Made by a program: the position numbers and the translations under genes | Source: Actinomycetota bacterium | GTDB taxonomy: Bacteria > Actinomycetota > Geothermincolia > Fen-727 > Anoxymicrobiaceae | NCBI GenBank assembly: GCA_043807425.1 | Contig: JAZDFZ010000021.1 | Span: 574 to 64,573, forward strand | DNA: 64,000 nt | Direction of reading: 5' to 3' | The notes under the pieces: model-generated | What the model saw: the letters and a program-made list of their open reading frames with translations, nothing else | The model's database searches: none | Told to the model about the DNA's origin: nothing | Shown: one piece after another, positions 1-64,000 of the stretch | How the letters are laid out: the number at the start of each line of letters is the position of its first letter | Position numbering within the stretch: position 1 is the first letter of the stretch

Positions 1-157
1 CGGAGATGGATAGCAGGACCAGCTTGCCGGCGGCCTCGGCCTCGGCGAAGGCGTCCAGGCCCCACCCGCGCCACTCTATCTCGCCCGCGCGGTTGGGCCT
101 TGGGCTGAAGCGGAACCTGCCGGTCCCGCTTCCGTTCGACTCGTCCGTGTTCGCCAT
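1..157 (-). CDS. DUF255/thioredoxin-like domain protein (YyaL/SSP411-type), 5' part only; runs off the window edge
   Basis: Manual translation from ATG at 157: MANTDESNGSGTGRFRFSPRPNRAGEIEWRGWGLDAFAEAEAAGKLVLLSIS, matching the DUF255 N-terminal pattern. Not in the ORF track. Confidence 0.75.
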   Translation of the reverse strand, partial: MANTDESNGSGTGRFRFSPRPNRAGEIEWRGWGLDAFAEAEAAGKLVLLSIS

Positions 158-208
158 GGTGGCCTGCCATCCCGTTGGGCGGGCCCGAAGACCCGCCCGA
201 TAAAGGAG

Positions 209-307
209 ACTCCTCCCGAGTACCCGGCAGCAGGAGATGGCACTGGGGGCTGCTCGTGGCTCGTTACCGGGGAGGGGGGTCCCCGGAGTACAGCACCCGG
301 GAGGAGT
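209..307 (-). ncRNA. Candidate structured RNA or leader with C-rich loops (6C-like)
   Basis: 16-bp closing stem (209-224/292-307, G-U pairs only on the minus strand) enclosing a 7-bp hairpin with a CCCCCC loop and a 5-bp hairpin with a C-rich loop. Confidence 0.4.
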
Positions 308-624
308 AAACCGTTCTTGTCAATCTCTCTTTTTGTCCAGGTCCCTGTCCTTTTTCGCGGACCGTAACGAGTTCTCCATGTTCACACACGGGAACTTGGT
401 TCCCGCGCAGTGCGAACAGCAGAATCCCTGCGTACTTCCCCTCTCGACCCTCTTCGGGTCCTTAACCTTTTGACGCATTAGTGACCTTTCTGTTCACAGG
501 ATACGCCCGGGGAGGGGGAATCGCATTGACATCAGTCAACGGTATGACGCGGGTCGGGTCCGTGGCTCCCCGGAGTGACGGGTGTCAGTGACTTACCACG
601 GGCACCATTGTTATCATCTTGCCT

Positions 625-1653
625 ATGAGCAGAGCAAAGAAGGCCCCCGGGCACGGAAAGATAGTGGTGATCTCCGACACGCACTTCGGGGACGAGACCC
701 AGTTGCTCGACGACAGGCGCACCGTGGACCGCCTCATGGAGGCGCTCGCCGACCGCGGGCCCGTGTCCGAGCTGATCCTGCTGGGCGACATACTGGACCT
801 CTGGGTCGAGACCCTGATGCCCTCGCTGCGGAAGGCCCGGTACTTCATCGAAAGCCTGTCGCGCCTGACCAACGTGGCGAGTGCGATCTACGTGCCGGGA
901 AACCACGACCACCAGATGTTCATGGACGCGTTCCGCCTGGAGCAGGACGTGCGCATAATGCAGGGCGATCTGTCCACCGCCCGGTTCATGCCCGCCCGCT
1001 CCTACGGCGAGACCCTGCTCAATGGCCTGGCGGCCCAGCGGAGCAGGCTCCACATCTCCATGACCTACCCGTACCTGGTCCGGCCGCTGGACGGCGGGGA
1101 GGTAGTCCTCGCTCACGGCCACCACCTCGACTTCTACGCGAAGACGCACGGCTGGGCCCGTACCTTCTGGCTGGGGCGGCACATTATTAGCAAGAGGGGC
1201 CACAGGCCGGTCACGCTGCACGACATCGAGATGGCGAACATCCCGTTCTGCGGCGCCATGTCCGCGGCCCCCTGGGTGCCCGAGCTCGTCGATGAGGGCC
1301 TGCGCTACTACAGGGTCATCAGCTTCTTCGGGCGCCTCTTCAGCTCCGACAAGCTACGCGAGTCGCCGCTGCGAGACTCCCTCATCCGGGAGAACTACGC
1401 CGAGATCGAGCAGCTCCTCCCGCAGTTCGGTACCCCCGAGCCGCTCTGCTTCGTCTACGGGCACACCCACCGTCCGGGCGTGGGGAGGCTTCCGGGCAGA
1501 AAGACCGTCATCGTCAACTGCGGGTCGTGGGTCCGGCAGAAGGAGGAGGCGATGCCCACCCGGACCTGGGTGGAGATCGACGGCGACATCAAGCTGTTCG
1601 AGCTGGGTCGCGAGGGCCCGGTGATGCTCACCAGGGAGGACCTTCTCGCCTAG
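625..1653 (+). CDS. Calcineurin-like metallophosphoesterase
   Basis: Motifs DTH, GD, GNHDH, HGH, GHTH. ATG at 625 lies 7 nt after a TGn-TATCAT -10 box. Confidence 0.85.
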   Translation: MSRAKKAPGHGKIVVISDTHFGDETQLLDDRRTVDRLMEALADRGPVSELILLGDILDLWVETLMPSLRKARYFIESLSRLTNVASAIYVPGNHDHQMFMDAFRLEQDVRIMQGDLSTARFMPARSYGETLLNGLAAQRSRLHISMTYPYLVRPLDGGEVVLAHGHHLDFYAKTHGWARTFWLGRHIISKRGHRPVTLHDIEMANIPFCGAMSAAPWVPELVDEGLRYYRVISFFGRLFSSDKLRESPLRDSLIRENYAEIEQLLPQFGTPEPLCFVYGHTHRPGVGRLPGRKTVIVNCGSWVRQKEEAMPTRTWVEIDGDIKLFELGREGPVMLTREDLLA

Positions 1654-1660
1654 CGAATAA

Positions 1661-1746
1661 GAAATAACCTCAACCATGAGAAATAACCTCAACCATCTTT
1701 TCTCAACCATGCGGTAGCCGTGAGACATAATGGTTGAGGTGAATTC
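1661..1746. repeat. REP-like family B (CCTCAACCA core), multi-unit copy
   Basis: GAAATAACCTCAACCAT twice in tandem, plus an inverted ATGGTTGAGGT unit. Confidence 0.8.
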
Positions 1747-1761
1747 CCACCAGGAGGTGTC

Positions 1762-1953
1762 ATGGACTGTCCGAGGACCGAGGAGAACCTGGAGTTCTGC
1801 AACTGCACCTACGAGCCGTGCAGCCGCAAGGGCCGGTGCTGCGAGTGCGTGCGCTACCACGTGACGAAACGGCAGCTGCCGGCCTGTGCGTTCCCGCCCG
1901 AGGCCGAGCGCACCTACGACCGCTCCTTCGAATGCTTCAAGCGCAGCGTCTGA
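1762..1953 (+). CDS. Small Cys-rich protein (DUF6485-like)
   Basis: AGGAGG RBS; CNCTYEPCSRKGRCCECVRYH pattern. Confidence 0.75.
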   Translation: MDCPRTEENLEFCNCTYEPCSRKGRCCECVRYHVTKRQLPACAFPPEAERTYDRSFECFKRSV

Positions 1954-2606
1954 TGAGTGTCGAACAGAGTGAGTCCGCGCGGGCGAGCTACAACAGGATG
2001 AGCCGCGTCTACGGCCTCCTCTCCAGCAGCAGCGAGAAGAAGTTCATCGAGGTCGCAATCCGGCAGGTGCTCGAGCCCCGGGATGGTGAGGTGATACTCG
2101 AGCCGGGGTTTGGCGCCGGGCAGGTCCTGTTGGCGCTGGCCCGGATGGTCGGCCCGACGGGCAGGGTCTCCGGCATAGACGTATCCGACGGCATGGTCGA
2201 GGCCGCCCGCAGGCGACTCGCGGGGAGCGGGGTCGAGGATCGAGTCGAGATACGACGGGGGGACGCCTCGTCCATGCCCTACGCCGACGCCACCTTCGAC
2301 GCGGTCTTCATGAGCTTCACCCTGGAGCTGTTTCCGGACGACGAGATACCGGTGGTCCTCTCGGAGTGCCGGCGCGTCCTGAAGCCCGGCGGCCGTATCT
2401 GTGTGGCCAGCATGTCGGCACGGGGGAAGAACGGTCTGATGATGCGGTCGTACGTGTGGGCACACCGCAGGTTTCCACACTTCGTGGACTGCAGGCCGGT
2501 ATTCGCGCGCAAGACGCTGGAGGACGCGGGGTTCGAGATACTGGACGAGAAGCTCCCGTCCATGTGGGGCCTCCCCGTCGAGATCGTCCTGGGTCGCTCC
2601 ACGTGA
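1953..2606 (+). CDS. Class I SAM-dependent methyltransferase (UbiE-like)
   Basis: ILEPGFGAG motif I, GIDVS, GDASSMPY, FDAVFMSF, VLKPGGR. ATG overlaps the upstream TGA. Confidence 0.85.
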   Translation: MSVEQSESARASYNRMSRVYGLLSSSSEKKFIEVAIRQVLEPRDGEVILEPGFGAGQVLLALARMVGPTGRVSGIDVSDGMVEAARRRLAGSGVEDRVEIRRGDASSMPYADATFDAVFMSFTLELFPDDEIPVVLSECRRVLKPGGRICVASMSARGKNGLMMRSYVWAHRRFPHFVDCRPVFARKTLEDAGFEILDEKLPSMWGLPVEIVLGRST

Positions 2607-2608
2607 TT

Positions 2609-2687
2609 CCCTCTCCCTTGACGGGGTAAGGGTCGGGGTGTCCTCTTTTCCCCTCCCCCTCGAGGGGGGAGGGTCAGGGTGGGGGTG
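2609..2687. repeat. REP-like family A palindromes (two copies) at the 3' end of the DUF559 gene
   Basis: Degenerate CCCTCTCCC-TTGAC-GGG..TCGGGGTG (2609-2640) and CCCCTCCCCC-TCGA-GGGGGGAGGG-TCAGGGTGGGGGTG (2650-2687). Confidence 0.85.
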
Positions 2688-3036
2688 TTCCCTCTTCGAG
2701 TACATCCACAATCGCCTCCAACACGGCATCCGTCCGTAGAAGAACATCGTCGTTCCAGAACCTCAGCACCGTAAAGCCTTCCTGATGCAGCCAGGATGAG
2801 CGTCTTTCATCATAGGCATTGTCGACATGCTGACCGCCATCCACTTCTATCACCAATCGTTCTTCCAGGCACACGAAATCGACAATGAAGTCTCCAAGCG
2901 GCTGCTGACGACGGAACTTGCACCCCAGCACCTGCCGCGCCCTCAGCAGTTGCCACAGGCACATCTCGGCATCAGTCTGGTTCTCGCGGAGCCCTCGTGC
3001 GAATGCAATTCGATCGGTCTTCGCCTTACTGCTCAC
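2674..3036 (-). CDS. DUF559 / Vsr-like (PD-(D/E)xK) endonuclease domain protein
   Basis: ARGLRENQTDAEMCLW, KFRRQQPLGDFIVDF, LVIEVDGGQH, GFTVLRFWNDDV. Confidence 0.92.
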   Translation of the reverse strand: MSSKAKTDRIAFARGLRENQTDAEMCLWQLLRARQVLGCKFRRQQPLGDFIVDFVCLEERLVIEVDGGQHVDNAYDERRSSWLHQEGFTVLRFWNDDVLLRTDAVLEAIVDVLEEGTPPP

Positions 3037-3041
3037 TGTGA

Positions 3042-3080
3042 CCCCCTCACCCCGACCCTCTCCCCCCAGGGGAGAGGGGG
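3042..3080. repeat. REP-like family A palindrome upstream of the DUF559 gene
   Basis: CCCCCTCACCCCGACCCTCTCCCC-CCA-GGGGAGAGGG, inverted relative to the 2650 copy. Confidence 0.85.
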
Positions 3081-3232
3081 ATTGTCGTATGCACTCACGA
3101 TCACTTGCTGCTGCTCAAAATAAAGCGCCGCGCCTTTGACCCGGAGGTCCGGCGCAGCGCCCTCTCCCTGATTCAGAGCCCCGCTCGAAGCGGAGCAAGC
3201 TAATCAGATATTAGCAGACCAGGCAAACTCTG

Positions 3233-5008
3233 TCAATCACCTTTGCCGAGAAAAAACTGGTGCGGGTCGAACATCCGCGCGAAGCGAAGCTCCTCGACCG
3301 AGGGCGCCTCGATCTCCACGACGTCGTCAGCCACCTCGAGATCCCAGCCGCAGGTCTCTTTCGCGCTCGCCAGGGCCGCCTCCCTGTCCCCGTCCGCCGC
3401 CGGGAAGTAGCCGGTCAGGACCAGCTCGCCGTCCCGCTTCTCGAGCAGCCCCCTGGTGGTCACCACCGCTGTGATGCGCTCCCCGGGACAGGTCACGTAC
3501 GGCACCTTCTCCACCAGCCGGAAAGGGAGGTGATCGGTCAGGATCACCACGTCCTTCGCACCGGCCGCCACGTCCGCCGCTCCGCCTGAGCCGACCAGCA
3601 GGAGCTTCATCTCGGGTATCGCGGTCGAGTTGATGTTGCCCCTCCGGTCCACCTGCCCGGCACCCAGCGAGCCGATACACCTGTTGCTGGGGGCGCCTAC
3701 CAGCGAGCCCAGGATGTCGTTGATGTCCGTGAGCATCGTGCACTGGGGGACGTTGCGCAGGTTGAAGATGAACGGGTCGGCCGGCTGCGGGCTGTAGCCG
3801 AAGAAACCGACCTCGGCGATGAGGTCGCAGTCGTGCCCCTCCTCCGCCAGGTTGTAGTAGGCCAGCCACGCCGCCAGGTTGCTCGCACCGACTCCAGCCA
3901 GGATGGTCCGGTAGCCGTTCTCCCGCGCTTTCCGCGCTATCACCCGGGCCCCCACGCTCACCATCATCTCCACGGGGTTGTACTCCGGTCCGGGGTTCAT
4001 CCGGGGGAGTGCATCCACCAGCTCGGAGGTCCAGGAGTCGAGAGCCGACTTGCCCTTGAGGTACCAGATCTTCTCGTGGCCGAGCTTCGCCAGGTACTCC
4101 TCGTGGTTCGCGCACCCCAGGATCCACTCGTCCATCCACTCCTGGAGCCTTGCCGGGTCCTTCGCCCTCTCCCGCAGATCCATCAGGAACTCGCGGTCCA
4201 CCTCGTAGCCCTCGACCTCGCGCTCCAGGCCGTAGTTGGACATCCCCGCAGGGTGCGAGCCCATGGGCACCACGCAGACGGCGTTCACGAGGTAGGCGGG
4301 CACCTTGACAAAGTGACTGAATCGCTTCAGGAACGAGTCGTCCACCAGCTTCTCGACGGTGACTATGGTGCCCTGCCTCGCGGAGCGCGCCGAGGCGGCG
4401 GTCTCCGCGTAGGGGGGGGCGCATATCAGGTTTCCGGCCGGGTCGGCCGCCCAGCCGTGCAGGAAGGTGAGGTCCGGGACCAGAGCGCGCACGAATCCTA
4501 CGGGTCCGTCCGGGGTTTCGACCTCGAAGTAATCCTCGTTCTCATCCGCGATGGTGGTGCCCGCAAGGGACGGCGCGGGGATGCAATCGAGCCCGAGCGC
4601 CCCGGCCAGCACCCTCAGCGAAAATGACAGTATAGTCCAGTGCTCCATCTCCACGGTGCCGTCCCGGTACGCCTGCTGGTAGACGGGATTGGGCCCCGGC
4701 ATGGGGTACGCGTCGCCGTAAAAGGTGCCGATGGCCTTCTTAATGATGCCCGCCGCAAAGACGGCCGACATGTCGCCCGTGAAGCCCAGAGTGCTGATGG
4801 TGAATCCCGGATCTGTCCCCCAGAACTGCCGAGCCAACTGCTGGTACACCGCGCAGGGCCTGGCGTAGCTGTGCCCGATGTGAATGAACATCCCCGGCCG
4901 CACGAAACGGTCGATCGCGTCCTCGAGCGACATCACCTTGTCCGCGGCGTGCCCGGCACGAGAGATGCGCTGCTGCCTGGCTACCGCCTCGTCGAAAGCA
5001 CCATACAT
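3233..5008 (-). CDS. Fused alpha/beta family I CoA-transferase (glutaconate CoA-transferase-like)
   Basis: KVMSLEDAIDRFVRPG N-terminus; GAGQVDRRGNINST and GSGGAAD in the C-terminal half. ATG at 5008 follows GAGGAG. Confidence 0.8.
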   Translation of the reverse strand: MYGAFDEAVARQQRISRAGHAADKVMSLEDAIDRFVRPGMFIHIGHSYARPCAVYQQLARQFWGTDPGFTISTLGFTGDMSAVFAAGIIKKAIGTFYGDAYPMPGPNPVYQQAYRDGTVEMEHWTILSFSLRVLAGALGLDCIPAPSLAGTTIADENEDYFEVETPDGPVGFVRALVPDLTFLHGWAADPAGNLICAPPYAETAASARSARQGTIVTVEKLVDDSFLKRFSHFVKVPAYLVNAVCVVPMGSHPAGMSNYGLEREVEGYEVDREFLMDLRERAKDPARLQEWMDEWILGCANHEEYLAKLGHEKIWYLKGKSALDSWTSELVDALPRMNPGPEYNPVEMMVSVGARVIARKARENGYRTILAGVGASNLAAWLAYYNLAEEGHDCDLIAEVGFFGYSPQPADPFIFNLRNVPQCTMLTDINDILGSLVGAPSNRCIGSLGAGQVDRRGNINSTAIPEMKLLLVGSGGAADVAAGAKDVVILTDHLPFRLVEKVPYVTCPGERITAVVTTRGLLEKRDGELVLTGYFPAADGDREAALASAKETCGWDLEVADDVVEIEAPSVEELRFARMFDPHQFFLGKGD

Positions 5009-5012
5009 CACG

Positions 5013-6656
5013 TCACTCCTCGTCGAAGGAATCGACCATCCTCGCGGCCACCGCGTCCCAGCTGAACCGCTCACTGACCACCGAGCGCATCTCGCGCCCG
5101 CGCGACGCGAGCCGGTCGGCCGGCATGTCCAGCACGGCCGAGACGGCCGATGCGATGCGCCTGACGATCCCCTCCCCGTCCTCGAGACGCAGCGCGTCCA
5201 GGTCATCGCCCCATATCCCTTCCAGGGGCTCAAGCGCACTCCGCAGGCCGGAATGCCGCGACGCAATCGGTACTACCCCGCACGCCATCGCCTCGGTGGC
5301 CACCAGCCCGAACGCCTCGGGAGCCAGGGATGGCACCAGCAGGGCTTTCGCGTACGGCAGTATGTGCCGGTGCTCCTCCTGGGTCAGATACCCGGTGAAT
5401 GTGACCGCCTCGACGAGCCCTCCCTCCCGGCACGACCGGATATACTCGTCCATCTCCCCGGCGTCCGACAGGCCCTCCAGGAACCGCAGTACCGGCTCGA
5501 AGGCGTCCTCCGCCTTCCTGTACTCGCGGTTCCCGTACTCCGAGAGCCGCTTGAGCCGCAGCAGGTCGCCGTCGGCCAGGGCCTGCAGCATCAGCTGGAG
5601 CATCCCCCTCTGCTCGCCGAAGCCGACCACCACCAGTGCGAGGCCGGGGTGCCCGCGCATGACCAGGGGCAGCGCCGGAAGGATGCACTGCACGCCCTTG
5701 GTCTCCAGGAGCTTGCCCAGGAACATGACGAACGGTCTCTCACTCTCAGCGAGCTCGCCCAGCCTCTCGGTCACGTCCGGCTCGGGGAGCCACTCCGGGT
5801 GCAGGCCGTTGATCCAGGCTATGTCGCGCGCGAAATCCGAGGCGCCGGACCCACCTGAGGCCTCCCCGTCCTCGCCCCTTCCCAGGAAGTCGCCCACCCT
5901 CACTGAGGCGGTCCTCGCCGCGACCTCCTCCCCCATCAGGCCGACGGCCTCCTCGAAATCCCGCTTCGCCAGGTCGAACAGATCGGTATCCACCCCTGGC
6001 GGGACCAGTAGCAGCCTCTCCTCGAGGCCGGTTATCCTGTCGGCGAACACCTCCAGCACCTGCTCGCGGGAGTGCTCGCTGGGCACGAATATCGCGTGCG
6101 CGCCGGCCAACCCCAATGCCCCGTAGTGCAGGTAGCGGTCGTCACGCCTGACCGTGAAGTCTATCGCCGAGCCGTGGATGCACACGAAGTAGGAAACCTC
6201 GGCCGCCTCGGCGACCGGCCTCAGTATCGCCGGCAGCATCACCGCGTGGTTGGCCAGGACCGCGTCGGGCACGAACTGCTCCACCAGCCTGGTGTGCGCC
6301 CCCCGGTTCAGCTCGATGTAAGCATGCAGCTCGTCGTCACTGAGATCCGGGAACTCCTTGACCCTGAACCCCTCGTAGCTGTCCATCACGTAGACCGGGA
6401 GCAGCCCGCCTATGTCCGGCTTGACCACCATGCAGCTTCCCGGGTACTCGGTCTCCTTCTCCCAGACCACCCGCGGGGCCGAGAGCCCGGCTTCGTCAGA
6501 CATGAACACGCTCACGAAGTCGAGGTCGGGGTCATCGTCCTGGCAGGTGACGAGGAGGTGGTGGCCTTGGCCGCAGAACGCCCGGGCCAGCGACTGTACG
6601 TACTGGTTGCTGCCGGTCCCCTTCAGAAGGTAACCGTGCGCAATGAGTATCCTCAA
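5013..6656 (-). CDS. Glycosyltransferase family 4 (GT-B)
   Basis: MRILIAHGYLL..GTGS, PPGVD, FLGKLLETKG, PSLAPEAFGLVATEAMACG. Confidence 0.85.
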   Translation of the reverse strand: MRILIAHGYLLKGTGSNQYVQSLARAFCGQGHHLLVTCQDDDPDLDFVSVFMSDEAGLSAPRVVWEKETEYPGSCMVVKPDIGGLLPVYVMDSYEGFRVKEFPDLSDDELHAYIELNRGAHTRLVEQFVPDAVLANHAVMLPAILRPVAEAAEVSYFVCIHGSAIDFTVRRDDRYLHYGALGLAGAHAIFVPSEHSREQVLEVFADRITGLEERLLLVPPGVDTDLFDLAKRDFEEAVGLMGEEVAARTASVRVGDFLGRGEDGEASGGSGASDFARDIAWINGLHPEWLPEPDVTERLGELAESERPFVMFLGKLLETKGVQCILPALPLVMRGHPGLALVVVGFGEQRGMLQLMLQALADGDLLRLKRLSEYGNREYRKAEDAFEPVLRFLEGLSDAGEMDEYIRSCREGGLVEAVTFTGYLTQEEHRHILPYAKALLVPSLAPEAFGLVATEAMACGVVPIASRHSGLRSALEPLEGIWGDDLDALRLEDGEGIVRRIASAVSAVLDMPADRLASRGREMRSVVSERFSWDAVAARMVDSFDEE

Positions 6657-6798
6657 AGCCCTGTGCGCCTCCCTCCCTTACAGCGACGATTATATCCGGT
6701 GAAGTCCACCGGCGCGGGAATCCGGCTGCTAGAATGAAGTGTGTACACTGCACCTTAGTCTGCATCCAGGGGGAAGATTGCGGCGTGCCCTCGGTCTT

Positions 6799-7659
6799 AT
6801 GAAGGAGACTTTCGCATACGGCCTGCGCTCCACCGCGAGGTGCTGGCCCGCCGTCTTCCTCTTCTTCGCCCTGCTTATGATCCCCTACGTGATGGGCGAA
6901 CTGTACGTAGGTTCGGTATCATCCTCCTTGATCAACTGGATCACGGCGGTTACGCTCGTACTGGTATTGCTCAGCCTGTTCCTCGTCTACGGCCTGACGG
7001 TAGTCCTCGTGAGGAGACTCAATCCGCTTCCCACCCAGGTAGCCTCTCGCGATGTAAGTCTCTTCAGGGAGTTCAGGCCCCTCGCATTCTCGTCGCTTAA
7101 CTCGGGCATGCTTTCGTTCGTAATCTACTACCTGGCACTCATCCCCCTCTACTATCTTCTAGGTGGAATAACCATCTACACCGCCAACAGCTTCTGGAAC
7201 GTGGGGCATTCCCTTGCCTGGCTCGTCGGCGTGGTGGTGCTCGCCCCCCTGCTCGTCGGGTTCCATCACGTGATCCTGCTGGCAACCAGAAGGTCGCTCC
7301 GTGGGATACTCGAGGGCTTCAGGCTTCTCGGTCGGAGAATCTGGTACCCGTGTGTCGTGTTGATCGTTATCTGGCTCGTCCCGGCGCTCTTCAACGTGGC
7401 GATGCGACTGCTGCTCCTGGCTTCGATCTCCGATGAGTACAGGATTACCCCGTTGGTCGAGACCTTGAGCTGGACGTCCCGAGTACTCGGGACCGCGCTG
7501 GCATCTGTCGCATTCGTCCTCGTAGCGGCGTGCTTCAACAAGGTCTACGAGACACTAAGGGCGCAATCGGTCCGGGCCGTCCTCCCGACATCCGGCCTGG
7601 AGTATGCGTCTAGCGACCCAGATTCACCCGATGGTGTGCCTCCGGCAGACATGCAGTAG
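6799..7659 (+). CDS. Multi-pass membrane protein, function unknown
   Basis: About six hydrophobic segments; start codon uncertain. Confidence 0.6.
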   Translation: MKETFAYGLRSTARCWPAVFLFFALLMIPYVMGELYVGSVSSSLINWITAVTLVLVLLSLFLVYGLTVVLVRRLNPLPTQVASRDVSLFREFRPLAFSSLNSGMLSFVIYYLALIPLYYLLGGITIYTANSFWNVGHSLAWLVGVVVLAPLLVGFHHVILLATRRSLRGILEGFRLLGRRIWYPCVVLIVIWLVPALFNVAMRLLLLASISDEYRITPLVETLSWTSRVLGTALASVAFVLVAACFNKVYETLRAQSVRAVLPTSGLEYASSDPDSPDGVPPADMQ

Positions 7660-7698
7660 CCCGGAGCAACTGGAACGGAGTATGGGCGCAGACCATTT

Positions 7699-8559
7699 TC
7701 AGTCCAGGCCCAGCAGCCCCCGGGCGTTATCGTGGAAGACCTTGCGCTCGAACTCCTCGCCCAGGTCGAGAGCCAGGATGCCGTCAATGCAGTCCCGGTA
7801 CTCGTAGGGGAAGTGCGGGGAGTCGGTGCCGAAGAGGATGCGGTCGGAGATCTCGAGAAGCACCCCCGGGTCGAACTCGTAGGGGATGGGAAGGGGCGGA
7901 AACCGCCCGCGTGCCACCTGCTCGGCGACAACCGCCGGGGCGATGAAGCTGACCGCGGTGTCCAGGTAGAGGTTCGGGTAGGTCCGTACCATCCCGAAGA
8001 AGCGGTCCAGCTCGTAGGCACCCATATGGGCGACCACCACCTTCAGCTCCGGGAAACGCTCCATGACCGGCTCGAAGTGGTCGGCCCCCACGTACTGGTT
8101 CGCCACCGGAGCGGTCCCCGCGTGGACCGCCAGCACCTTGCCGCGCTCCAGCAGCAGCTCGTAGACCTCGAACATGCGCTCGTCGCAGGGGTAAAAGTCA
8201 CTCACCAGCGGCTGTATCTTGATGCCGAAGAAGCCCCGGTCGAAGAGGTCCTCCAGCATCGGGACGTTACCCTCGTCGCCCGGCATGACCGTGGCGAACG
8301 GGACAGCCTCGGGATGCGCCTGCGCGAACCCCGCCGTCCACTCGTTCAGCCCGGCCGCCATCCCCTCGCGGTGCGCGTAGTTGTAGGTGACGAAGCGTTC
8401 CACCCCGAACCCTCGCAGCGTCTCGACGAGGCCGTCGGGCGAGTCCTTGTAGCGTACGCCCCAGAACCGCTTGCCGAACCACTCCCAGATGGAGGCGAAA
8501 ACCTTCTCGGGGAAGAAGTGCGCGTGCATATCGATGATGCGACCCTGGTAACGGCTCAC
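7699..8559 (-). CDS. Amidohydrolase family protein (Amidohydro_2 type)
   Basis: IIDMHAH, VHAG, VVAHMG, LYLDTA, ILFGTDSP. Confidence 0.85.
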   Translation of the reverse strand: MSRYQGRIIDMHAHFFPEKVFASIWEWFGKRFWGVRYKDSPDGLVETLRGFGVERFVTYNYAHREGMAAGLNEWTAGFAQAHPEAVPFATVMPGDEGNVPMLEDLFDRGFFGIKIQPLVSDFYPCDERMFEVYELLLERGKVLAVHAGTAPVANQYVGADHFEPVMERFPELKVVVAHMGAYELDRFFGMVRTYPNLYLDTAVSFIAPAVVAEQVARGRFPPLPIPYEFDPGVLLEISDRILFGTDSPHFPYEYRDCIDGILALDLGEEFERKVFHDNARGLLGLD

Positions 8560-8581
8560 GTGGGGTCTCCCGGTCGCCCGC

Positions 8582-8689
8582 ATGTAACAAAAGGGCCTGA
8601 CCCTTTCGTTACATCGCGGTTGTCGTTCGCATCGGCGTCTGGCACCATTGCGAACGGTGTAGCAAAAGGGCCTGACCCTTTTGCTACAC
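8582..8689. repeat. REP-like family C doublet (GGG-CCTGA-CCC core)
   Basis: ATGTAACAAAAGGG-CCTGA-CCCTTTCGTTACAT (8582-8614) and a perfect 14-bp-arm copy GTGTAGCAAAAGGG-CCTGA-CCCTTTTGCTACAC (8657-8689). Confidence 0.85.
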
Positions 8690-9345
8690 TACTGCTGCGG
8701 CTTTGGTTGGATGACTATCTCGTTGATGACGTCGCCCTGGGTGATCGCGTTCACGACCTCCTGGCCCGAGACAACCTGGCCGAAGACCGTGTACTGGCCG
8801 TCCAGGTTCGGCTGGGGCCCCAGGCAGATGTAGAACTGGCTGCCCGCGCTGTTGGGGTCGCTGGAGCGTGCCATCGCCACGGTGCCGGTCTCGTGCTTGC
8901 GCGCGTTGAACTCCGCGGGAACGCTGTAGCCCGGGCCACCGGTGCCTGCGTCCGTCGCGTTGGGGTCCTTGCTCTTGGGGTCGCCTCCCTGCACAACGAA
9001 GCCCGGAACGACGCGGTGGAAGCGGGTCCCGTTGTAGAAGCCGGACCTGGCCAGGTTGAGGAAGCTGGCGCAGGTCACCGGGGCCACGTCCGGATAGAGG
9101 TCGAAGGTGATATCGCCCTTGCCGGTCTTTACGACCGCCTGGACGCTTGCTCCGTCCTGGTCGTTCGGGAAGTCGGCGAGTGTTTTCGTCGCTGAACTCG
9201 ATGGTGGCATGGTGGTCTGCTCCTCTCCTGTCGTGCTTTCATCCGTCCCGTCCGTGTCGGCCTGCTCGGTGCCACCGCACCCCACCAGGGCGATCACCAG
9301 GATCAGAACGGTCGCTATCATCAATATCGATGCAAGCCTCTTCAC
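8689..9345 (-). CDS. Cyclophilin-type peptidyl-prolyl isomerase, lipoprotein
   Basis: GGAGG RBS before GTG; lipobox LVGC; FYNGTRFHRVVPGFVVQGGDP and SAGSQFYI. Confidence 0.92.
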   Translation of the reverse strand: MKRLASILMIATVLILVIALVGCGGTEQADTDGTDESTTGEEQTTMPPSSSATKTLADFPNDQDGASVQAVVKTGKGDITFDLYPDVAPVTCASFLNLARSGFYNGTRFHRVVPGFVVQGGDPKSKDPNATDAGTGGPGYSVPAEFNARKHETGTVAMARSSDPNSAGSQFYICLGPQPNLDGQYTVFGQVVSGQEVVNAITQGDVINEIVIQPKPQQ

Positions 9346-9540
9346 AACGTTTCCTCCGCGGTTTCGATCCGTCGATGTGTTATCGGCACCCGCAAGTATA
9401 GCAGGTGCCCGTGGCGGTAGCATGTGCCGTTCGCCCGGCCGCGATATTGGATAAAGGAATACAGGCATGATGGCCGAAATAATCCGCAAGTGGTGCCAGG
9501 TTTGCTACGCAAGGGTTCTATTACTGTGAATGCAGTTAGG

Positions 9541-9602
9541 ACCGAGACCACGATAAGTGACGCAACCCGAGTGGAGATCTAATAGACCTGGCTGGATGAG
9601 AG
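9541..9602. repeat. Dispersed family D repeat (CGCAACC...TCTAWTAGACCTGGCT), copy 1
   Basis: 28/35 identity by hand alignment with the copy abutting the tRNA-Ser 3' end (57759-57793). Confidence 0.65.
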
Positions 9603-9838
9603 GTGGAAAGGATGGGCCTGGATTCTGGTTCCAGCGGTCCGCTGCTGGAGAGCACGGGATGGCTCGCCGCGCATCGACGCAACCAGTCGCTGCTCCGCGG
9701 ACCCATCGACCTGCGCAGGGACAGCCTGTCGGGGCGTCCCGCGCCCACCGTCCCCCGACCCCCCAGGGACCCCGCCGACTGGCGCGCCTGGGGTATGCGC
9801 CTGTTCATTCGTCCGGCTCCATAGCCCTGGAGCAAGTG

Positions 9839-9911
9839 AGCCGGCGGAGGGAATCGAACCCCCAACCTTCGCATTACAAGTGCGATGCTCTTCCAATTGA
9901 GCTACGCCGGC
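9839..9911 (-). tRNA. tRNA-Thr (TGT)
   Basis: GCCGGCG/CGCCGGC acceptor stem, D-arm AGCTCAATTGGAAGAGC, anticodon loop CT-TGT-AA, GGTTCGATTCC T-arm; CCA not encoded. Confidence 0.97.
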
Positions 9912-10004
9912 ACGGGTGCGCGCTTCCAGGAAGGGATTGCACGCTGTTACGAGCATATGGGGATGTGACGTCCGCGGTCAATCGGCCCGACGGTCGCGGG
10001 GTAC

Positions 10005-10712
10005 TTAGCTCGCCAGCGAGCGAGGTGCCACGCCGCCCCTGGGCAGGATCCCCCTGGCCAGGTTCTCCCGGTACTCCAGGTGCTGCTCGACCTTCCGCTT
10101 GATCCTCTGCAGCGCGTTGTCGATGGACTTCACGTGCCGGTCCAGGTCCTCGGCGATCTGCTGGTAGGAGCGACCCTCGACGTACAGGTGCAGCACCTCG
10201 GTCTCGAGCGGCGAGAGCATCTCGCGGAAGTTGGTCATGATGCTCTCGGCCTCCTCGAAGCTGATGACCATCTCCACCGGGTCGGTCGAGCGGCTGGAGG
10301 CCAGGAAGTCCATGTAGGAGCGGTCGGGCTCGTCCGACTCGCTTATGGGGTTGTGCAGTGAAACGTAGGTGTTGAGCGGAAGGTGCTTCTGCCGGGTCGC
10401 GGTCTTTATGGCCGTGATCATCTGCCTGGTCACGCATACCTCGGCGAACGCCTTGAAGGAGGTCTCGCGGTCGTTGCGGTAGTCGCGGATCGCCTTGTAG
10501 AGCCCGATCATGCCCTCCTGGACGATGTCCTCGCGGTCCGCTCCGACCAGGAAGTACGAGCGGGCCTTCAGCCTCACGAAGTCCTGGTAGCGCTCGAGCA
10601 TTGTAACCAGCGCTTTCGTGTCCTCGGCCTGCGCCATGCCCACGAGCTCGACGTCGGTCGCCTCATGGTACATGAAGATCCTCGACTCGCGCTGTTCCCG
10701 GGGTTTCGACAT
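10005..10712 (-). CDS. sigH: RNA polymerase sigma factor SigH (Spo0H family)
   Basis: KARSYFLVGADREDIVQEGMIGLYKAIRDY, KHLPLNTYVSL, KSIDNALQRIKRK; follows yacP. Confidence 0.93.
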   Translation of the reverse strand: MSKPREQRESRIFMYHEATDVELVGMAQAEDTKALVTMLERYQDFVRLKARSYFLVGADREDIVQEGMIGLYKAIRDYRNDRETSFKAFAEVCVTRQMITAIKTATRQKHLPLNTYVSLHNPISESDEPDRSYMDFLASSRSTDPVEMVISFEEAESIMTNFREMLSPLETEVLHLYVEGRSYQQIAEDLDRHVKSIDNALQRIKRKVEQHLEYRENLARGILPRGGVAPRSLAS

Positions 10713-10948
10713 CTGACCCACCCCTTTCCGTTTATCAGCCATTTCCAACCGTTCAAATCCCATTTCAGACCTTTTGTCCCCGTATTTCAGCCGCAATATA
10801 TTCTGAAATACACCGGGTGTCAATGCCCTGAGTGGGTTTTTTTCGGGTTTTTTTCAGACCTGTTGGGGTTGTTAACTACTGAACTGTATTGAGCAGCATC
10901 CGGGAAGGAAATTGCACGGAGACGATTCCTGTATTTCGCCCTGCGGGA

Positions 10949-11473
10949 CTACTTGCGGTTCTTCCTCTTCAGCTCGTCCAGGGACTCCAGGACGTCGCGG
11001 GGGATCCGGTCGCGGACGCTGACCTTCCAGGACGAGGACGCCGGCTTTGCCTCCCGCGCGGCCTCTTCGCGTGAGGTCCGCATCTCGATCGCGAACTCGC
11101 GGGAGGATATCCTCAGCATCCCCGCGCCGCCTGCCACCTTCTGCTGGTCGTAGTCCCCGGTCACCACGGCCGCGGAGCCCGGCTGCCTCGTGCCGCAGGA
11201 CAGCCTCTCGATGTAGGCGTCGGCGCTCTCACCCTTCGCGGTGTAGGTGACGCTGAGGCTCTCCGAAGGGCGCTCGGTCGCGGCCGGGCCGTCGCGTCCG
11301 GCCGCGTCGAACACCAGTTCGATCTCCACGTCCTGCCTGGCACAGTGCTCGATGAGGATCTCGACCAGCCTGGCCCGTGCCGCCTCCGCGTCCTTCTCCA
11401 TCACCGCCTTGAGCCCGGGGTCCGCGTGGATGAGGTTGTAGCCGTCCACGATAAGGCGCTTTGGCACCCTCAA
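10949..11473 (-). CDS. yacP: NYN-domain ribonuclease (YacP/Rae1 family)
   Basis: LIVDGYNLIH, LVFDA, SADAYIE, VVTGD; between rlmB and sigH. Confidence 0.88.
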   Translation of the reverse strand: MRVPKRLIVDGYNLIHADPGLKAVMEKDAEAARARLVEILIEHCARQDVEIELVFDAAGRDGPAATERPSESLSVTYTAKGESADAYIERLSCGTRQPGSAAVVTGDYDQQKVAGGAGMLRISSREFAIEMRTSREEAAREAKPASSSWKVSVRDRIPRDVLESLDELKRKNRK

Positions 11474-12252
11474 CCACCTCCCCTCTGCCGCACCGCCTCG
11501 TACAGGAGGACGGCACCCGCCGTCGCAACGTTCAGCGAGGAGACCCGCCCGAGCATGGGGATCTTCACCAGGAAGTCGCAGCGCTCGCGGACCAGCCGCG
11601 AGAGGCCCTTTCCCTCCCCTCCCAGGACGATCACCAGCGGCATGGTCATGTCGATGGCGGTGTAGTCATCCGGCGCGTCGCCGTCAGCGCCGACCACCCA
11701 GAGCCCCTCCTCCTTCAGGCGCTCGCACGTCGTCGCGATGCTGTTCACCTGCACCAGCCGGACGTGCTCGAGCGCTCCCGCCGACGCCCTGGCGACCGCC
11801 GCCCCGAGTGGTGGAGTGCGCCTCCTGGTCACGACCACCCCGTCCGCGCCGGCGGAGTCGGCTACCCTGAGAAGGGACCCGAGGTTCTGCGGGTCCTCGA
11901 CGCCGTCCAGCGCGAGGAGGAGCGGGATCCTCTCCTTCGTTCTCTCCAGGACGTCCTCCAGCTCGAAGCACCTGTACGGTGCGACCTGCGCGATGACGCC
12001 CTGAGGCACGTCGGTCGAGGCCATGCTCTCCAGGTCACCTCGGGGGATGATCTTGACCGGGACCTCCTTCCGCGCGGCGAGCTCCTTCACGGCCGCGACG
12101 GCCGCCCCTCCGGCACCATCGGCGATGAACACCTGCTGTACCTTCCTTGGACCCTCGAGCGCCTCGAGCACGGGGTTCCGCCCTTCGACCTGCTCGAGGC
12201 GGCACGAGGGGGTGGCTTTAGGTTTTCCGGGTGTCTTACGAGAGCCGCTCAT
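11470..12252 (-). CDS. rlmB: 23S rRNA (Gm2251) 2'-O-methyltransferase
   Basis: GRNPVLEAL, DPQNLGSLLR, GGEGKGL, SLNVATA (SPOUT motifs). Confidence 0.93.
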   Translation of the reverse strand: MSGSRKTPGKPKATPSCRLEQVEGRNPVLEALEGPRKVQQVFIADGAGGAAVAAVKELAARKEVPVKIIPRGDLESMASTDVPQGVIAQVAPYRCFELEDVLERTKERIPLLLALDGVEDPQNLGSLLRVADSAGADGVVVTRRRTPPLGAAVARASAGALEHVRLVQVNSIATTCERLKEEGLWVVGADGDAPDDYTAIDMTMPLVIVLGGEGKGLSRLVRERCDFLVKIPMLGRVSSLNVATAGAVLLYEAVRQRGGG

Positions 12253-12286
12253 CTTCGTCTTTCCGGCTTCGAGATAACCGTTTCGT

Positions 12287-13744
12287 TCAGTCCAGGCGCC
12301 AGCGGTACCCGCCGGCCACATCCTCCACGCGGACGCCCAGCTCCGCGAGACCTTCCCGTATCCTGTCGGCGAGCTCGAAGTCCTTGCGGGCACGGGCCTC
12401 CTGCCTCAGCTCGCAGAGCAGGCCTACCAGCCCGTCGGCCAGGCGGGCCATCTCTCCTCCGGCCTCCTCCTCCTCGAACAGGCCCACCGATCCGCAGAGC
12501 CCCTCCAGCAGTTCCAGCGCATCACGCAGCGCGGCCTTCTCCCCCGCCGTGCTTGCCTCTGTGAGCACCGCCAGGTAGGAGTTCGTCTCGCGGATCATCT
12601 CGAACACGGAGCCAAAAGCCGCCGCCGTGTTGAAATCGTCGTCCATGTGGGCGCGGAACTCCACCTCGGTCCTCTCCAGCATGGTTCGGAATCCCCGCTC
12701 GGCCTCCGTGGGGCGCTCGTCCTCCCCGCCGACCTCAGTGTCAAAACGGGCGATTGCGTCCCGGAGGTTGAAGCGGCAGTTCTCTAAGCGCTCCAGCGCG
12801 GAGGCAGCCTCGGCGAGGCTCGTATCGGAGAAGCTCAGGGGGCTGCGGTAGTGCGTGCCCAGCATGAGCATCCTGACCGCGTCGCGGTCGAAATCGGAGA
12901 GCACCTCCCGCAGCGTCTTGATGTTGCCCAGCGACTTGGACATCTTCTCCGCGTCGATGTTCAGCATCCCGCTGTGTATCCAGTAGCGCACGAACGGCCC
13001 GGCGCCGGCCCATGCTTCGGCCTGGGCCCTCTCGTTCTCGTGGTGAGGGAACACCAGGTCGAGCCCGCCGCCGTGGATGTCGAAACCCATGCCCAGGTAC
13101 TGCACCGACATGGTCGAGCACTCCATGTGCCAGCCGGGTCTCCCCGGGCCCCAGGGGCTCTCCCACGAGGGCTCACCCGGCTTGGCCGCCTTCCACAGGG
13201 CGAAGTCCTGGGGGTCGCGCTTGCGCTCCGCGGGGTTCACGCACTCGGTCACCATCTGCTCGTCAAGCGCGCGCCCGGATAGCTTCCCGTACGAGGGGAA
13301 CTTCGCAACCTCGAAGTAGACGTCGCCCTCGGAGACGTAGGCTACGCCCTTTTCCACCAGGACTCCGATGACCTCCAGCATCTCGTTGACGTGCTCCGTG
13401 GCGCGGGGGGCGATAGTGGGCGACCTGACCCCCAGAGCCCTCATGTCCTCCTCGAAGGCCACCCGGTACTTCTCGGCGAGTTGCTCGGCCTCCAAGCCCT
13501 CCTCGCGTGCCCGACTGATTATCTTGTCGTCTATGTCGGTGACGTTCTGGGCGAAGGTGACGTCGTAGCCCGCGAACTCCATGTATCGCCGTATGAAGTC
13601 GAAGTTGAGGAAGGTGCGCGCGTTGCCGATGTGGATGTAGTTGTACACGGTCGGCCCGCACACGTACATGAGGACCCTGCCCTCCTCGCGGGTGACGAGG
13701 TCCTCCTTCCGCCGCGTCATGGTGTTGTAGATCCTGATGGCCAT
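12287..13744 (-). CDS. cysS: Cysteine--tRNA ligase
   Basis: MYVCGPTVYNYIHIGNAR, PGRPGWHMECS, FPHHENE, KMSKS. Confidence 0.98.
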   Translation of the reverse strand: MAIRIYNTMTRRKEDLVTREEGRVLMYVCGPTVYNYIHIGNARTFLNFDFIRRYMEFAGYDVTFAQNVTDIDDKIISRAREEGLEAEQLAEKYRVAFEEDMRALGVRSPTIAPRATEHVNEMLEVIGVLVEKGVAYVSEGDVYFEVAKFPSYGKLSGRALDEQMVTECVNPAERKRDPQDFALWKAAKPGEPSWESPWGPGRPGWHMECSTMSVQYLGMGFDIHGGGLDLVFPHHENERAQAEAWAGAGPFVRYWIHSGMLNIDAEKMSKSLGNIKTLREVLSDFDRDAVRMLMLGTHYRSPLSFSDTSLAEAASALERLENCRFNLRDAIARFDTEVGGEDERPTEAERGFRTMLERTEVEFRAHMDDDFNTAAAFGSVFEMIRETNSYLAVLTEASTAGEKAALRDALELLEGLCGSVGLFEEEEAGGEMARLADGLVGLLCELRQEARARKDFELADRIREGLAELGVRVEDVAGGYRWRLD

Positions 13745-13879
13745 GGTTCAACTTTGTTCACGAAACGCCGGGCTTGCTACTGCCGATAATCACAAACGGA
13801 TTAAACGAACTGAGCGTCTTTACATTATATCAATGTGAAGACTCTGGGTTAGACTGCCCTAGAGCTCAGGTATCTGGCA

Positions 13880-14839
13880 TCACTGCTTTATTGCAGGTAC
13901 ATAGATGCAGGTTTCGGGGCCGGAAAGACAGTAGACTGGCTGCAGGAACTGATTGGTCGTCTTCGAGGGGTCGGCGTAGTAGATCAGCTCCACCCGCGAG
14001 ACCTCAGGGTTCTCCACATCAGGATGGAGGTTCATCGTGTTATTGCCCTTCTCTGCGTCCTCGATTGCTTCTTTAAGCGATTTGACCTCGAACTTCTTGT
14101 AGGGAACCAGGTTTCTCATGGTGCTGTCGACGCCGATCAGCTCCCCATCGGTCCCCAGCGAAACCATGATGCGCATCCCGGGTCCGACTATTGGCCTGCC
14201 ATCGGCCTTTCTGGATATCTCCACATCCCTTTGAAGCCGGATCTTCGTGACCTGTCCATCGTCATGGTGCAAAGTCTCTCTCTGCGGACCACCGATCATC
14301 GATACATAAGCTTCATGGGGAAGGAGACCCAGTTCTTCGAGAGTGCTCATAGCAATTCTTCCAGATTCCTCAACAGAGGGGAGGTCTGGATTCTCCTGCC
14401 CGTACTTCGAGCCGATCCAGAACTGGTAGTTCCCGTTGTTGTAGTAGTAATGGAAGATGCGCCCGAAGTTCTGGTCCCCTTCAATTGCATAGTAGCTATC
14501 GTAGTCCTCGTACTGGAACGACCCCTTGAGCTTGATTTCATCCCGTTGGATTTCGTGATTTATGCCGAACTTCCGAGCAAGCATCTGTATCTCTGCCGCC
14601 CCATCAGCGATTTGCTCGAAACGATAGACGGTCAGTCTATACGGAGCCTGTGGAATATCTTTGGCGGTCAGGACCAGTCTGCCCTTCACGGGCTTGTTCG
14701 CGGCTTCAGGTGGGGCGTCCAGTGGCAGAACTGCGGCACCCCCCTTCAGGAGCAATGCGAGGACAAACGCAGTGCCGACAATTGCGACCAGCGCACCACC
14801 GATAGCAATACAGGTAGACTTGGATACTGGCTTCCTCAT
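13880..14839 (-). CDS. Membrane-anchored hypothetical protein, partner of the giant secreted protein
   Basis: N-terminal TM helix; ATGA overlap with the upstream gene; C-terminal ELIYY...LQPVYCLSG. Confidence 0.8.
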   Translation of the reverse strand: MRKPVSKSTCIAIGGALVAIVGTAFVLALLLKGGAAVLPLDAPPEAANKPVKGRLVLTAKDIPQAPYRLTVYRFEQIADGAAEIQMLARKFGINHEIQRDEIKLKGSFQYEDYDSYYAIEGDQNFGRIFHYYYNNGNYQFWIGSKYGQENPDLPSVEESGRIAMSTLEELGLLPHEAYVSMIGGPQRETLHHDDGQVTKIRLQRDVEISRKADGRPIVGPGMRIMVSLGTDGELIGVDSTMRNLVPYKKFEVKSLKEAIEDAEKGNNTMNLHPDVENPEVSRVELIYYADPSKTTNQFLQPVYCLSGPETCIYVPAIKQ

Positions 14840-17800
14840 AGCGGGGGTGGCTCCTCCTCGATGTGCAAATCGACCTCGAGGTAACCGAAGTGCATGTTGT
14901 GGTTGAGGAACAACACCTGGTAGTCCTGGCCTCGCTCCACGCTCGAGGGAACGACAACCCTGACCCTGTGCTCGTCAATGAATGCCACAGGTTGCTGTAT
15001 ATACTGCCGGGTCCCTTCAGCGCCCGTCTTTCTGAACCGGACTATGACACCTGGGTCGAACGGCTGTGGTGTTTCTCCGGGACCTCCTACGGACAACGCA
15101 GTGAATTCTACTTCCTCGCCCGGTTGCACGATGTGGTCCACAGTCACTACTGTGATGTCGCTCTTGGGTAATTCGCTGTCTGGCAATTCCACGAAGCCTC
15201 CATCATCATTGACGTAATCGCAAACCTCGAACTCCCAACTGGTGTCCGAATCGGCATTTGGGTCATCTGACTGTGGCCCGTGGCCGAAGAAAAAGTCACC
15301 GAATGAGTTCGTGGCGCCATAAACGACCGCGAGGTTGTATGGATCCCAAATGCTTCTTTCCTCCCATATTTGTGCTTCGTCCCTCCTGTCTTGGGCCTGG
15401 TTGTGATAATTCGCGAGTTTCCAGGCCTCTTTGATATTCCTTGGTCCGGGCTGAGTTATCGACCTGGCAGTTTCAGTGCCAACAACCCCATCCATCCAAG
15501 CCTTGGTTCCCATACCCATCAAGAGGTGCAGTCCCTTAGCGACTGTCACCGCGTTGAACCTCCGGTCGATATCCGGCAAGTTGGAGTAATCAGCTGGGTT
15601 GTAGGGAGTATCTTCAGGAACAACGCCCGGTTTCGCCGATCTGTCTGGAACATGAGCGGCTACATCAGCCTGGTTGTCTCCGGCAAACAGCTTGCAATTG
15701 TAGACGATCGCCCACTCCAAATCCTGGTCTCCCCAGCCCAAGCTAGATGAATGTAACACACCACCGTTTAGTCCGAGCCCATTCTGGTAGTCGATGATCG
15801 AGACTACCGAACCGGCAGCCCGTTGCAGCCACCCATGACCCGCATTCATGACCAGGTCTACATTATCGGACGAGAGGGGATCTTGACCTTCGGTTTTTGG
15901 ATCTCCGGGATTCTGGAAATAGTCTCGTGAGTCCCTCTCCCTGCCGGCAAGAAGGGGCGGATACTCCGGCTCGTTTCCTCTCCTTTGCCTTATTCTTGCT
16001 CCATCGAGGGCGAACACAGTGGCAAGCCCCTCGCATGCATCCACCGCTCCCGGTATGTTAAAGATGCTGTATGATATCCCCACCTCGGGTTGCGTTTCGT
16101 CGTAGTCATTATCTTGTTCGTGATTCTGACCAAGGCCATGCCATGGGAGAACGTCTGTTGTCTCAAAGTCAGAAACTGCGCTTCCATCGCCTGCCGGCGC
16201 CGGGCCGTTTTCTACTCCAAAGTGGCACCAGTCGTTCCACTCCGCGTTAAACGGGTTCTCCGGATCGCTGTTCAGTAACTGCACGCCGTAGTTGGAATCC
16301 CATAGATTGCAGCCATTCACGATAGGCTGGTCAGGGCGGGAGTAGTCGTCTAGGTCCACCAGGACCGCGACATCGCAATAGGAAATCGTGGTGGCTCCGG
16401 GTTCGTCGTCATCGATCCTGGTGCAAGTATCACCCGACAGCCTGATCCCGGTGCCGCCTCTATCTCCGTAGGATGTACCACCGTCTATAATGAGCTTGCT
16501 CAGAATTGGGGAACAGTTGTCCACGTTTAGGAGCGCACTCCCGGAACCACCGTAGGCGAGCCGGGTCCATTGGACGAAGCACTGGTCATTCGCCAGACTG
16601 ATTCCTCCCCAGTCGTTGTACGACGGGTAGTGAATCAGCCCATCATTACTGGTGGGTCCGCCAACCGAATCGTCATACAAGCTGGTGATGCAGATCCGGT
16701 CCTGTTGTGTACCGACGCACTGTAGCGACCCGGCGACAGTCATCCTCACATCCAGCCACTTGATGATAACGCCTGGGTCGATCACCAGGGTAGAACCGGC
16801 CGGGACCGTGAAATCATTCTCGGTCATGGTATATGGAACGAGGTTGGCCATGAAGCGAATGGAGTTGGTGGCGAACCACGAGTAGGCGGAAAGCTCAATG
16901 CCATTAATCCTGCAGCCGGTGCCACTATTGGCGAATATCTGCAGGTTCTCCAGCCCATCATCAACCCTCCCCAGGAACTCCGTGCAGTTGTTCACGGTGT
17001 TTTCAGCGACAGTGGTCATTGCATCGCACCCATCGATCTTGATCCCGTACTGACAGCTCTCGATCAGATTTCCTTGAACTGCCGGCGTCCCCCTGGTGAT
17101 CTGCACCCCCACCGCCCGCATCCCGTTGATATGCAGTCCGTTCTGTATCGTAGGGCTCCCCCCCTCGATCCAGACCCCGTAGTCTCCATCCTGCATGGAG
17201 GCGGTAGAGCCGCTCGAGTTCTCGACCAGTGCGCTGCCGTCCACCACCCTCACCGATGCCATCGCGGGTGCCGGCGGGGGATCACCGCCCAGGATCTTCA
17301 CCTGGTAGGTGGACAGGTCCCTCACAAGTGGAGAGCCGGAAAAGACATGCACGCCGTCGGAAGCGCAGCAGGATATCGAGCAGGAGGTCACCTGGTGGTC
17401 TCCACGCACCCCGATGGCGCCTCCGTCGATGGGGGCGATTCCCCCCACGTAGGAGATATCGCAGAAGGAGAGGGTCGAGGCTTGAAGCGGCTCCGTGTTC
17501 TCGAGCCTTATGCCCTTCCAATCCCCGGGATTGGGATTCTGCGCTGGAGGCAGGTTGTAGGTTTGGCCTCCCACGGTGTCGTAGATCGATGTAATGGTGA
17601 CATGCTGGTCTGAGGTGCCACCCGCCTGCAGGCGGCCCCAGACCCAGATGGTGGACTGCTCCCCGGCCTTGATCCTGGTTCCGGGCTCGATCGCCAGGGT
17701 GGCTCCGGTCGTCACCGTTATACCTGAGGGCTGACCGGTGTCGTAGAGGACGAAGGGCAGGTCGGGATTGGAGTTGTCCCACCTCATGTCCGAGGAATAG

Positions 17801-20800
17801 GTGCCCTGCACCCTTATCCCGTTTATGCCGTTGCCGTCTGAGGGGTCCTCCCCCTCGGGTCTCTTCCAGGTGTTGCCCGAAAGCTCGCTCCAGGAGCAGT
17901 CCGACATGTAGATGGTGTCTCCAGAACATGAGTGGATGCGGTTTCCGGTCACGGAGGGATATGGCTCGACGTAGCCGGGTTCCTTTGCCACCACGATCCC
18001 GGAGGCGCAGCCCGTGATGGTGTTGTTCCTGAAGGTCGGAGTGCCGCCCTTGGCCACCAGGCCCGTACCCGCAAGGCCGCTCGCGGTGCAGTCCTCCACG
18101 ACCGGCGAGCCGCCCAATACCGATACCGCGGTCTGGGTGAGGGCGCCCGAGACCTCGTCCAGTCGGTGGAAGAGGCAGTCACGGATGAGGGGAGAGCCGC
18201 CCCGGACCTCCACCCCCACCCGGGTGTAGTCGCTCATGACCGTGTTCTCTATCAGGTGGCTTCCGTCCAGCACCAGGTTCATCTCCTCGGTGCCAGACCC
18301 TCCGCCGTATCGCATCACGCAGTGGGAGAGCGTGGAGGGCTCGATCGAGTTGTAGAAGTAGACGATGAACCAGTCTCCACAGCGGGGCTGGCTCGGACCG
18401 TCCCCGTTGGTGTCCCCGTAGACAGGGTCGTCGTCCTTGAGCGAGGTGATGGTGATGGGGTCCACCGCCGTGATGTTTCCTTCTGCATCCCGGATGGCCC
18501 CATCAGCCTGGAGTACACCGTCAACGATTATGGTGGCGTTCCGGAGTCCGGATTGTGCCTTTATCATCACCCCGGGCTCGATGGTAAGCCTTGCTCCGTA
18601 GTTGATGGTCATCGGTCTGGTCAGGATGTAGGGGCTGTACCTCTTCTCCAGGCGGTAATCGGGGTCGTTGATGACCTCGGGTAGGATGCTGGGGATGTGT
18701 ACCTGAGCGGTACCAGTGACGCCTTCAAACGTCGCGTTGATCGTCCCTGTGCCCCAGCCGGTGGCGTCGAATAAACCGCTCTGAGAATCTATGGTTCCCA
18801 CCCAGGCATCGCATGACCACTCCGGGGTTATGGTCACGGGGTTTTCATCCTGGTCCCGCCCGATCGCCTCGAACTGCTGCTGCGAGCCGTTGTAGAGGGT
18901 GATGTCAGAGGGTGTGACTTCTATGGAGGTGAGGGTCTGGACGGCTGTTACGGTGAATCCGTCGGTGAGGGTACCCATGCCTGCGTCCGGGTTGATCACG
19001 GATACGCTCCAGGGGCCGGGCTCGGCCTCATAGAGGTCCAGGGTGCAGGTGATGTGCTCGTGGGAGACCACGATCACCTCCATGGCGGTGATATCTGCGT
19101 GTCCTTCCCGGGTGAGCCTGACGATCGCTCCCTGTGCGAAGCTGGAGCCGGAGACCTCGGCTGCCTCCATTACCTCGCCGGTCCGTCCCTTATCAGGGGT
19201 GATGCCTGAGACAATGGGAGCGGGATTCACGGTGAAGGCATTGGGAAGCGTCCCCTCTCCGGCATAGGTGTCTCTCACCACCAGTTCGTAGGGGCCGGGT
19301 TCGGCGTCCCTGAGGTCCAGAGTGCCGGTTATCTGCTCCTCTGAGAACGAGAGGTTGGAGGCGGTGATGGTCAGATCGCCTCTTACAAGGACCACGGTAT
19401 CGGTGTGGTCCAGGTGGGTCCCGACTATGGTCACCCTGACCTCTTGTGCTCCGCTTCCCGCACTTGCAGGGGTTATGGAAGCGGGAGATGGCGGGGGGTT
19501 GACCGTGAAGCCGTTGGGAAGGACACCGCTCTGGGAATCGGGGTTGGTCACTACCACGTCCCAGGAGCCGGAGGCGGCCTGGCTCAAGTCCAGGGTGCCG
19601 GTCATCTCCGATGTGGAGAGCACTGTCTCGTTCTCGGCTTCGATGTCGGTGTGACCCGTTCGAGAGAGCCGGAAGGAGGTCTTTTCGTCTGAGGTTCCGT
19701 TCACGAAGCCGGTCCCGGTGACCGTGACGGAGACCACGCCGTTTTCGCTGTTCGCCCAGTCGGGCTCGATCGAGGTGACGGTTGGTGGAGGAAGGGAATC
19801 GACGGTGAAGCCTCCTCCCAGGGAGCCGGAGCCGTCGTCGGGATTGGTGACGACCACGTTCCAGGCTCCGGGAGAGGCGCCGGTGAGGTCGAGGGTGCAG
19901 GTTATCTTCTGGGCCGAGACCACCACTACCTCTGTGGCGGTGATGTCGGGCTGTCCGTCGCGCGTGAGCCTGACGGTCGCACCATCCTGGAACCTGTCTC
20001 CGGCGAGGTCCGTTATCTGGACTATCTCCCCGGTCCTGGCGCTTGAAGGGGTGATAGAGGTGAGAACAGGTCCCGGGATAACGGTGAAGCCCCCGGCGAG
20101 CAGGCCCCTTCCACCGTCGGGGTTGGTCACCACCACGTCCCAGACCCCGGGGGTAGCTCCTGTCAGGTCGAAGGTGCAGTTGATTGTGTAATAGGAGAGG
20201 ACGTTCTCTCCTTCCGCCTGGATGGAGGGCTTTCCCTCCATCTCCAGGGAGACCTGGGCTCCGGGTGAGAAGAGGTTCCCATTAACCGTCGCCGGTTGGT
20301 TGGCCTTGCCGCTCGGCGCGCTGTTCGGGATGATCCCGTAGACCCTGGGGTACTGGTTGACGGTGAAGCCACGGGCAAGTGTTGCGGTTCCTCCGTCCAG
20401 GTTGGTGACCACCAAGTTCCAGGGGCCGGCGGAGGCTCCCACCAGGTCGAACGTGCACGTTGCATGTGTGTGCGATTCATCTACCGAGGTGGTAGAGGCC
20501 CATATGGTATTAGAGCCCCTCTGGAGCTTGAAGGCGGCCTGGAAATCGAAGTTCGCTCCGGTGATGACCGCTTCGAAGGAGGGGTTGCCGCTTCCCGCGT
20601 TGTCGGGCGTGATGGAGAGTATGGTGGGGTTGGAGGTGACCGTGAAGCCGCCTGTGAGCAGGGATCTTCCCCCGTCGGGGTTGATGACGTGGACATCCCA
20701 TGCGCCGAGGGCGGCGTTCGAGAGGTCGAGGGACAGGCTTATGGTGGTGCCGTAGCGTACCTCTAGGACTGTAGCTATTATGTCCGGGCAACCAGACCGG

Positions 20801-21663
20801 GTGAGCTTCACCAAGAGACCTTCCTCGAAGTGCCGTCCACGGATCTGGGCTATGAAGGCGGGGTTCCCGGTGCCGCCTGAGGACGGTCTTATGGAGCGCA
20901 CCTCGGGGGCGGGATTCACGTAGAAGCCGAACTGGAGGGTCGCGCTGCCCCCGCCCGGATTTGTGACCACCACGTCGTAGTACCAGTCGTCGGCTCCAGT
21001 GAGGTCGAAGACGCCGTCTATCCTGGTGGGTGAGACCACGGTTGCCGGATTTGCCACGATGTCGTCTCGGCCGTTGCGCCTCAGGGCTACTTGCGCCCCG
21101 GTCACGAAGTTGGCACCGGTGAGGATTGTGTACACGGCGGGGTTTCCGCTTCCGGCGTTGTCCGGGGTGATGGAGGAGATGGTGGGGAGCGGGGCGAGGA
21201 CGGAGAATCCGTTATGAAGCGTACCCCTTTTTCCGTCGGGGTTGATGACCACCACGTTCCAGGACCCGGGTGGAGCTCCTGAGAGGTCCAGGGTGCAGGT
21301 TATCTTCTTTGAAGAGACCACCCGGACGTACTTCGCCTCGATGGAGTTCTGGCCGCTGCGGGTGAGCCTCACGGAAGCGCCGTCTCGAAAGCCGGTACCG
21401 GAGAGTTTCGTGATGCGCACGCTGGTGTCTCCGCTGCGAGCGGTGTTGGGGGTGATGGAGGTGACGGTGGGAGCGGGGGCGCGGTGTTCAGTAAGCGTCG
21501 AGTTCAGAGAGGATGCCAGGCCCCCCCCCATTGGAGTTTGTACTGGATCATGATCCGCCGCCAGGGCTCCGGTTGAAGATACCAGCAATGACGTGAGGAA
21601 CAGGAATAGTACGATGAAGAAGAATAGCGTGGTCCCGGTTCTGGAATAGGAATTGCCGCTCAT
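14836..21663 (-). CDS. Giant secreted protein (2275 aa): signal peptide, 9 IPT/TIG repeats, Big-2-like domain, 3 parallel beta-helix modules, DUF6345-like domain, C-terminal Ig-like domain
   Basis: Nine P-x-(V/I)-x-SI-x-P repeats; LTSIEVTP; three PY...G..L.I.PG starts; NAGHG and IVYNC motifs; GGGGAGG RBS. Confidence 0.85.
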   Translation of the reverse strand: MSGNSYSRTGTTLFFFIVLFLFLTSLLVSSTGALAADHDPVQTPMGGGLASSLNSTLTEHRAPAPTVTSITPNTARSGDTSVRITKLSGTGFRDGASVRLTRSGQNSIEAKYVRVVSSKKITCTLDLSGAPPGSWNVVVINPDGKRGTLHNGFSVLAPLPTISSITPDNAGSGNPAVYTILTGANFVTGAQVALRRNGRDDIVANPATVVSPTRIDGVFDLTGADDWYYDVVVTNPGGGSATLQFGFYVNPAPEVRSIRPSSGGTGNPAFIAQIRGRHFEEGLLVKLTRSGCPDIIATVLEVRYGTTISLSLDLSNAALGAWDVHVINPDGGRSLLTGGFTVTSNPTILSITPDNAGSGNPSFEAVITGANFDFQAAFKLQRGSNTIWASTTSVDESHTHATCTFDLVGASAGPWNLVVTNLDGGTATLARGFTVNQYPRVYGIIPNSAPSGKANQPATVNGNLFSPGAQVSLEMEGKPSIQAEGENVLSYYTINCTFDLTGATPGVWDVVVTNPDGGRGLLAGGFTVIPGPVLTSITPSSARTGEIVQITDLAGDRFQDGATVRLTRDGQPDITATEVVVVSAQKITCTLDLTGASPGAWNVVVTNPDDGSGSLGGGFTVDSLPPPTVTSIEPDWANSENGVVSVTVTGTGFVNGTSDEKTSFRLSRTGHTDIEAENETVLSTSEMTGTLDLSQAASGSWDVVVTNPDSQSGVLPNGFTVNPPPSPASITPASAGSGAQEVRVTIVGTHLDHTDTVVLVRGDLTITASNLSFSEEQITGTLDLRDAEPGPYELVVRDTYAGEGTLPNAFTVNPAPIVSGITPDKGRTGEVMEAAEVSGSSFAQGAIVRLTREGHADITAMEVIVVSHEHITCTLDLYEAEPGPWSVSVINPDAGMGTLTDGFTVTAVQTLTSIEVTPSDITLYNGSQQQFEAIGRDQDENPVTITPEWSCDAWVGTIDSQSGLFDATGWGTGTINATFEGVTGTAQVHIPSILPEVINDPDYRLEKRYSPYILTRPMTINYGARLTIEPGVMIKAQSGLRNATIIVDGVLQADGAIRDAEGNITAVDPITITSLKDDDPVYGDTNGDGPSQPRCGDWFIVYFYNSIEPSTLSHCVMRYGGGSGTEEMNLVLDGSHLIENTVMSDYTRVGVEVRGGSPLIRDCLFHRLDEVSGALTQTAVSVLGGSPVVEDCTASGLAGTGLVAKGGTPTFRNNTITGCASGIVVAKEPGYVEPYPSVTGNRIHSCSGDTIYMSDCSWSELSGNTWKRPEGEDPSDGNGINGIRVQGTYSSDMRWDNSNPDLPFVLYDTGQPSGITVTTGATLAIEPGTRIKAGEQSTIWVWGRLQAGGTSDQHVTITSIYDTVGGQTYNLPPAQNPNPGDWKGIRLENTEPLQASTLSFCDISYVGGIAPIDGGAIGVRGDHQVTSCSISCCASDGVHVFSGSPLVRDLSTYQVKILGGDPPPAPAMASVRVVDGSALVENSSGSTASMQDGDYGVWIEGGSPTIQNGLHINGMRAVGVQITRGTPAVQGNLIESCQYGIKIDGCDAMTTVAENTVNNCTEFLGRVDDGLENLQIFANSGTGCRINGIELSAYSWFATNSIRFMANLVPYTMTENDFTVPAGSTLVIDPGVIIKWLDVRMTVAGSLQCVGTQQDRICITSLYDDSVGGPTSNDGLIHYPSYNDWGGISLANDQCFVQWTRLAYGGSGSALLNVDNCSPILSKLIIDGGTSYGDRGGTGIRLSGDTCTRIDDDEPGATTISYCDVAVLVDLDDYSRPDQPIVNGCNLWDSNYGVQLLNSDPENPFNAEWNDWCHFGVENGPAPAGDGSAVSDFETTDVLPWHGLGQNHEQDNDYDETQPEVGISYSIFNIPGAVDACEGLATVFALDGARIRQRRGNEPEYPPLLAGRERDSRDYFQNPGDPKTEGQDPLSSDNVDLVMNAGHGWLQRAAGSVVSIIDYQNGLGLNGGVLHSSSLGWGDQDLEWAIVYNCKLFAGDNQADVAAHVPDRSAKPGVVPEDTPYNPADYSNLPDIDRRFNAVTVAKGLHLLMGMGTKAWMDGVVGTETARSITQPGPRNIKEAWKLANYHNQAQDRRDEAQIWEERSIWDPYNLAVVYGATNSFGDFFFGHGPQSDDPNADSDTSWEFEVCDYVNDDGGFVELPDSELPKSDITVVTVDHIVQPGEEVEFTALSVGGPGETPQPFDPGVIVRFRKTGAEGTRQYIQQPVAFIDEHRVRVVVPSSVERGQDYQVLFLNHNMHFGYLEVDLHIEEEPPPL

Positions 21664-21735
21664 CCCCGCCTCCCCTTCGGTCGATTGCCCCCGGTCCCGG
21701 CAGCATCAGGCATAGTGCTGCCGGGGTCAGATTTG

Positions 21736-21762
21736 TTATCGACAGAAAATGGGGTCTTCTTA
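21736..21762 (-). promoter_or_regulatory. Possible sigma28/FliA/WhiG-type promoter for the giant gene
   Basis: TAAG-N15-GTCGATAA versus consensus TAAA-N15-GCCGATAA. Confidence 0.35.
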
Positions 21763-21787
21763 AGCGTCTTTTAAAGCGAATATTCTG

Positions 21788-22465
21788 TCAGGACCCGTCG
21801 TCCAGGCGTTTTTCGATGCGGTCCAGGCGGCGCTCGATGGTGTTGAACATGTCCAGCACCGGGTCGGGCAGGTCCTCGTGGTGCAGGTCGATCGGGCTGA
21901 TGCGCTCGCCCGAGCAGACCGTCACGCGACCCGGGACCCCAACCACCGTGCAGTTGGGAGGCACGTCCTGGATTACGACCGCCCCGGCGCCCACCTTGGA
22001 GCTCTCCCCCACCGTGATCGGACCCAGCACGCTGGCACCCGCGGCGATGACCACGTTGTCCTCGATGGTGGGGTGGCGCTTGCCCTTCTCCTTGCCCGTG
22101 CCTCCCAGCGTGACCCCCTGGAACAGGGTCACGTTCTTGCCGATCTCGGTCGTCTCGCCGATGACCACGCCCATGCCGTGGTCAATGAAGAAGCCGTGCC
22201 CTATCGTCGCGCCCTGGTGTATCTCTATGCCGGTGAGCATGCGGGCGAACATGGAGATGGCCCTGGGCAGCCCCGGCACCTTCCGTCGCCAGAGGTAGTT
22301 GGCCACGCGGTGCAGCCAGACCGCGTGCAGGCCCGGGTAGGTGAGGATCACCTCGAGCGTGTTGGTGGCCGCCGGGTCCCGGTCCTTGACCGCCTCGACG
22401 TCGGAGCGCAACACGGCAACGGCGTCGCTCAAGAACTCCCCGAGCGTCCTGTGAGCTTCAGCCAC
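21788..22465 (-). CDS. cysE: Serine O-acetyltransferase
   Basis: [43 protein letters not shown]. Confidence 0.96.
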
Positions 22466-23939
22466 GTCCTTCCTCCAGTGCCGGCATCGAGGCCTCGATG
22501 CGGTCAGCGCAGCCGCCCGGCCCCCAGAACATTATAAGATAGACGAGGTCGGGGCCGACCGTGAGGCCGGTCACAGCCAGGCGGAACGGCCAGAGCACCT
22601 TCTTGGCGCCCCAGCCACGTTCCTTCGCCTCACCACGCAACCGCTCGACTATCCGCTCCGCCGTCTGCATGTCATCGGAGGACTCGGAGCGCAGTGCCTC
22701 CACGCACAGCTTCAGCGCCTCGTCCAGCTCGCCTGACTTGCGCAGCTCGGCCAGGGCCTTCTCCGAGACGTCGCCCGCCGGACGCGCGTAGATGTCCATC
22801 AGCTCCACCGCGTCGACAAGCGTCTCCATGCCGTTGCGCACCGAGGCCACCGCGACCTCCAGCCGGTCGCGGGGCAGGCCGAGCAGCTCGGAGCGCCCCT
22901 CACGCTGGAGGAAAGGCATCACCAGGTCGGTCAGCTCGGAGTCGGTGAGCGCCTTCATGTGCTGGCGATTCAGCCAGTTGAGCTTGTCCACGTCGAATAT
23001 CGCCTTGCTGGCCGAGACACCCTCGATGCCGAACTCGTCCACGAGTTGGCCCAGGCTGAAGAGCTCACGGTCATCGCCGGGCGCCCAGGACAGCAGCGCC
23101 AGGTAGTTGGTCAGGGCCCTCGGGAGGTAGCCTTTCTCGCGGTAGTCGGAGACGGCGGTGGAGCCGTGCCTCTTGGACAGCTTCCCCCCGTCCTTTCCCA
23201 TGAGCAGTGAGTGATGCAGGAAGCGAGGAGTCGGCGCGCCGAACGCCTCGAAGAGCAGGACGTGCCTGGCCGCGTTGGTCAGGTGGTCGTCCCCCCTTAT
23301 CACGTGCGTGATCCCCATGGTGAAGTCGTCCACCACCACCGCGAGGTGGAAACCTGCGGTCCCGTCAGAGCGCATTATTATGAAGTCGTCTATCTCGTGC
23401 GAGTCCACCTCGACCGCGCCGCGCAGCATGTCGTCGATTATGATGACCTGCTCCGGGACGCGAAAGCGGAGGGCGAACGGCTCCCCGGCGGCAGCCCTCC
23501 CCGCCGCATCCGCCTCGCCGAGCCCGGTGCACACACGGTCGTAACGCCAGGCCCTGCCCTCGGCGATCGCGGCCTTCCTGCGCGCGTCGAGCTCCTCCGC
23601 GGTGCAGAAGCAGCGGTATGCCCTGCCGGTCTCCATGAGGCGCTCGGCGTGCTCCCGGTAGAGGTCCATGCGCTCGCTCTGGCGGTAGGGCCCGTACTCT
23701 CCCCCCGCGTCGGGACCCTCGTCCCAGTCCAGGCCCATCCAGTGCAGCGAGTCGATGATGTCGCGCTCGAACTCCGTCGAGGAACGCTCGGGGTCCGTAT
23801 CCTCCAGGCGCAGCACCAGCACGCCCGAGCGCCCCCGCGCGAACAGCCAGTTGAACAGCGCTGTGCGGGCCGAGCCCAGGTGCAGCTTTCCCGTGGGGCT
23901 CGGAGCGAAGCGGACCCTCACCTTCTCGCCCGCGCTCAT
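22458..23939 (-). CDS. gltX: Glutamate--tRNA ligase
   Basis: [44 protein letters not shown]. Confidence 0.96.
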
Positions 23940-24805
23940 CCGCCCTCCCCGCAGACAGGCCTGTACCCCTCGGCGAGGCCCGCGAACCGGTCGCGCGACA
24001 CGGCCTCCTCGTCGAGATAGGCTTTGAGCCTGGAAACCAGGACCTCGAAGTCGACCTGGTGGCCGTCGAACTCCGGCCCGTCCACGCAGGAGAACTTCGT
24101 CTCGCCGGCGACCTCGCAACGGCATGTACCGCACATCCCCGTCCCGTCGAGCATTATCGCGTTGAGGCTGACCACGGTCGGGACACCGTGCTCCTTCGTG
24201 AGCATGGAGACCGCGCGCATCATGGGAACCGGTCCCACCGCGACGACCCTGTCAGGGCCCCATTCGTTTATGGCCTCGAGCACCAGCTCGGTGACGAAGC
24301 CCCTCACACCGAAGGAGCCGTCGTCGGTCGCGACCCGGAGGTCCGCGTCCAGCGCCTCCATCCTGTCGGTGAGTATCAGGTGCTCCCGGTCCCGCCCCCC
24401 GAGCAGCACCCGCACCTCGTTGCCGGCGTCCACCAGGGCCCGCGCGATCGGGTATAGCGCGGCGATGCCGACCCCTCCCCCGACGCAGGCGACCTTCCCG
24501 AACCTCATCACCTCGGTCGGCCGCCCCAGGGGCCCGACCACGTCGGCCAGGCAGTCGCCGACCTCGCAGCGGGAGAGCTTCATGGTGGTGGTGCCCACCA
24601 CCTGGAACGCCATCTCGACCGTCCCCTCCTCGCGGGAGTAGTCCATGAGGGTCAGCGGGATGCGCTCGCCTTGAGAGTCCACGCGCACGATGATGAACTG
24701 CCCGGCCGCAGCGGCAGGCGGGACGAGGGGTGCCCGAACGGTCATCCGGAAGACGTCCGGCGCGAGACCCTCCTTGTCGGTGACCTCGAACCTAGCCCGC
24801 TCCAA
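23936..24805 (-). CDS. Sulfide/dihydroorotate dehydrogenase-like FAD/NAD-binding electron transfer subunit (NfnA/SudB type)
   Basis: GQFIIVR..GERIPLT, GGGVGIA, TDDGSFG, DGTGMCGTCRC, CVDGPEFDG. Confidence 0.9.
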   Translation of the reverse strand: MERARFEVTDKEGLAPDVFRMTVRAPLVPPAAAAGQFIIVRVDSQGERIPLTLMDYSREEGTVEMAFQVVGTTTMKLSRCEVGDCLADVVGPLGRPTEVMRFGKVACVGGGVGIAALYPIARALVDAGNEVRVLLGGRDREHLILTDRMEALDADLRVATDDGSFGVRGFVTELVLEAINEWGPDRVVAVGPVPMMRAVSMLTKEHGVPTVVSLNAIMLDGTGMCGTCRCEVAGETKFSCVDGPEFDGHQVDFEVLVSRLKAYLDEEAVSRDRFAGLAEGYRPVCGEGG

Positions 24806-25589
24806 CCCCGCTCCCTTCCAGCGCCTTCTCCAGCCTGCCTTTGAGCCGCTCGATCTCGCCCACGAACTCCGGGTCGGCGTCGTAGGCGCTCATGCCCTCC
24901 AGGTCCGCCTTCCGAACCATGTCGCTGTAGTGGATCATCCCAAGGTTCTCAATGTCGCCGAGCCCGTCGGAGAGCATCTCCACCTCGGACTCGTCCATCA
25001 CCTTGTTGAAGATGACGAACAGGCGCTTGATGCCCAGCTGGTCCGCGAGCCTGGCGGTGGTCCTGGCCGTCTGCACGGAGCGCAGGCCGGGTTCGGCCAC
25101 TATCAGTATGGCGTCGACGCTCTCCGAGGTGCCCCTGCCCAGGTGCTCGATACCGGCCTCCATGTCCATGACCACCACGTCGTCGCGCTCCAGGAGTATG
25201 TGCCTCATCAACGCCTTGAGAAGGACGGACTCGGGGCATACGCATCCGCCGCCGCCCTCCTTGACGGTGCCCATGGCCAGCAGGCGCACGCCCGAGTGCT
25301 CGATGCATATCTGGTCGGGCAGGTCGTCCACCCGGGGGTTCATCTTGAACATCTGCCCGTATGTGCCGAGCTTGGCCCCCGTGCGCTCCTCCACCACGTC
25401 CTGCATCTCCGCGAGCGGGATGATGTCGGCCGCCGTCTCTGGGCTTATCCCGACCGAGACCGCGAGGTTCGCGTCGGGGTCCGCGTCAATGGCCAGCACC
25501 TTGCGGCCCTCCGCCGCGAAGGAGCGCGCCAGCGCGCCCGCGATAGTGCTCTTTCCTACCCCGCCCTTTCCGCTTATCGCCAGTTTCAC
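24792..25589 (-). CDS. cooC: CooC/AcsF-type nickel-insertion ATPase
   Basis: SGKGGVGKST, IDADP, GGCVCP, DMEAGIEHLGRGT. Confidence 0.88.
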   Translation of the reverse strand: MKLAISGKGGVGKSTIAGALARSFAAEGRKVLAIDADPDANLAVSVGISPETAADIIPLAEMQDVVEERTGAKLGTYGQMFKMNPRVDDLPDQICIEHSGVRLLAMGTVKEGGGGCVCPESVLLKALMRHILLERDDVVVMDMEAGIEHLGRGTSESVDAILIVAEPGLRSVQTARTTARLADQLGIKRLFVIFNKVMDESEVEMLSDGLGDIENLGMIHYSDMVRKADLEGMSAYDADPEFVGEIERLKGRLEKALEGSGVGAG

Positions 25590-25609
25590 CTGAGACCGCC
25601 TCCTGGTGG

Positions 25610-25731
25610 TGAAAAAATACCTCAAACCATCTCTTTCATCATATACAATCCCCATCCTATTGGCTGTTGTGAAAGAAATGGTGTGAGGTCTTCTTTCTGT
25701 TGTGAAAGAAGTGGTTTGAGGTTTTCTTTCA
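25610..25731. repeat. REP-like family B variant, three units
   Basis: TGAAA..CCTCAAACCA..TTTCA plus two inverted TGAAAGAA-TGGT(G/T)TGAGG-..TTCTTTC units; the last arm contains the HD-GYP stop codon. Confidence 0.75.
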
Positions 25732-27690
25732 GGTGACGGTGCTCTGGAGCAGTGACATGAAGTGCTGTACCACCACGGGGTCGAACTGGGTGCCCGAACA
25801 TCGCTCCAGCTCCGCCATCGCCTGCTCCCGGGTGAGCGCGGAGCGGTAAGGCCTGTCGGAGGTCATCGCCTCGTAGGAGTCCGCCACGGCGATTATCCGC
25901 GCGCCGAGGGGGATGGTATCCCCGGCCTTGCCTTCGATGTAGCCCTGGCCGTCGAAGCGCTCGTGGTGGTGGTAGATGATGGGGATTATGTTTCCCAGTT
26001 GCGGGAGTGGCTCGATTATCCTCATCGAGAGGGCCGGGTGCATCTTGATGGCCGAGTACTCCTCCTCGGACAGCCGCCCCGGCTTGTTGAGGATATTGTC
26101 CGGTATGCCTATCTTACCCAGGTCGTGGAGCAGGCCCGCCAGGCGCAGCTCCTCGACCTCGTCGGTCGCAAGCCCCATGGACTGGGCGATCGCCACGGCG
26201 TACTGCGTCACGCGGGCCGAGTGCCCGACCGTGTAGGGGTCCCTGGCCTCGATGGCCGCGGCAAGCGCGCCGATGGCGCCCAGGTAGGTATCCTGCAGCC
26301 GGTCGTAGAGCTGTGTGTTCTCTATGGACACGGCCACCTGGGCACTGAAGTTGTCGAACATCTGGAGGTCCTCCGCGCTGTAGGTCTCGCCCGGGCCCGA
26401 GCTCGCCACTGCGATGACCCCGATGCCCTTGTCGCGCACCTTGAGCGGCGCGGCCAGGACCGCCTGCACGGGCAGGTCCAGCTCCACGAACCGCGGATCG
26501 CCGATCCCCTTGCGCCACAGCACCAGCTCGCCGTTGTTCAGCACCCAGCGGGCGACGCCCTGGAAATCGCTCCCGGTCGCCCAGTCGAACGTCCCGATGT
26601 GCGCCTCGAGCTTGAGCTCGCCGAACATCTCCTCGGCGAGCAGCAGCACCCCCGAATCCGCCCGGACCAGCACGCAGGCCATGTCCAGCAGGCCATCCAT
26701 CTGCTCGCCGGGTGCCATGTAGGTACCCAGGGAGCGCGCGACGATACCGATGGCCGCCATGTGCTTGAGCCTGGTCTCGATCTCGGAGAGGAGCCCTATG
26801 CGGTCCATCGCCATCGCCGCCTGTCCGGCGCATGCTGTGGCGAGCTCCATCTGCCCGCCCGTGAACTCGCCCTCCTTCTCCATGTCCAGCAGGAGGAGGC
26901 CCAGGCGCCGCTCCGGCGTGCGGACGGGGACCACCAGCAGGACCGGCGTGTGGTAATGGGTAAGCAGGCTTTCCACCAGTGCGGGATTGCGGTCCCCCCT
27001 CTTGAGGACTATGGGCCCACCCAGCGCCCCCACCGCCTCCAGGGCGGCGAGCTCGTCCACGGGCAGACCCATCAGCATCTCGAAGGTGTTGCTGAAGTTC
27101 GAGGCGGCCGGGACCAGGTTGCCCGTATCCTCGAACACCAGCAGGCTGCAGCGTGTGATCTCGGTGATGGAGGCCACCTGGTTGACTATGGCCCTGTACA
27201 CGTCGAAGCGGTCTCCCTCGGTGGAGAGGACGTCGGTCAGTGCGTACATGGCGGCCACCCGCTCGGCCTGGGCGGTGACCGCGGTGTCGCGGGAACCCAG
27301 GAAGCCGAGGATCATGGCGGTCCAGCAATCCCCCAGGACCTTCTCCACGCCCATCATCGCGTCCACCAGGTCGGCAAGCTCCACCGCCCCGGCGGTGACG
27401 CGCTCCTGCATTACGCTCCATACGGCGCGCTTCAGCACCTCGGGGGTGTCGGGTATCTCGGACGTTGCGAGCTCGAGCTCCGCGTAGCGGCGGCCGATAG
27501 CCTCCCACCGCTCCAGCAGCCGCGGGTTGTTGCCCTCCAGTGCGTCCGGCAGCAGCTCCAGGGTCTGCTCGGCCTGCCTGGCGATCTCGGGCGCGGGAAC
27601 GGCCGGCCCGGCGGCCCCGGCGGACAGCCGCGTCACTATCCCCATGATCTCGGACTCGTTCTCGGACAATGCCCGTGAAATCCAGGTCAT
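25729..27690 (-). CDS. GAF-GAF-HD-GYP domain phosphodiesterase
   Basis: EARDPYTVGHSARV, LLHDLGKIGIPD, HHERFDGQGY; two GAF-like segments. Confidence 0.9.
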   Translation of the reverse strand: MTWISRALSENESEIMGIVTRLSAGAAGPAVPAPEIARQAEQTLELLPDALEGNNPRLLERWEAIGRRYAELELATSEIPDTPEVLKRAVWSVMQERVTAGAVELADLVDAMMGVEKVLGDCWTAMILGFLGSRDTAVTAQAERVAAMYALTDVLSTEGDRFDVYRAIVNQVASITEITRCSLLVFEDTGNLVPAASNFSNTFEMLMGLPVDELAALEAVGALGGPIVLKRGDRNPALVESLLTHYHTPVLLVVPVRTPERRLGLLLLDMEKEGEFTGGQMELATACAGQAAMAMDRIGLLSEIETRLKHMAAIGIVARSLGTYMAPGEQMDGLLDMACVLVRADSGVLLLAEEMFGELKLEAHIGTFDWATGSDFQGVARWVLNNGELVLWRKGIGDPRFVELDLPVQAVLAAPLKVRDKGIGVIAVASSGPGETYSAEDLQMFDNFSAQVAVSIENTQLYDRLQDTYLGAIGALAAAIEARDPYTVGHSARVTQYAVAIAQSMGLATDEVEELRLAGLLHDLGKIGIPDNILNKPGRLSEEEYSAIKMHPALSMRIIEPLPQLGNIIPIIYHHHERFDGQGYIEGKAGDTIPLGARIIAVADSYEAMTSDRPYRSALTREQAMAELERCSGTQFDPVVVQHFMSLLQSTVT

Positions 27691-27872
27691 GCTACCCTCT
27701 CTCGCACCCACGGTGATTCTTAGTAATTCTAGCACTTGTGCGGGCCTGCTCAGCATGCTGTCGCGCAAGCGTGGCACCGGGGTCGGCGGACGGTCGGACA
27801 GGCCCGTCGGGGGGCCCGAGCGGCGACCCACCCGGTAGCGGTTGCCCCGCGCTCCGGTGTTACAATCCAGGC

Positions 27873-29354
27873 ATGCCGGCGGAGAAAGACCCCAAGAACG
27901 GAAGCCTGCCGCGGTGGCTGGTGTGGTGCGCGCTCGGCGGGATAGCCGCCGTCTTCCTCTACCTCAGGCTCAGGAATATACACCAGGTCCTGCCGTGGGA
28001 CGAGGCCCAGCTCGCTCTCACCATCCGGTCTTTCTCCGCGGGGCAGAAGGACGTCTGGAGCTCGCTGGCCCGCATACACCCGCCGTTCTATCTCTGGCTG
28101 ATGTCCGGCGTCGCGCGGCTGCTGAGCGCGGGCGGCGCGATCTACAGGTTCTTCTCGGTGGTGTTCTCGTTCGGCACGCTCGCGGTCACCTACCTGCTGG
28201 CCAGGCGCCTCTACGGCGAGAAGGTCGCGCTCCTGGCGGCGTTCTGCCTGGCGGTGATGCCCGCGGCTCTCGTTATGGACACCTGGGTGAAGCAGGACCC
28301 CCTGGCCGACCTCCTGGTGGTTCTCGCGATCTTCCTCTTCGTGCGCGAGAACTGGGTCTGGGCCGGCATCGCGTTCGGGGCCGGGATGCTGACCAAGGAG
28401 ACGGCCATCTTCGCCCTGCTGGTCATCTTCCTCTACTCGCTTGCGACCTGGGACTCGGCCAGGATGAAGAGGACCGCGGGCGTCGCGGGAATAGGGTTCC
28501 TGATGTCGTCCTGGTGGTACATCTGGTTCAGCCGGGGGGTGGGTCACTCCTGGGAGTTCTTCCGGACCGCGGGCTCGGAGGGCGCTCTGTTCGGCAAGCC
28601 GTTCCTTTACTACTTCACGGGTCTGCCCAGGGACCTGGGCTGGCCGCTGTTCGTGCTTCTTCTGGCCGGCCTGGCGGCCTGCGTGTACCACCTGGCGAAG
28701 CGGCGTGAGAAGGACTACGTCCTGCCGCTGGTCTGGTTCGGCGGCATCTACCTGTTCCTCTCGGTCTCGGTGGGCAAGCCGTACTGGATGATACCGCCCA
28801 CCTTTCCGGCCCTGGCCCTGCTGTGCGGAATCGGTGCACTGGGGGCGTTGGACCTGTGCTCGACGGTGTTCAAGAAGGAGAAGCCGAGGAAGGTGGCCGT
28901 GGTCACGGTGGTCGCCGTCGTCGTGGCGGCGGGGCTGGTATCCGGGATAACCCTTGGCTACCTGGGGTACAACAAGGCGAAGATGGAGCAGTACTGGGAT
29001 TACGCCGTCTCCACGAAGAACGACGCGCGCCTCATGAGGTCGGGGGCAGGCGACACGCCTGTCGTGGTGGTGCTCGACGAGAAGTCGCTGGACCGGGAGG
29101 CGGTGCTCACATACTACCTGGGAGACACGCACCAGATAGTCCTGGCGTCCGGCGCGATGACCGACCCCGAGGCGCTGCTGCAGAGGTACGTCAGGCAGTA
29201 CTTCTCCAACTGGCTGTACATCAAGAAGGGACAGGGCGCCGGGTACGCCGCGCTGGTGGACTCGTTCCTGGCGAGGCTGCCCGAGCTCGCACCCTTCGAC
29301 ATGCTGCGCGACACCCCCTGGGCCTACGTCCTCCGCCTGACCCCCGGACCTTGA
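27873..29354 (+). CDS. Glycosyltransferase family 39 (ArnT/PMT-like) membrane protein
   Basis: PWDEA, HPPFY, GMLTKETA, many TM segments; apparently leaderless start. Confidence 0.82.
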   Translation: MPAEKDPKNGSLPRWLVWCALGGIAAVFLYLRLRNIHQVLPWDEAQLALTIRSFSAGQKDVWSSLARIHPPFYLWLMSGVARLLSAGGAIYRFFSVVFSFGTLAVTYLLARRLYGEKVALLAAFCLAVMPAALVMDTWVKQDPLADLLVVLAIFLFVRENWVWAGIAFGAGMLTKETAIFALLVIFLYSLATWDSARMKRTAGVAGIGFLMSSWWYIWFSRGVGHSWEFFRTAGSEGALFGKPFLYYFTGLPRDLGWPLFVLLLAGLAACVYHLAKRREKDYVLPLVWFGGIYLFLSVSVGKPYWMIPPTFPALALLCGIGALGALDLCSTVFKKEKPRKVAVVTVVAVVVAAGLVSGITLGYLGYNKAKMEQYWDYAVSTKNDARLMRSGAGDTPVVVVLDEKSLDREAVLTYYLGDTHQIVLASGAMTDPEALLQRYVRQYFSNWLYIKKGQGAGYAALVDSFLARLPELAPFDMLRDTPWAYVLRLTPGP

Positions 29355-29369
29355 GCTGACTCCCCATTT

Positions 29370-29408
29370 CCCCCTCCCCCTCGAGGGGGGAGGGTCGGGG
29401 CGGGGGTG
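29370..29408. repeat. REP-like family A palindrome, 3' of nth
   Basis: CCCCCTCCCCC-TCGA-GGGGGGAGGG-TCGGGGCGGGGGTG, near-identical to 2650-2687. Confidence 0.85.
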
Positions 29409-29412
29409 CAGC

Positions 29413-29446
29413 GTGAAAGAAAACCTCAAACCGTTTCTTTCATCAC
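29413..29446. repeat. REP-like family B single hairpin
   Basis: TGAAAGAAA-ACCTCAAACCG-TTTCTTTCA; encodes the last codons and the stop of nth. Confidence 0.75.
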
Positions 29447-30034
29447 CAGGTCGCAGAGCATGTTGACCGGGCAGATCTCGTGGGCGGGGTTGCGGGCGTG
29501 GCAGATCTCCCTGCCCAGCTCGACCAGGTTGAGGTGCATGCGGGGCCGGATCGCCGGGGGAACGATCTCTTCAAGGATCTCCTGGGCCTTCTCGGCGGTG
29601 GCGTCGCTGTCGATGAGCCCTATGCGCTTCGAGGTGCGGAGGACGTGGGTGTCAACCGGGAGGACCTTGCGGCCGTCGGCGAACATGAGCACGACGGAAG
29701 CGGTCTTGGGACCGACGCCGGGCAGCGAGGTGAGCCACTCGCGCGCCTCGGTCACCTTCATATCCCGGACGAACTCGAGCGAGAGGTCGCCCCGCTCCTG
29801 CTGTATCCGCGCAAGGATCTCCTTGATGGCGGCCGACTTCTGGTAGGACAGCCCGCCGGGCTTTATCGCCCGCTCGATGCGGCCGACCGGCGCCGCGGCG
29901 AGCTGCTCGATGGCGGGAAACGACTCTATCAGGCGCGCGTAGGCCAGGTTGTAGTTACGGCGCGAGGTGTTCTGCGAGAGCACGGCGTGGACCAGCTCGT
30001 GGACGATGTCGCGGCGTTCGGAGGGAAGCCTCAT
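29426..30034 (-). CDS. nth: Endonuclease III family (HhH-GPD) DNA glycosylase
   Basis: VLSQNT, LPGVGPKTA, VDTHV; Fe-S motif reads C-X6-H-X2-C-X5-C. Confidence 0.85.
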   Translation of the reverse strand: MRLPSERRDIVHELVHAVLSQNTSRRNYNLAYARLIESFPAIEQLAAAPVGRIERAIKPGGLSYQKSAAIKEILARIQQERGDLSLEFVRDMKVTEAREWLTSLPGVGPKTASVVLMFADGRKVLPVDTHVLRTSKRIGLIDSDATAEKAQEILEEIVPPAIRPRMHLNLVELGREICHARNPAHEICPVNMLCDLVMKETV

Positions 30035-30124
30035 GCCGAACGCCTTTACCAGGCGTTTGTCTATCTCGAGGGCTTTCTGTTTTTTTTCAAATGATTGCAG
30101 GTTGGCCTCCTAGACACAGACGGT

Positions 30125-30161
30125 CACCCCCACCCCGGCCCTCCCCCCTCGAGGGGGAGGG
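30125..30161. repeat. REP-like family A palindrome, 5' of nth (inverted)
   Basis: Reverse complement CCCTCCCCC-TCGA-GGGGGGAGGG-CCGGGGTGGGGGTG. Confidence 0.85.
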
Positions 30162-30171
30162 AGGAATCGGC

Positions 30172-31467
30172 TTACCAGGGGATTATCGGGGTTATGCGAG
30201 CGGTGGTCCGGTGCAGCCTCGCCTGCGCGAGCAGCTCCAGGGACTTGACGGGGTTTATCGGGACCATCTTGAGCGGGCTGACCCTCATCAGCCTGTTCAG
30301 CGCCCCCGTGGTGCCGGCCAGGTCGTTGCACTCCCGGCTGAAGAACACGTTCTTCTTCCCCAGCCGCTTCACCAGCCGGGCGCCGACCTCCTCGCAGGCG
30401 CACGGCCCCGCGACCAGCACCTTCCCCTCGACGGCATCGATCCGTTCCCTGTCGAAGCCCTTGCCCATCACGATGGTGAACCCGCCCTTGCCGTCGAAGT
30501 CCAGGTAGAGCACCTGCAGGAGCGCCATTGTGTTAGCGTCGCACCCCTCCAGGCAGTTGCGCTCCTCCCCCCTGATGATCTCCACGTCGTGGGGAAACGC
30601 GTCGTACAGCTCGTAGGGATGCTTCCTGCGGAACCTCCCCAGCTTCTCGCCGAGCACCTCTATCTGCTCCAGGTCCGCGCACCCCAGCCCCATGTCGCGC
30701 GCCTCGGCCAGGTGCTTGACCTCTTCGACCGAGTAGCCGAACATCCGCGCGCACACCGTGTCTACGGCGAGCGTGTCGGTCCCACCGATGAGCATGTTGA
30801 ACGGGACCAGGCTCTGCTTGTGCAGGGCTATCGGCGGGTAGTGCCCGTGGGCGGTCCCGACCGTCCCGTCCACCAGGGTGAAGTCCGGCCTGATCACGCT
30901 GTAGATGTCGGCGATCTTTTTGTGCAGGCGCCAGTTGTGGTCCGGGGAGCGGTCGGCGTGCGCCAGGAGCCCGTACTGGTTCTTCAGCCCGCAGGTGAGC
31001 ACTGTCATGGAGTGGGTCTTCAGCTTTGGTACGTTTATGTACGTGACCGAGTCGCGCTCCTCGATGATGCGTTTGACATGTCGGGACACGCGCACCCGGT
31101 ATCCCATGTGGGGCAGTTCCACGGGGACCTGCTTCCCCTCGTCGAGATACAGGGGCTCCGCGTGATGGGTCCTGGCCGTCTGCTCGAGCCCGGTCACGTG
31201 GAACACCAGGCGGGTGAAGTTCGCCTGGGTCGCATTTTCCATCAGGTAGATCTTCTCGGCGCCGGCGTCGTGGCAGTAGTCGAGGACCTGCGCGACGACG
31301 GCCGGGCTGGTGAAGACATACGGCTTGAAGTCGATGGCGTTGACCTTGACGTACACCTCGGGCCTGGCCTTCACGATGTCGGCCACGCCGTGCTCGTCCA
31401 TCACCAGGGCGACCGCTCCGGGCAGGTCCCTCTTGACGTCGATTAGTGAGACGGTGGTGTGAGTCAT
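30172..31467 (-). CDS. DUF362 domain-containing protein
   Basis: VYVKVN, INVPKLKTH...LTCGLKNQYG, PDFTLVDG, GGTDTLAVD. Confidence 0.85.
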   Translation of the reverse strand: MTHTTVSLIDVKRDLPGAVALVMDEHGVADIVKARPEVYVKVNAIDFKPYVFTSPAVVAQVLDYCHDAGAEKIYLMENATQANFTRLVFHVTGLEQTARTHHAEPLYLDEGKQVPVELPHMGYRVRVSRHVKRIIEERDSVTYINVPKLKTHSMTVLTCGLKNQYGLLAHADRSPDHNWRLHKKIADIYSVIRPDFTLVDGTVGTAHGHYPPIALHKQSLVPFNMLIGGTDTLAVDTVCARMFGYSVEEVKHLAEARDMGLGCADLEQIEVLGEKLGRFRRKHPYELYDAFPHDVEIIRGEERNCLEGCDANTMALLQVLYLDFDGKGGFTIVMGKGFDRERIDAVEGKVLVAGPCACEEVGARLVKRLGKKNVFFSRECNDLAGTTGALNRLMRVSPLKMVPINPVKSLELLAQARLHRTTARITPIIPW

Positions 31468-31494
31468 CGCACTCCCGGCGATCAGGCCCTCGCG

Positions 31495-32751
31495 CTAGAG
31501 GTCCTTGGGTATGGCCTCGCCCCGGACCAGGTCCTCGTACGTCTCACGCCGGCGGATGACGAACGCCCGCCGCCCGGAGACCAGGACCTCCGGCAGCCTG
31601 GTGCGCGAGTTGTAGTTGGAGGACATGGTAAAGCCGTACGCCCCGGCCGTGAACACCGCCAGCAGCTCCCCGGGCTGGACCTCGGGGATGGCGCGGTCCT
31701 GGGCCAGGAAGTCGCCGGACTCGCAGATGGGGCCGACCACGTCCACCTTGATCTCGGAGGCGCCCTCGCGGTAGACAACCGGGCCGATGTGGTGGTTTGC
31801 CTGGTACAGGCTCGGCCTGATGAGGTCGTTCATCGCGGCGTCCACCACCACGAAGCGCTTGCCCTCTCCCTGCTTGTTCAGCAGGACCTTCGTCACCAGG
31901 ATGCCGGCGTTGCCGGCTATCATGCGGCCGACCTCCATGATCGCCGTGCAGCCGGTCTCCTTGAGGATCGGTACTATCCCCGCCGCGAACTGCTCGGGCT
32001 CCGGCGCGTCCTCGTCCGTGTACTGTATGCCGAAGCCTCCCCCGATGTTGATGTAGCGTATGTCCAGTCCCAGCACCTTGAGGCTCTTGGCGAGGTTGGT
32101 CACCTTGCGCAGGCTGGCCTCGAACGGGCCCGGCTCCAGTATCTGCGAGCCGATATGCTGGTGGACCCCGATCGGGTTCAGGCCGGGAAGCTTCTGCGCC
32201 ACCTCGTACTCGGCCATGGCCTGGCTCAGTGGGATGCCGAACTTGCTATGCTTCAACCCTGTGGCGATGTAGGGGTGTGTCCTGGCGTCGATGTCCGGGT
32301 TGACCCTCAGGGCGATAGATGCCTGCGTGCCCAGGCGCTGGGCGACGTCGTTTATGAGCATCAGCTCCTGGCTGGACTCGACGTTGAACATGAGTATGCC
32401 CTCGGACAGGCCGTACTCGATCTCCCGCTCGGTCTTGCCAAGCCCCGCAAAGACTATCTTCTGCGGGTCCATGCCGGCCTTGAGCGCCCGGTACAGCTCG
32501 CCCCCGGAAACCACGTCGGCTCCCGCCCCTTCCCCGGCCATCATGGAGAGGATCGCCACGTTGCTGTTAGCCTTGACGGAGTAGCAGATGATGTGGGCGA
32601 GGTCCCCGAAGGCGGCGTCGACGTGCTGCAGGTGGCTGGTGAAGGTGCTCTTGCTGTAGAGGTAAAACGGCGTGCCGACCTTGGCCGCGATGTCGCTGAC
32701 CTTCAGCTCCTCGCAGTACAGTACGCCGTCCTTGTAGACAAAATCGTTCAA
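31495..32751 (-). CDS. lysA: Diaminopimelate decarboxylase
   Basis: YSVKAN, GADVVSGGEL, SKFG, HIGSQ, NIGGG, GPICESGD, GAYGFTMSSNYNSR. Confidence 0.97.
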   Translation of the reverse strand: MNDFVYKDGVLYCEELKVSDIAAKVGTPFYLYSKSTFTSHLQHVDAAFGDLAHIICYSVKANSNVAILSMMAGEGAGADVVSGGELYRALKAGMDPQKIVFAGLGKTEREIEYGLSEGILMFNVESSQELMLINDVAQRLGTQASIALRVNPDIDARTHPYIATGLKHSKFGIPLSQAMAEYEVAQKLPGLNPIGVHQHIGSQILEPGPFEASLRKVTNLAKSLKVLGLDIRYINIGGGFGIQYTDEDAPEPEQFAAGIVPILKETGCTAIMEVGRMIAGNAGILVTKVLLNKQGEGKRFVVVDAAMNDLIRPSLYQANHHIGPVVYREGASEIKVDVVGPICESGDFLAQDRAIPEVQPGELLAVFTAGAYGFTMSSNYNSRTRLPEVLVSGRRAFVIRRRETYEDLVRGEAIPKDL

Positions 32752-32843
32752 GACACCACCCGCGAGAGTCGTTGGGCTATTACAATAACATAATCGTCAA
32801 AGGTAATTAAAACCGTCCGAACCCGGGAAGGAGCGGCGCCGTT

Positions 32844-33080
32844 ATGCACACCACGAACCCCGATCTGGTCGCTCTGAAGACCGCCGCAAGGCAACAGGCT
32901 TCGCGGGTAGAAGCCGAGGCGAAAGCGGCGTCTCAGTGGGCGGCGCTGTCGCGCAACCGAGGCTTCGACGAGGTGGCCTCAGGGTTCGATGCCCTCGCGG
33001 CGGCGCTCACCGATGCCGCGTGCCACGCGGAGGCGGCCGCCTCGGCCTCCTTCGAAGCTCAGCATACGGAGGATGACTAA
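32844..33080 (+). CDS. Small Ala-rich hypothetical protein
   Basis: GGAAGGAG upstream; fills the gap between lysA and nfo; no family recognised. Confidence 0.4.
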   Translation: MHTTNPDLVALKTAARQQASRVEAEAKAASQWAALSRNRGFDEVASGFDALAAALTDAACHAEAAASASFEAQHTEDD

Positions 33081-33099
33081 GATCGCCATGACTAAGATC

Positions 33100-33154
33100 G
33101 GGGTCAGGTCAGATTCAAGTCACCCATGGAGTGACTTGAATCTGACCTGACCCC
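33100..33154. repeat. Perfect 24-bp inverted repeat (family C-like GGGGTCAGGTC core)
   Basis: GGGGTCAGGTCAGATTCAAGTCAC-CCATGGA-GTGACTTGAATCTGACCTGACCCC. Confidence 0.9.
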
Positions 33155-33167
33155 ATGTGTAGTCGCT

Positions 33168-33998
33168 TCACAGGGAGCGGAGGAGGGCCAGGTCGTCCGG
33201 GTCGTCCGGTGACTCGTGGGGCACCTCTACGATGGCGGGAAGGTCGCGCAGGGCGGGGTGGTTGACCATGTAGGAGAACGCCGCCAGCCCGATCTCCCCC
33301 TCGCCGATGTGGGTGTGCCTGTCCAGGTGGGAGCCCAACTCCCCCTTCGAGTCGTTCATGTGTATGGCCTTCAAGCGGTCCAGCCCGATGAAGCGCTCCA
33401 TCTCCTGCAGCACGCCGTCGATCCCCTTCTGTGTCCTTATGTCGTAACCCGCCGCGAACACGTGGCAGGTGTCCATGCAGAATCCCAGCCTCTCGGGCCT
33501 GCCCGAGGCGTCGAACACCGCCCCGAACTGCTCGAAGGTGTTTCCGATGGATGTCCCCGCGCCGGCCGTGGTCTCGAGCAGCAGCATCGCCTCGCCCCCT
33601 GAGCGCTCGAGGCACTCGGTCACCGCCCCGGCTATCCTGCGCACGCCGTACTCCTCCCCCTCGCCCTTGTGGTTGCCGATGTGGGTGATGACCCCCGCGG
33701 CCCCCAGCCTCTCGGCCTTCTGAAGGGCGCTGGAGAGCGATGCCACGGACCGCTTGAAGATCTGCTCGGAGGGCGCCGCCATGTTGACCAGGTAGATGGA
33801 GTGCAGCAGCACGGGGTCTATCCCCGACGAACGCTTCGCCTCGGCGAACTCCAGGGCCTCCTCGTCGCCCACCTCGGTCGTGCCCCACTGCTGGGGGCTG
33901 CCGGGGAACATCTGGATGGCGTCGCAGCCGGCGTCTATCCCGTTGAGGATGGCGGAGACCGGCGGGCCGCTCACACCGACGTGGTACCCGAAACGCAT
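33168..33998 (-). CDS. nfo: Endonuclease IV (deoxyribonuclease IV)
   Basis: FGYHV, HSIYLVN, LLETTAG, CMDTCHVFAAGYD, HMNDSK..LDRHTHIGEG. Confidence 0.95.
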   Translation of the reverse strand: MRFGYHVGVSGPPVSAILNGIDAGCDAIQMFPGSPQQWGTTEVGDEEALEFAEAKRSSGIDPVLLHSIYLVNMAAPSEQIFKRSVASLSSALQKAERLGAAGVITHIGNHKGEGEEYGVRRIAGAVTECLERSGGEAMLLLETTAGAGTSIGNTFEQFGAVFDASGRPERLGFCMDTCHVFAAGYDIRTQKGIDGVLQEMERFIGLDRLKAIHMNDSKGELGSHLDRHTHIGEGEIGLAAFSYMVNHPALRDLPAIVEVPHESPDDPDDLALLRSL

Positions 33999-34059
33999 CG
34001 CACTCCCTAATAATCCTCGCTAATGTGCCTGGCACATTAGTTAACAAGTATTAGCGCCG

Positions 34060-35727
34060 TCACATGCTCTCGGGGGCCGACACACCCAGCAGCCCCAGCG
34101 CGATCTCGAGCACCTGCCGGACCCCCTTCACCAGGAACATGCGGGCTGCGGTGAGTCCCTCGTCCTCGGTCACCACCCGGCAGTCGCGGTAGAAGACGTG
34201 GAAAAGGGCGGCCAGCTCCTCCGCGTACTTCGTCAGGCGGTGAGGCGTCCTCTGCCGAGCGCAGATGACAACTATCTCCTCCAGCTCGGCCAGCTTTCGT
34301 ATGAGGTCCATCTCCGCGGTCGTGTCCAGCAGGGCGATCTCCTCCGGCGAAGGCACCCTGTCCCCCGCCCCCTGCTCGGCCGCGAACCGGATGATGCTGC
34401 ATATCCTGGCGTGCGCATACTGCACGTAGTAGACCGGGTTCTCGGGCGACTCCTTCCTGGCCAGCTCTATGTCCAGGTCGAGCGGCGAGTCACTGGTGCG
34501 CTGCAGGAAGAAGTACCTCGCGGCGTCCGGGCCGACCTCGTCCAGCAGCTCGTCGAGCGTGATGATGTCGCCGGTGCGCTTGGACATGACCACCGGCTCA
34601 CCCGCCCGGTACAGCCGCACCAGGTGCCCAAGTATCACCTCCAAGTGCTCGGCCCCATACCCCATCGCGTCCATCGACGCCTTCATCCTGGCCACGTAGC
34701 CGTGGTGGTCCGCCCCCCAGATGTCGATGACCAGGTCGAAGCCGCGCAGCATCTTGTCGTGGTGGTAGGCGATGTCCGAGGCGAAGTAGGTCGGCTCGCC
34801 GTTCGAGCGGACCAGCACGCGGTCCTTCTCGTCCCCGTACTCCGAGGTCTTCAGCCACAGCGCGCCCTCGTAGCGGTACGCCTCGCCCCTCTCCTCCAGC
34901 TCGGCCAGCGTGCGCTCGACCTCGCCATTCCGGTACAGCTCCCGCTCGCTGAACCACACGTCGAACCGGACCCCCATACGCTCACACGTCGCCCGGATGG
35001 ACTCCAGCATCCTCGGGTACTCCGTGTCGGCGAATAGACGCGAGCGCTCCTCGTCCGGTAGCTCGGCGTACTCGTCGCCGTGCTCCTCGACGATCCGGCC
35101 GGCGATATCGACGATGTAGCGGCCGGCGTACCCGCTCTCGGGAAAGACGGCGTCCCGCCCCAGCGCCTCCATGTAGCGCGCGGAGATGGACCTGCCGAAG
35201 TTGGCGACCTGCGTCCCGTAGTCGTTCACGTAGAACTCGCGCTGTACCTCGAGGCCGGCGTGCTCCATCACGCGGACCAGGGCGTCGCCGTAGGCCGCCC
35301 AGCGGCCGTGCCCCACGTGCAGCGGTCCGACCGGGTTCGCGCTCACGAACTCCACCTGGACCTTACCCGCGCCGCCGGCGGTGGAGGAGGCGAAGCCGTC
35401 TCCCCTGGCGTCGATCTCGAAGAGGATCCCCCGTACGAACTCCGGGGCGAGGCGGAAGTTGATGAACCCCGGGCCGGCGACCTCCACGCCGGAGACAACG
35501 CCGGGCACCGGCTCCATGTGCCGGGTGAGGGCTTCGGCCACCTGGCGGGGCTTGGCCCCTGTGTGCTTCGCCAGCACCAGGGCCAGGTTTGTCGCCCAGT
35601 CCCCGTGCTCGAGCCTCTTGGGACGCTCCAGCGCGACCGATACCTCGGCGATAGGCGGTATCTCGCCGGCTTCCACCGCCGCGGCCACCGCGCCCTCTAT
35701 GAGCTCGACTATCTTCTCCCTGGACAT
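34060..35727 (-). CDS. argS: Arginine--tRNA ligase
   Basis: HGDWATN, GPGFINF, VEFVSANPVGPLHVGHGR, GADHHGY, MSKRTG, YVQYAHAR. Confidence 0.97.
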   Translation of the reverse strand: MSREKIVELIEGAVAAAVEAGEIPPIAEVSVALERPKRLEHGDWATNLALVLAKHTGAKPRQVAEALTRHMEPVPGVVSGVEVAGPGFINFRLAPEFVRGILFEIDARGDGFASSTAGGAGKVQVEFVSANPVGPLHVGHGRWAAYGDALVRVMEHAGLEVQREFYVNDYGTQVANFGRSISARYMEALGRDAVFPESGYAGRYIVDIAGRIVEEHGDEYAELPDEERSRLFADTEYPRMLESIRATCERMGVRFDVWFSERELYRNGEVERTLAELEERGEAYRYEGALWLKTSEYGDEKDRVLVRSNGEPTYFASDIAYHHDKMLRGFDLVIDIWGADHHGYVARMKASMDAMGYGAEHLEVILGHLVRLYRAGEPVVMSKRTGDIITLDELLDEVGPDAARYFFLQRTSDSPLDLDIELARKESPENPVYYVQYAHARICSIIRFAAEQGAGDRVPSPEEIALLDTTAEMDLIRKLAELEEIVVICARQRTPHRLTKYAEELAALFHVFYRDCRVVTEDEGLTAARMFLVKGVRQVLEIALGLLGVSAPESM

Positions 35728-35918
35728 CGCGGGGCTCCTAAATGAACAGTGGCGTCGGAGGTTTTCATTGCGTAATGGCCTTATCGAAATCAACGTACTC
35801 CAACGGCACTGCAAACCTCCGACCCCACGGACAGCGACGTTGTCTCTCTGAGGGATAACCGGGTGGCCCCGTTCAACTATAATGCCGGGCACGGCCACCC
35901 GCCACACATAGAGTCAAG

Positions 35919-37445
35919 CTACGGGGTTGTCTGGGGCTTCTCCTCCAGCGTGACCTCGGCGGTCTTCTTCTCGTTTCCGGAGTAGTAGGTAAGGACAACC
36001 TTGTCCCCCACCTGGTTGGTGCGGACCTCGGCGATGACGTCGTCCATCGACTTCACCGGCTTGCCGTCTATGGCCACGACTATGTCCCCGGTTTTTATAC
36101 CGGCCTTGTCGGCCGGCCCTCCCTGCACGACGTTGGTCACGTAGGCGCCCTCGTCAACCGGAAGGTTGTACTGCTGGGCCACGTTCGCGCTGACCGTCTG
36201 GCCGAGTATCCCCAGGTAGGGGTGCGAGACGGGCCTGCCGGCGATGAGGTCGTCCGCGACCTGCTTGGCGGTGTTGATGGGAATCGCGAAGCCGATTCCC
36301 TCGGAGCCGCCCGACTGGGTCGCGATTACCGCGTTTATCCCTATGAGCCTTGCCTGGGAGTCACAGAGCGCGCCGCCCGAGTTGCCCGGGTTTATCGCGG
36401 CGTCGGTCTGGATGAGGTCCGTCAGCACGGTGGTCTGCCCGGTGCTCGAAGTCACAGGCACGCTCCTGTGCAGCGCGCTGACTATGCCCGAGGTGACGGT
36501 CTTTTCGAATCCCAGCGGGCTTCCCACCGCCACGCAGAGCTGGCCGACCACGAGGTTGTCCGAGTCACCGAGCGTCATAACCGGCAGCCCGGTCTCCTCT
36601 ATCTTGACGACCGCGATGTCGTTCTCCGGGTCGGCACCCACCTTCTGGCCCTTGAGCTCCTTGCCAGAAGCCAGTGTCACACTGATCTCCTGGGCGTCGG
36701 CCACGACGTGGTTGTTGGTGATGATGTAGCCGTCGGCGCTGTAGATGACCCCCGAGCCTGTGCCCTCCTGCGCCTGGGTGGGGAAGAAGGGGTTGGTCTG
36801 GGGAGCGGTCCGGATGTCGACGTTCACCACGGAGGGTATCGCCTTGCGGGCGATGCCGCTGACGCTGGTCGCGCCCTCGGTGGGGCTGAGGACGCTCGTC
36901 GAAGTCTTCGAGCTCTTCTCTTCCGCCTTCCGCAGCTTACCGCGCAGGAGGTCTACCGGGTTCACTCCGACGGCGTACGGGACCACCAGCATCGCGATGA
37001 GAGCCCCGATGATCCCCGCCACCAGGGCCAGCAGGACCATCATCCAGGCTCCCCCGCGCGACCTGTGGTTCTTCATGTCGGCCCGCTTCGGCAGCGGAGG
37101 CAGCGTGGACTCGGGGATCATTCCGGCGCCCGGGGTGGGCGTGAAGTGCTGCGGCGGTGTCTCGCCCGGCGCCCGTCCCGCGGGTTGCCCGGGGGCTTGA
37201 CCCGGCTGTTGGGCCGGGGGCTGTCCCGGGGGTTGCATGGGGGGTTGCCCGGGGGGCTGAACAGGCGGCACGGCGCCCTGATACGGCACCTGCTGTGAAG
37301 GCTGTCCCGGGCCCTCGGGCCCCGCGCCGTAGGCTCCAGGACCCTCCTGCCCGAGCCCCGGGGCGCTGTAGTCTCCGGGCCTGGACCCGCCCGGCTCAGT
37401 CGGCGGAGTGCCACCCGGCGGCATGCCTCCCTCGGTCCCGTTCAT
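35919..37445 (-). CDS. htrA: HtrA/DegP serine protease with PDZ domain and Pro/Gln-rich N-terminus
   Basis: GTGSGV, TNNHVV, DIAVVK, QTDAAINPGNSGG, PDZ domain; TM anchor. Confidence 0.93.
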   Translation of the reverse strand: MNGTEGGMPPGGTPPTEPGGSRPGDYSAPGLGQEGPGAYGAGPEGPGQPSQQVPYQGAVPPVQPPGQPPMQPPGQPPAQQPGQAPGQPAGRAPGETPPQHFTPTPGAGMIPESTLPPLPKRADMKNHRSRGGAWMMVLLALVAGIIGALIAMLVVPYAVGVNPVDLLRGKLRKAEEKSSKTSTSVLSPTEGATSVSGIARKAIPSVVNVDIRTAPQTNPFFPTQAQEGTGSGVIYSADGYIITNNHVVADAQEISVTLASGKELKGQKVGADPENDIAVVKIEETGLPVMTLGDSDNLVVGQLCVAVGSPLGFEKTVTSGIVSALHRSVPVTSSTGQTTVLTDLIQTDAAINPGNSGGALCDSQARLIGINAVIATQSGGSEGIGFAIPINTAKQVADDLIAGRPVSHPYLGILGQTVSANVAQQYNLPVDEGAYVTNVVQGGPADKAGIKTGDIVVAIDGKPVKSMDDVIAEVRTNQVGDKVVLTYYSGNEKKTAEVTLEEKPQTTP

Positions 37446-37614
37446 CGCCTCGTCCTCCTTGTACGCAAGGGATCATTCCCCTATACTCGTCCCATTATGG
37501 AGCCGCACCAGATTCTAGCACACCCGATTTCAGCCACTTCTTCGCGGCCAACCGCGGCGCCCGGAGTCTAGACGGTTTCCACCGGGCCGCCGGTTCCGCT
37601 CCCAGGGGGTAGTC

Positions 37615-37962
37615 ATGGCAAAGAAGTACGTCGAGATACCACAGAACGAGACAATGCCGCCGGTCAAGAGCCAGCCTCTGAAGGTCAGCTTCGCGGTCTA
37701 CGTCATCAGCCTGCTGGCGGTGGCCCTGCTGGTCTTCATCCTGATGCTGGTGCAGTACTTCCCCGGCTACCAGAAGAGCCACAAGATAAAGCAGGCGGTC
37801 AAGAACTCCGACGTCACCCTCACGGTGGAGATCCCGACCAAAGAGCTGGAGAGCCGCGACTACAATCCCACCAACAAGCAGTTCAAGGACAGCATCGCCG
37901 ACGTCTTCAAACAGCTCGGGGCGAAGAACGTGGTCATCAAGATAACCCCCCAGACCCAATGA
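37615..37962 (+). CDS. Hypothetical single-pass membrane protein
   Basis: One TM segment; typical codon usage. Confidence 0.65.
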   Translation: MAKKYVEIPQNETMPPVKSQPLKVSFAVYVISLLAVALLVFILMLVQYFPGYQKSHKIKQAVKNSDVTLTVEIPTKELESRDYNPTNKQFKDSIADVFKQLGAKNVVIKITPQTQ

Positions 37963-37994
37963 GTGAGAAATAATGGTTGAGGTTATTTCTCACT
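37962..37994. repeat. REP-like family B perfect hairpin between convergent genes
   Basis: AGTGAGAAATAA-TGGTTGAGG-TTATTTCTCACT. Confidence 0.85.
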
Positions 37995-39012
37995 GGTAGT
38001 TGATGGAGTACTCGGCGGCGAGCGCCAGCGCCCTGTGCCTCTCCTCACTCGTCAGCCGGCGATCTATCTCCGGGTGCAGCCCGGCCCTGTACTCGGGCCG
38101 GTACTGGAACATCAGGTTGAAGTAGGCGCCGGGCATCTTCCTCGAGACCCACTCCATTATGGGGCGCGTGCAGCACTCCAGGTGGCCCGGCAGGACCAGG
38201 TGCCGCACCATGACCTCGGCGCTCTTCCAGGCGCGCTCGAAGTTCCCGCTCACCACCTCAAAGTACCGCTCCACGCCGGACAGATCACGCGCGCAGCCGT
38301 CGTTCCCGTAGCGGAAATCTCCCAGGTAGACGTCTATCACTCCCTCCAGTACGTCCATGGCCTCTTCCGACGTGTACATGTTGGAGTTCCAGACCATCGG
38401 CAGGAAACGGCCGTGGTAGCCCACCAGCCTCACGGTCTCCAGGATGGTGTGCAGGTTCGGATCGGGGTTGCCCCCCACGAAGTTGGCGTTGCGGGAGCCC
38501 TGGGAGATGCCCTCCAGCAGGACCGCGGACAGCATCTCCGGCTCGGCGTGAAACCCCGAGTTGGGGTGCATTGCGATGTCCCAGTTCTGGCAGTAGGCGC
38601 ACTCGAAGGTGCACCCCGAGAAGAATATGGTATGGCTGGGCACCAGCTCGGGCTCCTCCCCCAGGTGCAGAAAGTCCGAGCTGTAGCGCGACTCCGCCCC
38701 CACCCCGCAAAAGCCCGTCTCGCCGGCCGTCCGGTCCACCCCGCAGCGTCTCTCGCAGAAGTGACAGTGGGTCAGCATCCGGCGCGCGAGCTCCACCTTC
38801 ACGTCCAGCAGGCTGGGCTCGGCCGGCTCCAGGGCGATGGACGCCGGCCTGTCCCTCAGCTCACGAACACGCTCGAGGCCGAGCGCGTCGGCCCTGACCA
38901 GTTCTTTCTCGTTAGCCGACGCCGGGTCCGGGCAGGGGCTCGCCACCGAGCGGGTCACCCAGTGGACCGCGAACCTCTCCTTCTTCTCTATCGCGAAGTA
39001 CCTTTCCAGCAT
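37990..39012 (-). CDS. Radical SAM protein (PflX / PFL-activating-enzyme-like)
   Basis: CHFCERRCGVDR, FFSGCTFECAYCQN, NFVGGNP, VWNSNMY, RHLVLPGH. Confidence 0.9.
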   Translation of the reverse strand: MLERYFAIEKKERFAVHWVTRSVASPCPDPASANEKELVRADALGLERVRELRDRPASIALEPAEPSLLDVKVELARRMLTHCHFCERRCGVDRTAGETGFCGVGAESRYSSDFLHLGEEPELVPSHTIFFSGCTFECAYCQNWDIAMHPNSGFHAEPEMLSAVLLEGISQGSRNANFVGGNPDPNLHTILETVRLVGYHGRFLPMVWNSNMYTSEEAMDVLEGVIDVYLGDFRYGNDGCARDLSGVERYFEVVSGNFERAWKSAEVMVRHLVLPGHLECCTRPIMEWVSRKMPGAYFNLMFQYRPEYRAGLHPEIDRRLTSEERHRALALAAEYSINYQ

Positions 39013-39103
39013 CTCACCCTGATTATATTTCGCATCGGTGCCAGACGCCGATGCGAAACGACTCAGAACGGGCGAAAAAGTATCTGCTACAATCGGGGTT
39101 ACC

Positions 39104-40063
39104 ATGGCTGAGCTTATAAGAGACGTTGCGGTCATAGGGGCGGGGCCTGCGGGCCTGACCTCGGCGCTCTACCTCGGGCGCGCCAGGATAGACTGCGTGC
39201 TGCTGGAGATGGAGCTTCCCGGCGGGCAGGCGGTCAACTCCCCCCTCATCGAGAACTACCCGGGTTTCCCCGAGGGCATCTCCGGGGCCGACCTGACCGG
39301 CCTCATGAAGGAACAAGTCGACCGCTTCGAGGTCGAGACCAGGACCTTCAAGAAGGTCGACGCGCTGGAGACCGGCGGTGAGGCCAGGACGCTGCGCGTG
39401 GAGGGCGACACCCTCCAGTGCCGCGCGGTGGTGGTGGCTACGGGCAGGCGACCCAAGAAGATGGGCATACCCGGAGAGGACGAGTTCACGGGCAGGGGGA
39501 TCTCCTGGTGCGCGACCTGTGATGCCCCGCTATTCCGCGACAAGGTCGTCATGGTAGTCGGCGGCGGCGACGCCGCGGTCGAGGAGGCGCTCCACCTGGC
39601 GCGCTTCGCCAGCAAGGTCATCCTGGTCCACCGGCGCGACGAGCTGAGGGCGTCATCGTACCTGCAGGAGCGCATACTCAGCGAGCCGAAGGTCGAGTTC
39701 ATGTGGAACAGCGAGCTCACCGAGATAAAGGGGGACAACCTGGTCAGCTCGGTCGTTGTCGCCAGCACCATCTCGGGCGAGCGCAGGGAAGTCCCGGTCT
39801 CCGGCGTCTTCTTCTACGTGGGGAATGTCCCGAACACCGAGTTCCTGCCCGACTCGGTCGACGTGGACGAGGCGGGATATATCATCACCGACACGCTGAT
39901 GGAGACCAGCATCCCGGGCGTCTTCGCGGCGGGCGACGTCCGGAGCGGCAACTTCAAGCAGGTCATCCTGGCGGCCGCCGAGGGCGCCATGGCCGCGATG
40001 AGCTCGCAGAGATACCTGGAGCGCATCGGAGCCCGCAAAGCTTACCCGGGAGGCAGCGCTTGA
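39104..40063 (+). CDS. trxB: Thioredoxin-disulfide reductase
   Basis: [36 protein letters not shown]. Confidence 0.96.
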   Translation: MAELIRDVAVIGAGPAGLTSALYLGRARIDCVLLEMELPGGQAVNSPLIENYPGFPEGISGADLTGLMKEQVDRFEVETRTFKKVDALETGGEARTLRVEGDTLQCRAVVVATGRRPKKMGIPGEDEFTGRGISWCATCDAPLFRDKVVMVVGGGDAAVEEALHLARFASKVILVHRRDELRASSYLQERILSEPKVEFMWNSELTEIKGDNLVSSVVVASTISGERREVPVSGVFFYVGNVPNTEFLPDSVDVDEAGYIITDTLMETSIPGVFAAGDVRSGNFKQVILAAAEGAMAAMSSQRYLERIGARKAYPGGSA

Positions 40064-40503
40064 TCATCGCGGTCGTGGACGGCATGGGCGGAAGCATCGG
40101 CACCCAGATAGTGCTGGAGCTGCGACAGTGCCTGCCCGAGGAGACCGAGATCATGGCTCTGGGCACCAACGCCATCGCCACCGGCAGCATGATGAAGGCG
40201 AAGGCCACCCGCGGGGCGACCGGTGAGAACGCCATCGTATACAGCATCCCGGAGGCCGGATTGATCATGGGCTCGCTCTCCATAGTCGTCCCCAACTCCA
40301 TGATGGGCGAGGTCAGTCCGGCCATAGCCACCGCGATCGCGAGCGCCCCCGGCCGTAAGATCCTGCTGCCCGTCTCCAACCCGCCGCTGGACATCATGGG
40401 CGCCTCCCGGAAACCGCTCCAGGCGCTGATAAAAGAGGCGATAGAGGTGGTCCGGGAGCACTCCGGTCTGCCTGCGGGCTCCCAGGAGGAAAAAGATGTG
40501 TGA
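40060..40503 (+). CDS. DUF3842 family protein
   Basis: IAVVDGMGGSIG, ALGTNAIAT..M..A.A..GATGENAI. Confidence 0.85.
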   Translation: MIIAVVDGMGGSIGTQIVLELRQCLPEETEIMALGTNAIATGSMMKAKATRGATGENAIVYSIPEAGLIMGSLSIVVPNSMMGEVSPAIATAIASAPGRKILLPVSNPPLDIMGASRKPLQALIKEAIEVVREHSGLPAGSQEEKDV

Positions 40504-40681
40504 GGCAGCCGTTTTCGTGGTCCGCGGCGGCGAGCGGCACAAGGTGATGGAGAACGTGGTCACCGTGACACCCGAGGGCGAGCAGCTACTGCTGACCGAC
40601 CTGTTCGGCGAGCAGAAGCTGATAACGGCGAAGGTGGAGAAGGTAGACCTGACCGGCCACGAGATAATCCTCTCCCAGTAG
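40496..40681 (+). CDS. cooT: CooT family nickel-binding protein
   Basis: MCEAAV N-terminus, VMENV, DLFGEQK, HEIIL. Confidence 0.85.
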   Translation: MCEAAVFVVRGGERHKVMENVVTVTPEGEQLLLTDLFGEQKLITAKVEKVDLTGHEIILSQ

Positions 40682-40777
40682 CGGCGGTTTGCGGCGGGGC
40701 CCGGTTTCCGGTTAAAATGAGTCGAATGGAGGCTACGTAAGCCTCCAGGAAATATAGAAGTCCCCTTGAAGAACAAG

Positions 40778-40826
40778 GCCACGAAGGCCGGTAAGCGGTG
40801 CGAAACCGGTTCTGGTGGCTTTTTTT
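40778..40826 (+). terminator. Attenuator-like hairpin plus U7 in the cbiM leader
   Basis: GCCAC.GAA..CCGGT / ACCGG.TTC..GTGGC followed by TTTTTTT, 31 nt before the ATG. Confidence 0.55.
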
Positions 40827-40857
40827 CATGCCACCTCTCGTACCAGGAGGTAGGTGC

Positions 40858-41547
40858 ATGCACATCCCGGACGGGTTCCTCGACGGGAAGACGATGGGGG
40901 CGCTGTGGGGCGTCTCCGGCGCGACGACGGCCTATGCGCTGTACAGGGTCCGCGAGACTCTGGATGACGCGAAGAAGGTCCCGCTGATAGGTATCACCGC
41001 CGCGTTCGTGTTCGCCGCCCAGATGCTCAACTTCCCCGTGGCGGGAGGGGTGAGCGGTCACTTCGTAGGCGCGTTGCTGGCCTGCATCCTGCTCGGCCCC
41101 TGGGAGGGCTTCCTGGTGATGGAGGTGGTCCTGCTGGTCCAGTGCCTGCTGTTCTCCGACGGCGGCCTCGCCGCCCTCGGCGCGAACATCTTCAACATGG
41201 CCATCCTGGCCGGCCTCCTCTCCTACTACCTGTTCGCGCTGACCAAGTCACTGATCGCCAGGCGGGGCGGCGAGAAGGCGGCGATACTGACCTCCGCGGG
41301 GATCTTCGCCTGGTTCTCCGTCGTGATAGCGAGCGTCGCCTGCTCCCTCGAGCTGGCCATATCGGGGACCCTCCCGCTCTCCACCGGGCTGCCGACTATG
41401 GTCGGGGTGCACAGCCTGATAGGGATCGGTGAGGCGTTCATAACGGTCGCCGTCCTGGCGGTGGTGCTCCAGGCCAGGCCGGACCTGGTCAGCGCGTATA
41501 AGAGCCCGCCGCTCTCGGCGGGGATACCCGCCGGGGAGGTGGCCTGA
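40858..41547 (+). CDS. cbiM: Ni/Co ECF transporter permease CbiM/NikM
   Basis: MHIPDGFL N-terminus, FAAQMLNFP, SGH, DGGLAALGAN. Confidence 0.93.
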   Translation: MHIPDGFLDGKTMGALWGVSGATTAYALYRVRETLDDAKKVPLIGITAAFVFAAQMLNFPVAGGVSGHFVGALLACILLGPWEGFLVMEVVLLVQCLLFSDGGLAALGANIFNMAILAGLLSYYLFALTKSLIARRGGEKAAILTSAGIFAWFSVVIASVACSLELAISGTLPLSTGLPTMVGVHSLIGIGEAFITVAVLAVVLQARPDLVSAYKSPPLSAGIPAGEVA

Positions 41548-41939
41548 TGCCCGACAGGATCAGGGATCTCTTCAGCAGGAAACAGGTCGGGCTCTGGGTC
41601 TTCATCGGCGCGGCCCTGGTGGTGGCGGTCGGCCTGGCGGTCTTCGCCTCCCCCTTCGCCTCGAGGAGCCCGGACGGCCTGGAGCGGACGGTGGAGCAGG
41701 AAGGGCTCGAGGAGCGTGGACGGGAGGGCGAGTCCCCCCTGGCCGACTACGCGGTGCCGGGCGTCAGGGACGAGGGTACGTCCACGGGTCTGGCCGGCCT
41801 GATCGGGGTGCTGGTGACCCTGGCCCTGGCCCTGGCCGCCGGCGCTCTCCTCTACCTGGTGGCCAGGCGCAGGAGTGGCCGGACGGCCGACGGTCACGCG
41901 TCCACTACCCCGCCGGTCCACGCCCCGCCCGCCGACTGA
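41547..41939 (+). CDS. PDGLE-domain ECF component (NikN-like)
   Basis: FASRSPDGLE, DYAVPG. Confidence 0.88.
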   Translation: MPDRIRDLFSRKQVGLWVFIGAALVVAVGLAVFASPFASRSPDGLERTVEQEGLEERGREGESPLADYAVPGVRDEGTSTGLAGLIGVLVTLALALAAGALLYLVARRRSGRTADGHASTTPPVHAPPAD

Positions 41940-42009
41940 GCGCACCCCCTCACATGAGTGTGGCGAAGAAACACCCGTTTATCGTATCGGCTCAGCGGAG
42001 TACCAGGTT

Positions 42010-42774
42010 ATGAAACACGACTTCATCGACCGGTACTCGCGGCTGCAGAGCCCCGTCCACGACCTCGACCCGCGCGCCAAGACACTCGCGCTGTTCGCCC
42101 TCATCATCGCCTGCGTCCTGACCCCCCCGGATTCCTGGTACTCGTTCTGCGTCTACGCCGGCGTCGTGCTGATCATCGCCGTCGCCTCCAACGTGCCGAT
42201 GTCCTACCTGCTCACCAGGATGCTGGTGGTTCTGCCGTTCGTGCTGGCGGTCGCCGTATTCGTGCCGTTCATGCACCCCGGAGGGCCGACGGTCGACCTG
42301 GGACCGTTCTCCGTATCCAGGGCGGGTCTGCTAGTCCTGTGGGGGGTCATCATCAAGGCGCTTATCTCCGTCTCCTGTCTCATCCTGCTGTCCTCGACAA
42401 CGCACTTCAGCGACCTGATGCACGGGCTGGAGCGCCTGCACGTGCCCAGGTTCTTCACGGTCGTCTCGGCGTTCATGTACCGCTACCTCTTCATCATCGT
42501 GGACGAGGCGGAGCGCATGAAGAGGGCCCGCGACTCCCGCAACTTCCAGGGCCGGTGGATCTGGCAGGCGAAGGTGATAGGCCACGTGGTCGCCTCACTG
42601 TTCCTGCGGAGCCAGGAGAGGGCCGAGCGCGTGTACCAGGCCATGACGGCCCGGGGCTTCGACGGGCATTTCCCCAGGACGGTCGAGCTGCGCATGCGGA
42701 CCGCGGACTACTTCTTCATGGCCGTGGTCATCGCCATCGCCGCCGGTGGAAGGGTGGTGGCGATTTGGGCGTGA
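42010..42774 (+). CDS. cbiQ: ECF transmembrane component CbiQ
   Basis: SPVHDLDPRAK, MYRYLFII, RSQERAERVYQAMTARGF. Confidence 0.92.
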   Translation: MKHDFIDRYSRLQSPVHDLDPRAKTLALFALIIACVLTPPDSWYSFCVYAGVVLIIAVASNVPMSYLLTRMLVVLPFVLAVAVFVPFMHPGGPTVDLGPFSVSRAGLLVLWGVIIKALISVSCLILLSSTTHFSDLMHGLERLHVPRFFTVVSAFMYRYLFIIVDEAERMKRARDSRNFQGRWIWQAKVIGHVVASLFLRSQERAERVYQAMTARGFDGHFPRTVELRMRTADYFFMAVVIAIAAGGRVVAIWA

Positions 42775-43487
42775 TATCCATAGCCGACGTAGCGGTGAGG
42801 GTTGAGGGGTTGTGCTACCGCTACCCCGACGGCACCGAGGCTCTCAGGGACGTCGATCTGCTGGTCCGCACGGGCGAGACGGTCGCGGTAATGGGGCCCA
42901 ACGGCGCGGGCAAGTCCACCCTCATGCTGCACCTGAACGGGATACTTCAGGGAGAGGGAACCGTCGAGGTCGCGGGACTCGAGGTCAACAAGAAGAACAT
43001 GCGGGAGGTGCGGGGCAAGGTCGGGCTGGTGTTCCAGGATCCGGAGGACCAGCTCTTCAGCCCCACGGTCGGAGAGGACGTGGGCTTCGGCCCGATCAAC
43101 ATGAGGATGTCCGCCGAGCAGGTCGACCTGGCAGTGAAACGCGCCTTGAAATGGGTCGGCCTGGAAGGGTTCGAGAACCGCTCTCCCCACCACATGAGCT
43201 TCGGAGAGAAGAAGAGGGTGAGCCTCGCCACCGTCCTGTCCATGGAACCGGAGATACTCGTGCTGGACGAGCCCGTCTCCAACCTCGACCCCCGGGGAAG
43301 GCGCCATTTCCTCGAGATCATCGGTGTCCTGGAGGCGACCAAGCTCATCGTCACGCACGACCTGGACATGGCCCGGAAGACGGCGGGGCGCGTCGTGCTC
43401 ATGGATGACGGCCGGGTGGTGGCGGATGGCGCGACGGACACAGTCCTCGGCGACGCTGCACTGCTGGAGCGCCACGGCCTGCTCTAG
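42771..43487 (+). CDS. cbiO: ECF ATPase CbiO
   Basis: [32 protein letters not shown]. Confidence 0.93.
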
Positions 43488-43599
43488 CCTCAAGGGCGGT
43501 TCGAATCGCGCCGAAGGGATAAGAGGGGGCCTGGTCCGAGCGGAAAGTCGTGCGTATGATAGTATTCAGGTGGCGGAATCACATCCTACCGGTGGAATT

Positions 43600-44505
43600 A
43601 TGGTCGAAGTCACCAAGCGAAAAGTACTACTCATCGATGACGAGATCGCTCTTCTGGAGGTCATGAGGACCAACCTGGAGATCGAGGGCTACGAGGTCGT
43701 CACGGAGATGAGCGGCGAGACCGGGCTGGTCTCGGCGGTGGTAGACCAGCCGGACGTCGTCATCCTGGACATCATGATGCCCGACGTCGACGGCTGGGAG
43801 ATCTGCAGCCGCCTTCGCTCCGACCCCCGCACGAGGTACATTCCGATCATCATGCTGACCGCGCTGGACGAGCCCCACCACATAGTCAAGGGGTTCGAGA
43901 GCGGGGCGGACGACTACCTCTCCAAGCCGTTCGACAACGCGGAGCTTTTCGCCCGTATAAAGTCTGTGCTGACCAAGGCCAGCAAGGGTATGGCCGTGGA
44001 CCCGCTCACCAACCTCCCCGGCAAGCACCAGATCTACGAGGAGACGCGCAAGCGCCTGGAGCAGCGGGGGAAGTTCTTCGCCTTCCTCTACATAGACATC
44101 AGCAACCTGCGGCTGGTCAACGACCGCTATGGCGTAGATCGGGGGGACCTGCTCATCCGGGGCCTGGGCAACCTGCTCCGCGAGATCGTGAACCCGACCG
44201 CCGAGTTCCTGGGCTACATGGGCGAGGACGACTTCGTCATCATCTCGGTGCCTCTCAGGGTGGAGCAGATCTTCAACAGGATGTCCGCGCGCTTCGACGA
44301 GGCGCTCAGCGAGATCTGCCCGGACTTCGAGGAGAAGTGCGGTCCCGAGACGGATAGGGTGAAGATCGCCGTCGGAGTCGTGACCAACGAGCGTAAGCAG
44401 TTCGGCGATCCCCTCCAGGTGAAGAACGTAGCCCTGGAAGTACTGAAGACCGCCCGCAAGCAGCCGGGCCACTACTGCGCCGACCTCAAAGACCACAAGT
44501 GGTAA
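43600..44505 (+). CDS. Response regulator with degenerate GGDEF domain
   Basis: REC domain (LIDDE, LDIMMP, SKPF); GGDEF-like region with DISNLR and GEDDF. Confidence 0.88.
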   Translation: MVEVTKRKVLLIDDEIALLEVMRTNLEIEGYEVVTEMSGETGLVSAVVDQPDVVILDIMMPDVDGWEICSRLRSDPRTRYIPIIMLTALDEPHHIVKGFESGADDYLSKPFDNAELFARIKSVLTKASKGMAVDPLTNLPGKHQIYEETRKRLEQRGKFFAFLYIDISNLRLVNDRYGVDRGDLLIRGLGNLLREIVNPTAEFLGYMGEDDFVIISVPLRVEQIFNRMSARFDEALSEICPDFEEKCGPETDRVKIAVGVVTNERKQFGDPLQVKNVALEVLKTARKQPGHYCADLKDHKW

Positions 44506-44510
44506 CCGGC

Positions 44511-44599
44511 TGGGAATTTACCTCAACCATTTTTTCTCATCAGTATCGTTTTCTGGAGTCCGGGCTACCATGAGAAAAAATGGTTGAGGTAAATTCCCA
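44511..44599. repeat. REP-like family B doublet, perfect 30-bp inverted repeat
   Basis: TGGGAATTTACCTCAACCATTTTTTCTCAT-N29-ATGAGAAAAAATGGTTGAGGTAAATTCCCA. Confidence 0.92.
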
Positions 44600-44631
44600 C
44601 ACCCTGGTTTTGACGTTATATATGGGGAGGG

Positions 44632-44997
44632 CAGGTGAGGCGGAAGGCGGGTAGGCGGTTGCTTGAGGTCTGACGCAGGTGCACTCCTCCCGCCCCACCT
44701 GAGGGCAAACTAACACAGACTGGCATCCACACTTCCTACGGCTCGAATCCTTTCGCGCTTACGTGGATACCTACCTCGTATTAGTCTTCGGGAACCCCGG
44801 GCGGTATCAACATACGTCGTTGGAACCATTACCGCGGGCAATAGGGTGACCGCTCCCCTCACCAATTGGCCGACCGGACCTGGATCGAGATGGCGGGCAT
44901 CGGGTCCGGACAGGACATCGGTCCATGACCGTGAACGGTGAGAGGTCGCGGAGGGGGTGGATCTGAGCATAAAAAAACGGCGATTTCGCATCGCCTT
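44632..44997 (-). ncRNA. Candidate stand-alone structured RNA
   Basis: Downstream of a sigma70-like promoter; several stems with G-U pairs on the minus strand; no recognisable ORF product. Confidence 0.35.
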
Positions 44998-45002
44998 GGA
45001 CC

Positions 45003-45030
45003 ATTCTATCACAGGTGGCCCGTGCGTCAA
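45003..45030 (-). promoter_or_regulatory. Sigma70-type promoter
   Basis: TTGACG-N16-TAGAAT with an extended TG. Confidence 0.55.
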
Positions 45031-45285
45031 ACAGACCAAGCAAACCTCTCTGAGCCCCATCAACGCTACATGTTGTATGAATTGGGATGAATAGCCCGGT
45101 TCAGGCACAACATGTCGAGTCTCATTTTTCTAGTGTGAATACGCCCGGTCACGGGACCACACGCCTGCAGCCGCGTACCGTCTCCCATAAGAGGAAATCA
45201 CGAGCCCCGCCTACAACTATATATTTGAGTCCGGTACGCTGGACGGCTTGGCACAGCCGTCAACCCTACATCCACCGGTGGCGAC

Positions 45286-46815
45286 TTGGCCGACAAACCC
45301 GGAAGTGAGACAGCGATAATCATCGGCGCGGGCCCCGCGGGGCTGACCGCCGCCTACGAGCTCGCCACCAGGACCGGGATTAAGCCGGTCGTGCTCGAGG
45401 CCGACCAGGCCCTCGGCGGCATCTCCAGGACCGTCGAGTACCACGGTAACCGCATCGACATAGGGGGACACCGGTTCTTCTCCAAGTCGGACCGGGTCAT
45501 GGACTGGTGGCTCGAGATGATGCCGATGGCAAGATCCACCGAATCGCCTGACGGCCCCGACCCCGAAACGCGCGACCTGGTCATGCTGCTGCGCACTCGC
45601 AAGTCGCGCATCTTCTTCAACCGCAGGCTGTTCGACTACCCCGTGAGCCTCTCCCCCGAGACTCTGCTCAAGCTCGGCCTTACCCGGGCGTTCCGCATCG
45701 TGCTCTCCTACCTGCGCAGCGCCGCGTTCCCCATCAGGGACGAGACGAGCCTCGAGGACTTCTTCATCAACCGCTTCGGCCGCGAGCTGTACAGGACGTT
45801 CTTCAAGTCGTACACAGAGAAGGTCTGGGGGGTCCCCTGCAGCGAGATCAGCCCGGAGTGGGGCGCCCAGCGGGTCAAGGGCCTTTCCATCTTCAGCGCG
45901 GCACTGCACTTCTTCCGGTCGCTCTTCCGACGCGGCTCCGGGGTCGCACAGAAGGACGTCGAGACCTCCCTCATCGAGAGGTTCCTGTATCCCAAGTTCG
46001 GGCCGGGCCAGATGTGGGAGCGGGTCGCGGAGCGGGTGGTCGAAGCTGGCGGCGATGTGCTGACCGGCTGCCGCGTAGAGAGGCTCCTGGTCGACGGGCG
46101 GCGTGTGACCGCCGTCGAGGCTTCGACACCCGGGGGGCCGCGGACCTTCGAGGCCGACTACGTATTCTCGACCATGCCGGTGCGCGAGCTGGTCCGGGCC
46201 CTCGATGTGGAGAAACCATCGGAGGTGGTGGAGATCAGCGACGGGCTTGCATACCGCGACTTCCTGACGGTGGGGCTGCTCCTGGAGCGCCTCCAGCTCG
46301 GCGAAGGCGATGGTGAGCGCGGGCTGGTCGACGATAACTGGATCTACATCCAGGAGCCGGACGTGCTGGTGGGACGCATGCAGGTGTTCAATAACTGGAG
46401 CCCCTACCTCGTGGCCGACCCGGGCAAGGTATGGATCGGCCTGGAGTACTTCTGTTACGAGACCGACGACCTCTGGACGATGGCGGACGACAGGGTGATC
46501 GCGCTCGCGGTGCAGGAGCTGAGCCAGCTCGGGTTCGCGACCCCTGACGAGGTGCTGGACGCCACGGTCCTCCGGATGCCCAAGACCTACCCGGCCTACT
46601 TCGGGACCTACTCCCGCTTCGATGAGGTCCGCTCCTTCCTGGACGGCTTCGCCAACCTCTTCCCCGTTGGCCGCAACGGCATGCACCGCTACAACAACCA
46701 GGACCACTCCATGCTCACCGCCATGATCGCGGTGGACAACATCATGGCCGGCGTGGAGGACAAGTCGGAGATGTGGGAGGTCAACGCCGAGGAAGAATAC
46801 CATGAGTCGCGCTAG
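45286..46815 (+). CDS. NAD(P)/FAD-dependent oxidoreductase (HemY / UDP-galactopyranose-mutase-like)
   Basis: [46 protein letters not shown]. Confidence 0.85.
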
Positions 46816-48712
46816 GTACCCCAGGAAGTACGCCGTGCTCGCGGCGCTGTTCGTACTCGGAACCGGCCTGGGGCTGCTCGCCTGGAAGTTCATCCGGTTG
46901 CCTTTCAGGAACCCCTGGAACGTGACCGGCCCGCTTACCCTGGTGCGGTTAAACCCCGCCAACAACATCGCGCGCTTCGGGCTGGTTGTCCTGCTGCCGA
47001 CCGCGCTGCTGTTCCTGCTGGTGCTGGCTTGGAGGGAGAGGTCGGTGGGGATGCTCTTCTTCGAGCCCGGGGCCCCGGTCTGTCGGCCGGGGCCGCGCCC
47101 CTCGCGCGGGGTCACGGTCCTGCTGGCGTTTCTGCTCATAGTCCTGGCGATCGTGGCGGCGCTCAACTTCCCGACCTTCCCCTCGGACGCCCCGGTCATG
47201 GACACCTTCCACGAGGGGGAGAGCCTGGGGCCGGGGGAGTGCCTGGCGCAGGGCCAGGCCCCCTACCGCGACTTCGTCTTCGTGCACGGGCCCTACGAGG
47301 ACCCCATCCGTTGCGTCCTTGCCTGGAAGCTGTTCGGCAGGTCCATCGCCTCGGTGCGCACCCTGCAGTCCCTCAACAAGATAATCGGGTTCCTGCTGCT
47401 GGCGTTCATGCTGTTCCGCCTGTTCCAGGGCGACTGGCTGTTCACCTTTCTCACCTTCGTGTTGATCGTGTTCTTCAGCGGCCCGCTCGCGGGGCCTTTC
47501 TACCGCAACCCGATAGTCATGTACTTCCCCGAGAGGGACATGACGGCGTTCGCGTTCATCATCACTGTCACCTACATGTGGGAGGCCCTCAAGGCCGACA
47601 CCGCCAGGGGTCGGCGCCTCTTCGTAATAAGCGCCTTCATGGGTTTCTTCGCGCTGGTCCCGTTCGCCTACTCGATCGATCGGGGTTTCTACAACGCCGG
47701 CACCTATGCGGTCCTGGTCCTCCTCCTGTTCATCGCGTTCTTCTACCGGAAGGGGCTGCGCCTCACCTTCATATCCTCGACGCTGCTGGGGGTCGCGGCG
47801 GGCCTGCTGGTGCTGGGGTTCGCCATCCGCTGGGAGTACGGCGCTTTTTTCCGGTTCGCTTTCCTGGACATGCCGCGCTACAAGGAGCTCATGGACGGTT
47901 TCGTCTACCCCATCCGCTCCGCTTTCGGCGTGAGGATGGTGTTGCTGATCGCACTGGTCATCTTCTGGACGGGATACCAGTTCCTGCGAGTATATGAGAA
48001 GGCCGCCCGGCGGTTCATGGTCGCCGTCCGGTCGTTCCTTCGGGAGTACCTGGTGGAGCTGGCACTGCTCATGCTGGCGGTGTTCTCCTTCAGGAGCGCG
48101 CTGGGCCGCGCGGACATGGGGCATATCCAGTACAGCTCGGCGTTCACCTACCTGCTGCTGGTCTTCATCTTCATCAAGCACTACCTGGCGCGCTGGCTCA
48201 CTGGGCTCGGAGGGCGCAAAGTGTTCGCGGCCGGGCTGGCGATAGTGCTGGCTGTGCTGATCGGGGTCGACGCCTACCGTATCGTCGACCGCGACCGCTT
48301 CGACTCCAACTTCCCGGTGGTCAAAGGGTACGAGGACTCCTACTTCATCCCCGACGAGTACCAGAACGCCTCCACCTTCCTGAGCGGGATCCTGAAACCC
48401 GGGGAGAACTTCGTCACCATGACCAACGAGGCGTCGTACTATTACTTCGTGGGCAGGCCCTCACCCGTGCGCTTCCCCGTGGTCTGGTTCGCCATGCCCG
48501 AGCAGTTCCAGCGCGAGATGGTGGTCGACATGGAGAAGAACAACGTCAGGTACGTCATCTACAGGAACAGGAACCCCGTCAACAATATAGACAACATAAA
48601 GAACGTCAAGCGCCTGCCGATCGTCTTCGACTACATCGACCGGAACTACGAGCCCTATCGCACCATCGACGGTACCGAGATCTGGATAAGAAAAGAGCCC
48701 CCGCGGGACTGA
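46802..48712 (+). CDS. Polytopic membrane protein, GT-C glycosyltransferase-like
   Basis: [17 protein letters not shown], many TM segments, soluble C-terminal domain. Confidence 0.6.
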
Positions 48713-48745
48713 TGCGGGGGCCCGGATCTCGCGATCGATCGATGC

Positions 48746-49588
48746 CTACCGGCTGAACATCCCCCTCTTCTTCTTCGGCTGGAATGCTCCCTCTATCATC
48801 TGCGGGCTGTAGGGCGCCGGCACCTGCCCCGTCACCGCGTAGTCGTACAGCGCGGTCGAGAGGATCCCGGTAAGACTGGTACTGATGACCGCCAGCACCG
48901 CCCAGTAGGCGAGGGCGATGCCGATCCCGAGCATGATCACGGGACCCGAACCGGTCAGGAAAGACAGCACTATTGGAACGGCGCCCAGGACGCCCAGCAC
49001 GAGAAAGATCAGCCCCAGGGAGAAGCGTGCCACCACGTTCTCCCCCCAGGTGCGCCTGAATATCTTGGCGGACTCCTTGACGGCGTCCATGACGCCGTAA
49101 CCCTGGAATATCAGCACGGGGATGACGAAGAAGGTGATGAGGTTCCAGGCCAGGCCGGCCAGGCCCGCGATTATGGCTCCGAAGATGCCGAGGCGCTCCC
49201 TGATCATCCTCAGTATCACCCCGACCGTGGCGTTCAGAAGCGCCCAACCGGCGATCTTGCCCACGTTCTGCATGGCGATGTTGATACCGTAGCTGAAATC
49301 GGGGTCTCCGCCGCGCATGACCTCCTGGGCACAGGCGATGAGCCCGGTGTTGAAGAAGAAAACCACGAATGAGGTAACGAAGTAGAAGATGAAGAAGAAC
49401 ACGTAGAACAGGGGGTTGTTCCTGACGTTTCCGTCCTTGATCCCGGTCAGGAAGTACACCGGCACGATCAGGGCGGTGACAAGTACTATGCTGAGTATCC
49501 CCGACACGATGGGGAAGATCACCAGCGACTTCTCCTTGCGGAGCACCGCCCACGATGCCTTGAGCAGCTCCATGCTGTTAGACCACAT
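48746..49588 (-). CDS. DUF6159-like membrane protein
   Basis: SMELLKASWAVLRKEKSLVIFP, SAKIFRRTWGE. Confidence 0.75.
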   Translation of the reverse strand: MWSNSMELLKASWAVLRKEKSLVIFPIVSGILSIVLVTALIVPVYFLTGIKDGNVRNNPLFYVFFFIFYFVTSFVVFFFNTGLIACAQEVMRGGDPDFSYGINIAMQNVGKIAGWALLNATVGVILRMIRERLGIFGAIIAGLAGLAWNLITFFVIPVLIFQGYGVMDAVKESAKIFRRTWGENVVARFSLGLIFLVLGVLGAVPIVLSFLTGSGPVIMLGIGIALAYWAVLAVISTSLTGILSTALYDYAVTGQVPAPYSPQMIEGAFQPKKKRGMFSR

Positions 49589-49734
49589 CGCGACCTCCTA
49601 CTAGTGGGCAACCGGACGCTGTGACAATGATACTGACTGGGAGCGCCGGTGGGCAATAGATATTCCACCTCGAGCCCGGCCTCTTGAGCCCGGCCTCTCA
49701 GGCCGGGGTGTTCCGCGGGGCTGAGAGCCCCGCC

Positions 49735-51606
49735 TCAGGGAGACTCGTAGTCCCTGATGGTGAAGTCGAAGCACGCGCCCGGGTCGTTGTAGACCCTCAC
49801 CTCTCCACCATAGATACCGACTATCCTGGCGACTATCGCCATGCCAATGCCCGTCCCCCCACGCTCGCCCCTGGTGAAGGGGGTGAACAGGTCGTCGATC
49901 ATCTCCGTGGGGATTCCCGGGCCGTTGTCGCACACGAGGTAGCGGTGGGCGCCGGGCTCGTCTGCTTCCAGCCTCGATATCCGCACCCTGGGAGACTGTC
50001 CCCGCCCGTAGTTGAGAGCGTTGTCGACGAGGTTTGCGAAGACCTGGTAGAGGTGAGTGCGCTGTACCCGGACCATCCCCAGGCCCCCGTCCACCTCGAA
50101 ATCCATGCCCGCTTCCCGGATGCCGCTCTCGCGCTCGGCGAGCACCAGGCTCACAACCTCCGAACGTCCACTTCCTCCAGCCTGGCCGGCTCGTTGCCGG
50201 CCTCGGCCAGCACCAGCAGGTCCTCGGCCAGCGCGTAGGCCCTGGACAGGCAGGAGTCCAGGATTCCCAGTGCCCCGTCGAGCTGCTCCTCGAGTCCGGG
50301 GGTGGCCCCCCTGGTGAGCAGCTCGTGGACGAGGTCCTTCGCCGTGATGGCCGCGGAAAGCGGGCCTTTCATGTCGTGCGAGACGGTGTGCGCGTACCCC
50401 TTCAGCTCGGTATTCGCGCGGCGCAGATCCTCCTCCGCCCGCGCGCGCTCGGTTATGTCCTGCAGGATGCAGTGGGTCTGCCTGAAGTCCCCGTGCTCGT
50501 CGTAGCCGATCCTGCCGTCGAACGCTGCGATGAGATGGCTCCCGTCCCCGCGGATCACCTCGAACTCGGAGTGGGCTCTCCCCGTCGCTTTGAATTCCGG
50601 GAAGCAGGCCTCGAAGTGCCGGATGGACTCAGGTGTGAGCAGGTCGCCGAACCACCGGCCGACGACGTCGTCCCTCTCGTATCCAAGCGTGTCCAGCCAC
50701 GCCTCGTTGACAGTCAGCAGGAACCCTTCCGCGTCCAGCGACTGGTAGGCGACCGGGGACTGCTCGTACAGGTCCCTGTACGTCCCCTCGCTGTCGCGCA
50801 GGGCCTGCTCGATGCGGCGGCGCTCGGTGACGTCCTCTCCGGCGCTCAGGGTCCCGGTGATCTCGCCGGCCGGGCCGCGAAGTGTCGTGTTGTGCCATCC
50901 GATGAGCCGCCGCTCGCCGGACGTCGTCACGACCTCGTTCTCGTAGTAGTCCACGTCCTCGAGGCCCTCCATCACGTCGTCGAACACCTCGCGGATTGTG
51001 GCGCGGCCTTCCTCCGGGATGTGCCGGTCGAACCAGTTGGCGCCCAGGGCCGCCTCCTCGTTCTCGTATCCGAGCAACCTGAGGCCGTAGCCGTTCATGA
51101 GCACCACGTTTCCCCGGCGGTCCAGGGCCACGATTATCGCCCCCACCAGGTCCAGGTACTCCCTGGAGCGCTCCTCGCTCTCCCTCAGCTCGAGTCGCGC
51201 CTGAGCGATCTCCAGGACGCGTCTCATCGTGGCGATGAGGAGGGAAGAAAGCCTCTGGTCCTTTACCACGTACCCGGACGCCCCCAGTTCGAGGCTCCTG
51301 GCGGCGACGTCCTCGTCCCCGTGCGCGGTCACCAGCACTACCGGCGGAGGGGACTCCATCGCCTGGATCTCCTCCAGGAGGGAAAGCCCGTCAACATCGG
51401 GCAGCTGGTAGTCAAGGGTAACGGCGTCGAAGTGTGCGGATGCCAGCCGGTGCCGGGCGTCAGCGGCGTCCGAGGCGATCTCCGTCGCGGCACCCAGCTT
51501 CATCTTCAGGAGCATTTCGATGAGACGCGCCGAGTCCGCCTCGTCCTCGACGATGAGGATATTATGGGTGGAGCTGTTGCCTGCCATGTTGTTGACCTGG
51601 TGCCCC
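49735..51606 (-). pseudogene. REC-PAS-PAS-HisKA-HATPase histidine kinase, split by a frameshift near 50163
   Basis: ORF 50151-51608 ends just after the HisKA region (SHDMKGPL); the HATPase domain (NLVDNA, DNGPG, GTGIG) is in ORF 49735-50154. One inserted base restores DVSEVVSLVL. Confidence 0.75.
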
Positions 51607-51706
51607 AATCACCGTTGACCCAGCCCGGTAACATCATTGTACTACAGGAGATACGCCGGGGTTTATCCGCTGTGAATGTAGGTCGAGCGGACTTGTCCGT
51701 ACGTAA

Positions 51707-51742
51707 CGCAACCCGATATCAAGGCTTAATAGACTTGGCTCA
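51707..51742. repeat. Dispersed family D repeat, copy 2
   Basis: CGCAACCCGATATCAAGGCTTAATAGACTTGGCT, about 27/34 identity with the 57759 copy. Confidence 0.65.
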
Positions 51743-52558
51743 CCAGGCGTGGAGCATGAACGGCTCGCCCTCACGGGCCGCGACCCCGGTGAACCGGACC
51801 CGGTAGCCGACATCGAGCCCTTCCAGGAACTCCCGTATCTCCCCGGCCGCCCCGACCACGTGGTAGGTGGCTACGGCAAGCCTGGGCCTGCATTCCCTCA
51901 GCGTGCCCTCGGCGCCTCTCATCATGGCGGCCTCGGCGCCCTCCACGTCCACCTTCATGTAGTCGACGCGGGTCCCAAGGGAGCGCCGGAGGTTATCCAC
52001 GGTCTCGGCCGGCACCTCCACCAGCGACTCCCCCTCCTCCTGGAGGCTCGACGACACGTCTTGAGGTGAGAGCCGCGCCGTTCCGGCACTGTCGGAAAGC
52101 GCACAGGGGAGCACCGTGACGTTCTCGACCCCGGCGAAGGTGCGCTCCAGGGCCTCCACGAACCTGGGAAGCGGCTCGACGGTATAGACCCGCTCGCACC
52201 GGCCCGCCACCGCCAGGCTGAAGACCCCTTCCCCGGCTCCGCAATCCAGGACCACGTCGCCGGGCCGCACCCGGGTCTCCTCCAGCTTCTCGTAGTCGTG
52301 CCAGTTGCCGGGGTAGAACTGCTCGGACAGCGACAGGTAGAGGGACTCCACGGGCAGCTCGGCCGGGTAGAAGAGGGGTCGTTCGAAGTTCTTCAGGTGG
52401 ACCACCCGGTACCCGTCATCGAGCTCCACGCGGTCGATGGCCGAAAGCGCTTTCTTCTTGTAGATGGGTTCGGTCATGAAGCGGAGCATCTCGCGCCAGC
52501 CGACCTCCGGCCTCCTGCCGGCGAGCCAGTACTTGAGCGATTGCAGGCGGTATATCAA
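51740..52558 (-). CDS. FkbM family methyltransferase
   Basis: VLDCGAGEG, VEPLP, DYMKVDVEGAE, YH. Confidence 0.9.
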   Translation of the reverse strand: MIYRLQSLKYWLAGRRPEVGWREMLRFMTEPIYKKKALSAIDRVELDDGYRVVHLKNFERPLFYPAELPVESLYLSLSEQFYPGNWHDYEKLEETRVRPGDVVLDCGAGEGVFSLAVAGRCERVYTVEPLPRFVEALERTFAGVENVTVLPCALSDSAGTARLSPQDVSSSLQEEGESLVEVPAETVDNLRRSLGTRVDYMKVDVEGAEAAMMRGAEGTLRECRPRLAVATYHVVGAAGEIREFLEGLDVGYRVRFTGVAAREGEPFMLHAW

Positions 52559-52818
52559 GCGGCTGCCTCCCCCGTTCGATTACAGAATCTGATCCCCTGC
52601 ACAGGCTACTACGTAAAAAGGGGGACTGTGAAGAGTCATCATAGAGAAGGGATCATGCGGTTGGAAGGCTGCCCCGCCGAAGGAGGCGGTGGGATCCGAC
52701 CCGTTCCATGTCCCCTCGCGGGACATGCGATCGCCGAAGGGTGAGTGTCGTCACAGCGACCGGGGGCTGCGGGAACGGACCCCACCGTCTTCACTTACGA
52801 ACCTGCGCGGCTACCCCG

Positions 52819-53106
52819 CTACGCCGCGGTCTCGAACCGGTTCTCGTCGATGACGAGCCTGAGCTCGGGGCACCTGCTCTGCCTGCGCCGAATCCAGCGC
52901 ATCATGGTCGCCGCCGTCGCGCTGATGTACAGGCAGACCAGCAGGCCTTCGCCCACCAGCACGTAGCTGGAGGCGGCCTCCGCCGACATGAAGCTGTACA
53001 GCGCGCCGGTGACGGTCCAGAGCGCGACCATGCCCGCCAGCGCGAGCACAGCGAACGCGGCGGGCCACCACCACAAGCTGAACCTGGGACGTCGAACTTC
53101 TTTCAT
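52819..53106 (-). CDS. Small two-TM hypothetical protein
   Basis: Two hydrophobic segments; G-rich RBS. Confidence 0.6.
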   Translation of the reverse strand: MKEVRRPRFSLWWWPAAFAVLALAGMVALWTVTGALYSFMSAEAASSYVLVGEGLLVCLYISATAATMMRWIRRRQSRCPELRLVIDENRFETAA

Positions 53107-53259
53107 GCCACCCACCCTTTCGGTCGCCATAACACTCTATCGGCGAAATAGGTGAGGCGGCATACTGACCGGATGGCTGTTTTTCAGGTCACCCGGCGCG
53201 GAGACGGGGCGGTCGGCTTATTGCTTACACTTTGTAAGATACCGGGACGGTGTTCCGGC

Positions 53260-53757
53260 CTAGGAAGGAGCCACTGTGGTCTGCTCCTCGAGTATGCGTT
53301 TCGTGTTGTCCATCTCTTCCTGGATATGAGAGACGACCGCCTCCAGTTTCTCTCTCACCTTTGCGGACCGTGAGACAAGCCAGGAGACGGGTTTGCTGAA
53401 GTGGAGATATGTCTTGTACACGGTGAGCCCATCCCGGGCTTCTAAGGTATTCTCGATCCTCGGCAGTATCAGCGATACGGGGAAGAGGAACTTGTACTTG
53501 ATGTACCTGTTGGGTTCAACTACCAGCAGCCTGCCCCGCACCTTCTGCACCCTTCCGGTCACGGGGGAGACCTGTTTGAAGTAGAAGTAGATGCGGCCGC
53601 CGACGAACTGCCCGTCCTTCATGCGAATACTCTTGATCACGGCCCCGCGCTCGATGTGGTCGGGGCTCACCTCCTTGAAATGCCCGGCGTAATCGCTCAA
53701 GAACGTGTACACCTGCTCGGGGGTCGCCTTTATCTCGACAGTGAGTTCCCTGACCAT
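53260..53757 (-). CDS. SRPBCC/START-like domain protein
   Basis: VEIKATPEQVYTFLSD N-terminal pattern; C-terminal helix. Confidence 0.7.
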   Translation of the reverse strand: MVRELTVEIKATPEQVYTFLSDYAGHFKEVSPDHIERGAVIKSIRMKDGQFVGGRIYFYFKQVSPVTGRVQKVRGRLLVVEPNRYIKYKFLFPVSLILPRIENTLEARDGLTVYKTYLHFSKPVSWLVSRSAKVREKLEAVVSHIQEEMDNTKRILEEQTTVAPS

Positions 53758-53891
53758 GATGACCACCCTTCCCCGGTGTCGCCGGCACATGCGAGACCTC
53801 GTTGAGCCTGAGAAGCCTGCTTCAACATAATAGCAGGGTAGCAGGGTTGATTGACACGACCGAGGGGGTTGGGAGCGCCGTTCCGCGGCCC

Positions 53892-55232
53892 CTACAGGTC
53901 CCTGGAGGCGAGCCCCGGGTAATCCGCCGGATACCTCCTCGCCTTGAAGACGCTGTTGTTCTCGCCGTCCCGCGTCCGTGCGGAGAACGGATTGACGTAT
54001 TGCCACACGACCTCGTTCGACGGCGTGACCTCGATGAACGTCCCGTTCGCCCCGCTGCAGATCAGGGTGTTGCCGTTTTGAAGCCTCTGACAGCCGGAGA
54101 TGTACTTCGAGAAGAGATCCGCCGGGTTCGGCGCGGAGTACGCCCAGACCGGCGCGGTGGGTCCGTAGGCGCCCCCATCCCGGGAATAGTGACCGCGGGC
54201 GTCCACCGGGGGCACTATCTCGTCCACGGTGGAGTAGGGTCCGCCCGGACGGCCGTTCCCGTTGTTGAACACCAGGATGTCGCCGGCGCCCGGGTTCCCG
54301 GGGTCTATCCACTGGGCGTCATGCTGCGAGAAGAGCTGCTGGGCGCCCGCAGCCCGGTATGTCTTCGGGTTGCCCCAGCGGTAGAGCAGGTCTCCGCCCC
54401 TGCCGCTTGCGCCCCCGCTGTGTCCCGCCGCCTCCGCGGTGGTGGTGCTGTGGTCAATGACCCACACCTCGGAGAACCTCGGCACGCTGAGCAGGACCTG
54501 GTCGAGCCCGGCGTTATAGTCGACCGAGTTGGTGTGTGACATGTCAACCCCGCCAGAGGTGACCCCGTAGTTCAGGTTGATCAGTTCGGGGTGCCCGGCG
54601 ATGTCGCCGTAGTTCGCTCTTGCCGGGTCGCAGTCCTGGACCATGTGGTCCCAGGCGTGCCACTCCCAGACGATCCGGCCCCCGTTTCGGCCCTCGGGTT
54701 CCACTTCTATGACGTGGTCGGGCCAGAGCTCCCCCTTCGCCATCAGGCCCGGGTCCACGCCCGCGGCCAGCATCTCATCCGTGGTCTTCTTCTCCCAGGC
54801 GATGAGGAGCACGTTACCGCCCGGGACAGGCTCTATGTCGTGGTGCTGCAGGTGTTCGGGGCTGGAGTACGTGTACTCCCAGACAACGGTGCCGTCCCAG
54901 GCTATCTCCTGGACGATCCCCCCGCCGCCCGCGTCGAAATGCGGGTTTGACACGCGGCCGGTGCGCAGCAGGTTACCGTTCTCCAGCAGGTACACCGCGT
55001 TGCCCGGGGTGTAGGCCGACTCCCACGAGTGCACCACGGTCCCCGCGTCGTCAATCAGGTAGGTGGTCCGGGAGCGCAGCGGCGCAAAAAGCGTGTAATC
55101 CTCGAGTGCGGCGGTGGAGGGCGCGCTGCTCCCCGGCTGCGAACCCTGTGCTCCCGGCCGGGTCCCGCCACAGGACGAGGCAAGCACGATGAGAGAAAGG
55201 ACAGCGAGAACGAGCACCGGCTTCCGTTTCAC
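53892..55232 (-). CDS. Aryl-sulfate sulfotransferase family lipoprotein
   Basis: Lipobox ASSC, YLLENGNLL, QHHDI, HTNSVDY, SQHDA, RLQNGNTLI. Confidence 0.88.
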   Translation of the reverse strand: MKRKPVLVLAVLSLIVLASSCGGTRPGAQGSQPGSSAPSTAALEDYTLFAPLRSRTTYLIDDAGTVVHSWESAYTPGNAVYLLENGNLLRTGRVSNPHFDAGGGGIVQEIAWDGTVVWEYTYSSPEHLQHHDIEPVPGGNVLLIAWEKKTTDEMLAAGVDPGLMAKGELWPDHVIEVEPEGRNGGRIVWEWHAWDHMVQDCDPARANYGDIAGHPELINLNYGVTSGGVDMSHTNSVDYNAGLDQVLLSVPRFSEVWVIDHSTTTAEAAGHSGGASGRGGDLLYRWGNPKTYRAAGAQQLFSQHDAQWIDPGNPGAGDILVFNNGNGRPGGPYSTVDEIVPPVDARGHYSRDGGAYGPTAPVWAYSAPNPADLFSKYISGCQRLQNGNTLICSGANGTFIEVTPSNEVVWQYVNPFSARTRDGENNSVFKARRYPADYPGLASRDL

Positions 55233-55392
55233 CGAGTGGACTGCAGAGAAACTCACTGGGTCATCACTTCCTTTCACTGGAGTATCGGACCCATCTGTTA
55301 ATAGAATTCAAAGCGGGGGTAAAAAAGGGGATAAAACGTCCGGGGCAGGCCCGGTCGGGCGTGCGACGGCTTCTCCCGCTTATAATTACCAC

Positions 55393-56700
55393 ATGAACAG
55401 CACGGGGAACATCGCGGGGGACGAGCGCGGCGTGGACCTGCTGGAGATGGTGCTGGCTCTCTCCAGAGCCCTCGATCTCGTTCACCCTGCTGTCACTAAC
55501 CACAACCTCAAGGTGTCCTACATCGCCACCAGCATCGGCCGCGAGCTCGGGTTCACCCCCGAGCAGCAGGCCGAACTGGCGGTCGCCGGGGCGCTGCACG
55601 ACATCGGGGCCCTCAGCCTCGAGGAGCGGCTCGAGATAAACGAGTTCGAGATGGAGGATCCGCACAGCCACGCTGAGCGCGGTCACAGGCTTCTCCGTCT
55701 CTTCGAGCCGTTCCGGGGGGCCTCGCGCCTGGTCCGTTACCACCACGTCCGCTGGGACGAGGCCGGGAAAGGCGACCGGGAAGAGGGCGTGCCGATCGGA
55801 AGTCACGTCATCCACCTGGCCGACAGGGCCTCGCTCTTCCTGGACGCCAGCCGGGAGATCATCGGGCAGGTCAACGGGGTGCTCGAGGTGATCAGGAGAC
55901 ACGCCGGGAGTCTTTTCCACCCGGACCTCGTCGAGGCGTTCGCCACCGTCTCCGAGAGGGAGCACTTCTGGTTCGACGTGGTGTCCCCGCACCTGGGCTC
56001 GATCATCAGCGAGATGATCGAGATAGAGGCGGAGCCCATGAGCCGCGAAGAGCTGACGAGCCTGGCCGGCCACTACTCGAAGATGATCGACTTCCGCAGT
56101 CATTACACCGCCTCTCATTCAAGCGGCGTCGCGGCCACGGTGCGGGCGATGGCGGAGATTGTGGGGCTCGACGAGGCGGACCGTGAGCTGATGGGCGTGG
56201 CGGGAGGGCTACACGACATCGGGAAGCTCGCGGTGCCCACCGAGATACTCGAGAAGCCGGGCAGGCTCTCCAGGAACGAGATGAACATCGTGCTGGCCCA
56301 CCCGTACTTCAGCTACCGGATACTCAAGCCGGTCAGTGCCATGGAGACCGTCAACGACTGGGGGTCGCTCCACCACGAGAGGATCGACGGCAGCGGCTAT
56401 CCCTTCCACTACGAGGCGGACGATCTCTCCCTGGGCTCGCGGCTCACAGCAGTGGCGGACGTGTTCGCGGCGACGTCGGAGGACCGGCCCTACAGGAAAG
56501 GGATGCCGGCGGCGGAGGTGAGAGCGCTGCTGGAGGAGATGTCCGGAGCCCGCAAGCTCGACGGCGAGCTGGTCGCGAGCCTGCTGGACGACTTCGATGC
56601 CATCGCCGCGGCCCGCGAGGCGGCGCAGACCGAGGCCGAGGACGCCTACCGGGAAGTGTTCGGGCCGGAGGGCTCCGACGCCCGGCCGGGGCGGACCTGA
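55393..56700 (+). CDS. Tandem HD / HD-GYP phosphodiesterase
   Basis: LHDIGA, YHHVRWD, HSSGVA, LHDIGK, HHERIDGSGYP; apparently leaderless start. Confidence 0.9.
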   Translation: MNSTGNIAGDERGVDLLEMVLALSRALDLVHPAVTNHNLKVSYIATSIGRELGFTPEQQAELAVAGALHDIGALSLEERLEINEFEMEDPHSHAERGHRLLRLFEPFRGASRLVRYHHVRWDEAGKGDREEGVPIGSHVIHLADRASLFLDASREIIGQVNGVLEVIRRHAGSLFHPDLVEAFATVSEREHFWFDVVSPHLGSIISEMIEIEAEPMSREELTSLAGHYSKMIDFRSHYTASHSSGVAATVRAMAEIVGLDEADRELMGVAGGLHDIGKLAVPTEILEKPGRLSRNEMNIVLAHPYFSYRILKPVSAMETVNDWGSLHHERIDGSGYPFHYEADDLSLGSRLTAVADVFAATSEDRPYRKGMPAAEVRALLEEMSGARKLDGELVASLLDDFDAIAAAREAAQTEAEDAYREVFGPEGSDARPGRT

Positions 56701-56731
56701 GCACGATCCGGCATGAGGAACCTGAAGCGGT

Positions 56732-57235
56732 TCACCAGTTGATCTTGAAATAGAAGTCGCAGGAACCGCCACAGTCTCTGGTGGTCCCCGTTGATATGAT
56801 TTCACCACTGAGGCTGAATGATTCCAGCCATGACTCGAACCTTTGCCTGCCCGCACACTGGTGGATGTCCCGGGTTCCTGCCTTGCTCACGTTCTTGTAC
56901 ACGTAGCATTCGATTATACGCGCCAGCAGTGTCCGGTCGTCGATGATCTCGAGCTCGTATTTGTGTTCCGCGGGGCAGTAGATGTCCGTTGCGATATCCA
57001 TGATCGCCTCGAAATCACGAATGTTTTCGATCTCCGTCCGTCCCAACGCATCCAGAAGCCGCTTGATCTCCGTCCGACCCATTGAACGGGTCACAACCTG
57101 GTTGAGTTCCGTCGCCGCTTCGAACCCCAGCGCTTCCGCGGACTTGATGAACCATCGCCCGTCATGGAGTATCCAGATATCCCTCAACAAGCGCTCCCGC
57201 TGCCCGGAAGTCAATCTCTCCTGCCCAACGCTCAT
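56732..57235 (-). CDS. DUF6125-like (V4R-related) ligand-binding protein
   Basis: HDGRWF motif, spaced Cys residues, CDFYFKINW end. Confidence 0.65.
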   Translation of the reverse strand: MSVGQERLTSGQRERLLRDIWILHDGRWFIKSAEALGFEAATELNQVVTRSMGRTEIKRLLDALGRTEIENIRDFEAIMDIATDIYCPAEHKYELEIIDDRTLLARIIECYVYKNVSKAGTRDIHQCAGRQRFESWLESFSLSGEIISTGTTRDCGGSCDFYFKINW

Positions 57236-57354
57236 CGCCACACCCCCATGCTCACGGTATTACATATTGTAATCATAACGTATGACATATTGTATTCCCC
57301 GTCAAGTGGTGTATATTCTTGATTGAGTCGATCGAAAGGCTGTATCCCACGACA

Positions 57355-57708
57355 ATGGACCATGAAACGATAGGCAAGCGCATTCAGATGGCTCGCGAGG
57401 AAGCGGGTATCTCGCAGTATGAGCTGGCTTCGAGGTCCGGATTCTCCCAGTCGGCGGTGTCTCATTATGAGCTCGGAAGACGTGGGCTGCGCCTCGAGAA
57501 CCTGAGAAGAATCGCGGAAGCCCTGAACAAACCACTGGCCTGTTTCCTCGAAGAACCTGTTCCTTCCTTCGAAGCCGGCCCCCGGGGGGATACCGCGGAA
57601 GAGACGGCCTCCGAGATGAGGGATCTGATCTCTCAACTCTCCCCTGAAGAGAACGAATTCGTGCTCGAGTACTTGAGGTGGATGGTGGGGCGCAGGAGTA
57701 AGCAATAA
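57355..57708 (+). CDS. XRE-family HTH transcriptional regulator
   Basis: IGKRIQMAREEAGISQYELA...SQSAVSHYELG. Confidence 0.9.
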   Translation: MDHETIGKRIQMAREEAGISQYELASRSGFSQSAVSHYELGRRGLRLENLRRIAEALNKPLACFLEEPVPSFEAGPRGDTAEETASEMRDLISQLSPEENEFVLEYLRWMVGRRSKQ

Positions 57709-57758
57709 CCTGGCCCAATGAGACGTGGTATGCAGGTCGAATCGAGCCCCGATCGTAG

Positions 57759-57790
57759 CGCAACCAATGTCAAGGTCTATTAGACCTGGC
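57759..57790. repeat. Dispersed family D repeat, copy 3, abutting the tRNA-Ser CCA
   Basis: Contains the perfect dyad AGGTCTA-T-TAGACCT (57773-57787). Confidence 0.7.
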
Positions 57791-57881
57791 TGGCGGAGAG
57801 AGAGGGATTCGAACCCTCGAGACCCTTTTGGGGCCCACACGCTCTCCAGGCGTGCGCCTTCGTCCACTCGGCCATCTCTCC
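57791..57881 (-). tRNA. tRNA-Ser (GGA)
   Basis: GGAGAGA/TCTCTCC acceptor stem, GGCCGAGTGG D-arm, CACGC-CTGGAGA-GCGTG anticodon arm, long variable arm, GGTTCGAATCC, encoded CCA. Confidence 0.97.
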
Positions 57882-58271
57882 GGGATCGAGTCTAGCAGGA
57901 GGAAGGTTCGCCCGCCATTCCAGGCCAGGGTCGCTCAGGCGTCCTTCCAGTTCCACCACTTGAGGAGCTCGGGATCGTGACGCTCTCTGGAAGCGTAGTA
58001 GACTGCGCACCGGAACACGTACAGCTGGCAGCGATCTATCGTAATCCCTCTCAGAGAACAGAGAGTGTCATATAACTGCTGGGGGTCGCGTTCGCGCAGC
58101 TCGTCAGGGGTTCTTATATCCATTGCCCACAGGTCTTCCGCGGTCTTTTCCCCGACGCCGGGAATCCCCATCAGCGCTGAGAGATGTCGTTTGTCTGCCG
58201 CTCTACTCATCCTGTTGTGCCTCCAGGCGTGCGCCTTCGTCCACTCGGCCATCTCTCCGGGATTGAGTCTA
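57844..58271 (-). mobile_element. Mini-cassette bounded by 51-bp direct repeats of the tRNA-Ser 5' half plus its -10 box
   Basis: 57844-57894 and 58221-58271 are identical at 50/51 positions; offset 377 bp. Confidence 0.75.
57935..58210 (-). CDS. Helix-hairpin-helix protein, Cdd1 / mitomycin-resistance-like family
   Basis: [44 protein letters not shown]. Confidence 0.85.
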
Positions 58272-58440
58272 CACCACTGGCGTCTGGAAGTTGCATCCTT
58301 CAGAGGAGGTGTCGCCGCTGTGCGGCGCTCGCATGCACTCTTCCCGCCGGGTCAGCTCTTCGAGCCCGCCTCGTTCTCCTCGATGCGCGCTCTTACCAGC
58401 TTCCTGACGAGGTTTCCCCTTCCCGGCGTCGCAACGGGTA

Positions 58441-58472
58441 TTGACACGCACTGACTTGTGAATTATTGTTCA
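58441..58472 (+). promoter_or_regulatory. Sigma70 promoter overlapped by an SmtB/ArsR-type operator
   Basis: TTGACA-N17-TATTGT; palindrome TGAA-TTATTG-TTCA (58459-58472). Confidence 0.7.
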
Positions 58473-58505
58473 TCTGTTCACTTGTTCATACGCAGCGGAG
58501 ACAGG

Positions 58506-58820
58506 ATGGGTGACTGCACGGCTATGAGGTCCTCGAAGATCCCGGAGAGCGTCATCAAGCGGACGGCGAGCCTTTTCAGGGTCCTGGGCGATCCGACCAG
58601 GGTGAAGATAATCACCGCGCTCTGTGGGGAGGACCTCTGTGTCGGCGACATCGCTGAGCTCGTGGGGGTCAGTGACTCGGCGGTCTCCCACCAGCTGCGC
58701 GTGCTGCGGAACATGGGAATCGTCGAGTACAGCAAAGAGGGAAAGAACGTGATCTACTCTCTACGGGACGAGCACATCAGGCGGATACTCGAGCAGAGCC
58801 TGGATCACGCCACGGAGTAA
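58506..58820 (+). CDS. ArsR/SmtB family metalloregulator
   Basis: FRVLGDPTRVKI, LCVGDIA, SAVSHQLRVLR, DEHI...LDH alpha5 site. Confidence 0.93.
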   Translation: MGDCTAMRSSKIPESVIKRTASLFRVLGDPTRVKIITALCGEDLCVGDIAELVGVSDSAVSHQLRVLRNMGIVEYSKEGKNVIYSLRDEHIRRILEQSLDHATE

Positions 58821-58829
58821 GGAGCGGTC

Positions 58830-59309
58830 ATGCTCCGCCATTCAGCGAAAACAGGATTGAATTTCGGCTTGACCTCGGGGGTCATCACCACGCTCGGGCT
58901 GATGGTCGGGTTGGAATCCGGCACCCAGTCGAAGCTGGTGGTGCTGGGCGGGATCCTGACCATCGCCGTCGCCGACGCGTTCTCCGATGCGCTCGGCATC
59001 CACATGAGCGAGGAATCCGAGAACAAGCATTCGGCCCGAGAGGTCTGGGAATCCACGGTATTCACCTTCCTTGCCAAGTTCATATTCGCGGCGATATTCG
59101 TGGTGCCGGTGCTGACCCTCGACCTGTCCCTCGCGGTGATTGTCAGCATAATCCTGGGCCTGGCACTTATCACCCTGGCGAGCTGGTACATGGCCAGGCA
59201 GCAGGGCTCCAGTCCGTGGAAGATAATCGCCGAGCACCTGAGCATCACCATCGTCGTGATCGTGGCCACCCACTACGTGGGCCACTTCGTGGCCGTCGTC
59301 TGCGGTTGA
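58830..59309 (+). CDS. VIT1/CCC1-like metal transporter
   Basis: FGLTSGVITTLGL, IAVADAFSDALGIHMSEE. Confidence 0.85.
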   Translation: MLRHSAKTGLNFGLTSGVITTLGLMVGLESGTQSKLVVLGGILTIAVADAFSDALGIHMSEESENKHSAREVWESTVFTFLAKFIFAAIFVVPVLTLDLSLAVIVSIILGLALITLASWYMARQQGSSPWKIIAEHLSITIVVIVATHYVGHFVAVVCG

Positions 59310-59409
59310 GACATAGCGCCGGCGCCGGCTCATTTGCAGGGTCGCCCGCACCGTGATGAAATGAGCGGGGCATACGAACCACAATAGCCCGGAGGACGAT
59401 CGGAGGTCG

Positions 59410-61161
59410 GTGATGAGCGGTTGGAACAGTCCCGGTTTCTACCTCAAGCCCAGGTACAGGAGGAACGGGTCCGACCCGGCCGATATGGTCGTTCTCGGGG
59501 CGAGGGTGCTCACCTGCGACGAGGCAGGTACACGTGCCCGGGCCCTGGCCGTGAAGGACGGGCGCTTCGTCTACGTTGGCGACAACAAGGGCGCCGCCGA
59601 CTTCATCGGCCCCGACACCCGGGTCATCAACGCGCGCGGTCGTATGCTGGCCCCGGGGTTTATCGACGCCCACGTCCATATCCTGTGGGTGGGACTGCTG
59701 CGCGCGTTCCTCCTGGACCTCTACGATTGCAGGAGCATGGACGACGTCCGCCGGGCCGTCAGGGCGTTCGCCGACGAGCACCCCGATCTCCCCTTCATCT
59801 TCGGGATCGGGTGGATGTACGACTACATGTCCGGGAACATGCCCGACGTGGCGATGTGCGACGAGATCCTCGAAGACCGCCCGGTCTTCCTGTGGTCGTA
59901 CGAGGCCACAACCGGCTGGCCAAACCGCAAGATGGCCGACCTCATGTTCGAGAAGGACCCTTCCACCTGGAAGCACCTGGTCCCCGAGCTGGACGAGGAC
60001 GGAAAACCGACCGGCATGTTCCTCCATGCCCACAGCTTTGATCCCTTCCAGTTCTTCTCCATGGAGGAGTTCGGCCCGGACATCAAGTCCCGGATGTTCG
60101 AGACCCTGGGCAAGGCTATCGACGGGACCGTCAGGGCCGGGGTCACCGCTTTCGACGAGCTGCAGGTGTACAAGTCCCTCATACCGCTGGTCCTGGAGTT
60201 CCGCGAGGCGGGCGGCCTGGACGACGTCAGGGCGCGGGGGACCTTCTACGTCGATCCCGTGGACTTCGAGGATCAGCCGAAGCTGCGCGAGACGCTTCTG
60301 TGGTGGAAGAAGCTGGGTGAGATGGAGTCGGACGAGCGCCTGAAGCTGGGAGAGTCGCTCAAGCTCTACATAGACGGGTGCTTCGGGAACCACACCTCGT
60401 TCTTCCTGGAGCCCTACCTCGACGAACCCGACAACCGCGGGGAAGCATGCTGGACGCAGGAAGACATGGACGCCTTCATGACCATTGCCGATGGGCTCGG
60501 CCTGCAGACGTGTACGCATGCCATAGGCGACGCCGCCATTCGGCGAATGGTCGACGCCTGCCAGGCGGCCAGGGACGCCAACGGGCCCAGGGACTCCCGG
60601 CACCGCATGGACCACTGCGAGTTCCCCACCCGCGAGGACGTCGGGCGCATGGGCTCGCTGGGAATCATCGCCTCCATGCAGCCGATCCACTTCTTCGGGG
60701 ACGAGTCCAACGAGAGGGTCGTCGGGATCGAGAGGCTGCAGGGGTTCGATCCCTGGAGGAGCCTGGAGAACGCCGGGGTGCAGCTCTGCTTCGGGACCGA
60801 CTGGATCGCCGGCTCCACCCTGCCACCCATAAACCCGATGTACGGGCTGCTGCTGGCCGCGACCCGTTTCAACTACAAGATGAACACCGACTGGGGGCCC
60901 GACGAGAAGATCTCGCTGGAGAACGCCATAAGGTACTACACGCTGGGTTCCGCGAAGGCGATGTTCATGGAGGACGAGATCGGCTCCATAGAGGTGGGCA
61001 AGCTCGCGGACTTCACCCTCTGGCACACGAACCTGCTTGGAATCGCATCCTGGTGGTTCCTGCTCACCAACAGCGTGGAGGTCGGGGCGCTGGACGATTT
61101 CCTGGACCTGACCGTCGTGGGAGGAAAGCCGGTCTTTACCCGGGAAGGCGCCACGTTCTGA
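59410..61161 (+). CDS. Amidohydrolase (Amidohydro_3 / YtcJ family)
   Basis: PGFIDAHVH, KLYIDG, THAIGDAA, HRMDH, FGTDW, GSIEVGKLADF. Confidence 0.9.
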   Translation: MMSGWNSPGFYLKPRYRRNGSDPADMVVLGARVLTCDEAGTRARALAVKDGRFVYVGDNKGAADFIGPDTRVINARGRMLAPGFIDAHVHILWVGLLRAFLLDLYDCRSMDDVRRAVRAFADEHPDLPFIFGIGWMYDYMSGNMPDVAMCDEILEDRPVFLWSYEATTGWPNRKMADLMFEKDPSTWKHLVPELDEDGKPTGMFLHAHSFDPFQFFSMEEFGPDIKSRMFETLGKAIDGTVRAGVTAFDELQVYKSLIPLVLEFREAGGLDDVRARGTFYVDPVDFEDQPKLRETLLWWKKLGEMESDERLKLGESLKLYIDGCFGNHTSFFLEPYLDEPDNRGEACWTQEDMDAFMTIADGLGLQTCTHAIGDAAIRRMVDACQAARDANGPRDSRHRMDHCEFPTREDVGRMGSLGIIASMQPIHFFGDESNERVVGIERLQGFDPWRSLENAGVQLCFGTDWIAGSTLPPINPMYGLLLAATRFNYKMNTDWGPDEKISLENAIRYYTLGSAKAMFMEDEIGSIEVGKLADFTLWHTNLLGIASWWFLLTNSVEVGALDDFLDLTVVGGKPVFTREGATF

Positions 61162-61187
61162 TTGCCGTTGACGGCGAAAGGGGGATC

Positions 61188-61541
61188 GTGCGCAGGATCG
61201 CTACGCTGTTCCTTGCCGCCGTCCTGCTGGGAGGCCTGCTGGCCGCCGGCTGCGGGAGCACTCCCACCATCGACGTCGTCGGTAAGACCTACCTGAACTC
61301 CCAGGAGCAGGCCGACAGCCGGACAATCCAGTTCAACCCGGACGGGACGTTCCTCTTCTCCATCGTGACGGCGGCGAAGACCTGGAAGGGCTCCGGGACG
61401 TACCGGGTGGCCGACGGCAGGGTGACCCTGACTTTCTACCCGCAGGGAGAGATCGCCGAGTTCGCCGGCAAGACGCTCGAGTACGGTATCGACGGGCGCC
61501 TGCTGGTGGATCCGGACGGCTCCCGCTGGGACGTTCTCTAG
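61188..61541 (+). CDS. Small lipoprotein, function unknown
   Basis: GTG after AAGGGGGA; lipobox AAGC; short beta-rich domain. Confidence 0.7.
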   Translation: MRRIATLFLAAVLLGGLLAAGCGSTPTIDVVGKTYLNSQEQADSRTIQFNPDGTFLFSIVTAAKTWKGSGTYRVADGRVTLTFYPQGEIAEFAGKTLEYGIDGRLLVDPDGSRWDVL

Positions 61542-61574
61542 GCAGGAGGCAGTGCCGGTGGCTGAGAACGCCGG

Positions 61575-62975
61575 TCAAGTATGGGGGTTCCGCTTCTTCC
61601 GGGCGTGACCTTCCGTCGCTCGGATGAAACCCATCCATGCCCCGGACATCGCCGTGTCGACGGGTCCCATGTCACGCCTGAAAAGGCCACGCCTCTCCGA
61701 CTGGACCCTCTCGCGACCGCACAGGCCCGGGGGGAGCGCTCCGGGAAAGGGCCCCGCTTCTACACCCAGCGCGGAGCCGAAGTAGACCGGCGTGGTGGGG
61801 TTGCGGCAGGGGTGCCCATCGGTCAGCCACACCGTCATGTTCGCCGGCTGGACCTGCAGCGAGTAGACGGTCCAGCTTACCTCCGCCTCCTCCAGCGCCT
61901 TGCCGGGGTGCCCCTCTTTCAGGTGCTTGCGGAAGTTCCAGGCGTGGGCGCAGATGGTGCTGTCGTCGAGCTTTTCCTCCCACCACTCCCTCCGGATGCC
62001 GAAGTCCGATAGCGTGGAGTAGTCGGGGACGTGGTCGGACACGATCATCTTCGCCTGAGCGGGGTCGATGCGCCCGTGGAAGCCGCGCAGAAGGGCCCAC
62101 ATCCGTGCCAGGCGGGAGCGGCTGCCGTGCAGCCAGTCGAGGACCGTCGGGTCGGGGCAACCGCTCAGGGCGCTGTCGAGGAACTGGTGATGGTTGGTCG
62201 ATGCGACTATCCCCTCCTCCCCCACACGCTGCCGGCGGAAATGAGAGTGTGAGTACTCGAACACGGAGAGCGAGCCTGCCGCGTCCGTCCATATCGTGTT
62301 CCAGTTCATGAGGACCCCCGAGGAGAGGGCCCGAACCACCCCGCGCGGGCCACGGCCGAACACCTCCTCGGCGGCATCCACGGTGGAGCACGTCTCCATG
62401 GCGATGTTGTTGAGCTCGAAGGGGCTCAGGCCGTCACCCGCGTCGGTCATGGGGACGGCGTTCACAACGCAGCACAGGCCGGCCGCGTTCATGATGCCGA
62501 TGCCGAAGAGCGCCGGCACCCCGAAGCAGACATAGGGGTTGGTGCCCTCGAGGTGCCTCACGAACAGGGGGAAACGGCCCATGAACAGCCGGAACACCGG
62601 TGGCACGTCGAAGTTCCAGGAGACCATGGGTTCCCCGTCGGCGGTCGCGGGGCCCACGGCGCCGAAGTTCGTGCAGCCAAGCCTGGCACAGGACTCGGCC
62701 GCCACCCTCGCGCATAGCGCATCGTGGGTGTCGAGGCCCATGGTAGCGGTGAACCCCTCCAGCTCCGCCAGGCGCTCGGTCCCCGCAAGCTGCTCCAAGC
62801 GGGTGCGCGCCGCACGGAGGACCGTGTCGAGCGCGTCGGGGTCACGCCTCATGCTCCGGGAGAGCCAGCGCACCATGGTATGCGCTCCAGGGCCCGCCGC
62901 CTCCGCCTCCGAAACGCCGAGCTCGTAGCGGTTCCGGCCGCGCACGACCTTCAACGGTGGATGTTCTTTCGTCAT
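61575..62975 (-). CDS. Peptidase C45 family (Ntn hydrolase; acyl-CoA:6-APA acyltransferase-like)
   Basis: GCTNFGAVG...MVSWNFD, GIMNAAGL, TNH, S..RL.R. Confidence 0.85.
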   Translation of the reverse strand: MTKEHPPLKVVRGRNRYELGVSEAEAAGPGAHTMVRWLSRSMRRDPDALDTVLRAARTRLEQLAGTERLAELEGFTATMGLDTHDALCARVAAESCARLGCTNFGAVGPATADGEPMVSWNFDVPPVFRLFMGRFPLFVRHLEGTNPYVCFGVPALFGIGIMNAAGLCCVVNAVPMTDAGDGLSPFELNNIAMETCSTVDAAEEVFGRGPRGVVRALSSGVLMNWNTIWTDAAGSLSVFEYSHSHFRRQRVGEEGIVASTNHHQFLDSALSGCPDPTVLDWLHGSRSRLARMWALLRGFHGRIDPAQAKMIVSDHVPDYSTLSDFGIRREWWEEKLDDSTICAHAWNFRKHLKEGHPGKALEEAEVSWTVYSLQVQPANMTVWLTDGHPCRNPTTPVYFGSALGVEAGPFPGALPPGLCGRERVQSERRGLFRRDMGPVDTAMSGAWMGFIRATEGHARKKRNPHT

Positions 62976-63144
62976 GCGGATACTCTAGCACTGTTCGCTT
63001 TGAGCCCGGCCACTCAGGCCGGGATCGCGGGGCACGGGGGCCGCGAGCGGCATAGGCCGACCGCTCGCCCGGATCTGCCGGGTAAGACCGGGCGCTTTCC
63101 GTTATCATCTTGAGTGGCTGCCGGAACGGTCCAGGAGGTAGGAG

Positions 63145-63624
63145 ATGAGCAAGGTTACCGTCCGCTCGGCGAAGCACGAGGACGTCGGAGTGATCGCCGA
63201 GATCATCCGCAAGCTCGGCTGGTTCAAGCACGTCAACGAGGAATCGCCCGCCGCGACCGAGAGGCGGGTCCTCCTGCACCTGGAGCTCTGCGACGCCGAC
63301 GACAGCCACACGGTCCTGGTCGCCGAGGACGAGGAGGGCGTGGTCTCCGGTTACATATCCGTCCACTGGCTTCCCTACCTGATGCTCGCGGGACCCGAGG
63401 GATACATATCTGAGCTGTTCGTTCACGAGGACGCGCGGGGTAAGGGCGTCGGAACTGCGCTGATAAACGACATAAAAGAGTATGGCATCACCAAGGGGTG
63501 CTCCAGGCTCATGACGTTGAATGGCAGGGACCGCCCTTCCTACGAGAGGGAGTTCTACACCGCGCTCGGCTTCGAGGAGCGCCCGCAGATGGCCATGATG
63601 GTCCTGAGCCTCAAGGAATCCTGA
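63145..63624 (+). CDS. GNAT family N-acetyltransferase
   Basis: YISELFVHEDARGKGVGTAL, FYTALGF. Confidence 0.92.
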   Translation: MSKVTVRSAKHEDVGVIAEIIRKLGWFKHVNEESPAATERRVLLHLELCDADDSHTVLVAEDEEGVVSGYISVHWLPYLMLAGPEGYISELFVHEDARGKGVGTALINDIKEYGITKGCSRLMTLNGRDRPSYEREFYTALGFEERPQMAMMVLSLKES

Positions 63625-63712
63625 GAATCAACCTCAACCATTTCTTCTCAGCATCGACGGTTACTCACCACTCGGCGTTGGGATGGGAAAAGATGGTTGA
63701 GGTGTTTTCTCA
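63622..63712. repeat. REP-like family B doublet
   Basis: TGAGAATCAACCTCAACCATTTCTTCTCA and inverted TGGGAAAAGATGGTTGAGGTGTTTTCTCA; the first arm carries the GNAT stop codon. Confidence 0.85.
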
Positions 63713-63818
63713 CGTTGTGTTTTGCGCTCCCCGGTGCAACAATTTCCCCAAAGCCTGTACACTCGTACCGAGTCGGGCCGCTACCGGCCCGCGCCAACCG
63801 GACTTGGAGGTCCCGCTT

Positions 63819-64000
63819 ATGACGACCCGACGCGAGCGCGCAAGAAGCCTTCTCCTCACCGCGTTGCCCCTCGTGGCCCTGCTGGCCGTCCTCACGGTCG
63901 GAGGGTCCTCCTGTGGTACCTCCACGTTCGGCAAGAGTACCGAGCAGCAGCTGACGGCGACCATAGAGAAGATCATGAAGGACAACAACGTCCCCGGGGC
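63819..64000 (+). CDS. Probable serine hydrolase / beta-lactamase-like lipoprotein, 5' part only
   Basis: GGAGG RBS, signal peptide with GSSC lipobox-like site, IEKIMKDNNVPG. Confidence 0.6.
   Translation, partial: MTTRRERARSLLLTALPLVALLAVLTVGGSSCGTSTFGKSTEQQLTATIEKIMKDNNVPG

What the first reader, a model, noticed from the sequence alone, without database searches (positions are those of the whole stretch)
2609..3080. DUF559 endonuclease gene bracketed by inverted palindromic repeats: candidate nuclease-driven mobile unit
Seen: the 363-bp gene sits between family A repeats in inverted orientation (2650-2687 and 3042-3080, plus a degenerate third copy at 2609-2640). The upstream repeat supplies the SD (GTGAGGGGG, 5 nt before GTG) and the downstream repeat supplies the last codons and TGA, so the unit is self-contained. 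Known: DUF559 is a Vsr-like PD-(D/E)xK fold, and this layout mirrors RAYT flanked by REPs. Inference: the nuclease may mobilise or process these repeats, with nuclease-free copies elsewhere as non-autonomous members.
Basis: partly seen in the sequence, partly recalled or inferred. Interest (0 to 1): 0.7.

Follow-up and report, generated by a model that had tools for sequence, protein, structure and literature searches.

The report
DUF559 nuclease cassette with triplex-repeat ends
A small DNA-cutting-enzyme gene sits exactly between two inward-facing copies of a repeat (BoxC / "triplex motif") known since the 1990s with no known partner enzyme; the whole 0.5-kb block is missing from the closest relatives, and the same gene-plus-repeat layout recurs across bacterial phyla, which makes this enzyme family a testable candidate partner.

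Summary
Window 2674-3036(-) encodes an intact 120-aa DUF559 (Vsr-fold) protein. Its Shine-Dalgarno lies in one repeat copy (3041-3079). Its last four codons and stop lie in an inverted copy (2650-2688), and a degenerate third copy is at 2609-2640.

The repeat is not new. It fits the published BoxC/PIT/TMECO "intrastrand triplex" consensus. There are about 77 copies in this uncultured actinobacterial (Geothermincolia-like) genome and only one DUF559 gene.

- The 518-bp block 2598-3115 is absent from the same-genus genome and from contigs of two other metagenomes.
- Related genera carry a different DUF559 cassette, a solo repeat or nothing at the same spot.
- Of 80 DUF559 loci from many phyla, 53 have a repeat on both sides, mostly tails inward, about 36-fold above background.
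- One relative has two 464-bp cassette copies whose homology stops at the repeat.
- DUF559 presence goes with repeat richness (odds ratio 30).

Against a simple driver model, the sister genome without DUF559 has as many private repeats, no target duplication is seen, and no biochemistry exists.

Best reading: a horizontally acquired mobile cassette whose nuclease probably acts on its repeat ends.

The parts
2598..3115 (.). The whole cassette: 518 bp that a single C replaces in close relatives. It holds three repeat copies, the DUF559 gene, 11 nt of left margin and 36 nt of right margin.
   Evidence: G001 C41 (95-96% identical flanks) joins window 2597 to 3116. Contigs of metagenome runs X4 (skip 2598-3115, 'C' between) and X2 (skip 2594-3116, 9 nt between) do the same.
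2674..3036 (-). DUF559 (Vsr-fold PD-(D/E)xK) gene, 120 aa, GTG start, TGA stop.
   Evidence: Pfam E=5e-40. PDB 3HRL E=1e-29. All 20 family-invariant residues are present, including D53, E64, D66, Q69 and H70. GC3 is 0.62 against a genome mean of 0.865, in the lowest 0.6% of ORFs.
3041..3079 (-). Upstream triplex-motif repeat (hairpin CCCTCTCCCC/GGGGAGAGGG, then TCG, then GGGTGAGGGGG). The tail points at the gene start and supplies the Shine-Dalgarno.
   Evidence: It fits the published TMECO consensus exactly. Solo copies elsewhere in the genome (for example C25:23456, C34:1171) match it at 100% identity over 37-40 nt.
2650..2688 (+). Downstream triplex-motif repeat in inverted orientation, tail towards the gene. 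Its third block and TCA spacer encode the last four codons and the stop on the minus strand.
   Evidence: Solo copies at C90:2863, C17:45984 and C58:21112 match it at 100% identity over 37-39 nt.
2609..2640 (+). Degenerate tandem third copy, 42 nt upstream of the 2650 copy. The hairpin is weak (-5 kcal/mol).
   Evidence: Tandem direct doublets with about 47-nt spacing occur at five other sites in the genome.
3080..3115 (-). 36-nt outer margin of the cassette between the insertion boundary and the upstream repeat. Role unknown.
   Evidence: It is part of the segment absent from G001, X2 and X4.
3116..3236 (-). Insertion site context: a conserved promoter-like site (TTGACA-17-TAATAT, 3236-3208) and about 95 nt ending in a GC stem plus TTTATTTT. 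The cassette starts right after this terminator.
   Evidence: No Rfam family matches. In other genera the same spot holds another DUF559 cassette (G004), a solo repeat (G010), a solo hairpin (G007), another palindromic element (G006), a toxin-antitoxin pair (G002) or nothing (G001, G009).
29369..29408 (+). Solo copy of the same repeat, without a nuclease, at the 3' end of nth.
   Evidence: Absent from the orthologous site in G001.
30126..30165 (-). Solo copy of the same repeat at the 5' end of nth.
   Evidence: Absent from the orthologous site in G001, while nth itself is present there.

Best explanation
Window 2598-3115 is a discrete, horizontally acquired 'DUF559 / triplex-motif cassette'. 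A 120-aa Vsr-fold nuclease gene has its ribosome-binding site and its last codons built from two inward-facing copies of the BoxC/TMECO repeat (hairpin plus G-rich third block).

Shown:
- The cassette is gained or lost as one block.
- It recurs with the same architecture across phyla.
- It has duplicated within at least one genome.
- Its non-coding ends are conserved far above neutral sites.

Inferred:
- The nuclease recognises the folded or duplex repeat at its own ends and nicks or cuts there. Host repair then copies the cassette into new intergenic sites just behind genes and terminators, in a homing-like way and without target duplication.
- The roughly 74 nuclease-free copies are probably derivatives or by-products that can persist and turn over without a resident nuclease.
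For: 1. Block presence or absence. G001 (same genus) and contigs from two other metagenomes carry the empty site with 93-96% identical flanks. The gene body has almost no depth in those runs.

2. Foreign composition. GC3 is 0.62 against 0.865 +/- 0.06, and body GC is 55.7% against 64.8%. The best homologues anywhere are only 63-68% identical and come from other phyla. The same-family genome G004 has a copy at the same spot that is only 58% identical.

3. Architecture is family-wide. In 80 loci from Proteobacteria, Chloroflexi, Nitrospirota, Desulfobacterota, Elusimicrobiota, Bacteroidota and Firmicutes:
- A strict structural repeat lies within 150 nt upstream in 61, downstream in 58, and on both sides in 53.
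- Tails point inward (62:9 upstream, 57:15 downstream).
- Density is 4.26 per kb against 0.119 per kb elsewhere in the same loci.
- Spacing to the ORF is tight.
- The two ends of one cassette match each other (0.897 identity) better than ends of other loci (0.744). None of 2000 permutations reached the observed value.

4. Intragenomic copying. G052 has two cassettes in adjacent gaps of a pur operon. Homology spans 464 bp and stops at the outer edge of the downstream hairpin. Between the copies dN/dS is 0.10 with dS 0.47, yet the non-coding ends differ at only 7 of 115 positions.

5. Intact enzyme related to a mobile nuclease. All invariant residues are present. The family profile hits PDB 3HRL (E=9e-44) and the I-Bth0305I homing-endonuclease domain 3R3P (E=4e-4).

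6. Co-occurrence. Of 14 repeat-rich genomes 6 have DUF559, against 7 of 287 repeat-poor ones (OR 30, p=4e-6). By family the split is 5/8 against 5/61 (p=0.001).

7. The genome's RAYT-type genes are not near these repeats.
Against: - No biochemical activity, cut site or binding is known for any DUF559 protein. Structure 3HRL is annotated only as 'endonuclease-like'.
- No target-site duplication or defined target appears at the G000 or G052 insertions.
- The empty site holds no repeat, so this event was not homing into an existing repeat.
- G001 lacks DUF559 yet has 40 repeats, and 14 of 25 assessable ones are absent from G000. Only 8 of 33 assessable G000 sites are absent from G001.
- Eight of 14 repeat-rich genomes in the phylum sample show no DUF559.
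- Solo-repeat differences between the two genomes come with local sequence replacement and are not clean insertions.
- Insertion against deletion at this locus is polarised only by parsimony and composition.
- Absence of a repeat-flanked gene from a MAG is weak evidence, because several repeats sit at contig ends.
Confidence: 0.55

Rival explanations
1. Passenger or guardian. The repeats spread by some other route (replication slippage, recombination or an unknown enzyme). DUF559 is cargo that rides between them. Alternatively it is kept because it processes hairpin or triplex structures that the repeats form, as a repair-type role and not a mobility role.
For: - Repeats turn over as fast in the DUF559-less sister genome.
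- Eight of 14 repeat-rich genomes lack DUF559.
- Published work links these repeats to local genome instability without any associated mobility gene.
- Strong purifying selection on the protein (dN/dS 0.10) fits a cellular function as well.
Against: - Start and stop overlap the repeats at fixed spacing in distant phyla. The ends are conserved about six times better than synonymous sites. Both are hard to explain for mere cargo.
- The gene is patchy and compositionally foreign, unlike a housekeeping repair gene.
Confidence: 0.2
2. RAYT-like domesticated partner. DUF559 is a single-copy resident enzyme that disperses or maintains solo repeats in trans, and the gene itself does not move.
For: - G000 has one DUF559 and about 74 solo repeats.
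- Repeat clusters lie next to the gene.
- DUF559 co-occurs with repeat richness.
- The layout is like RAYT between REPs.
Against: - The gene is itself an indel between near-identical genomes.
- It is duplicated with its ends in G052.
- It is patchy among relatives.
- The tree is star-like with no host signal.
- Repeat doublets here are direct tandems, not inverted REPIN-type pairs.
- G001 keeps intact, private repeats without the gene.
Confidence: 0.15
3. Regulatory or invertible module. The inverted repeats serve expression of DUF559 (SD sequestration upstream, terminator or stabiliser downstream), or they mediate inversion of the gene as a phase switch. Dispersed copies would be unrelated terminator-like elements.
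For: - 'DUF559 domain-containing protein' is 14-fold enriched among computationally predicted programmed-inversion targets.
- In G000 the hairpin side of solo copies faces a gene's 3' end in 48 of 59 cases. In co-directional gaps the orientation is 29:5.
- The hairpins are stable, at -11 to -13 kcal/mol.
Against: - No inverted form was seen.
- Published tests found no promoter or terminator activity for these repeats in E. coli.
- This reading does not explain block gain and loss or paralogous cassettes.
Confidence: 0.07
4. Coincidence. An abundant intergenic repeat happens to lie on both sides of a small gene.
For: Within this genome about 1.9 genes are expected to be bracketed by chance, and nth is bracketed too, by two independent copies.
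Against: - 53 of 80 loci in other phyla are bracketed with inward tails, a 36-fold local enrichment.
- All six short DUF559 loci in relatives are bracketed.
Confidence: 0.01

Closest known systems
BoxC / PIT element / TMECO intrastrand-triplex motif (Holder et al. 2015, PMC4666352, and the earlier work cited there)
   Same: The repeat fits the published consensus CCCTCNCCC-N3-6-GGGNGAGGG-N3-GGGNGAGGG. It is multi-copy and intergenic, and its sites are hypervariable between close relatives.
   Different: That paper reports no mobility gene and no pattern in the flanking genes, and no orientation bias in E. coli. Here the repeat forms the ends of a DUF559 cassette, and solo copies are strongly oriented relative to transcription. 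About half of the copies here are a second subtype, with third block GGGTGGGGG, that departs from the consensus by a compensated change.
REP/REPIN with RAYT (Bertels & Rainey 2011, PMC3116915; PMC3337134)
   Same: A small gene lies between copies of a dispersed palindromic repeat, many enzyme-free copies exist, and repeat clusters sit beside the gene.
   Different: The enzyme is a Vsr-fold PD-(D/E)xK nuclease, not an HUH/Y1 transposase. The gene itself is gained, lost and duplicated. Doublets are direct, not inverted. The repeats have a third (triplex) block.
EDxHD / Vsr-like homing endonuclease I-Bth0305I (Taylor et al. 2011, PMC3239194; PDB 3R3P)
   Same: It has a related nuclease domain (profile E=4e-4), belongs to the same PD-(D/E)xK clade as VSR/DUF559, and shows selfish presence/absence behaviour at a fixed site.
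   Different: I-Bth0305I is multidomain and lives in a group I intron. The protein here is the bare 110-aa domain, in an intergenic site, flanked by inverted structured repeats. The empty site was not shown to be a target.
Structure-only DUF559 proteins: N. gonorrhoeae 'endonuclease-like protein' (PDB 3HRL) and E. coli YcjD
   Same: 3HRL matches over residues 21-115 at E=1e-29. E. coli ycjD has a strict triplex motif 170 nt downstream and a degenerate one at its stop codon.
   Different: No function has been assigned to either. The E. coli copy is less cleanly bracketed than the one here.
Vsr very-short-patch repair endonuclease
   Same: Same fold clade. Pipelines often name the homologues 'very-short-patch-repair endonuclease'.
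   Different: There is no partner C5 DNA methyltransferase. The neighbouring methyltransferase is UbiE/COQ5-like and stays in G001, which lacks the cassette.

Membership tests
DUF559 (PF04480), VSR/DUF559 clade of PD-(D/E)xK nucleases | Match to the family model above the curated cut-off | tested here: met
   136 bits against 20.6, E=5e-40, covering profile positions 4-108 of 109.
DUF559 (PF04480), VSR/DUF559 clade of PD-(D/E)xK nucleases | Conserved acidic and histidine core (D...ExD..QH) intact | tested here: met
   D53, E64, D66, Q69 and H70 are among 20 columns invariant in 32 diverse homologues, and all are present.
DUF559 (PF04480), VSR/DUF559 clade of PD-(D/E)xK nucleases | Nuclease activity | not testable with these tools
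PDB 3HRL is annotated only as 'endonuclease-like'.
BoxC / TMECO intrastrand triplex motif | Consensus CCCTCNCCC N3-6 GGGNGAGGG N3 GGGNGAGGG | tested here: met
   The 3041-3079 copy fits exactly. Fifty-one genome copies fit a version that leaves third-block position 6 free. In 22 of them that position is A, as in the published consensus; in 29 it is G.
BoxC / TMECO intrastrand triplex motif | Third block mirrors the purine arm (G.G-C, A.A-T, T.A-T triplets) | tested here: met
   49 of 51 copies are either C-G.G or T-A.A at the three linked positions. Independent T...A...A changes occur at block ends in G004 and G052. Only two subtypes exist here, so few independent events.
BoxC / TMECO intrastrand triplex motif | Actual triplex formation | not testable with these tools
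   Only the hairpin can be computed: 9-10 bp, -11 to -13 kcal/mol. In vitro triplex formation was shown for the E. coli motif, but stable formation in vivo was not supported.
REP/RAYT system | Enzyme is an HUH Y1 (IS200-like) transposase | tested here: not met
   The protein is DUF559. The genome's five PF01797 genes have no such repeat within 15 kb.
REP/RAYT system | Gene flanked by copies of a dispersed palindromic repeat | tested here: met
REP/RAYT system | Mobile unit is an inverted doublet (REPIN); the enzyme gene is single-copy and vertically inherited | tested here: not met
   Doublets are direct tandems. The gene is an indel between congeners and is present in three copies in G052.
Homing endonuclease gene | Presence/absence polymorphism at one site, with a nuclease related to known homing enzymes | tested here: met
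Homing endonuclease gene | The enzyme cleaves the empty allele, and copying occurs by homologous repair | not testable with these tools
   The empty site carries no repeat, which argues against the repeat being the target in this event.
Insertion sequence / MITE-type transposon | Terminal inverted repeats plus target-site duplication and a transposase | tested here: not met
   Inverted ends are present (39 nt, 79%). No duplication is seen at the G000 or G052 junctions, and no known transposase domain is found.
Vsr-Dcm very short patch repair pair | Adjacent C5 cytosine DNA methyltransferase | tested here: not met
   The neighbour is a UbiE/COQ5-type methyltransferase. It persists in G001 without the cassette.

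The most novel reading that the evidence does not exclude
DUF559 / triplex-motif cassettes are a previously unrecognised class of autonomous bacterial mobile element.
- A bare Vsr-fold nuclease of about 110 aa is the only protein.
- Structured (hairpin/triplex) inverted repeats are the ends.
- Insertion occurs behind genes and terminators without target duplication.
- The thousands of orphan BoxC/PIT/TMECO repeats in several hundred bacterial genomes are its non-autonomous offspring.
Probability: 0.3. Interest if true: 0.9.

Novelty: new variant of a known kind. Interest (0 to 1): 0.72.

Why it matters
BoxC/PIT/TMECO repeats have been catalogued since the early 1990s. [quoted passage not shown] No protein partner, origin or means of spread has been found, and the main survey explicitly looked for one and found none.

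DUF559 is one of the most widespread 'unknown function' nuclease domains, with a solved structure and no assigned role.

A demonstrated link would do three things:
- give both orphans a function;
- add a second enzyme-and-repeat partnership, mechanistically independent of REP/RAYT;
- explain why DUF559 shows up among predicted inversion targets.

This window adds unusually clean natural-experiment evidence: a filled site against three empty ones, and one hot spot occupied differently in six genera. The hypothesis can be tested directly in E. coli K-12 with ycjD.

Tried and rejected
- A fuzzy-regex genome scan timed out and was replaced by blastn-short and nhmmer.
- My crude gene finder first mis-called the CoA-transferase region, then dropped DUF559 because of its odd codon make-up. 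I fixed this by hand. Gene-context counts are therefore approximate.
- Rfam gave no family for the repeat or the neighbouring candidate sRNA.
- Sequencing runs yielded only assembled contigs of relatives. No raw reads of this organism were available, so I could not search for excision circles or inverted forms.
- I tried to define solo-repeat insertion boundaries and target duplications from G000/G001 pairs. The differences come with local sequence replacement, so no clean ends emerged.
- I tested whether the DUF559-bearing genome has more private repeats than its DUF559-less sister. It does not.
- The DUF559 tree, built to decide whether the G000 and G004 copies at the same spot are orthologous, is star-like and unresolved.
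- Neighbour-gene co-orientation in 80 loci is 76% upstream and 61% downstream, not clearly different from ordinary gene order.
- Plasmids and phages as vectors: the short DUF559 type is in only 34 of 72,556 plasmid records (28 of the 34 non-mobilizable, several of chromosome size) and 2 of 50,697 phage records.
- Rejected readings: a Vsr-Dcm repair pair (no C5 methyltransferase), a RAYT system (wrong enzyme, Y1 genes far from the repeats), and a new repeat family (it is TMECO).
Full report
**1. What is in the window**

The ORF at 2674-3036 on the minus strand is 363 nt and 120 aa, with a GTG start. It is a full-length DUF559 domain:
- Pfam PF04480, E=5e-40, 136 bits against a cut-off of 20.6.
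- PDB 3HRL, an 'endonuclease-like protein' of Neisseria gonorrhoeae, E=1e-29.
- All 20 columns invariant across 32 diverse homologues are present, including D53, E64, D66, Q69 and H70.
- A profile of the family also reaches 3R3P, the catalytic domain of the Vsr-like homing endonuclease I-Bth0305I (E=4e-4). A published classification places VSR, DUF559, 3HRL and 3R3P in one PD-(D/E)xK clade.

Two 39-nt arms, 2650-2688 and 3041-3079, are 79% complementary. A degenerate tandem copy lies at about 2608-2640.

- The G-rich end of the upstream copy gives GAGGGGG five bases before the GTG.
- The last codons and the TGA are the reverse complement of the other copy's third block and its TCA spacer.

**2. 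What the repeat is**

Each copy has three parts:
- a pyrimidine arm, a loop and a purine arm, forming a 9-10-bp hairpin of -11 to -13 kcal/mol as single-stranded DNA;
- a three-base spacer;
- a G-rich third block.

This fits the published consensus of the BoxC / PIT / TMECO 'intrastrand triplex motif', CCCTCNCCC-N3-6-GGGNGAGGG-N3-GGGNGAGGG (Holder et al. 2015, PMC4666352).

Fifty-one genome copies fit a version of that pattern with third-block position 6 left free. They fall into two subtypes. The variable base of the pyrimidine arm, its Watson-Crick partner and the mirror position of the third block change together: C-G.G in 28 copies and T-A.A in 21, with 2 exceptions. Copies in other genomes show a further linked change at the block ends. 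An antiparallel purine-motif triplex predicts this, but with two subtypes it amounts to few independent events.

The repeat is therefore known, not a new 'family A'. The same paper states that no mobility function and no pattern in flanking genes was found.

**3. The repeat in this genome**

The window lies in a 3.07-Mb, 90-contig, 78%-complete MAG. Relatives' protein names place it in the Actinomycetota, near Candidatus Geothermincolia.

- nhmmer finds 77 distinct copies, 69 of them with hairpin and tail. Six lie inside ORFs and the rest are intergenic.
- The hairpin side faces a gene's 3' end in 48 of 59 scorable cases.
- In co-directional gaps the order 'stop, hairpin, tail, next start' outnumbers the reverse 29 to 5.
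- There is only one DUF559 gene.
- Only two of about 2630 called genes have a repeat within 120 nt on both sides: DUF559 and an nth-like gene at about 29426-30034. Chance predicts about 1.9, so the bracket in this genome is not significant on its own.
- The five Y1-transposase (RAYT/IS200-type) genes have no such repeat within 15 kb.

**4. The cassette is present or absent as a block**

- The same-genus genome G001 matches window 1818-2597 and 3110-4400 at 95-96% identity on one contig, with the two matches abutting.
- The alignment shows that window 2598-3115 (518 nt) is replaced by a single C.
- Contigs from two other environmental metagenomes carry the same empty site. One is a 6.8-kb contig at depth 34 with 'C' at the joint. 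The other is a 1.4-kb contig with nine other letters there.
- In those runs the gene body has essentially no depth, while the repeats recruit very large summed depth from other organisms.
- In the empty form the neighbouring methyltransferase ends ...GRPK* inside the terminator. In the filled form it ends ...GRST* on a stop supplied by the cassette's first bases.
- The empty site contains no repeat.
- No target duplication is visible.

The gene's composition is foreign: GC3 0.62 against 0.865 +/- 0.06 (lowest 0.6% of ORFs), and body GC 55.7% against 64.8%. Three empty alleles against one filled allele, together with this composition, favour insertion in the G000 lineage. Deletion cannot be excluded.

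**5. A hot spot**

The cassette sits directly after a conserved terminator. That terminator closes a roughly 95-nt stretch with its own promoter-like site, downstream of a CoA-transferase gene. No Rfam family matches it.

At this same position other genera of the family carry:
- G004: a different DUF559 cassette, whose protein is only 58% identical to this one, less than the 63-68% of the best hits from other phyla;
- G010: a solo repeat;
- G007: a solo hairpin;
- G006: another long palindromic element;
- G002: a toxin-antitoxin pair;
- G001 and G009: nothing.

A tree cannot resolve whether the G000 and G004 genes are orthologous, because it is star-like.

**6. The architecture is a property of the family**

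- Homologue protein sequences from many phyla end in tails such as PLPQGERG, PSPARGEGS or LPRKGGGG, which are translations of the same kind of repeat.
- All short DUF559 loci in relatives (G004, G015, G052 with three copies, and the G008 fragments) have hairpin plus G-tail upstream and C-tail plus hairpin downstream.
- I wrote a structural finder that needs a pyrimidine arm, its complement and a mirror third block. It returns only the four good copies in this 64-kb window.
- Applied to 80 DUF559 loci from species-representative genomes of many phyla, it finds a repeat within 150 nt upstream in 61, downstream in 58 and on both sides in 53.
- Tails point inward: 62:9 upstream and 57:15 downstream.
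- Density is 4.26 per kb next to the gene against 0.119 per kb elsewhere in the same loci.
- Spacing is tight: the median is 45 nt from the repeat to the codon of invariant R17, and 37 nt from the V105 codon to the repeat.
- The two ends of one cassette resemble each other (0.897) more than ends of other loci (0.744). None of 2000 permutations reached the observed value.
- E. coli ycjD has a strict motif 170 nt downstream and a degenerate one at its stop.

**7. Copying within a genome**

G052 holds two cassettes, 92% identical in protein, in two adjacent gaps of a pur operon.
- Homology spans 464 bp. It begins about 38 nt outside the upstream repeat and ends at the outer edge of the downstream hairpin. 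Outside that span the sequences are unrelated.
- Between the copies dN/dS is 0.10 with dS 0.47, yet the non-coding ends differ at only 7 of 115 positions.
- Both the protein and the ends are therefore under constraint, or the ends are homogenised.

**8. Co-occurrence**

- Among 61 relatives, strong short-type DUF559 occurs in G000, G004, G015 and G052, with fragments at contig ends in G008.
- In an even sample of 301 genomes of the phylum, 14 are repeat-rich (at least 9 hairpin-pattern hits with a clean control). Six of these have DUF559. Of the 287 others, 7 have it. The odds ratio is 30 and p=4e-6.
- Counted by family the split is 5 of 8 against 5 of 61, p=0.001.

The link is far from absolute. 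G001 has 40 repeats and no DUF559. Orthologous-site comparison shows high turnover in both directions:
- Of G001's assessable repeats, 11 are shared and 14 are absent from G000.
- Of G000's assessable sites, 25 look present and 8 absent in G001.

Both nth-flanking copies are absent from G001 while nth is present. The nth bracket is therefore two independent solo copies, not a composite unit. Solo-copy differences come with local sequence replacement.

**9. How it most likely works**

Shown:
- a discrete cassette with matched inverted structured ends;
- gain or loss of the cassette as a block;
- duplication with its ends;
- foreign composition;
- patchy distribution across phyla;
- an intact nuclease under purifying selection;
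- enrichment in repeat-rich genomes.

Inferred:
- The nuclease recognises the repeat at its ends and nicks or cuts there. Host repair then copies the cassette (homing-like, without target duplication) into sites just behind genes or terminators.
- Solo repeats are derivatives that persist on their own.

I put about 0.85 on 'mobile cassette as a unit' and about 0.45 on 'its own nuclease acts on the repeats'. The combined statement gets 0.55.

The main rivals are:
- a passenger or structure-processing role (0.20);
- a RAYT-like resident partner acting in trans (0.15);
- a regulatory or invertible module (0.07), which DUF559's 14-fold enrichment among predicted inversion targets makes worth keeping.

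**10. Novelty**

The repeat and the protein domain are each known. In the library searched I found no paper that links them. The nearest items in print are:
- the TMECO survey, which found no partner;
- a table row on predicted inversion targets;
- the fold classification.

Earlier notes of this scan report the same pairing in other genomes. I used them as leads only. I tested the TMECO identity and the E. coli locus myself.

The system works like REP/RAYT or a free-standing homing gene but fails the defining tests of both. I therefore file it as a new variant of a known kind: an enzyme-plus-repeat selfish unit.

Noticed in passing
window 3116-3236 (minus strand): Candidate small RNA directly after the CoA-transferase stop. 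It has a promoter-like TTGACA-17-TAATAT with TG, a conserved hairpin, a GGGAGAGGGCG box and a GC stem plus TTTATTTT. These are conserved in most related genera examined (G001, G004, G009, G010, G006, G007, G002), with no Rfam match. The position right after its terminator is an insertion hot spot.
   Followed up: partly
window 29369-29408 and 30126-30165 (nth-like gene at about 29426-30034, minus strand): The nth-like gene is bracketed by the same repeats in the same inward orientation. Both copies are absent from the orthologous sites of the same-genus genome, while nth is present there. These are two independent solo copies, not a cargo unit.
   Followed up: yes
window 1762-1953 (+) and 1818-2606 (+): A small Cys-rich ORF (63 aa, several CxxC-like pairs) is conserved next to the CoA-transferase locus in the relatives examined. 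In G000 and G001 it overlaps the 5' part of a UbiE/COQ5-type methyltransferase ORF that G004 and G009 lack at this locus.
   Followed up: no
G000 contig ends (C31:31, C32:1, C42:1, C51:20, C73:1): Several repeat copies sit exactly at contig ends, so the repeat breaks short-read assemblies. Repeat-flanked genes such as DUF559 may be under-represented in MAGs. In G008 the DUF559 gene is split over two contig ends.
   Followed up: partly
L036 (G006), same intergenic spot: A different palindromic element with long terminal inverted repeats (GGGGACGGACCCCTTAAGTTAAGTCA...TGACTTAACTTAAGGGGTCCGTCCCC) occupies the hot spot in G006. In G002 an AbrB/PIN-type toxin-antitoxin pair does.
   Followed up: no
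G000 C4:8016-8060: Next to one solo repeat there is a 17-nt tandem duplication that contains GGGGTCAGGCAC.
   Followed up: no
L002/L017 (G052 C1:770154 and 772430): Two DUF559 cassettes lie in the purD|purE and purE/K|purC gaps, co-oriented with the operon. Each has an extra 7-bp-stem hairpin (GACTCCC...GGGAGTC) outside the upstream repeat that is part of the duplicated unit.
   Followed up: partly

What the first reader, a model, noticed from the sequence alone, without database searches (positions are those of the whole stretch)
13880..21663. Two-gene surface system inserted between cysE and cysS: giant stalked protein plus coupled membrane partner
Seen: about 8 kb splits the normally adjacent cysE and cysS. 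Gene 1 (2275 aa) has a signal peptide, nine IPT/TIG repeats, a Big-2-like domain, three beta-helix modules, a DUF6345-like domain and a terminal Ig-like domain. Gene 2 (319 aa, N-terminal TM) overlaps it by ATGA. I see no LPxTG, SLH or lipobox anchor on gene 1. Inference: a long extracellular stalk presents a catalytic tip, while the partner anchors, chaperones, inhibits or is cleaved by it. I know of no characterised system with this architecture.
Basis: partly seen in the sequence, partly recalled or inferred. Interest (0 to 1): 0.75.

Follow-up and report, generated by a model that had tools for sequence, protein, structure and literature searches.

The report
Giant surface protein with caspase-like domain and keeper
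An 8-kb two-gene insert between cysE and cysS encodes a 2,275-residue exported protein ending in an uncharacterised caspase-like (DUF6345) domain, plus a membrane-anchored propeptide-like partner that accompanies that domain wherever it occurs and probably folds, holds and silences it.

Summary
cysE and cysS are adjacent in 7 of 7 other genera of the family, so the 8 kb is a genus-specific insertion.

- **DUF6345:** a profile of 22 domains aligns to Peptidase_C14 with hhalign probability 81% (E 1.3e-5). The invariant His1943-Gly and Cys1990 sit on the caspase dyad. Two accepted clan CD families compared the same way score 88%.
- **Partner:** it has no Pfam family. Its model folds like YycI, the YpeB PepSY domains and M4/M36 propeptides.
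- **Co-occurrence:** the partner sits directly downstream of DUF6345 in 13 of 13 subfamily loci. In 11 of 11 assessable other actinobacterial DUF6345 loci it is fused or adjacent.

The best reading is a clan-CD-like cysteine peptidase held by a cognate membrane-anchored chaperone-inhibitor and tether. A polymorphic-toxin/immunity reading stays open. No activity or interaction was tested, and the AlphaFold model of the DUF6345 domain failed.

The parts
14836..21663 (-). Gene 1: a 2275-aa exported giant protein (P0001).
   Evidence: The RBS and ATG are conserved in the sister species and in the paralogue. dN/dS is 0.06-0.29.
21556..21663 (-). Signal peptide (residues 1-36): a long hydrophobic core and an A-L-A/A cleavage motif. 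It could act as a signal anchor if it is not cleaved.
   Evidence: This is the only hydrophobic segment of the protein. Cleavage is inferred.
18949..21477 (-). Nine TIG / 'choice-of-anchor Z' Ig-like repeats (residues 63-905).
   Evidence: NF058597 matches in 9 stretches, E 3.4e-48. Pfam TIG also hits. There is no DNA-level tandem repeat.
18700..18930 (-). Big_2 domain (residues 912-988).
   Evidence: 26.3 bits against a cut-off of 22.8 when scanned alone.
16114..18666 (-). Three related right-handed beta-helix modules (about residues 1000-1315, 1316-1625 and 1626-1850). Each opens with a 'PG..IK...ITS..DD...GDW.GI' cap.
   Evidence: Pfam Beta_helix/NosD hits modules 1 and 2. Internal BLASTP gives E 6e-20, 9e-11 and 2e-7. 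The closest outside relatives are the beta-helix parts of giant RHS proteins.
15214..16113 (-). DUF6345 domain (residues 1851-2150): a candidate clan-CD-like cysteine peptidase.
   Evidence: Pfam PF19872 scores 48.6-54.9 bits against a cut-off of 26.9. hhalign to Peptidase_C14 gives Prob 80.7%, E 1.3e-5, with controls.
15835..15837 (-). Codon of His1943, in the motif DLVMNAGHG.
   Evidence: Invariant in 22 DUF6345 domains. It aligns with the catalytic His-Gly of C14 and CHAT.
15694..15696 (-). Codon of Cys1990, in the motif WGDQDLEWAIVYNC.
   Evidence: Invariant in 22 DUF6345 domains. It aligns with the catalytic Cys of C14 and CHAT.
14839..15213 (-). C-terminal Ig-like beta-sandwich (residues 2151-2275).
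   Evidence: This is the only reasonably modelled part of the AF2 model, with block-mean pLDDT of 52-86. Foldseek returns only Ig/FN3-like hits.
13880..14839 (-). Gene 2: the 319-aa partner (P0002). It has an N-in single-pass TM helix (residues 7-32) and an extracytoplasmic PepSY/YycI-like ectodomain.
   Evidence: The AF2 model has pLDDT 85.7. Foldseek finds YycI (1.7e-7), YpeB C-terminal domain (7e-5) and weak M36/M4 propeptide hits. No Pfam, NCBIfam or PDB sequence hit was found.
14836..14839 (-). ATGA stop/start overlap (translational coupling), with GAGGAGGAG 13-21 nt upstream.
13824..13832 (-). TGATATAAT extended -10 element in the gene 2-cysS spacer: a candidate promoter that restores cysS expression downstream of the insert.
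   Evidence: Sequence. The element and its flanks are conserved in the sister species. Function is inferred. The generic -35/-10 scan did not list it.
21693..21728 (.). 14-bp hairpin in the cysE-gene 1 spacer, just upstream of the gene 1 RBS.
   Evidence: No T-run follows it on the coding strand, and it is only partly conserved in the sister species. Its role is unknown.

Best explanation
**Proposed mechanism.** This is a self-contained two-gene surface module.

- **Gene 1** is exported through Sec. It is built from a long Ig-like stalk (9 TIG + Big_2), three beta-helix modules, a caspase-fold His/Cys peptidase domain of Pfam family DUF6345, and a terminal Ig-like domain.
- **Gene 2** is translationally coupled to gene 1. 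It is a type II membrane protein whose ectodomain has the PepSY/YycI-type fold.

**How it works.** The ectodomain binds the DUF6345 domain as that domain emerges from the translocon. It helps the domain fold and keeps the active site shut, acting as a trans-acting prodomain or chaperone-inhibitor. Gene 1 has no anchor of its own, so the partner also tethers the giant protein's C-terminal end to the membrane. Release from the partner would free the peptidase. The freed enzyme would then cut in cis (shedding the stalk) or in trans.

**Shown here:**
- the gene structure and domain content;
- the insertion between cysE and cysS;
- strict co-occurrence and fusion of the two modules;
- the fold of the partner, from a confident model;
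- a profile-level similarity of DUF6345 to Peptidase_C14, with the dyad in register.

**Inferred, not shown:** binding, inhibition, tethering, proteolytic activity and substrates.
For: **1. Dyad.** His1943 (in [GS]H[GAT]) and Cys1990 are invariant in 22 DUF6345 domains. These come from this subfamily and from 12 other actinobacterial loci.

**2. Fold.**
- hhalign of that alignment against 16 Peptidase_C14 domains fetched gives Prob 80.7%, E 1.3e-5 over 117 columns. Strand 1, helix 1, the His-Gly and the Cys all align in register.
- The positive control, CHAT against C14 (same clan), scores 88% and E 2.9e-6.
- The reversed C14 alignment gives P 0.39.
- Of 120 column shuffles, 119 scored at most 18.6 against the real score of 43.3. 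The other was a 4-column numerical artefact.
- The unrelated partner alignment against C14 gives P 0.38.
- CHAT aligns the same two residues, but only weakly (P 0.036).

**3. Partner fold.** The model has pLDDT 85.7 and a TM helix at residues 7-32. Foldseek finds YycI 2o3o (E 1.7e-7), the YpeB C-terminal PepSY domains 5boi (7e-5), and weak hits to M36 and M4 propeptides (4k90_B, 3nqz_A).

**4. Co-occurrence.** Thirteen of 13 subfamily loci have the partner immediately downstream, often overlapping the stop codon. The genome itself holds a second, diverged pair on another contig.

**5. Rosetta-stone fusions.** In other Actinomycetota the partner-like module has three arrangements:
- N-terminal to DUF6345 in the same secreted protein, as signal peptide-module-DUF6345, which is a zymogen layout (L087-L091);
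- C-terminal to it (L092, L093, L098);
- the next gene (L094-L096).

That is 11 of 11 assessable loci, with no hit to any other of 699 ORFs.

**6. Co-divergence.** Identities of the DUF6345 region and of the partner track each other across loci (r = 0.97, 7 pairs).

**7. Precedent.**
- YpeB's PepSY domains act as chaperone-inhibitor of the operon-encoded SleB and form a membrane complex with it (bioRxiv 10.64898/2026.06.01.729290).
- From my own knowledge, FTP-PepSY propeptides do the same in M4 peptidases.
Against: - The AlphaFold model of the DUF6345 region failed (pLDDT 43, 7-sequence alignment). The caspase fold therefore rests on profile comparison and motif logic only.
- Neither single-sequence nor profile searches of the PDB link DUF6345 to any solved structure.
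- The partner has no sequence match to the Pfam PepSY model. Its best structural match has TM-scores of only 0.42-0.54.
- No co-fold, binding or activity data exist.
- The module might bind somewhere other than the DUF6345 domain, for example the terminal Ig-like domain.
- Several features fit a conflict system equally well. The DUF6345-Ig-partner cassette shows deep synonymous divergence. Partner fragments lie orphaned in three loci. The beta-helix scaffold has relatives in RHS toxins.
Confidence: 0.55

Rival explanations
1. **Polymorphic-toxin-like antagonistic effector plus immunity protein.** The giant protein is a Sec-exported delivery scaffold. Its C-terminal caspase-like domain is a toxin or a releasing peptidase aimed at competitors. 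The membrane-anchored partner is the cognate immunity protein that protects the producer's own envelope.
For: - **Architecture:** signal peptide, long repeat scaffold, C-terminal enzyme, then a small overlapping downstream gene.
- **Scaffold relatives:** the closest outside relatives of the beta-helix region are giant RHS proteins (beta-helix x8 + DUF6531 + RHS/YD shell), at 25-26% identity over 93-96% of the region, E about 1e-90.
- **Paralogue pattern:** the two paralogues keep 74-82% identity in TIG repeats 6-8 but only 16-38% through most of the beta-helix region (two windows reach 46-50%), DUF6345 and the Ig domain. Their partners are 38-42% identical.
- **Cassette divergence:** against the sister species, dS is 1.4-1.5 for DUF6345 + Ig and 0.9 for the partner. 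It is 0.24-0.45 elsewhere (0.03 in the short Big_2 domain), as if the 3' cassette had been exchanged. GC also drops there to about 0.54.
- **Orphans:** partner fragments or tandem partner paralogues occur in L046, L004 and L009.
- **Literature:** Zhang et al. 2012 (PMC3482391) list caspase-like domains both as releasing peptidases and as C-terminal toxins of polymorphic toxins.
Against: - In 8 of 11 other actinobacterial DUF6345 loci the partner-like module is fused to DUF6345 in one secreted polypeptide. That is normal for a prodomain and odd for an immunity protein.
- The same C-terminal family is kept at both loci and in both species, rather than swapped for unrelated toxin families.
- No RHS, HINT or pre-toxin domain, dedicated secretion system or cassette array lies at either locus of this genome.
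- Both genomes are metagenome bins, and their nucleotide identity is mosaic even inside cysS. The dS contrast could therefore partly be an assembly or recombination artefact.
Confidence: 0.22
2. **Anchor or regulator only.** The partner only docks the anchor-less giant adhesin or enzyme to the membrane. Alternatively, like YycI, it signals to another membrane protein. In either case it does not control a peptidase. On this reading DUF6345 is a non-catalytic binding module, or its His/Cys serve another chemistry such as transamidation.
For: - The best Foldseek hit is YycI, a membrane-anchored regulator of a histidine kinase.
- Gene 1 has no anchor of its own.
- Clan CD includes transamidases (my own knowledge).
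- No activity is known for any DUF6345 protein.
Against: - No kinase or other signalling gene is linked at any of the loci examined.
- The His and Cys are invariant across 22 diverged domains.
- The fused secreted forms (signal peptide-module-DUF6345) have no TM anchor. Tethering therefore cannot be the module's general role.
Confidence: 0.13
3. **Chance motif.** DUF6345 is not caspase-like at all, the His/Cys pattern is coincidental, and the pair has some unrelated function.
For: - The AF2 model failed.
- No PDB sequence link exists.
- The CHAT comparison is only P 0.036.
- The alignments used are shallow (22, 20 and 16 sequences).
Against: - The C14 comparison scores as well as a known same-clan pair. 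It puts four structural elements and both catalytic residues in register, and the shuffles and reversal fail.
Confidence: 0.1

Closest known systems
Clan CD cysteine peptidases: Peptidase_C14 (metacaspases/orthocaspases), CHAT, C13 legumain
   Same: - The order is His-Gly, then about 47 residues, then Cys, each at the end of a hydrophobic strand.
- Profile-profile similarity to C14 gives Prob 81%.
- A related beta-helix giant, P0040, carries a Peptidase_C13 domain in the equivalent position.
   Different: - No Pfam, MEROPS-type or PDB sequence link exists.
- The domain is extracytoplasmic and sits at the end of a 2,275-aa surface protein.
- It is controlled by a PepSY-like module. I know of no case of that for clan CD.
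SleB-YpeB of Bacillus (an enzyme with a membrane-anchored PepSY partner in one operon)
   Same: - It is a bicistronic enzyme-then-partner operon.
- The partner has an N-terminal TM anchor and extracytoplasmic PepSY-type domains.
- The proposed role is chaperone-inhibitor.
- The YpeB C-terminal domain is a Foldseek hit of the partner model (E 7e-5).
   Different: - SleB is a peptidoglycan lytic transglycosylase, not a peptidase.
- There is no sequence similarity, and no giant stalk.
- The context is sporulation.
FTP-PepSY propeptides of M4 (thermolysin/vibriolysin) and M36 (fungalysin) metallopeptidases
   Same: - The propeptide acts as intramolecular chaperone and inhibitor.
- The fused actinobacterial DUF6345 proteins have the same signal peptide-module-catalytic domain order.
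- Weak Foldseek hits were found to 4k90_B and 3nqz_A.
   Different: - The catalytic class differs: metallo against Cys/His.
- Here the module is a separate, membrane-anchored gene product.
- The structural hits are weak (E about 0.02).
Polymorphic toxin systems with caspase-like releasing or toxin domains, and RHS proteins with beta-helix N-terminal regions (Zhang et al. 2012, PMC3482391)
   Same: - A Sec signal, a long repeat scaffold, a C-terminal caspase-like domain and a small cognate gene immediately downstream.
- The beta-helix scaffold is homologous to that of RHS giants.
- The C-terminal cassette is diverged.
   Different: - No RHS, HINT or pre-toxin domains are present.
- The same C-terminal family occurs everywhere.
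- The partner-like module is often fused to the enzyme in relatives.
YycI/YycH (WalK regulators)
   Same: YycI is the best structural match of the partner (2o3o, E 1.7e-7). It has the same N-terminal TM anchor and extracytoplasmic topology.
   Different: No histidine kinase lies in any neighbourhood examined. The obligate link here is to DUF6345 instead.

Membership tests
Pfam DUF6345 (PF19872) | Score above the gathering threshold of the family HMM. | tested here: met
   48.6 bits for the whole protein and 54.9 bits for the C-terminal piece, against a cut-off of 26.9. All 7 subfamily members match, best E 4e-22. Only profile positions about 51-217 of 221 are covered, in two stretches.
Clan CD (caspase-hemoglobinase fold) cysteine peptidases | A catalytic His (usually His-Gly) followed by a catalytic Cys, each after a hydrophobic beta-strand, and both conserved. 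| tested here: met
   His1943 and Cys1990 are invariant in 22 domains. They lie 47 residues apart. They align to the C14 and CHAT dyads.
Clan CD (caspase-hemoglobinase fold) cysteine peptidases | The caspase-hemoglobinase alpha/beta fold. | tested here: inconclusive
   hhalign against Peptidase_C14 gives Prob 80.7%, E 1.3e-5, and the controls are negative. But the AF2 model failed (pLDDT 43) and no PDB sequence hit exists.
Clan CD (caspase-hemoglobinase fold) cysteine peptidases | Peptidase or transamidase activity that depends on the dyad. | not testable with these tools
   This needs expression and an assay.
PepSY-type propeptide/inhibitor modules (PepSY, YpeB C-terminal domain, YycI-like) | The fold: a helix packed on an antiparallel sheet, repeated in tandem, in an extracytoplasmic protein. 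| tested here: met
   The model has pLDDT 85.7. Foldseek finds YycI (1.7e-7), YpeB C-terminal domain (7e-5) and weak M36/M4 propeptide hits. TM-scores are only 0.32-0.54.
PepSY-type propeptide/inhibitor modules (PepSY, YpeB C-terminal domain, YycI-like) | A sequence match to the Pfam PepSY model or a related model. | tested here: not met
   None of the 11 family members gives a credible Pfam hit at E up to 10, and none hits PepSY. NCBIfam gives no hit.
PepSY-type propeptide/inhibitor modules (PepSY, YpeB C-terminal domain, YycI-like) | Binds and inhibits or chaperones its cognate enzyme. | not testable with these tools
   Only genomic evidence exists: 13/13 and 11/11 co-occurrence, plus fusions.
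Polymorphic toxin-immunity systems | The C-terminal toxin domain is swapped among otherwise conserved proteins, with matched downstream immunity genes and orphan cassettes. | tested here: inconclusive
   The 3' cassette is diverged (dS 0.9-1.5 against 0.24-0.45 for most other segments). Orphan partner fragments exist. But the C-terminal family is always the same, and fused enzyme-partner forms exist.
Polymorphic toxin-immunity systems | RHS, filamentous or pre-toxin domains, a HINT-like releasing domain, or a dedicated secretion partner. | tested here: not met
   The Pfam scans of gene 1 and its neighbours show none. Only the beta-helix scaffold is shared with RHS giants.
NCBIfam NF058597 choice-of-anchor Z repeat proteins | Repeats above the model cut-off. 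| tested here: met
   161.6 bits against a cut-off of 30, in 9 stretches.
Sortase / SLH / lipoprotein-anchored surface proteins | An LPxTG-type signal, SLH domains or an N-terminal lipobox. | tested here: not met
   The regular-expression and Pfam scans are negative.

The most novel reading that the evidence does not exclude
DUF6345 plus its PepSY-like module would be a widespread, undescribed two-part zymogen system of clan-CD-type cysteine peptidases. In this genus it has been mounted on a scaffold related to RHS toxins. There it would work as a polymorphic, exported antagonistic effector. The membrane-anchored PepSY-like partner would be a new type of immunity protein. On this reading the prodomain of the fused forms was split off and turned into self-protection.
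Probability: 0.15. Interest if true: 0.8.

Novelty: new variant of a known kind. Interest (0 to 1): 0.6.

Why it matters
- **A function for DUF6345.** No function is known for this family; it appears in the literature only as a name in one proteome table. The evidence here points to a caspase-fold cysteine peptidase and names the two residues to mutate.
- **A wider PepSY principle.** The PepSY 'chaperone-inhibitor' principle is known for metallopeptidase propeptides and was recently proposed for SleB-YpeB. It would now extend to a different catalytic class, in fused and split forms side by side. That makes a natural experiment on how prodomains become separate regulators, anchors or immunity proteins.
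- **An operon interrupted.** An 8-kb accessory module sits inside the conserved gltX-cysE-cysS housekeeping operon, apparently with a replacement promoter for cysS.
- **Limits.** All of this is prediction from uncultured genomes.

Tried and rejected
- **AlphaFold2 on the DUF6345 + Ig piece.** With a 7-sequence alignment it gave pLDDT 43. Foldseek on that model returns only Ig-like hits from the terminal domain.
- **Sequence links to solved structures.** phmmer and profile hmmsearch against the PDB found nothing credible.
- **Wider homologue searches.**
  - phmmer of the C-terminal piece against 1.84 billion representatives found only 8 proteins.
  - The alignment search added nothing.
  - The genome-contig scan found only the sister species.
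  - Two metagenome scans found nothing.
- **hhalign against CHAT.** With the narrow alignment it gave P 0.47. With the wide alignment it gave P 0.036. The dyad is in register but this is too weak alone.
- **Mobility signatures.** The 9-nt AAAGACGCT shared by the two spacers is not conserved in the sister species, so it is not a target-site duplication. There are no DNA tandem repeats and no integrase or transposase at this locus.
- **Regulatory RNA.** There is no T-box or other Rfam hit. A fluoride-riboswitch match inside gene 1 (20 bits against a gathering score of 34) is chance.
- **Defence systems.** PADLOC gave no hits.
- **Generic promoter scan.** It found nothing in either spacer. The TGATATAAT element was read by eye.

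Full report
**1. What is there**

Gene 1 is 14836..21663 (2275 aa, P0001) and gene 2 is 13880..14839 (319 aa, P0002). They overlap by ATGA, and a GAGGAGGAG Shine-Dalgarno lies inside the end of gene 1.

The flanks are cysE (21788..22465) and cysS (12287..13744). The wider order is gltX-cysE-[insert]-cysS-rlmB-yacP. From my own knowledge, this is the conserved Gram-positive housekeeping cluster.

Gene 1 reads as follows.
- **Signal peptide.** It holds the protein's only hydrophobic segment.
- **Nine repeats of about 93 aa.** They match Pfam TIG and, in nine stretches, NCBIfam NF058597 'choice-of-anchor Z repeat' (E 3e-48).
- **Big_2.** It scores above its cut-off when scanned alone.
- **Three beta-helix modules.** They are homologous to each other (E 6e-20, 9e-11, 2e-7).
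- **DUF6345.** It scores 48.6 bits against a cut-off of 26.9.
- **A terminal beta-sandwich.** This is the only reasonably modelled part of its AlphaFold model. Foldseek matches it only to Ig/FN3 domains.

There is no LPxTG, SLH or N-terminal lipobox. The protein is very acidic, with 269 D+E against 128 K+R.

**2. It is an insertion, and it is real**

- Pfam DUF6345 is present in only 2 of 61 related genomes: this one and its sister species.
- In seven other genera of the same family cysE and cysS are neighbours. The gap is 17-88 nt in six and 579 nt in one.
- The sister species (an Actinomycetota metagenome bin labelled 'Modern_marine') has the same cysE-giant-partner-cysS order.
- Against it, dN/dS is 0.06-0.29 in every domain; only the 40-residue TM segment of the partner is higher, at 0.67. 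Both genes are therefore under purifying selection.
- GC falls from 0.62-0.70 to about 0.54 over the 3' part of gene 1 and over gene 2.
- The spacer in front of cysS carries a TGATATAAT extended -10 element that is conserved in the sister species. I infer that it replaces the operon promoter for cysS.
- I found no integrase, target duplication or tandem DNA repeat.

**3. A second copy**

The genome has a paralogous pair on another contig, between selA and hydrogenase genes. It is a 2333-aa giant (P0014) with the same architecture, plus a 335-aa partner (P0015). The sister species has both pairs too.

The paralogous giants are 74-82% identical in TIG repeats 6-8. They are mostly only 16-38% identical from the beta-helices onward. 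Their partners are about 38-42% identical.

**4. The partner**

It has no Pfam, NCBIfam or PDB sequence match. Only nine relatives turned up among 5.8 billion clustered proteins.

Its AlphaFold model is confident, with pLDDT 85.7. It shows a TM helix at residues 7-32 followed by alpha/beta lobes. Foldseek gives these matches:
- YycI (2o3o), E 1.7e-7;
- an uncharacterised Eubacterium protein (5coz);
- the PepSY-containing C-terminal domain of YpeB (5boi), E 7e-5;
- more weakly, the propeptides of M36 and M4 metallopeptidases.

TM-scores are modest (0.32-0.54). I therefore call this a PepSY/YycI-like fold, not membership of the PepSY family.

**5. The link between the two genes**

Every partner homologue whose context could be read lies directly after a DUF6345-bearing gene. 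So do the partners next to the further DUF6345 relatives found by phmmer. Together with the two pairs in each of the two genomes, that is 13 of 13 loci.

I then looked outside the subfamily.
- A scan of 401 Actinomycetota genomes found 13 further genomes with canonical DUF6345.
- An HMM of the partner family, and then a five-round jackhmmer search, were run against all 699 ORFs of those 13 loci.
- They hit only DUF6345 proteins themselves or the gene immediately after them.

The module takes three arrangements there:
- fused N-terminally, as signal peptide-module-DUF6345 (L087-L091);
- fused C-terminally (L092, L093, L098);
- encoded as the next gene (L094-L096).

That is 11 of 11 assessable loci. 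The other two were a gene cut by a contig end and a degenerate fragment.

Across loci the divergence of the DUF6345 region and of the partner track each other (r = 0.97 over 7 pairs). Fusion plus strict adjacency is strong genomic evidence that the two modules act on each other. It does not show how they do so.

**6. What DUF6345 is**

The AlphaFold run on the C-terminal 426 residues failed (pLDDT 43). Sequence and profile searches of the PDB were empty. I therefore tested the caspase idea by profile comparison.

- **Dyad conservation.** In an alignment of 22 DUF6345 domains, one His (in [GS]H[GAT], His1943 here) is invariant. So is one Cys 47 residues later (Cys1990). Each follows a hydrophobic strand.
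- **Comparison with C14.** Against 16 Peptidase_C14 domains taken from actinobacterial genomes, hhalign gives probability 80.7%, E 1.3e-5 over 117 columns. The first strand, first helix, His-Gly and Cys are all in register.
- **Positive control.** CHAT against C14, two accepted clan CD families built the same way, scores 88% and E 2.9e-6.
- **Negative controls.**
  - A reversed C14 alignment gives P 0.39.
  - The partner alignment against C14 gives P 0.38.
  - Of 120 column shuffles, 119 scored at most 18.6, against 43.3 for the real alignment.
  - The remaining shuffle was a four-column numerical artefact.
- **Comparison with CHAT.** It aligns the same two residues but only at P 0.036.

I read this as good but not conclusive evidence for a clan-CD-like Cys/His peptidase.

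Earlier notes of this scan reached the same idea for DUF6345 proteins in other phyla from structure predictions. I treat those as leads. The tests above are independent of them.

**7. How it most likely works**

This section is inference.
- The two proteins are made together, through translational coupling.
- The giant is exported by Sec.
- The partner inserts with its ectodomain outside the cell.
- The ectodomain binds the DUF6345 domain. That domain lies near the C-terminus, so it is among the last parts to cross the membrane. The partner helps it fold and blocks it, as PepSY propeptides do for M4 peptidases and as proposed for YpeB and SleB.
- Gene 1 has no anchor. The partner would therefore also hold its C-terminal end at the membrane, leaving the TIG array distal. 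That is the opposite of the 'catalytic tip' picture.
- What releases the enzyme, and what it cuts, is unknown. It could cut itself to shed the stalk, or cut other proteins.
- The acidic WGDQDLEW motif just before the Cys strand suggests a basic P1 preference, as in metacaspases. This is speculation.

**8. The main rival**

The layout also resembles a polymorphic toxin with its immunity gene.

*For the rival:*
- The nearest outside relatives of the beta-helix region are giant RHS proteins.
- Caspase-like domains are known as releasing peptidases or C-terminal toxins in such systems (PMC3482391).
- The paralogues diverge in their C-terminal halves.
- The DUF6345-Ig-partner stretch has three- to six-fold higher synonymous divergence from the sister species than most of the rest of the locus.
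- Orphan partner fragments or tandem partners occur in three loci.

*Against the rival:*
- Most other DUF6345 proteins carry the module fused in the same polypeptide.
- The C-terminal family is always the same.
- No RHS, HINT or pre-toxin domain is present.
- Both genomes are bins with mosaic identity even in cysS.

The two readings share the core claim of a cognate inhibitor of a caspase-like enzyme. They differ in the enzyme's target.

**9. Verdict**

- **Observation:** confirmed.
- **Interpretation:** partly supported.
- **Novelty:** neither family is described in the literature I could search. The logic has precedents, so I rate it a new variant of a known kind.
- **Interest:** moderately high.

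Noticed in passing
window 13824-13832 (-), spacer 13745-13879: A TGATATAAT extended -10 element lies between gene 2 and cysS. It is conserved with its flanks in the sister species, so it may be a replacement promoter for cysS after the operon was split.
   Followed up: partly
window 21693-21728: A 14-bp hairpin sits just upstream of the gene 1 RBS. No T-run follows it on the coding strand, and it is only partly conserved in the sister species. It may belong to one of the palindromic repeat families noted elsewhere in this window.
   Followed up: no
L044 (G003:C63), cysE-cysS spacer: In one other genus of the family the cysE-cysS gap is 579 nt rather than the 17-88 nt seen in six other genera. 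It holds a tRNA-like 3' end (GGTTCGATTCCCAC...) and a roughly 45-nt direct repeat, so the same site has taken a different insertion.
   Followed up: no
window 12287-22465 against L001 2406-12557: Nucleotide identity to the sister species is strongly mosaic. Patches of 97-100% sit next to stretches of 56-80%, even inside cysS. The cause could be recent recombination between the two lineages or strain-mixed metagenome assembly.
   Followed up: partly
L045 about 3560-3590 (G001 ortholog of gene 1); P0016: The sister species' gene has a G10 homopolymer that breaks the frame after the signal peptide, so gene callers start it internally. The public call for this window's own gene (P0016, 2194 aa) also starts 81 residues late and loses the signal peptide.
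   Followed up: partly
L004 2891-4436; L007 3093-4196; L009 679-2511; L046 12806-12985: In related metagenome loci the partner is followed by a membrane CHAP-domain protein (L004, L007). L004 also has an orphan partner N-terminal fragment next to a DDE transposase. L009 has a second tandem partner paralogue. The sister species' locus B (L046) has an orphan partner C-terminal fragment.
   Followed up: partly
L049 878-3991: A 425-aa 'stand-alone' DUF6345 + Ig protein (P0018) lies directly after an IS (rve integrase) and is followed by a partner gene. It looks like the 3' remnant of a giant gene cut by the IS.
   Followed up: partly
P0040 (2838 aa, JGI metagenome): A beta-helix giant related to the scaffold of gene 1 carries a Peptidase_C13 (legumain, clan CD) domain near its C-terminus. 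This is a second, independent pairing of this scaffold with a caspase-fold enzyme.
   Followed up: no
window 18442-18489 (+): A fluoride riboswitch match of 20 bits (gathering score 34) lies inside gene 1 on the opposite strand. I judged it to be chance.
   Followed up: yes

Follow-up and report, generated by a model that had tools for sequence, protein, structure and literature searches.

Gene organization of the locus

The window analyzed here, a 64,000-nucleotide stretch of a contig from an uncultured bacterium of the phylum Actinomycetota, carries on its minus strand two overlapping genes, which encode a giant surface protein (P0001) and a smaller partner protein (P0002). The features that define this locus are as follows.

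14836..21663, minus strand: gene 1 (P0001), a giant surface protein of 2275 amino acids, predicted to be secreted (longest open reading frame and its translation)
21556..21663, minus strand: predicted signal peptide of P0001, residues 1-36 (by eye from the translation)
18937..21459, minus strand: nine IPT/TIG-type Ig repeats of about 90 amino acids each, residues 69-909 (Pfam TIG, 5.3e-16)
18700..18930, minus strand: Big_2-like Ig domain, residues 912-988 (Pfam Big_2, E 0.0025, under the cut-off)
16129..18666, minus strand: right-handed beta-helix modules with approximate boundaries, residues ~1000-1845 (Pfam Beta_helix, 1.1e-18; NosD, 2.5e-7)
15214..16086, minus strand: DUF6345 domain, a candidate clan-CD-like Cys/His hydrolase, residues ~1860-2150 (PF19872, 56.4 bits)
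14854..15141, minus strand: C-terminal beta-sandwich (TIG-like) domain, residues ~2175-2270 (by eye; without a Pfam match)
14836..14839, minus strand: ATGA shared by the stop codon of gene 1 and the start codon of gene 2 (junction sequence CTATGAGG)
13880..14839, minus strand: gene 2 (P0002), a partner of 319 amino acids with a predicted N-terminal membrane anchor and a tandem PepSY-type ectodomain (structural model, Foldseek)
14747..14812, minus strand: predicted transmembrane helix of P0002, residues 10-31, CIAIGGALVAIVGTAFVLALLL (by eye from the translation)
14111..14242, minus strand: FTP-like motif of P0002, residues ~200-243, containing RKADGRPIVGPGMRIMVSLGTDGELIGV (HHalign against the FTP profile)

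A whole-protein Pfam scan of P0001 yields matches to TIG, Big_2, Beta_helix/NosD and DUF6345. The N-terminus has the layout of a Sec-type signal peptide, with a basic n-region, a hydrophobic core (TLFFFIVLFLFLTSLLV) and an ALA↓AD cleavage-type site, all recognized by eye, so that the extracellular location proposed in the preliminary description of the locus is a reasonable one. The nine TIG units, each recovered by a jackhmmer self-search with E values of 1e-32 to 1e-45, form a stalk, and the enzyme candidate lies close to the C-terminus of the chain. The TIG-like domain that follows it is common to the subfamily, being conserved in P0005-P0011 and in a second giant DUF6345 protein, a paralogue of P0001 encoded in the same genome. 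Neither an LPXTG motif nor a C-terminal membrane helix nor an SLH domain was found in P0001 by inspection of the sequence and the Pfam scan. As judged from the junction sequence, the ATGA overlap of the two genes is a case of translational coupling.

The DUF6345 family

Assignment of the domain to PF19872 (DUF6345) is supported by scores of 48.6 bits for the whole of P0001 and 56.4 bits for the domain alone, the gathering threshold being 26.9; the match in P0001 is split in two by an insertion specific to the subfamily. All 15 aligned relatives match the same Pfam family. The subfamily of P0001 is rare and divergent, with only eight representatives among 1.84 billion clusters, and a word-indexed homologue search returned no match with the single DUF6345 domain and one match with the alignment.

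Direct comparison with known peptidase families gave no assignment. None of the 15 DUF6345 members matches Peptidase_C14 (PF00656) in Pfam, even at E = 10, and the domain is therefore not a member of C14 but at most its relative at the level of the clan. In relaxed Pfam scans of the same 15 members no peptidase family was found and CHAT (PF12770) was not matched; sequence and profile searches of PDB with the domain returned no relevant match and no peptidase even at E = 10, and a search of NCBIfam produced only noise. Neither P0001 nor P0002 is matched by PADLOC or PHROGs, and hence no connection with phages or with known defence systems is seen.

A conserved histidine-cysteine dyad

Peptidases of MEROPS clan CD share a characteristic arrangement in which the catalytic histidine, usually part of a His-Gly pair, precedes the catalytic cysteine in the sequence, each residue directly following a hydrophobic beta strand. 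The features of the DUF6345 domain that bear on this arrangement are listed below.

15835..15837, minus strand: codon of His1943, in GHG after strand beta-3, the proposed general base (invariant in 24 of 24 homologues)
15694..15696, minus strand: codon of Cys1990, after strand beta-4, the proposed nucleophile (invariant in 24 of 24 homologues)
15544..15678, minus strand: insertion of about 45 amino acids directly after Cys1990, residues ~1996-2040 (only in the P0001 subfamily, from the alignment)
15511..15534, minus strand: GLHLLMGM, strand beta-5, residues 2044-2051 (translation, alignment and structural model)

The histidine belongs to the segment DLVMNAGHG (residues 1936-1944) and the cysteine ends the segment EWAIVYNC (residues 1983-1990), exactly 47 residues separating the two. 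That each of these segments consists of a strand followed by the putative catalytic residue had been proposed from the letters of the DNA; the positions are confirmed by the translation and the strands by the structural model, in which, in domain numbering, strand 88-92 leads to H94 and strand 135-139 to C141. GLHLLMGM, taken at the outset for a further strand, is indeed beta-5 of the model.

Conservation of the two residues, which the preliminary description had named as a check on its proposal, was assessed in an alignment of 24 DUF6345 homologues, some as little as about 15% identical, which come from archaea and, among the bacteria, from Actinomycetota, Deinococcota and a deltaproteobacterium. 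No column other than those of His1943 and Cys1990 is identical throughout the alignment. In a single sequence a GHG and a cysteine might occur together by chance, but a pattern conserved in this way is not due to chance. Less strict conservation is observed in beta-5, where His2046 (15526-15528) is retained in 22 homologues and Gly2050 (15514-15516) in 21, and for a set of acidic residues, E1909, D1911, D1928, D1933, D1936 and D1981. Several of the latter lie where strands 3 and 4 begin, which is the side of the sheet opposite to the dyad, and for this reason an attempt to derive P1 specificity from them was dropped. The insertion that follows Cys1990 includes a disordered stretch in the model (domain residues 153-168, with pLDDT below 50) and, in the register of the HHalign comparison described below, appears to lie where caspases have their inter-subunit linker.

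The same conservation pattern bears on the nature of the substrate. A Cys/His enzyme built on a caspase-like scaffold could act on a non-protein substrate, such as a cell-wall amide, an ester or a thioester, and would then be an amidase, an acyltransferase or a thioesterase. Such an activity would agree with the fact that the dyad alone is strictly conserved, with no S1-pocket residues assignable from the alignment, and with the upstream beta-helix modules, which are typical of carbohydrate-binding and carbohydrate-active surface proteins. We consider it unlikely nevertheless, since all characterized clan CD enzymes known to us act on peptide bonds and the partner protein is related to protease propeptides.

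Comparison with clan CD peptidases

The caspase-hemoglobinase fold is an alpha/beta/alpha sandwich around a six-stranded sheet with the strand order 2-1-3-4-5-6. In the AlphaFold model of the DUF6345 domain (pTM 0.80) the secondary structure elements succeed one another as b1-a1-b2-a2-b3(His)-b4(Cys)-a-b5-a-a-b6, which fits the succession of strands and helices along the chain in this fold. The fold search against clan CD suggested in the preliminary description gave a consistent, if weak, outcome: every one of the first ten PDB matches is a clan CD peptidase, caspase-9 (with prob 0.82), legumain, caspase-4, Dronc and MALT1 being among them, and metacaspase-9 appears lower in the list, but the best E value is 0.011, no match of the search reaches E <= 0.001, and TM values are 0.31-0.39 with an rmsd of about 10 A. 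Matches outside the clan appear lower in the list and are mostly generic flavodoxin-like folds.

Profile-profile comparison points in the same direction. HHalign aligned DUF6345 with the Peptidase_C14 profile over up to 134 columns with Prob 42-52%, E 1.5-2.7e-4 and a score of 35-37, to be compared with null scores of 14.2 for the reversed profile, at most 15.2 for 25 column shuffles and 14.1 for an unrelated family. In this register His1943 is paired with the catalytic histidine and Cys1990 with the catalytic cysteine of C14. The comparison with CHAT also placed the dyad in register, with a non-significant Prob of 0.5% and a score of 17.8 (nulls 14-15.5), while the positive control, C14 against CHAT, reached 93.8%. 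Of the initially proposed likeness to caspases and CHAT proteases, the clan-level part is thus supported, at modest significance, by the fold matches and the C14 register of the dyad, whereas CHAT is not the nearest family. None of the observations named at the outset as grounds for refutation was made in these comparisons.

The domain resembles the C14 caspases, metacaspases, orthocaspases and the paracaspase MALT1, as well as the C13 legumain, in having His-Gly after one strand and cysteine after the next. It differs from C14 in that the aspartate two residues before the cysteine (consensus 'lDcC' in the C14 profile built here) is not conserved, and from the clan CD families in an extra beta-hairpin after the histidine, in the 45-residue post-Cys insertion of the P0001 subfamily and in the lack of similarity to any of them at the Pfam/HMMER level. 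In P0001, furthermore, the enzyme domain is predicted to be exported, is embedded in a surface protein of 2275 residues and is coupled to a PepSY/FTP-type partner, a coupling that, to our knowledge, has been described for no clan CD family.

Other folds with cysteine and histidine in the active site were considered and rejected. In papain-like, transglutaminase-like and NlpC/P60 enzymes, as well as in class I amidotransferases, DJ-1/PfpI and pyroglutamyl peptidase, the cysteine precedes the histidine, whereas in DUF6345 the histidine comes first. Sortases and L,D-transpeptidases do have the histidine before the cysteine, but they are all-beta proteins, while the model has alternating strands and helices, and they are absent from the fold matches.

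The weakness of the fold-search statistics would also be compatible with a non-catalytic binding or scaffold domain, a pseudo-enzyme in which His1943 and Cys1990 are structural or metal-binding and the partner is a simple membrane receptor; some of the conserved acidic residues, situated where strands 3 and 4 begin, might contribute to a metal site. However, pseudo-enzymes usually lose their catalytic residues, while the histidine and the cysteine are the sole invariant residues across bacteria and archaea and lie exactly in the C14 catalytic register, and a typical structural metal site needs more than two residues. Of the explanations considered here, we regard this one as highly improbable.

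The membrane-anchored partner

The model of P0002 (pLDDT 87.7, pTM 0.85) is matched in Foldseek by YycI (7e-7) and YpeB (5e-5) and, more weakly, by the prodomain of fungalysin (E 0.012, prob 0.91). In HHalign the profile of the partner matches the FTP profile with Prob 90% and E 1.3-1.8e-6, while the comparison with the 60-residue PepSY profile alone is not significant. A Pfam scan of P0002 gave no match to FTP (PF07504) or PepSY (PF03413); its relatives score below the thresholds of both families, with 13.9 bits for FTP (cut-off 21) and 17.5 bits for PepSY (cut-off 24). At nearly every DUF6345 locus sampled the partner module is encoded by the neighbouring gene or fused with the domain in one open reading frame, on either side of it, and the giant paralogue has a partner gene of its own directly downstream. 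Natural fusions include P0012, of 523 amino acids, and a protein from Trueperaceae.

Two groups of known proteins offer a comparison. As in the FTP-PepSY propeptides of M4/M36 peptidases (thermolysin and fungalysin; PDB 4k90 chain B), to which the second subdomain of P0002 corresponds in the FTP motif and the region following it, the partner accompanies a hydrolase predicted to be secreted. Unlike these propeptides, P0002 is separate and membrane-anchored, while in relatives the module can share a chain with the enzyme, before or after it, and the enzyme is a candidate Cys/His caspase-fold domain and not a zinc metallopeptidase. With YycI/YycH and YpeB of Bacillus (PDB 2o3o, 5boi) P0002 shares the N-terminal membrane helix and the extracellular tandem domains at a sequence identity of 10-12%. 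YycI acts with the histidine kinase WalK, and YpeB is the obligate partner of the secreted hydrolase SleB, a lytic transglycosylase, whereas the client of P0002 would be a caspase-fold domain. Among the contextual evidence, the partner gene speaks most strongly for DUF6345 being a peptidase, but it does not prove proteolysis, because PepSY-type partners also regulate proteins other than proteases.

The membrane helix of the partner is relevant to yet another possibility, namely that the same fold and dyad serve a transpeptidase or transamidase that attaches P0001 or another protein to a component of the envelope, with P0002 as the acceptor or platform. The clan includes such enzymes, the GPI-anchor transamidase GPI8 and PorU, the sortase of type IX secretion. 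This explanation shares the dyad and fold evidence with the peptidase reading; it would also account for a gene 1 product that lacks a recognizable anchor next to a partner that has one, and for the C-terminal placement of the enzyme domain, where Gram-positive surface proteins usually carry their anchoring signals. On the other hand, no conserved C-terminal sorting signal or cleavage motif was found, many DUF6345 members are small stand-alone proteins of 226-306 amino acids with nothing obvious to attach, and the partner most resembles protease propeptides and regulators rather than acceptors. A transpeptidase is therefore not the expected outcome, although it is slightly less unlikely than an enzyme with a non-protein substrate.

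Proposed mechanism and implications

Taken from the structural models and the sequence comparisons, the explanation that we favor is that the DUF6345 domain (residues ~1860-2150) is probably an unrecognized cysteine hydrolase of the clan CD type, most likely a peptidase, with a propeptide-like keeper provided in trans. The role of nucleophile would fall to Cys1990, where strand 4 ends, and that of general base to His1943, in the GHG turn that ends strand 3. The enzyme domain would be displayed near the C-terminus of a Sec-exported protein that also carries the nine TIG repeats and the beta-helix modules. P0002 might act on it as a folding helper, an inhibitor or a tether, a role suggested by two analogies, one with the FTP-PepSY propeptides found in proteases of the thermolysin and fungalysin types and one with YpeB and its client SleB, and cleavage within the 45-residue loop after Cys1990 may activate the enzyme. 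Catalysis and a protein substrate on the part of DUF6345, as well as inhibition or anchoring by P0002, are what we infer from this combination of features.

A bolder proposal, offered tentatively and with considerable doubt, is that DUF6345 and its partner constitute a widespread, hitherto undescribed two-component surface system of both bacteria and archaea and a new clan CD family of peptidases or transpeptidases, in which folding, latency and membrane attachment would all require the PepSY/FTP-type keeper. The keeper would then be the only anchor of the 2275-residue stalk, and cleavage of the post-Cys loop, in the place of the linker between caspase subunits, would turn the enzyme on or set the stalk free.

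Clan CD already comprises caspases, metacaspases, legumains, gingipains, separase and the CHAT proteases of CRISPR and CBASS defence, so that a further family would be of interest. If the favored explanation is true, it would reveal a new kind of regulation, with a cysteine enzyme of the caspase fold placed under a module so far known from the propeptides of metalloproteases, and would provide a testable function for an exported Pfam domain of unknown function that is present in both bacteria and archaea. In the source actinobacterium, the locus, inserted between two housekeeping genes, suggests that a surface organelle was gained recently, in which a long stalk would carry an enzyme at its base. 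Full-text literature searches on DUF6345 returned no paper on its function; a DUF6345 protein is included in the vesicle proteome of Tannerella forsythia (PMC10682907).

A conserved His/Cys pair in a giant exported protein

The domain that the preliminary description had read as caspase- or CHAT-like lies in P0001, the secreted giant protein encoded by gene 1, and translation of this open frame reproduced the GHG, Cys and GLHLLMGM pattern exactly, including the 47-residue spacing. The features below use window coordinates and P0001 residue numbers.

Features of the two-gene module and its flanks
12287-13744: cysS, flank of the module
13880-21663: two-gene module of 7.8 kb, between cysS and cysE
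13880-14839, minus strand: gene 2, encoding P0002 (319 aa); its start overlaps the gene 1 stop codon in ATGA
14836..21663, minus strand: gene 1, 2275-aa open reading frame containing the whole motif
Residues 1-36: Sec-type signal peptide, site between ...GALA and AD
Residues 69-909: nine TIG-type repeats of about 90 aa each (self-search, E 1e-32 to 1e-45 per unit)
Residues 912-988: weak Big_2 domain
C-terminal to Big_2: right-handed beta-helix modules (Pfam Beta_helix 1.1e-18, NosD 2.5e-7)
Residues about 1860-2150: DUF6345 domain (PF19872)
Residues 1936-1944, minus strand: DLVMNAGHG, His1943 codon 15835-15837 (translation)
Residues 1983-1990, minus strand: EWAIVYNC, Cys1990 codon 15694-15696, 47 residues past His1943 (translation)
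Residues 2044-2051, 15511-15534, minus strand: GLHLLMGM (translation)
C-terminal to DUF6345: terminal beta-sandwich
21788-22465: cysE, flank of the module

All three motifs fall within the Pfam match to DUF6345, which reaches 48.6 bits with the whole protein and 56.4 bits with the domain alone (cut-off 26.9) and consists of two pieces (profile positions 51-119 and about 130-217). With the window's domain as query, exhaustive HMMER searching of 1.84 billion cluster representatives yielded only eight relatives, and this subfamily is therefore rare; one of the eight is a same-genome paralogue with 29% identity across the C-terminal region. Canonical DUF6345 genes came from 12 of 301 Actinomycetota genomes; scanning all species genomes by pattern brought in further ones from Trueperaceae/Deinococcales, a deltaproteobacterium, an uncultured archaeon and Methanoculleus chikugoensis.

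Across 15 aligned sequences, whose identity falls to 15%, just three columns do not vary (His1943, Cys1990 and Gly2050), and in a 24-sequence alignment only His1943 and Cys1990 were kept in 24/24, which rules out chance co-occurrence of the two residues. His2046 is kept in 22/24 and replaced by Arg in the remaining two; at the loci L013 (genome G120) and L011, Arg replaces the third-motif His. The domain could in principle be non-catalytic, but invariance of exactly this pair is, at the sequence level, the pattern expected for a catalytic dyad.

The paralogue in the window's own genome (G000) is a second giant protein (contig C50:2960-10997; L001, L003), a 2342-aa open frame with TIG, beta-helix, DUF6345 and terminal domains as in gene 1, in which GHA replaces GHG while His and Cys are retained. 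Several acidic residues of the domain are near-invariant (E1909, D1911, D1928, D1933, D1936 and D1981, with a WGDxDLEW motif; residues 1909-1936 and 1978-1984, about 15712-15939). Strands 3 and 4 have D1936 and D1981 at their N-terminal ends, on the far side from the dyad; the set could bind a metal (Ca2+) or serve as a docking face for the partner.

Possible relationship to clan CD peptidases

In the caspase-hemoglobinase fold, strand 3 leads into the catalytic His and strand 4 into the catalytic Cys. The AlphaFold2 model of the DUF6345 domain, run on the 15-sequence alignment (mean pLDDT 75.7, pTM 0.80, pLDDT >= 90 at 122 residues), is predicted to have the same element order, b1-a1-b2-a2-b3-(H94)-hairpin-b4-(C141)-a-[insertion]-a-b5-a-a-b6, where H94 and C141 are His1943 and Cys1990. 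Foldseek against PDB agreed with the clan CD assignment, with weak scores: the ten best matches were all clan CD peptidases (including caspase-9, E 0.011, prob 0.82; legumain beta, caspase-4, Dronc and MALT1), but none reached E <= 0.001 and TM-scores were 0.31-0.39, probably lowered by the long low-confidence loops of the window's subfamily. Lower matches included metacaspase-9 and caspase-2, those outside clan CD being mostly generic flavodoxin-like folds. The model is thus consistent with a caspase-type fold but not decisive.

Profiles of Peptidase_C14 (C14) and CHAT, made from genuine actinobacterial members, were compared with DUF6345 by HHalign. The C14 alignment (Prob 42-52%, E 1.5-2.7e-4, score 35-37) covers as many as 134 columns, beginning at strand 1 and ending beyond the Cys, and places GHG over the catalytic SGHG and Cys over the catalytic Cys. 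Nulls were far lower: reversed C14 gave Prob 0.2%, E 0.32 and score 14.2, column-shuffled C14 (n=25) Prob at most 0.3% and score at most 15.2, and the unrelated partner family against C14 Prob 0.2%, E 0.34 and score 14.1; the positive control, C14 against CHAT, gave Prob 93.8%, E 1.7e-7 and score 56.0. These scores favour the caspase half of the original comparison, with the dyad in register, but not the CHAT half (Prob 0.5%, E 0.11, score 17.8; not significant, yet with the same residues paired). Since a Pfam scan up to E = 10 also gave the domain no match to C14 or CHAT, DUF6345 is not a member of either; judged from these profiles, it is better regarded as a family of its own at the clan level.

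In this exported domain the His/Cys pair is strictly conserved and in caspase register, and DUF6345 is a candidate Cys/His peptidase with modest fold statistics. In catalysis, His1943 would be the general base and Cys1990 would attack a peptide bond; a candidate activation site is the partly disordered loop of 45 aa that the subfamily has immediately past Cys1990 and that may correspond in position to the caspase inter-subunit linker. The domain might instead be a transpeptidase, as in GPI8 or PorU, or act on a non-protein substrate. A full-text literature search found no paper on DUF6345 function, the sole mention found being in a Tannerella forsythia vesicle proteome list (PMC10682907).

A PepSY-type partner module

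P0002 carries a membrane helix at its N-terminus and matches nothing in Pfam or NCBIfam. Its confident ectodomain model (pLDDT 87.7, pTM 0.85) resembles in fold YycI (E 7e-7), EUBREC_2869 (7e-6) and the C-terminal domain of YpeB (5e-5); a weaker match is chain 4k90_B, the fungalysin prodomain (0.012, prob 0.91). The partner profile aligned with the FTP propeptide motif together with the stretch that follows it (HHalign, Prob 90%, E 1.3e-6), and sub-threshold Pfam matches of its relatives to FTP, PepSY and YcdB/DUF4901 point in the same direction.

This tandem PepSY/FTP-type membrane protein is co-encoded with the DUF6345 domain and fused to it in relatives. The partner module occurs at nearly every DUF6345 locus examined, the single exception seen being L011, a short locus of about 2 kb. 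It is an adjacent gene in the window's own genus (L014, L020, L067, L068), other Actinomycetota (L008, L009, L010, L012), Methanoculleus (L075) and the archaeon (L069, two copies), and is fused N-terminal (L005-L007, L016, L071-L074, L076-L078) or C-terminal (L013, L015/P0012) to DUF6345. In the window's genome, one partner gene follows each of the only two DUF6345 giant proteins.

FTP-PepSY propeptides help M4 and M36 proteases to fold, inhibit them or tether them, and YpeB serves SleB in this way. By analogy, the partner may bind the DUF6345 domain outside the membrane in one of these roles; its sole invariant residues are one Gly and one Pro, as would suit a protein that binds rather than one that catalyses. 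Because gene 1 lacks an anchor (no LPXTG motif, C-terminal membrane helix or SLH domain was found), the partner may also keep the stalk on the cell.

In the uncultured archaeon (L069, 89-3432), two partner genes in tandem (323 and 333 aa) come after one DUF6345 gene, which suggests that the partner has duplicated or diversified in archaea. The 556-aa DUF6345-partner fusion of L013 has no obvious N-terminal signal peptide, and some family members may therefore be cytoplasmic.

Genomic context

Outside the genus, 17 relatives have cysE immediately upstream of cysS (about 90 nt apart in L122); only this genome and its congener lack a cysE less than 1.5 kb from cysS, since the 7.8-kb module separates the two genes there. 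G+C falls from about 0.64 in the flanks to 0.54-0.59 over 14-18 kb. On this evidence the module is an insertion specific to the genus, probably horizontally acquired. Neither P0001 nor P0002 matches PADLOC or PHROGs models. Elsewhere in the window, ARAGORN calls a tRNA-Val(GAC) at 44970-45061 (minus strand) of 92 nt, unusually long for a class I tRNA, and it may therefore contain an insertion or be a miscall.
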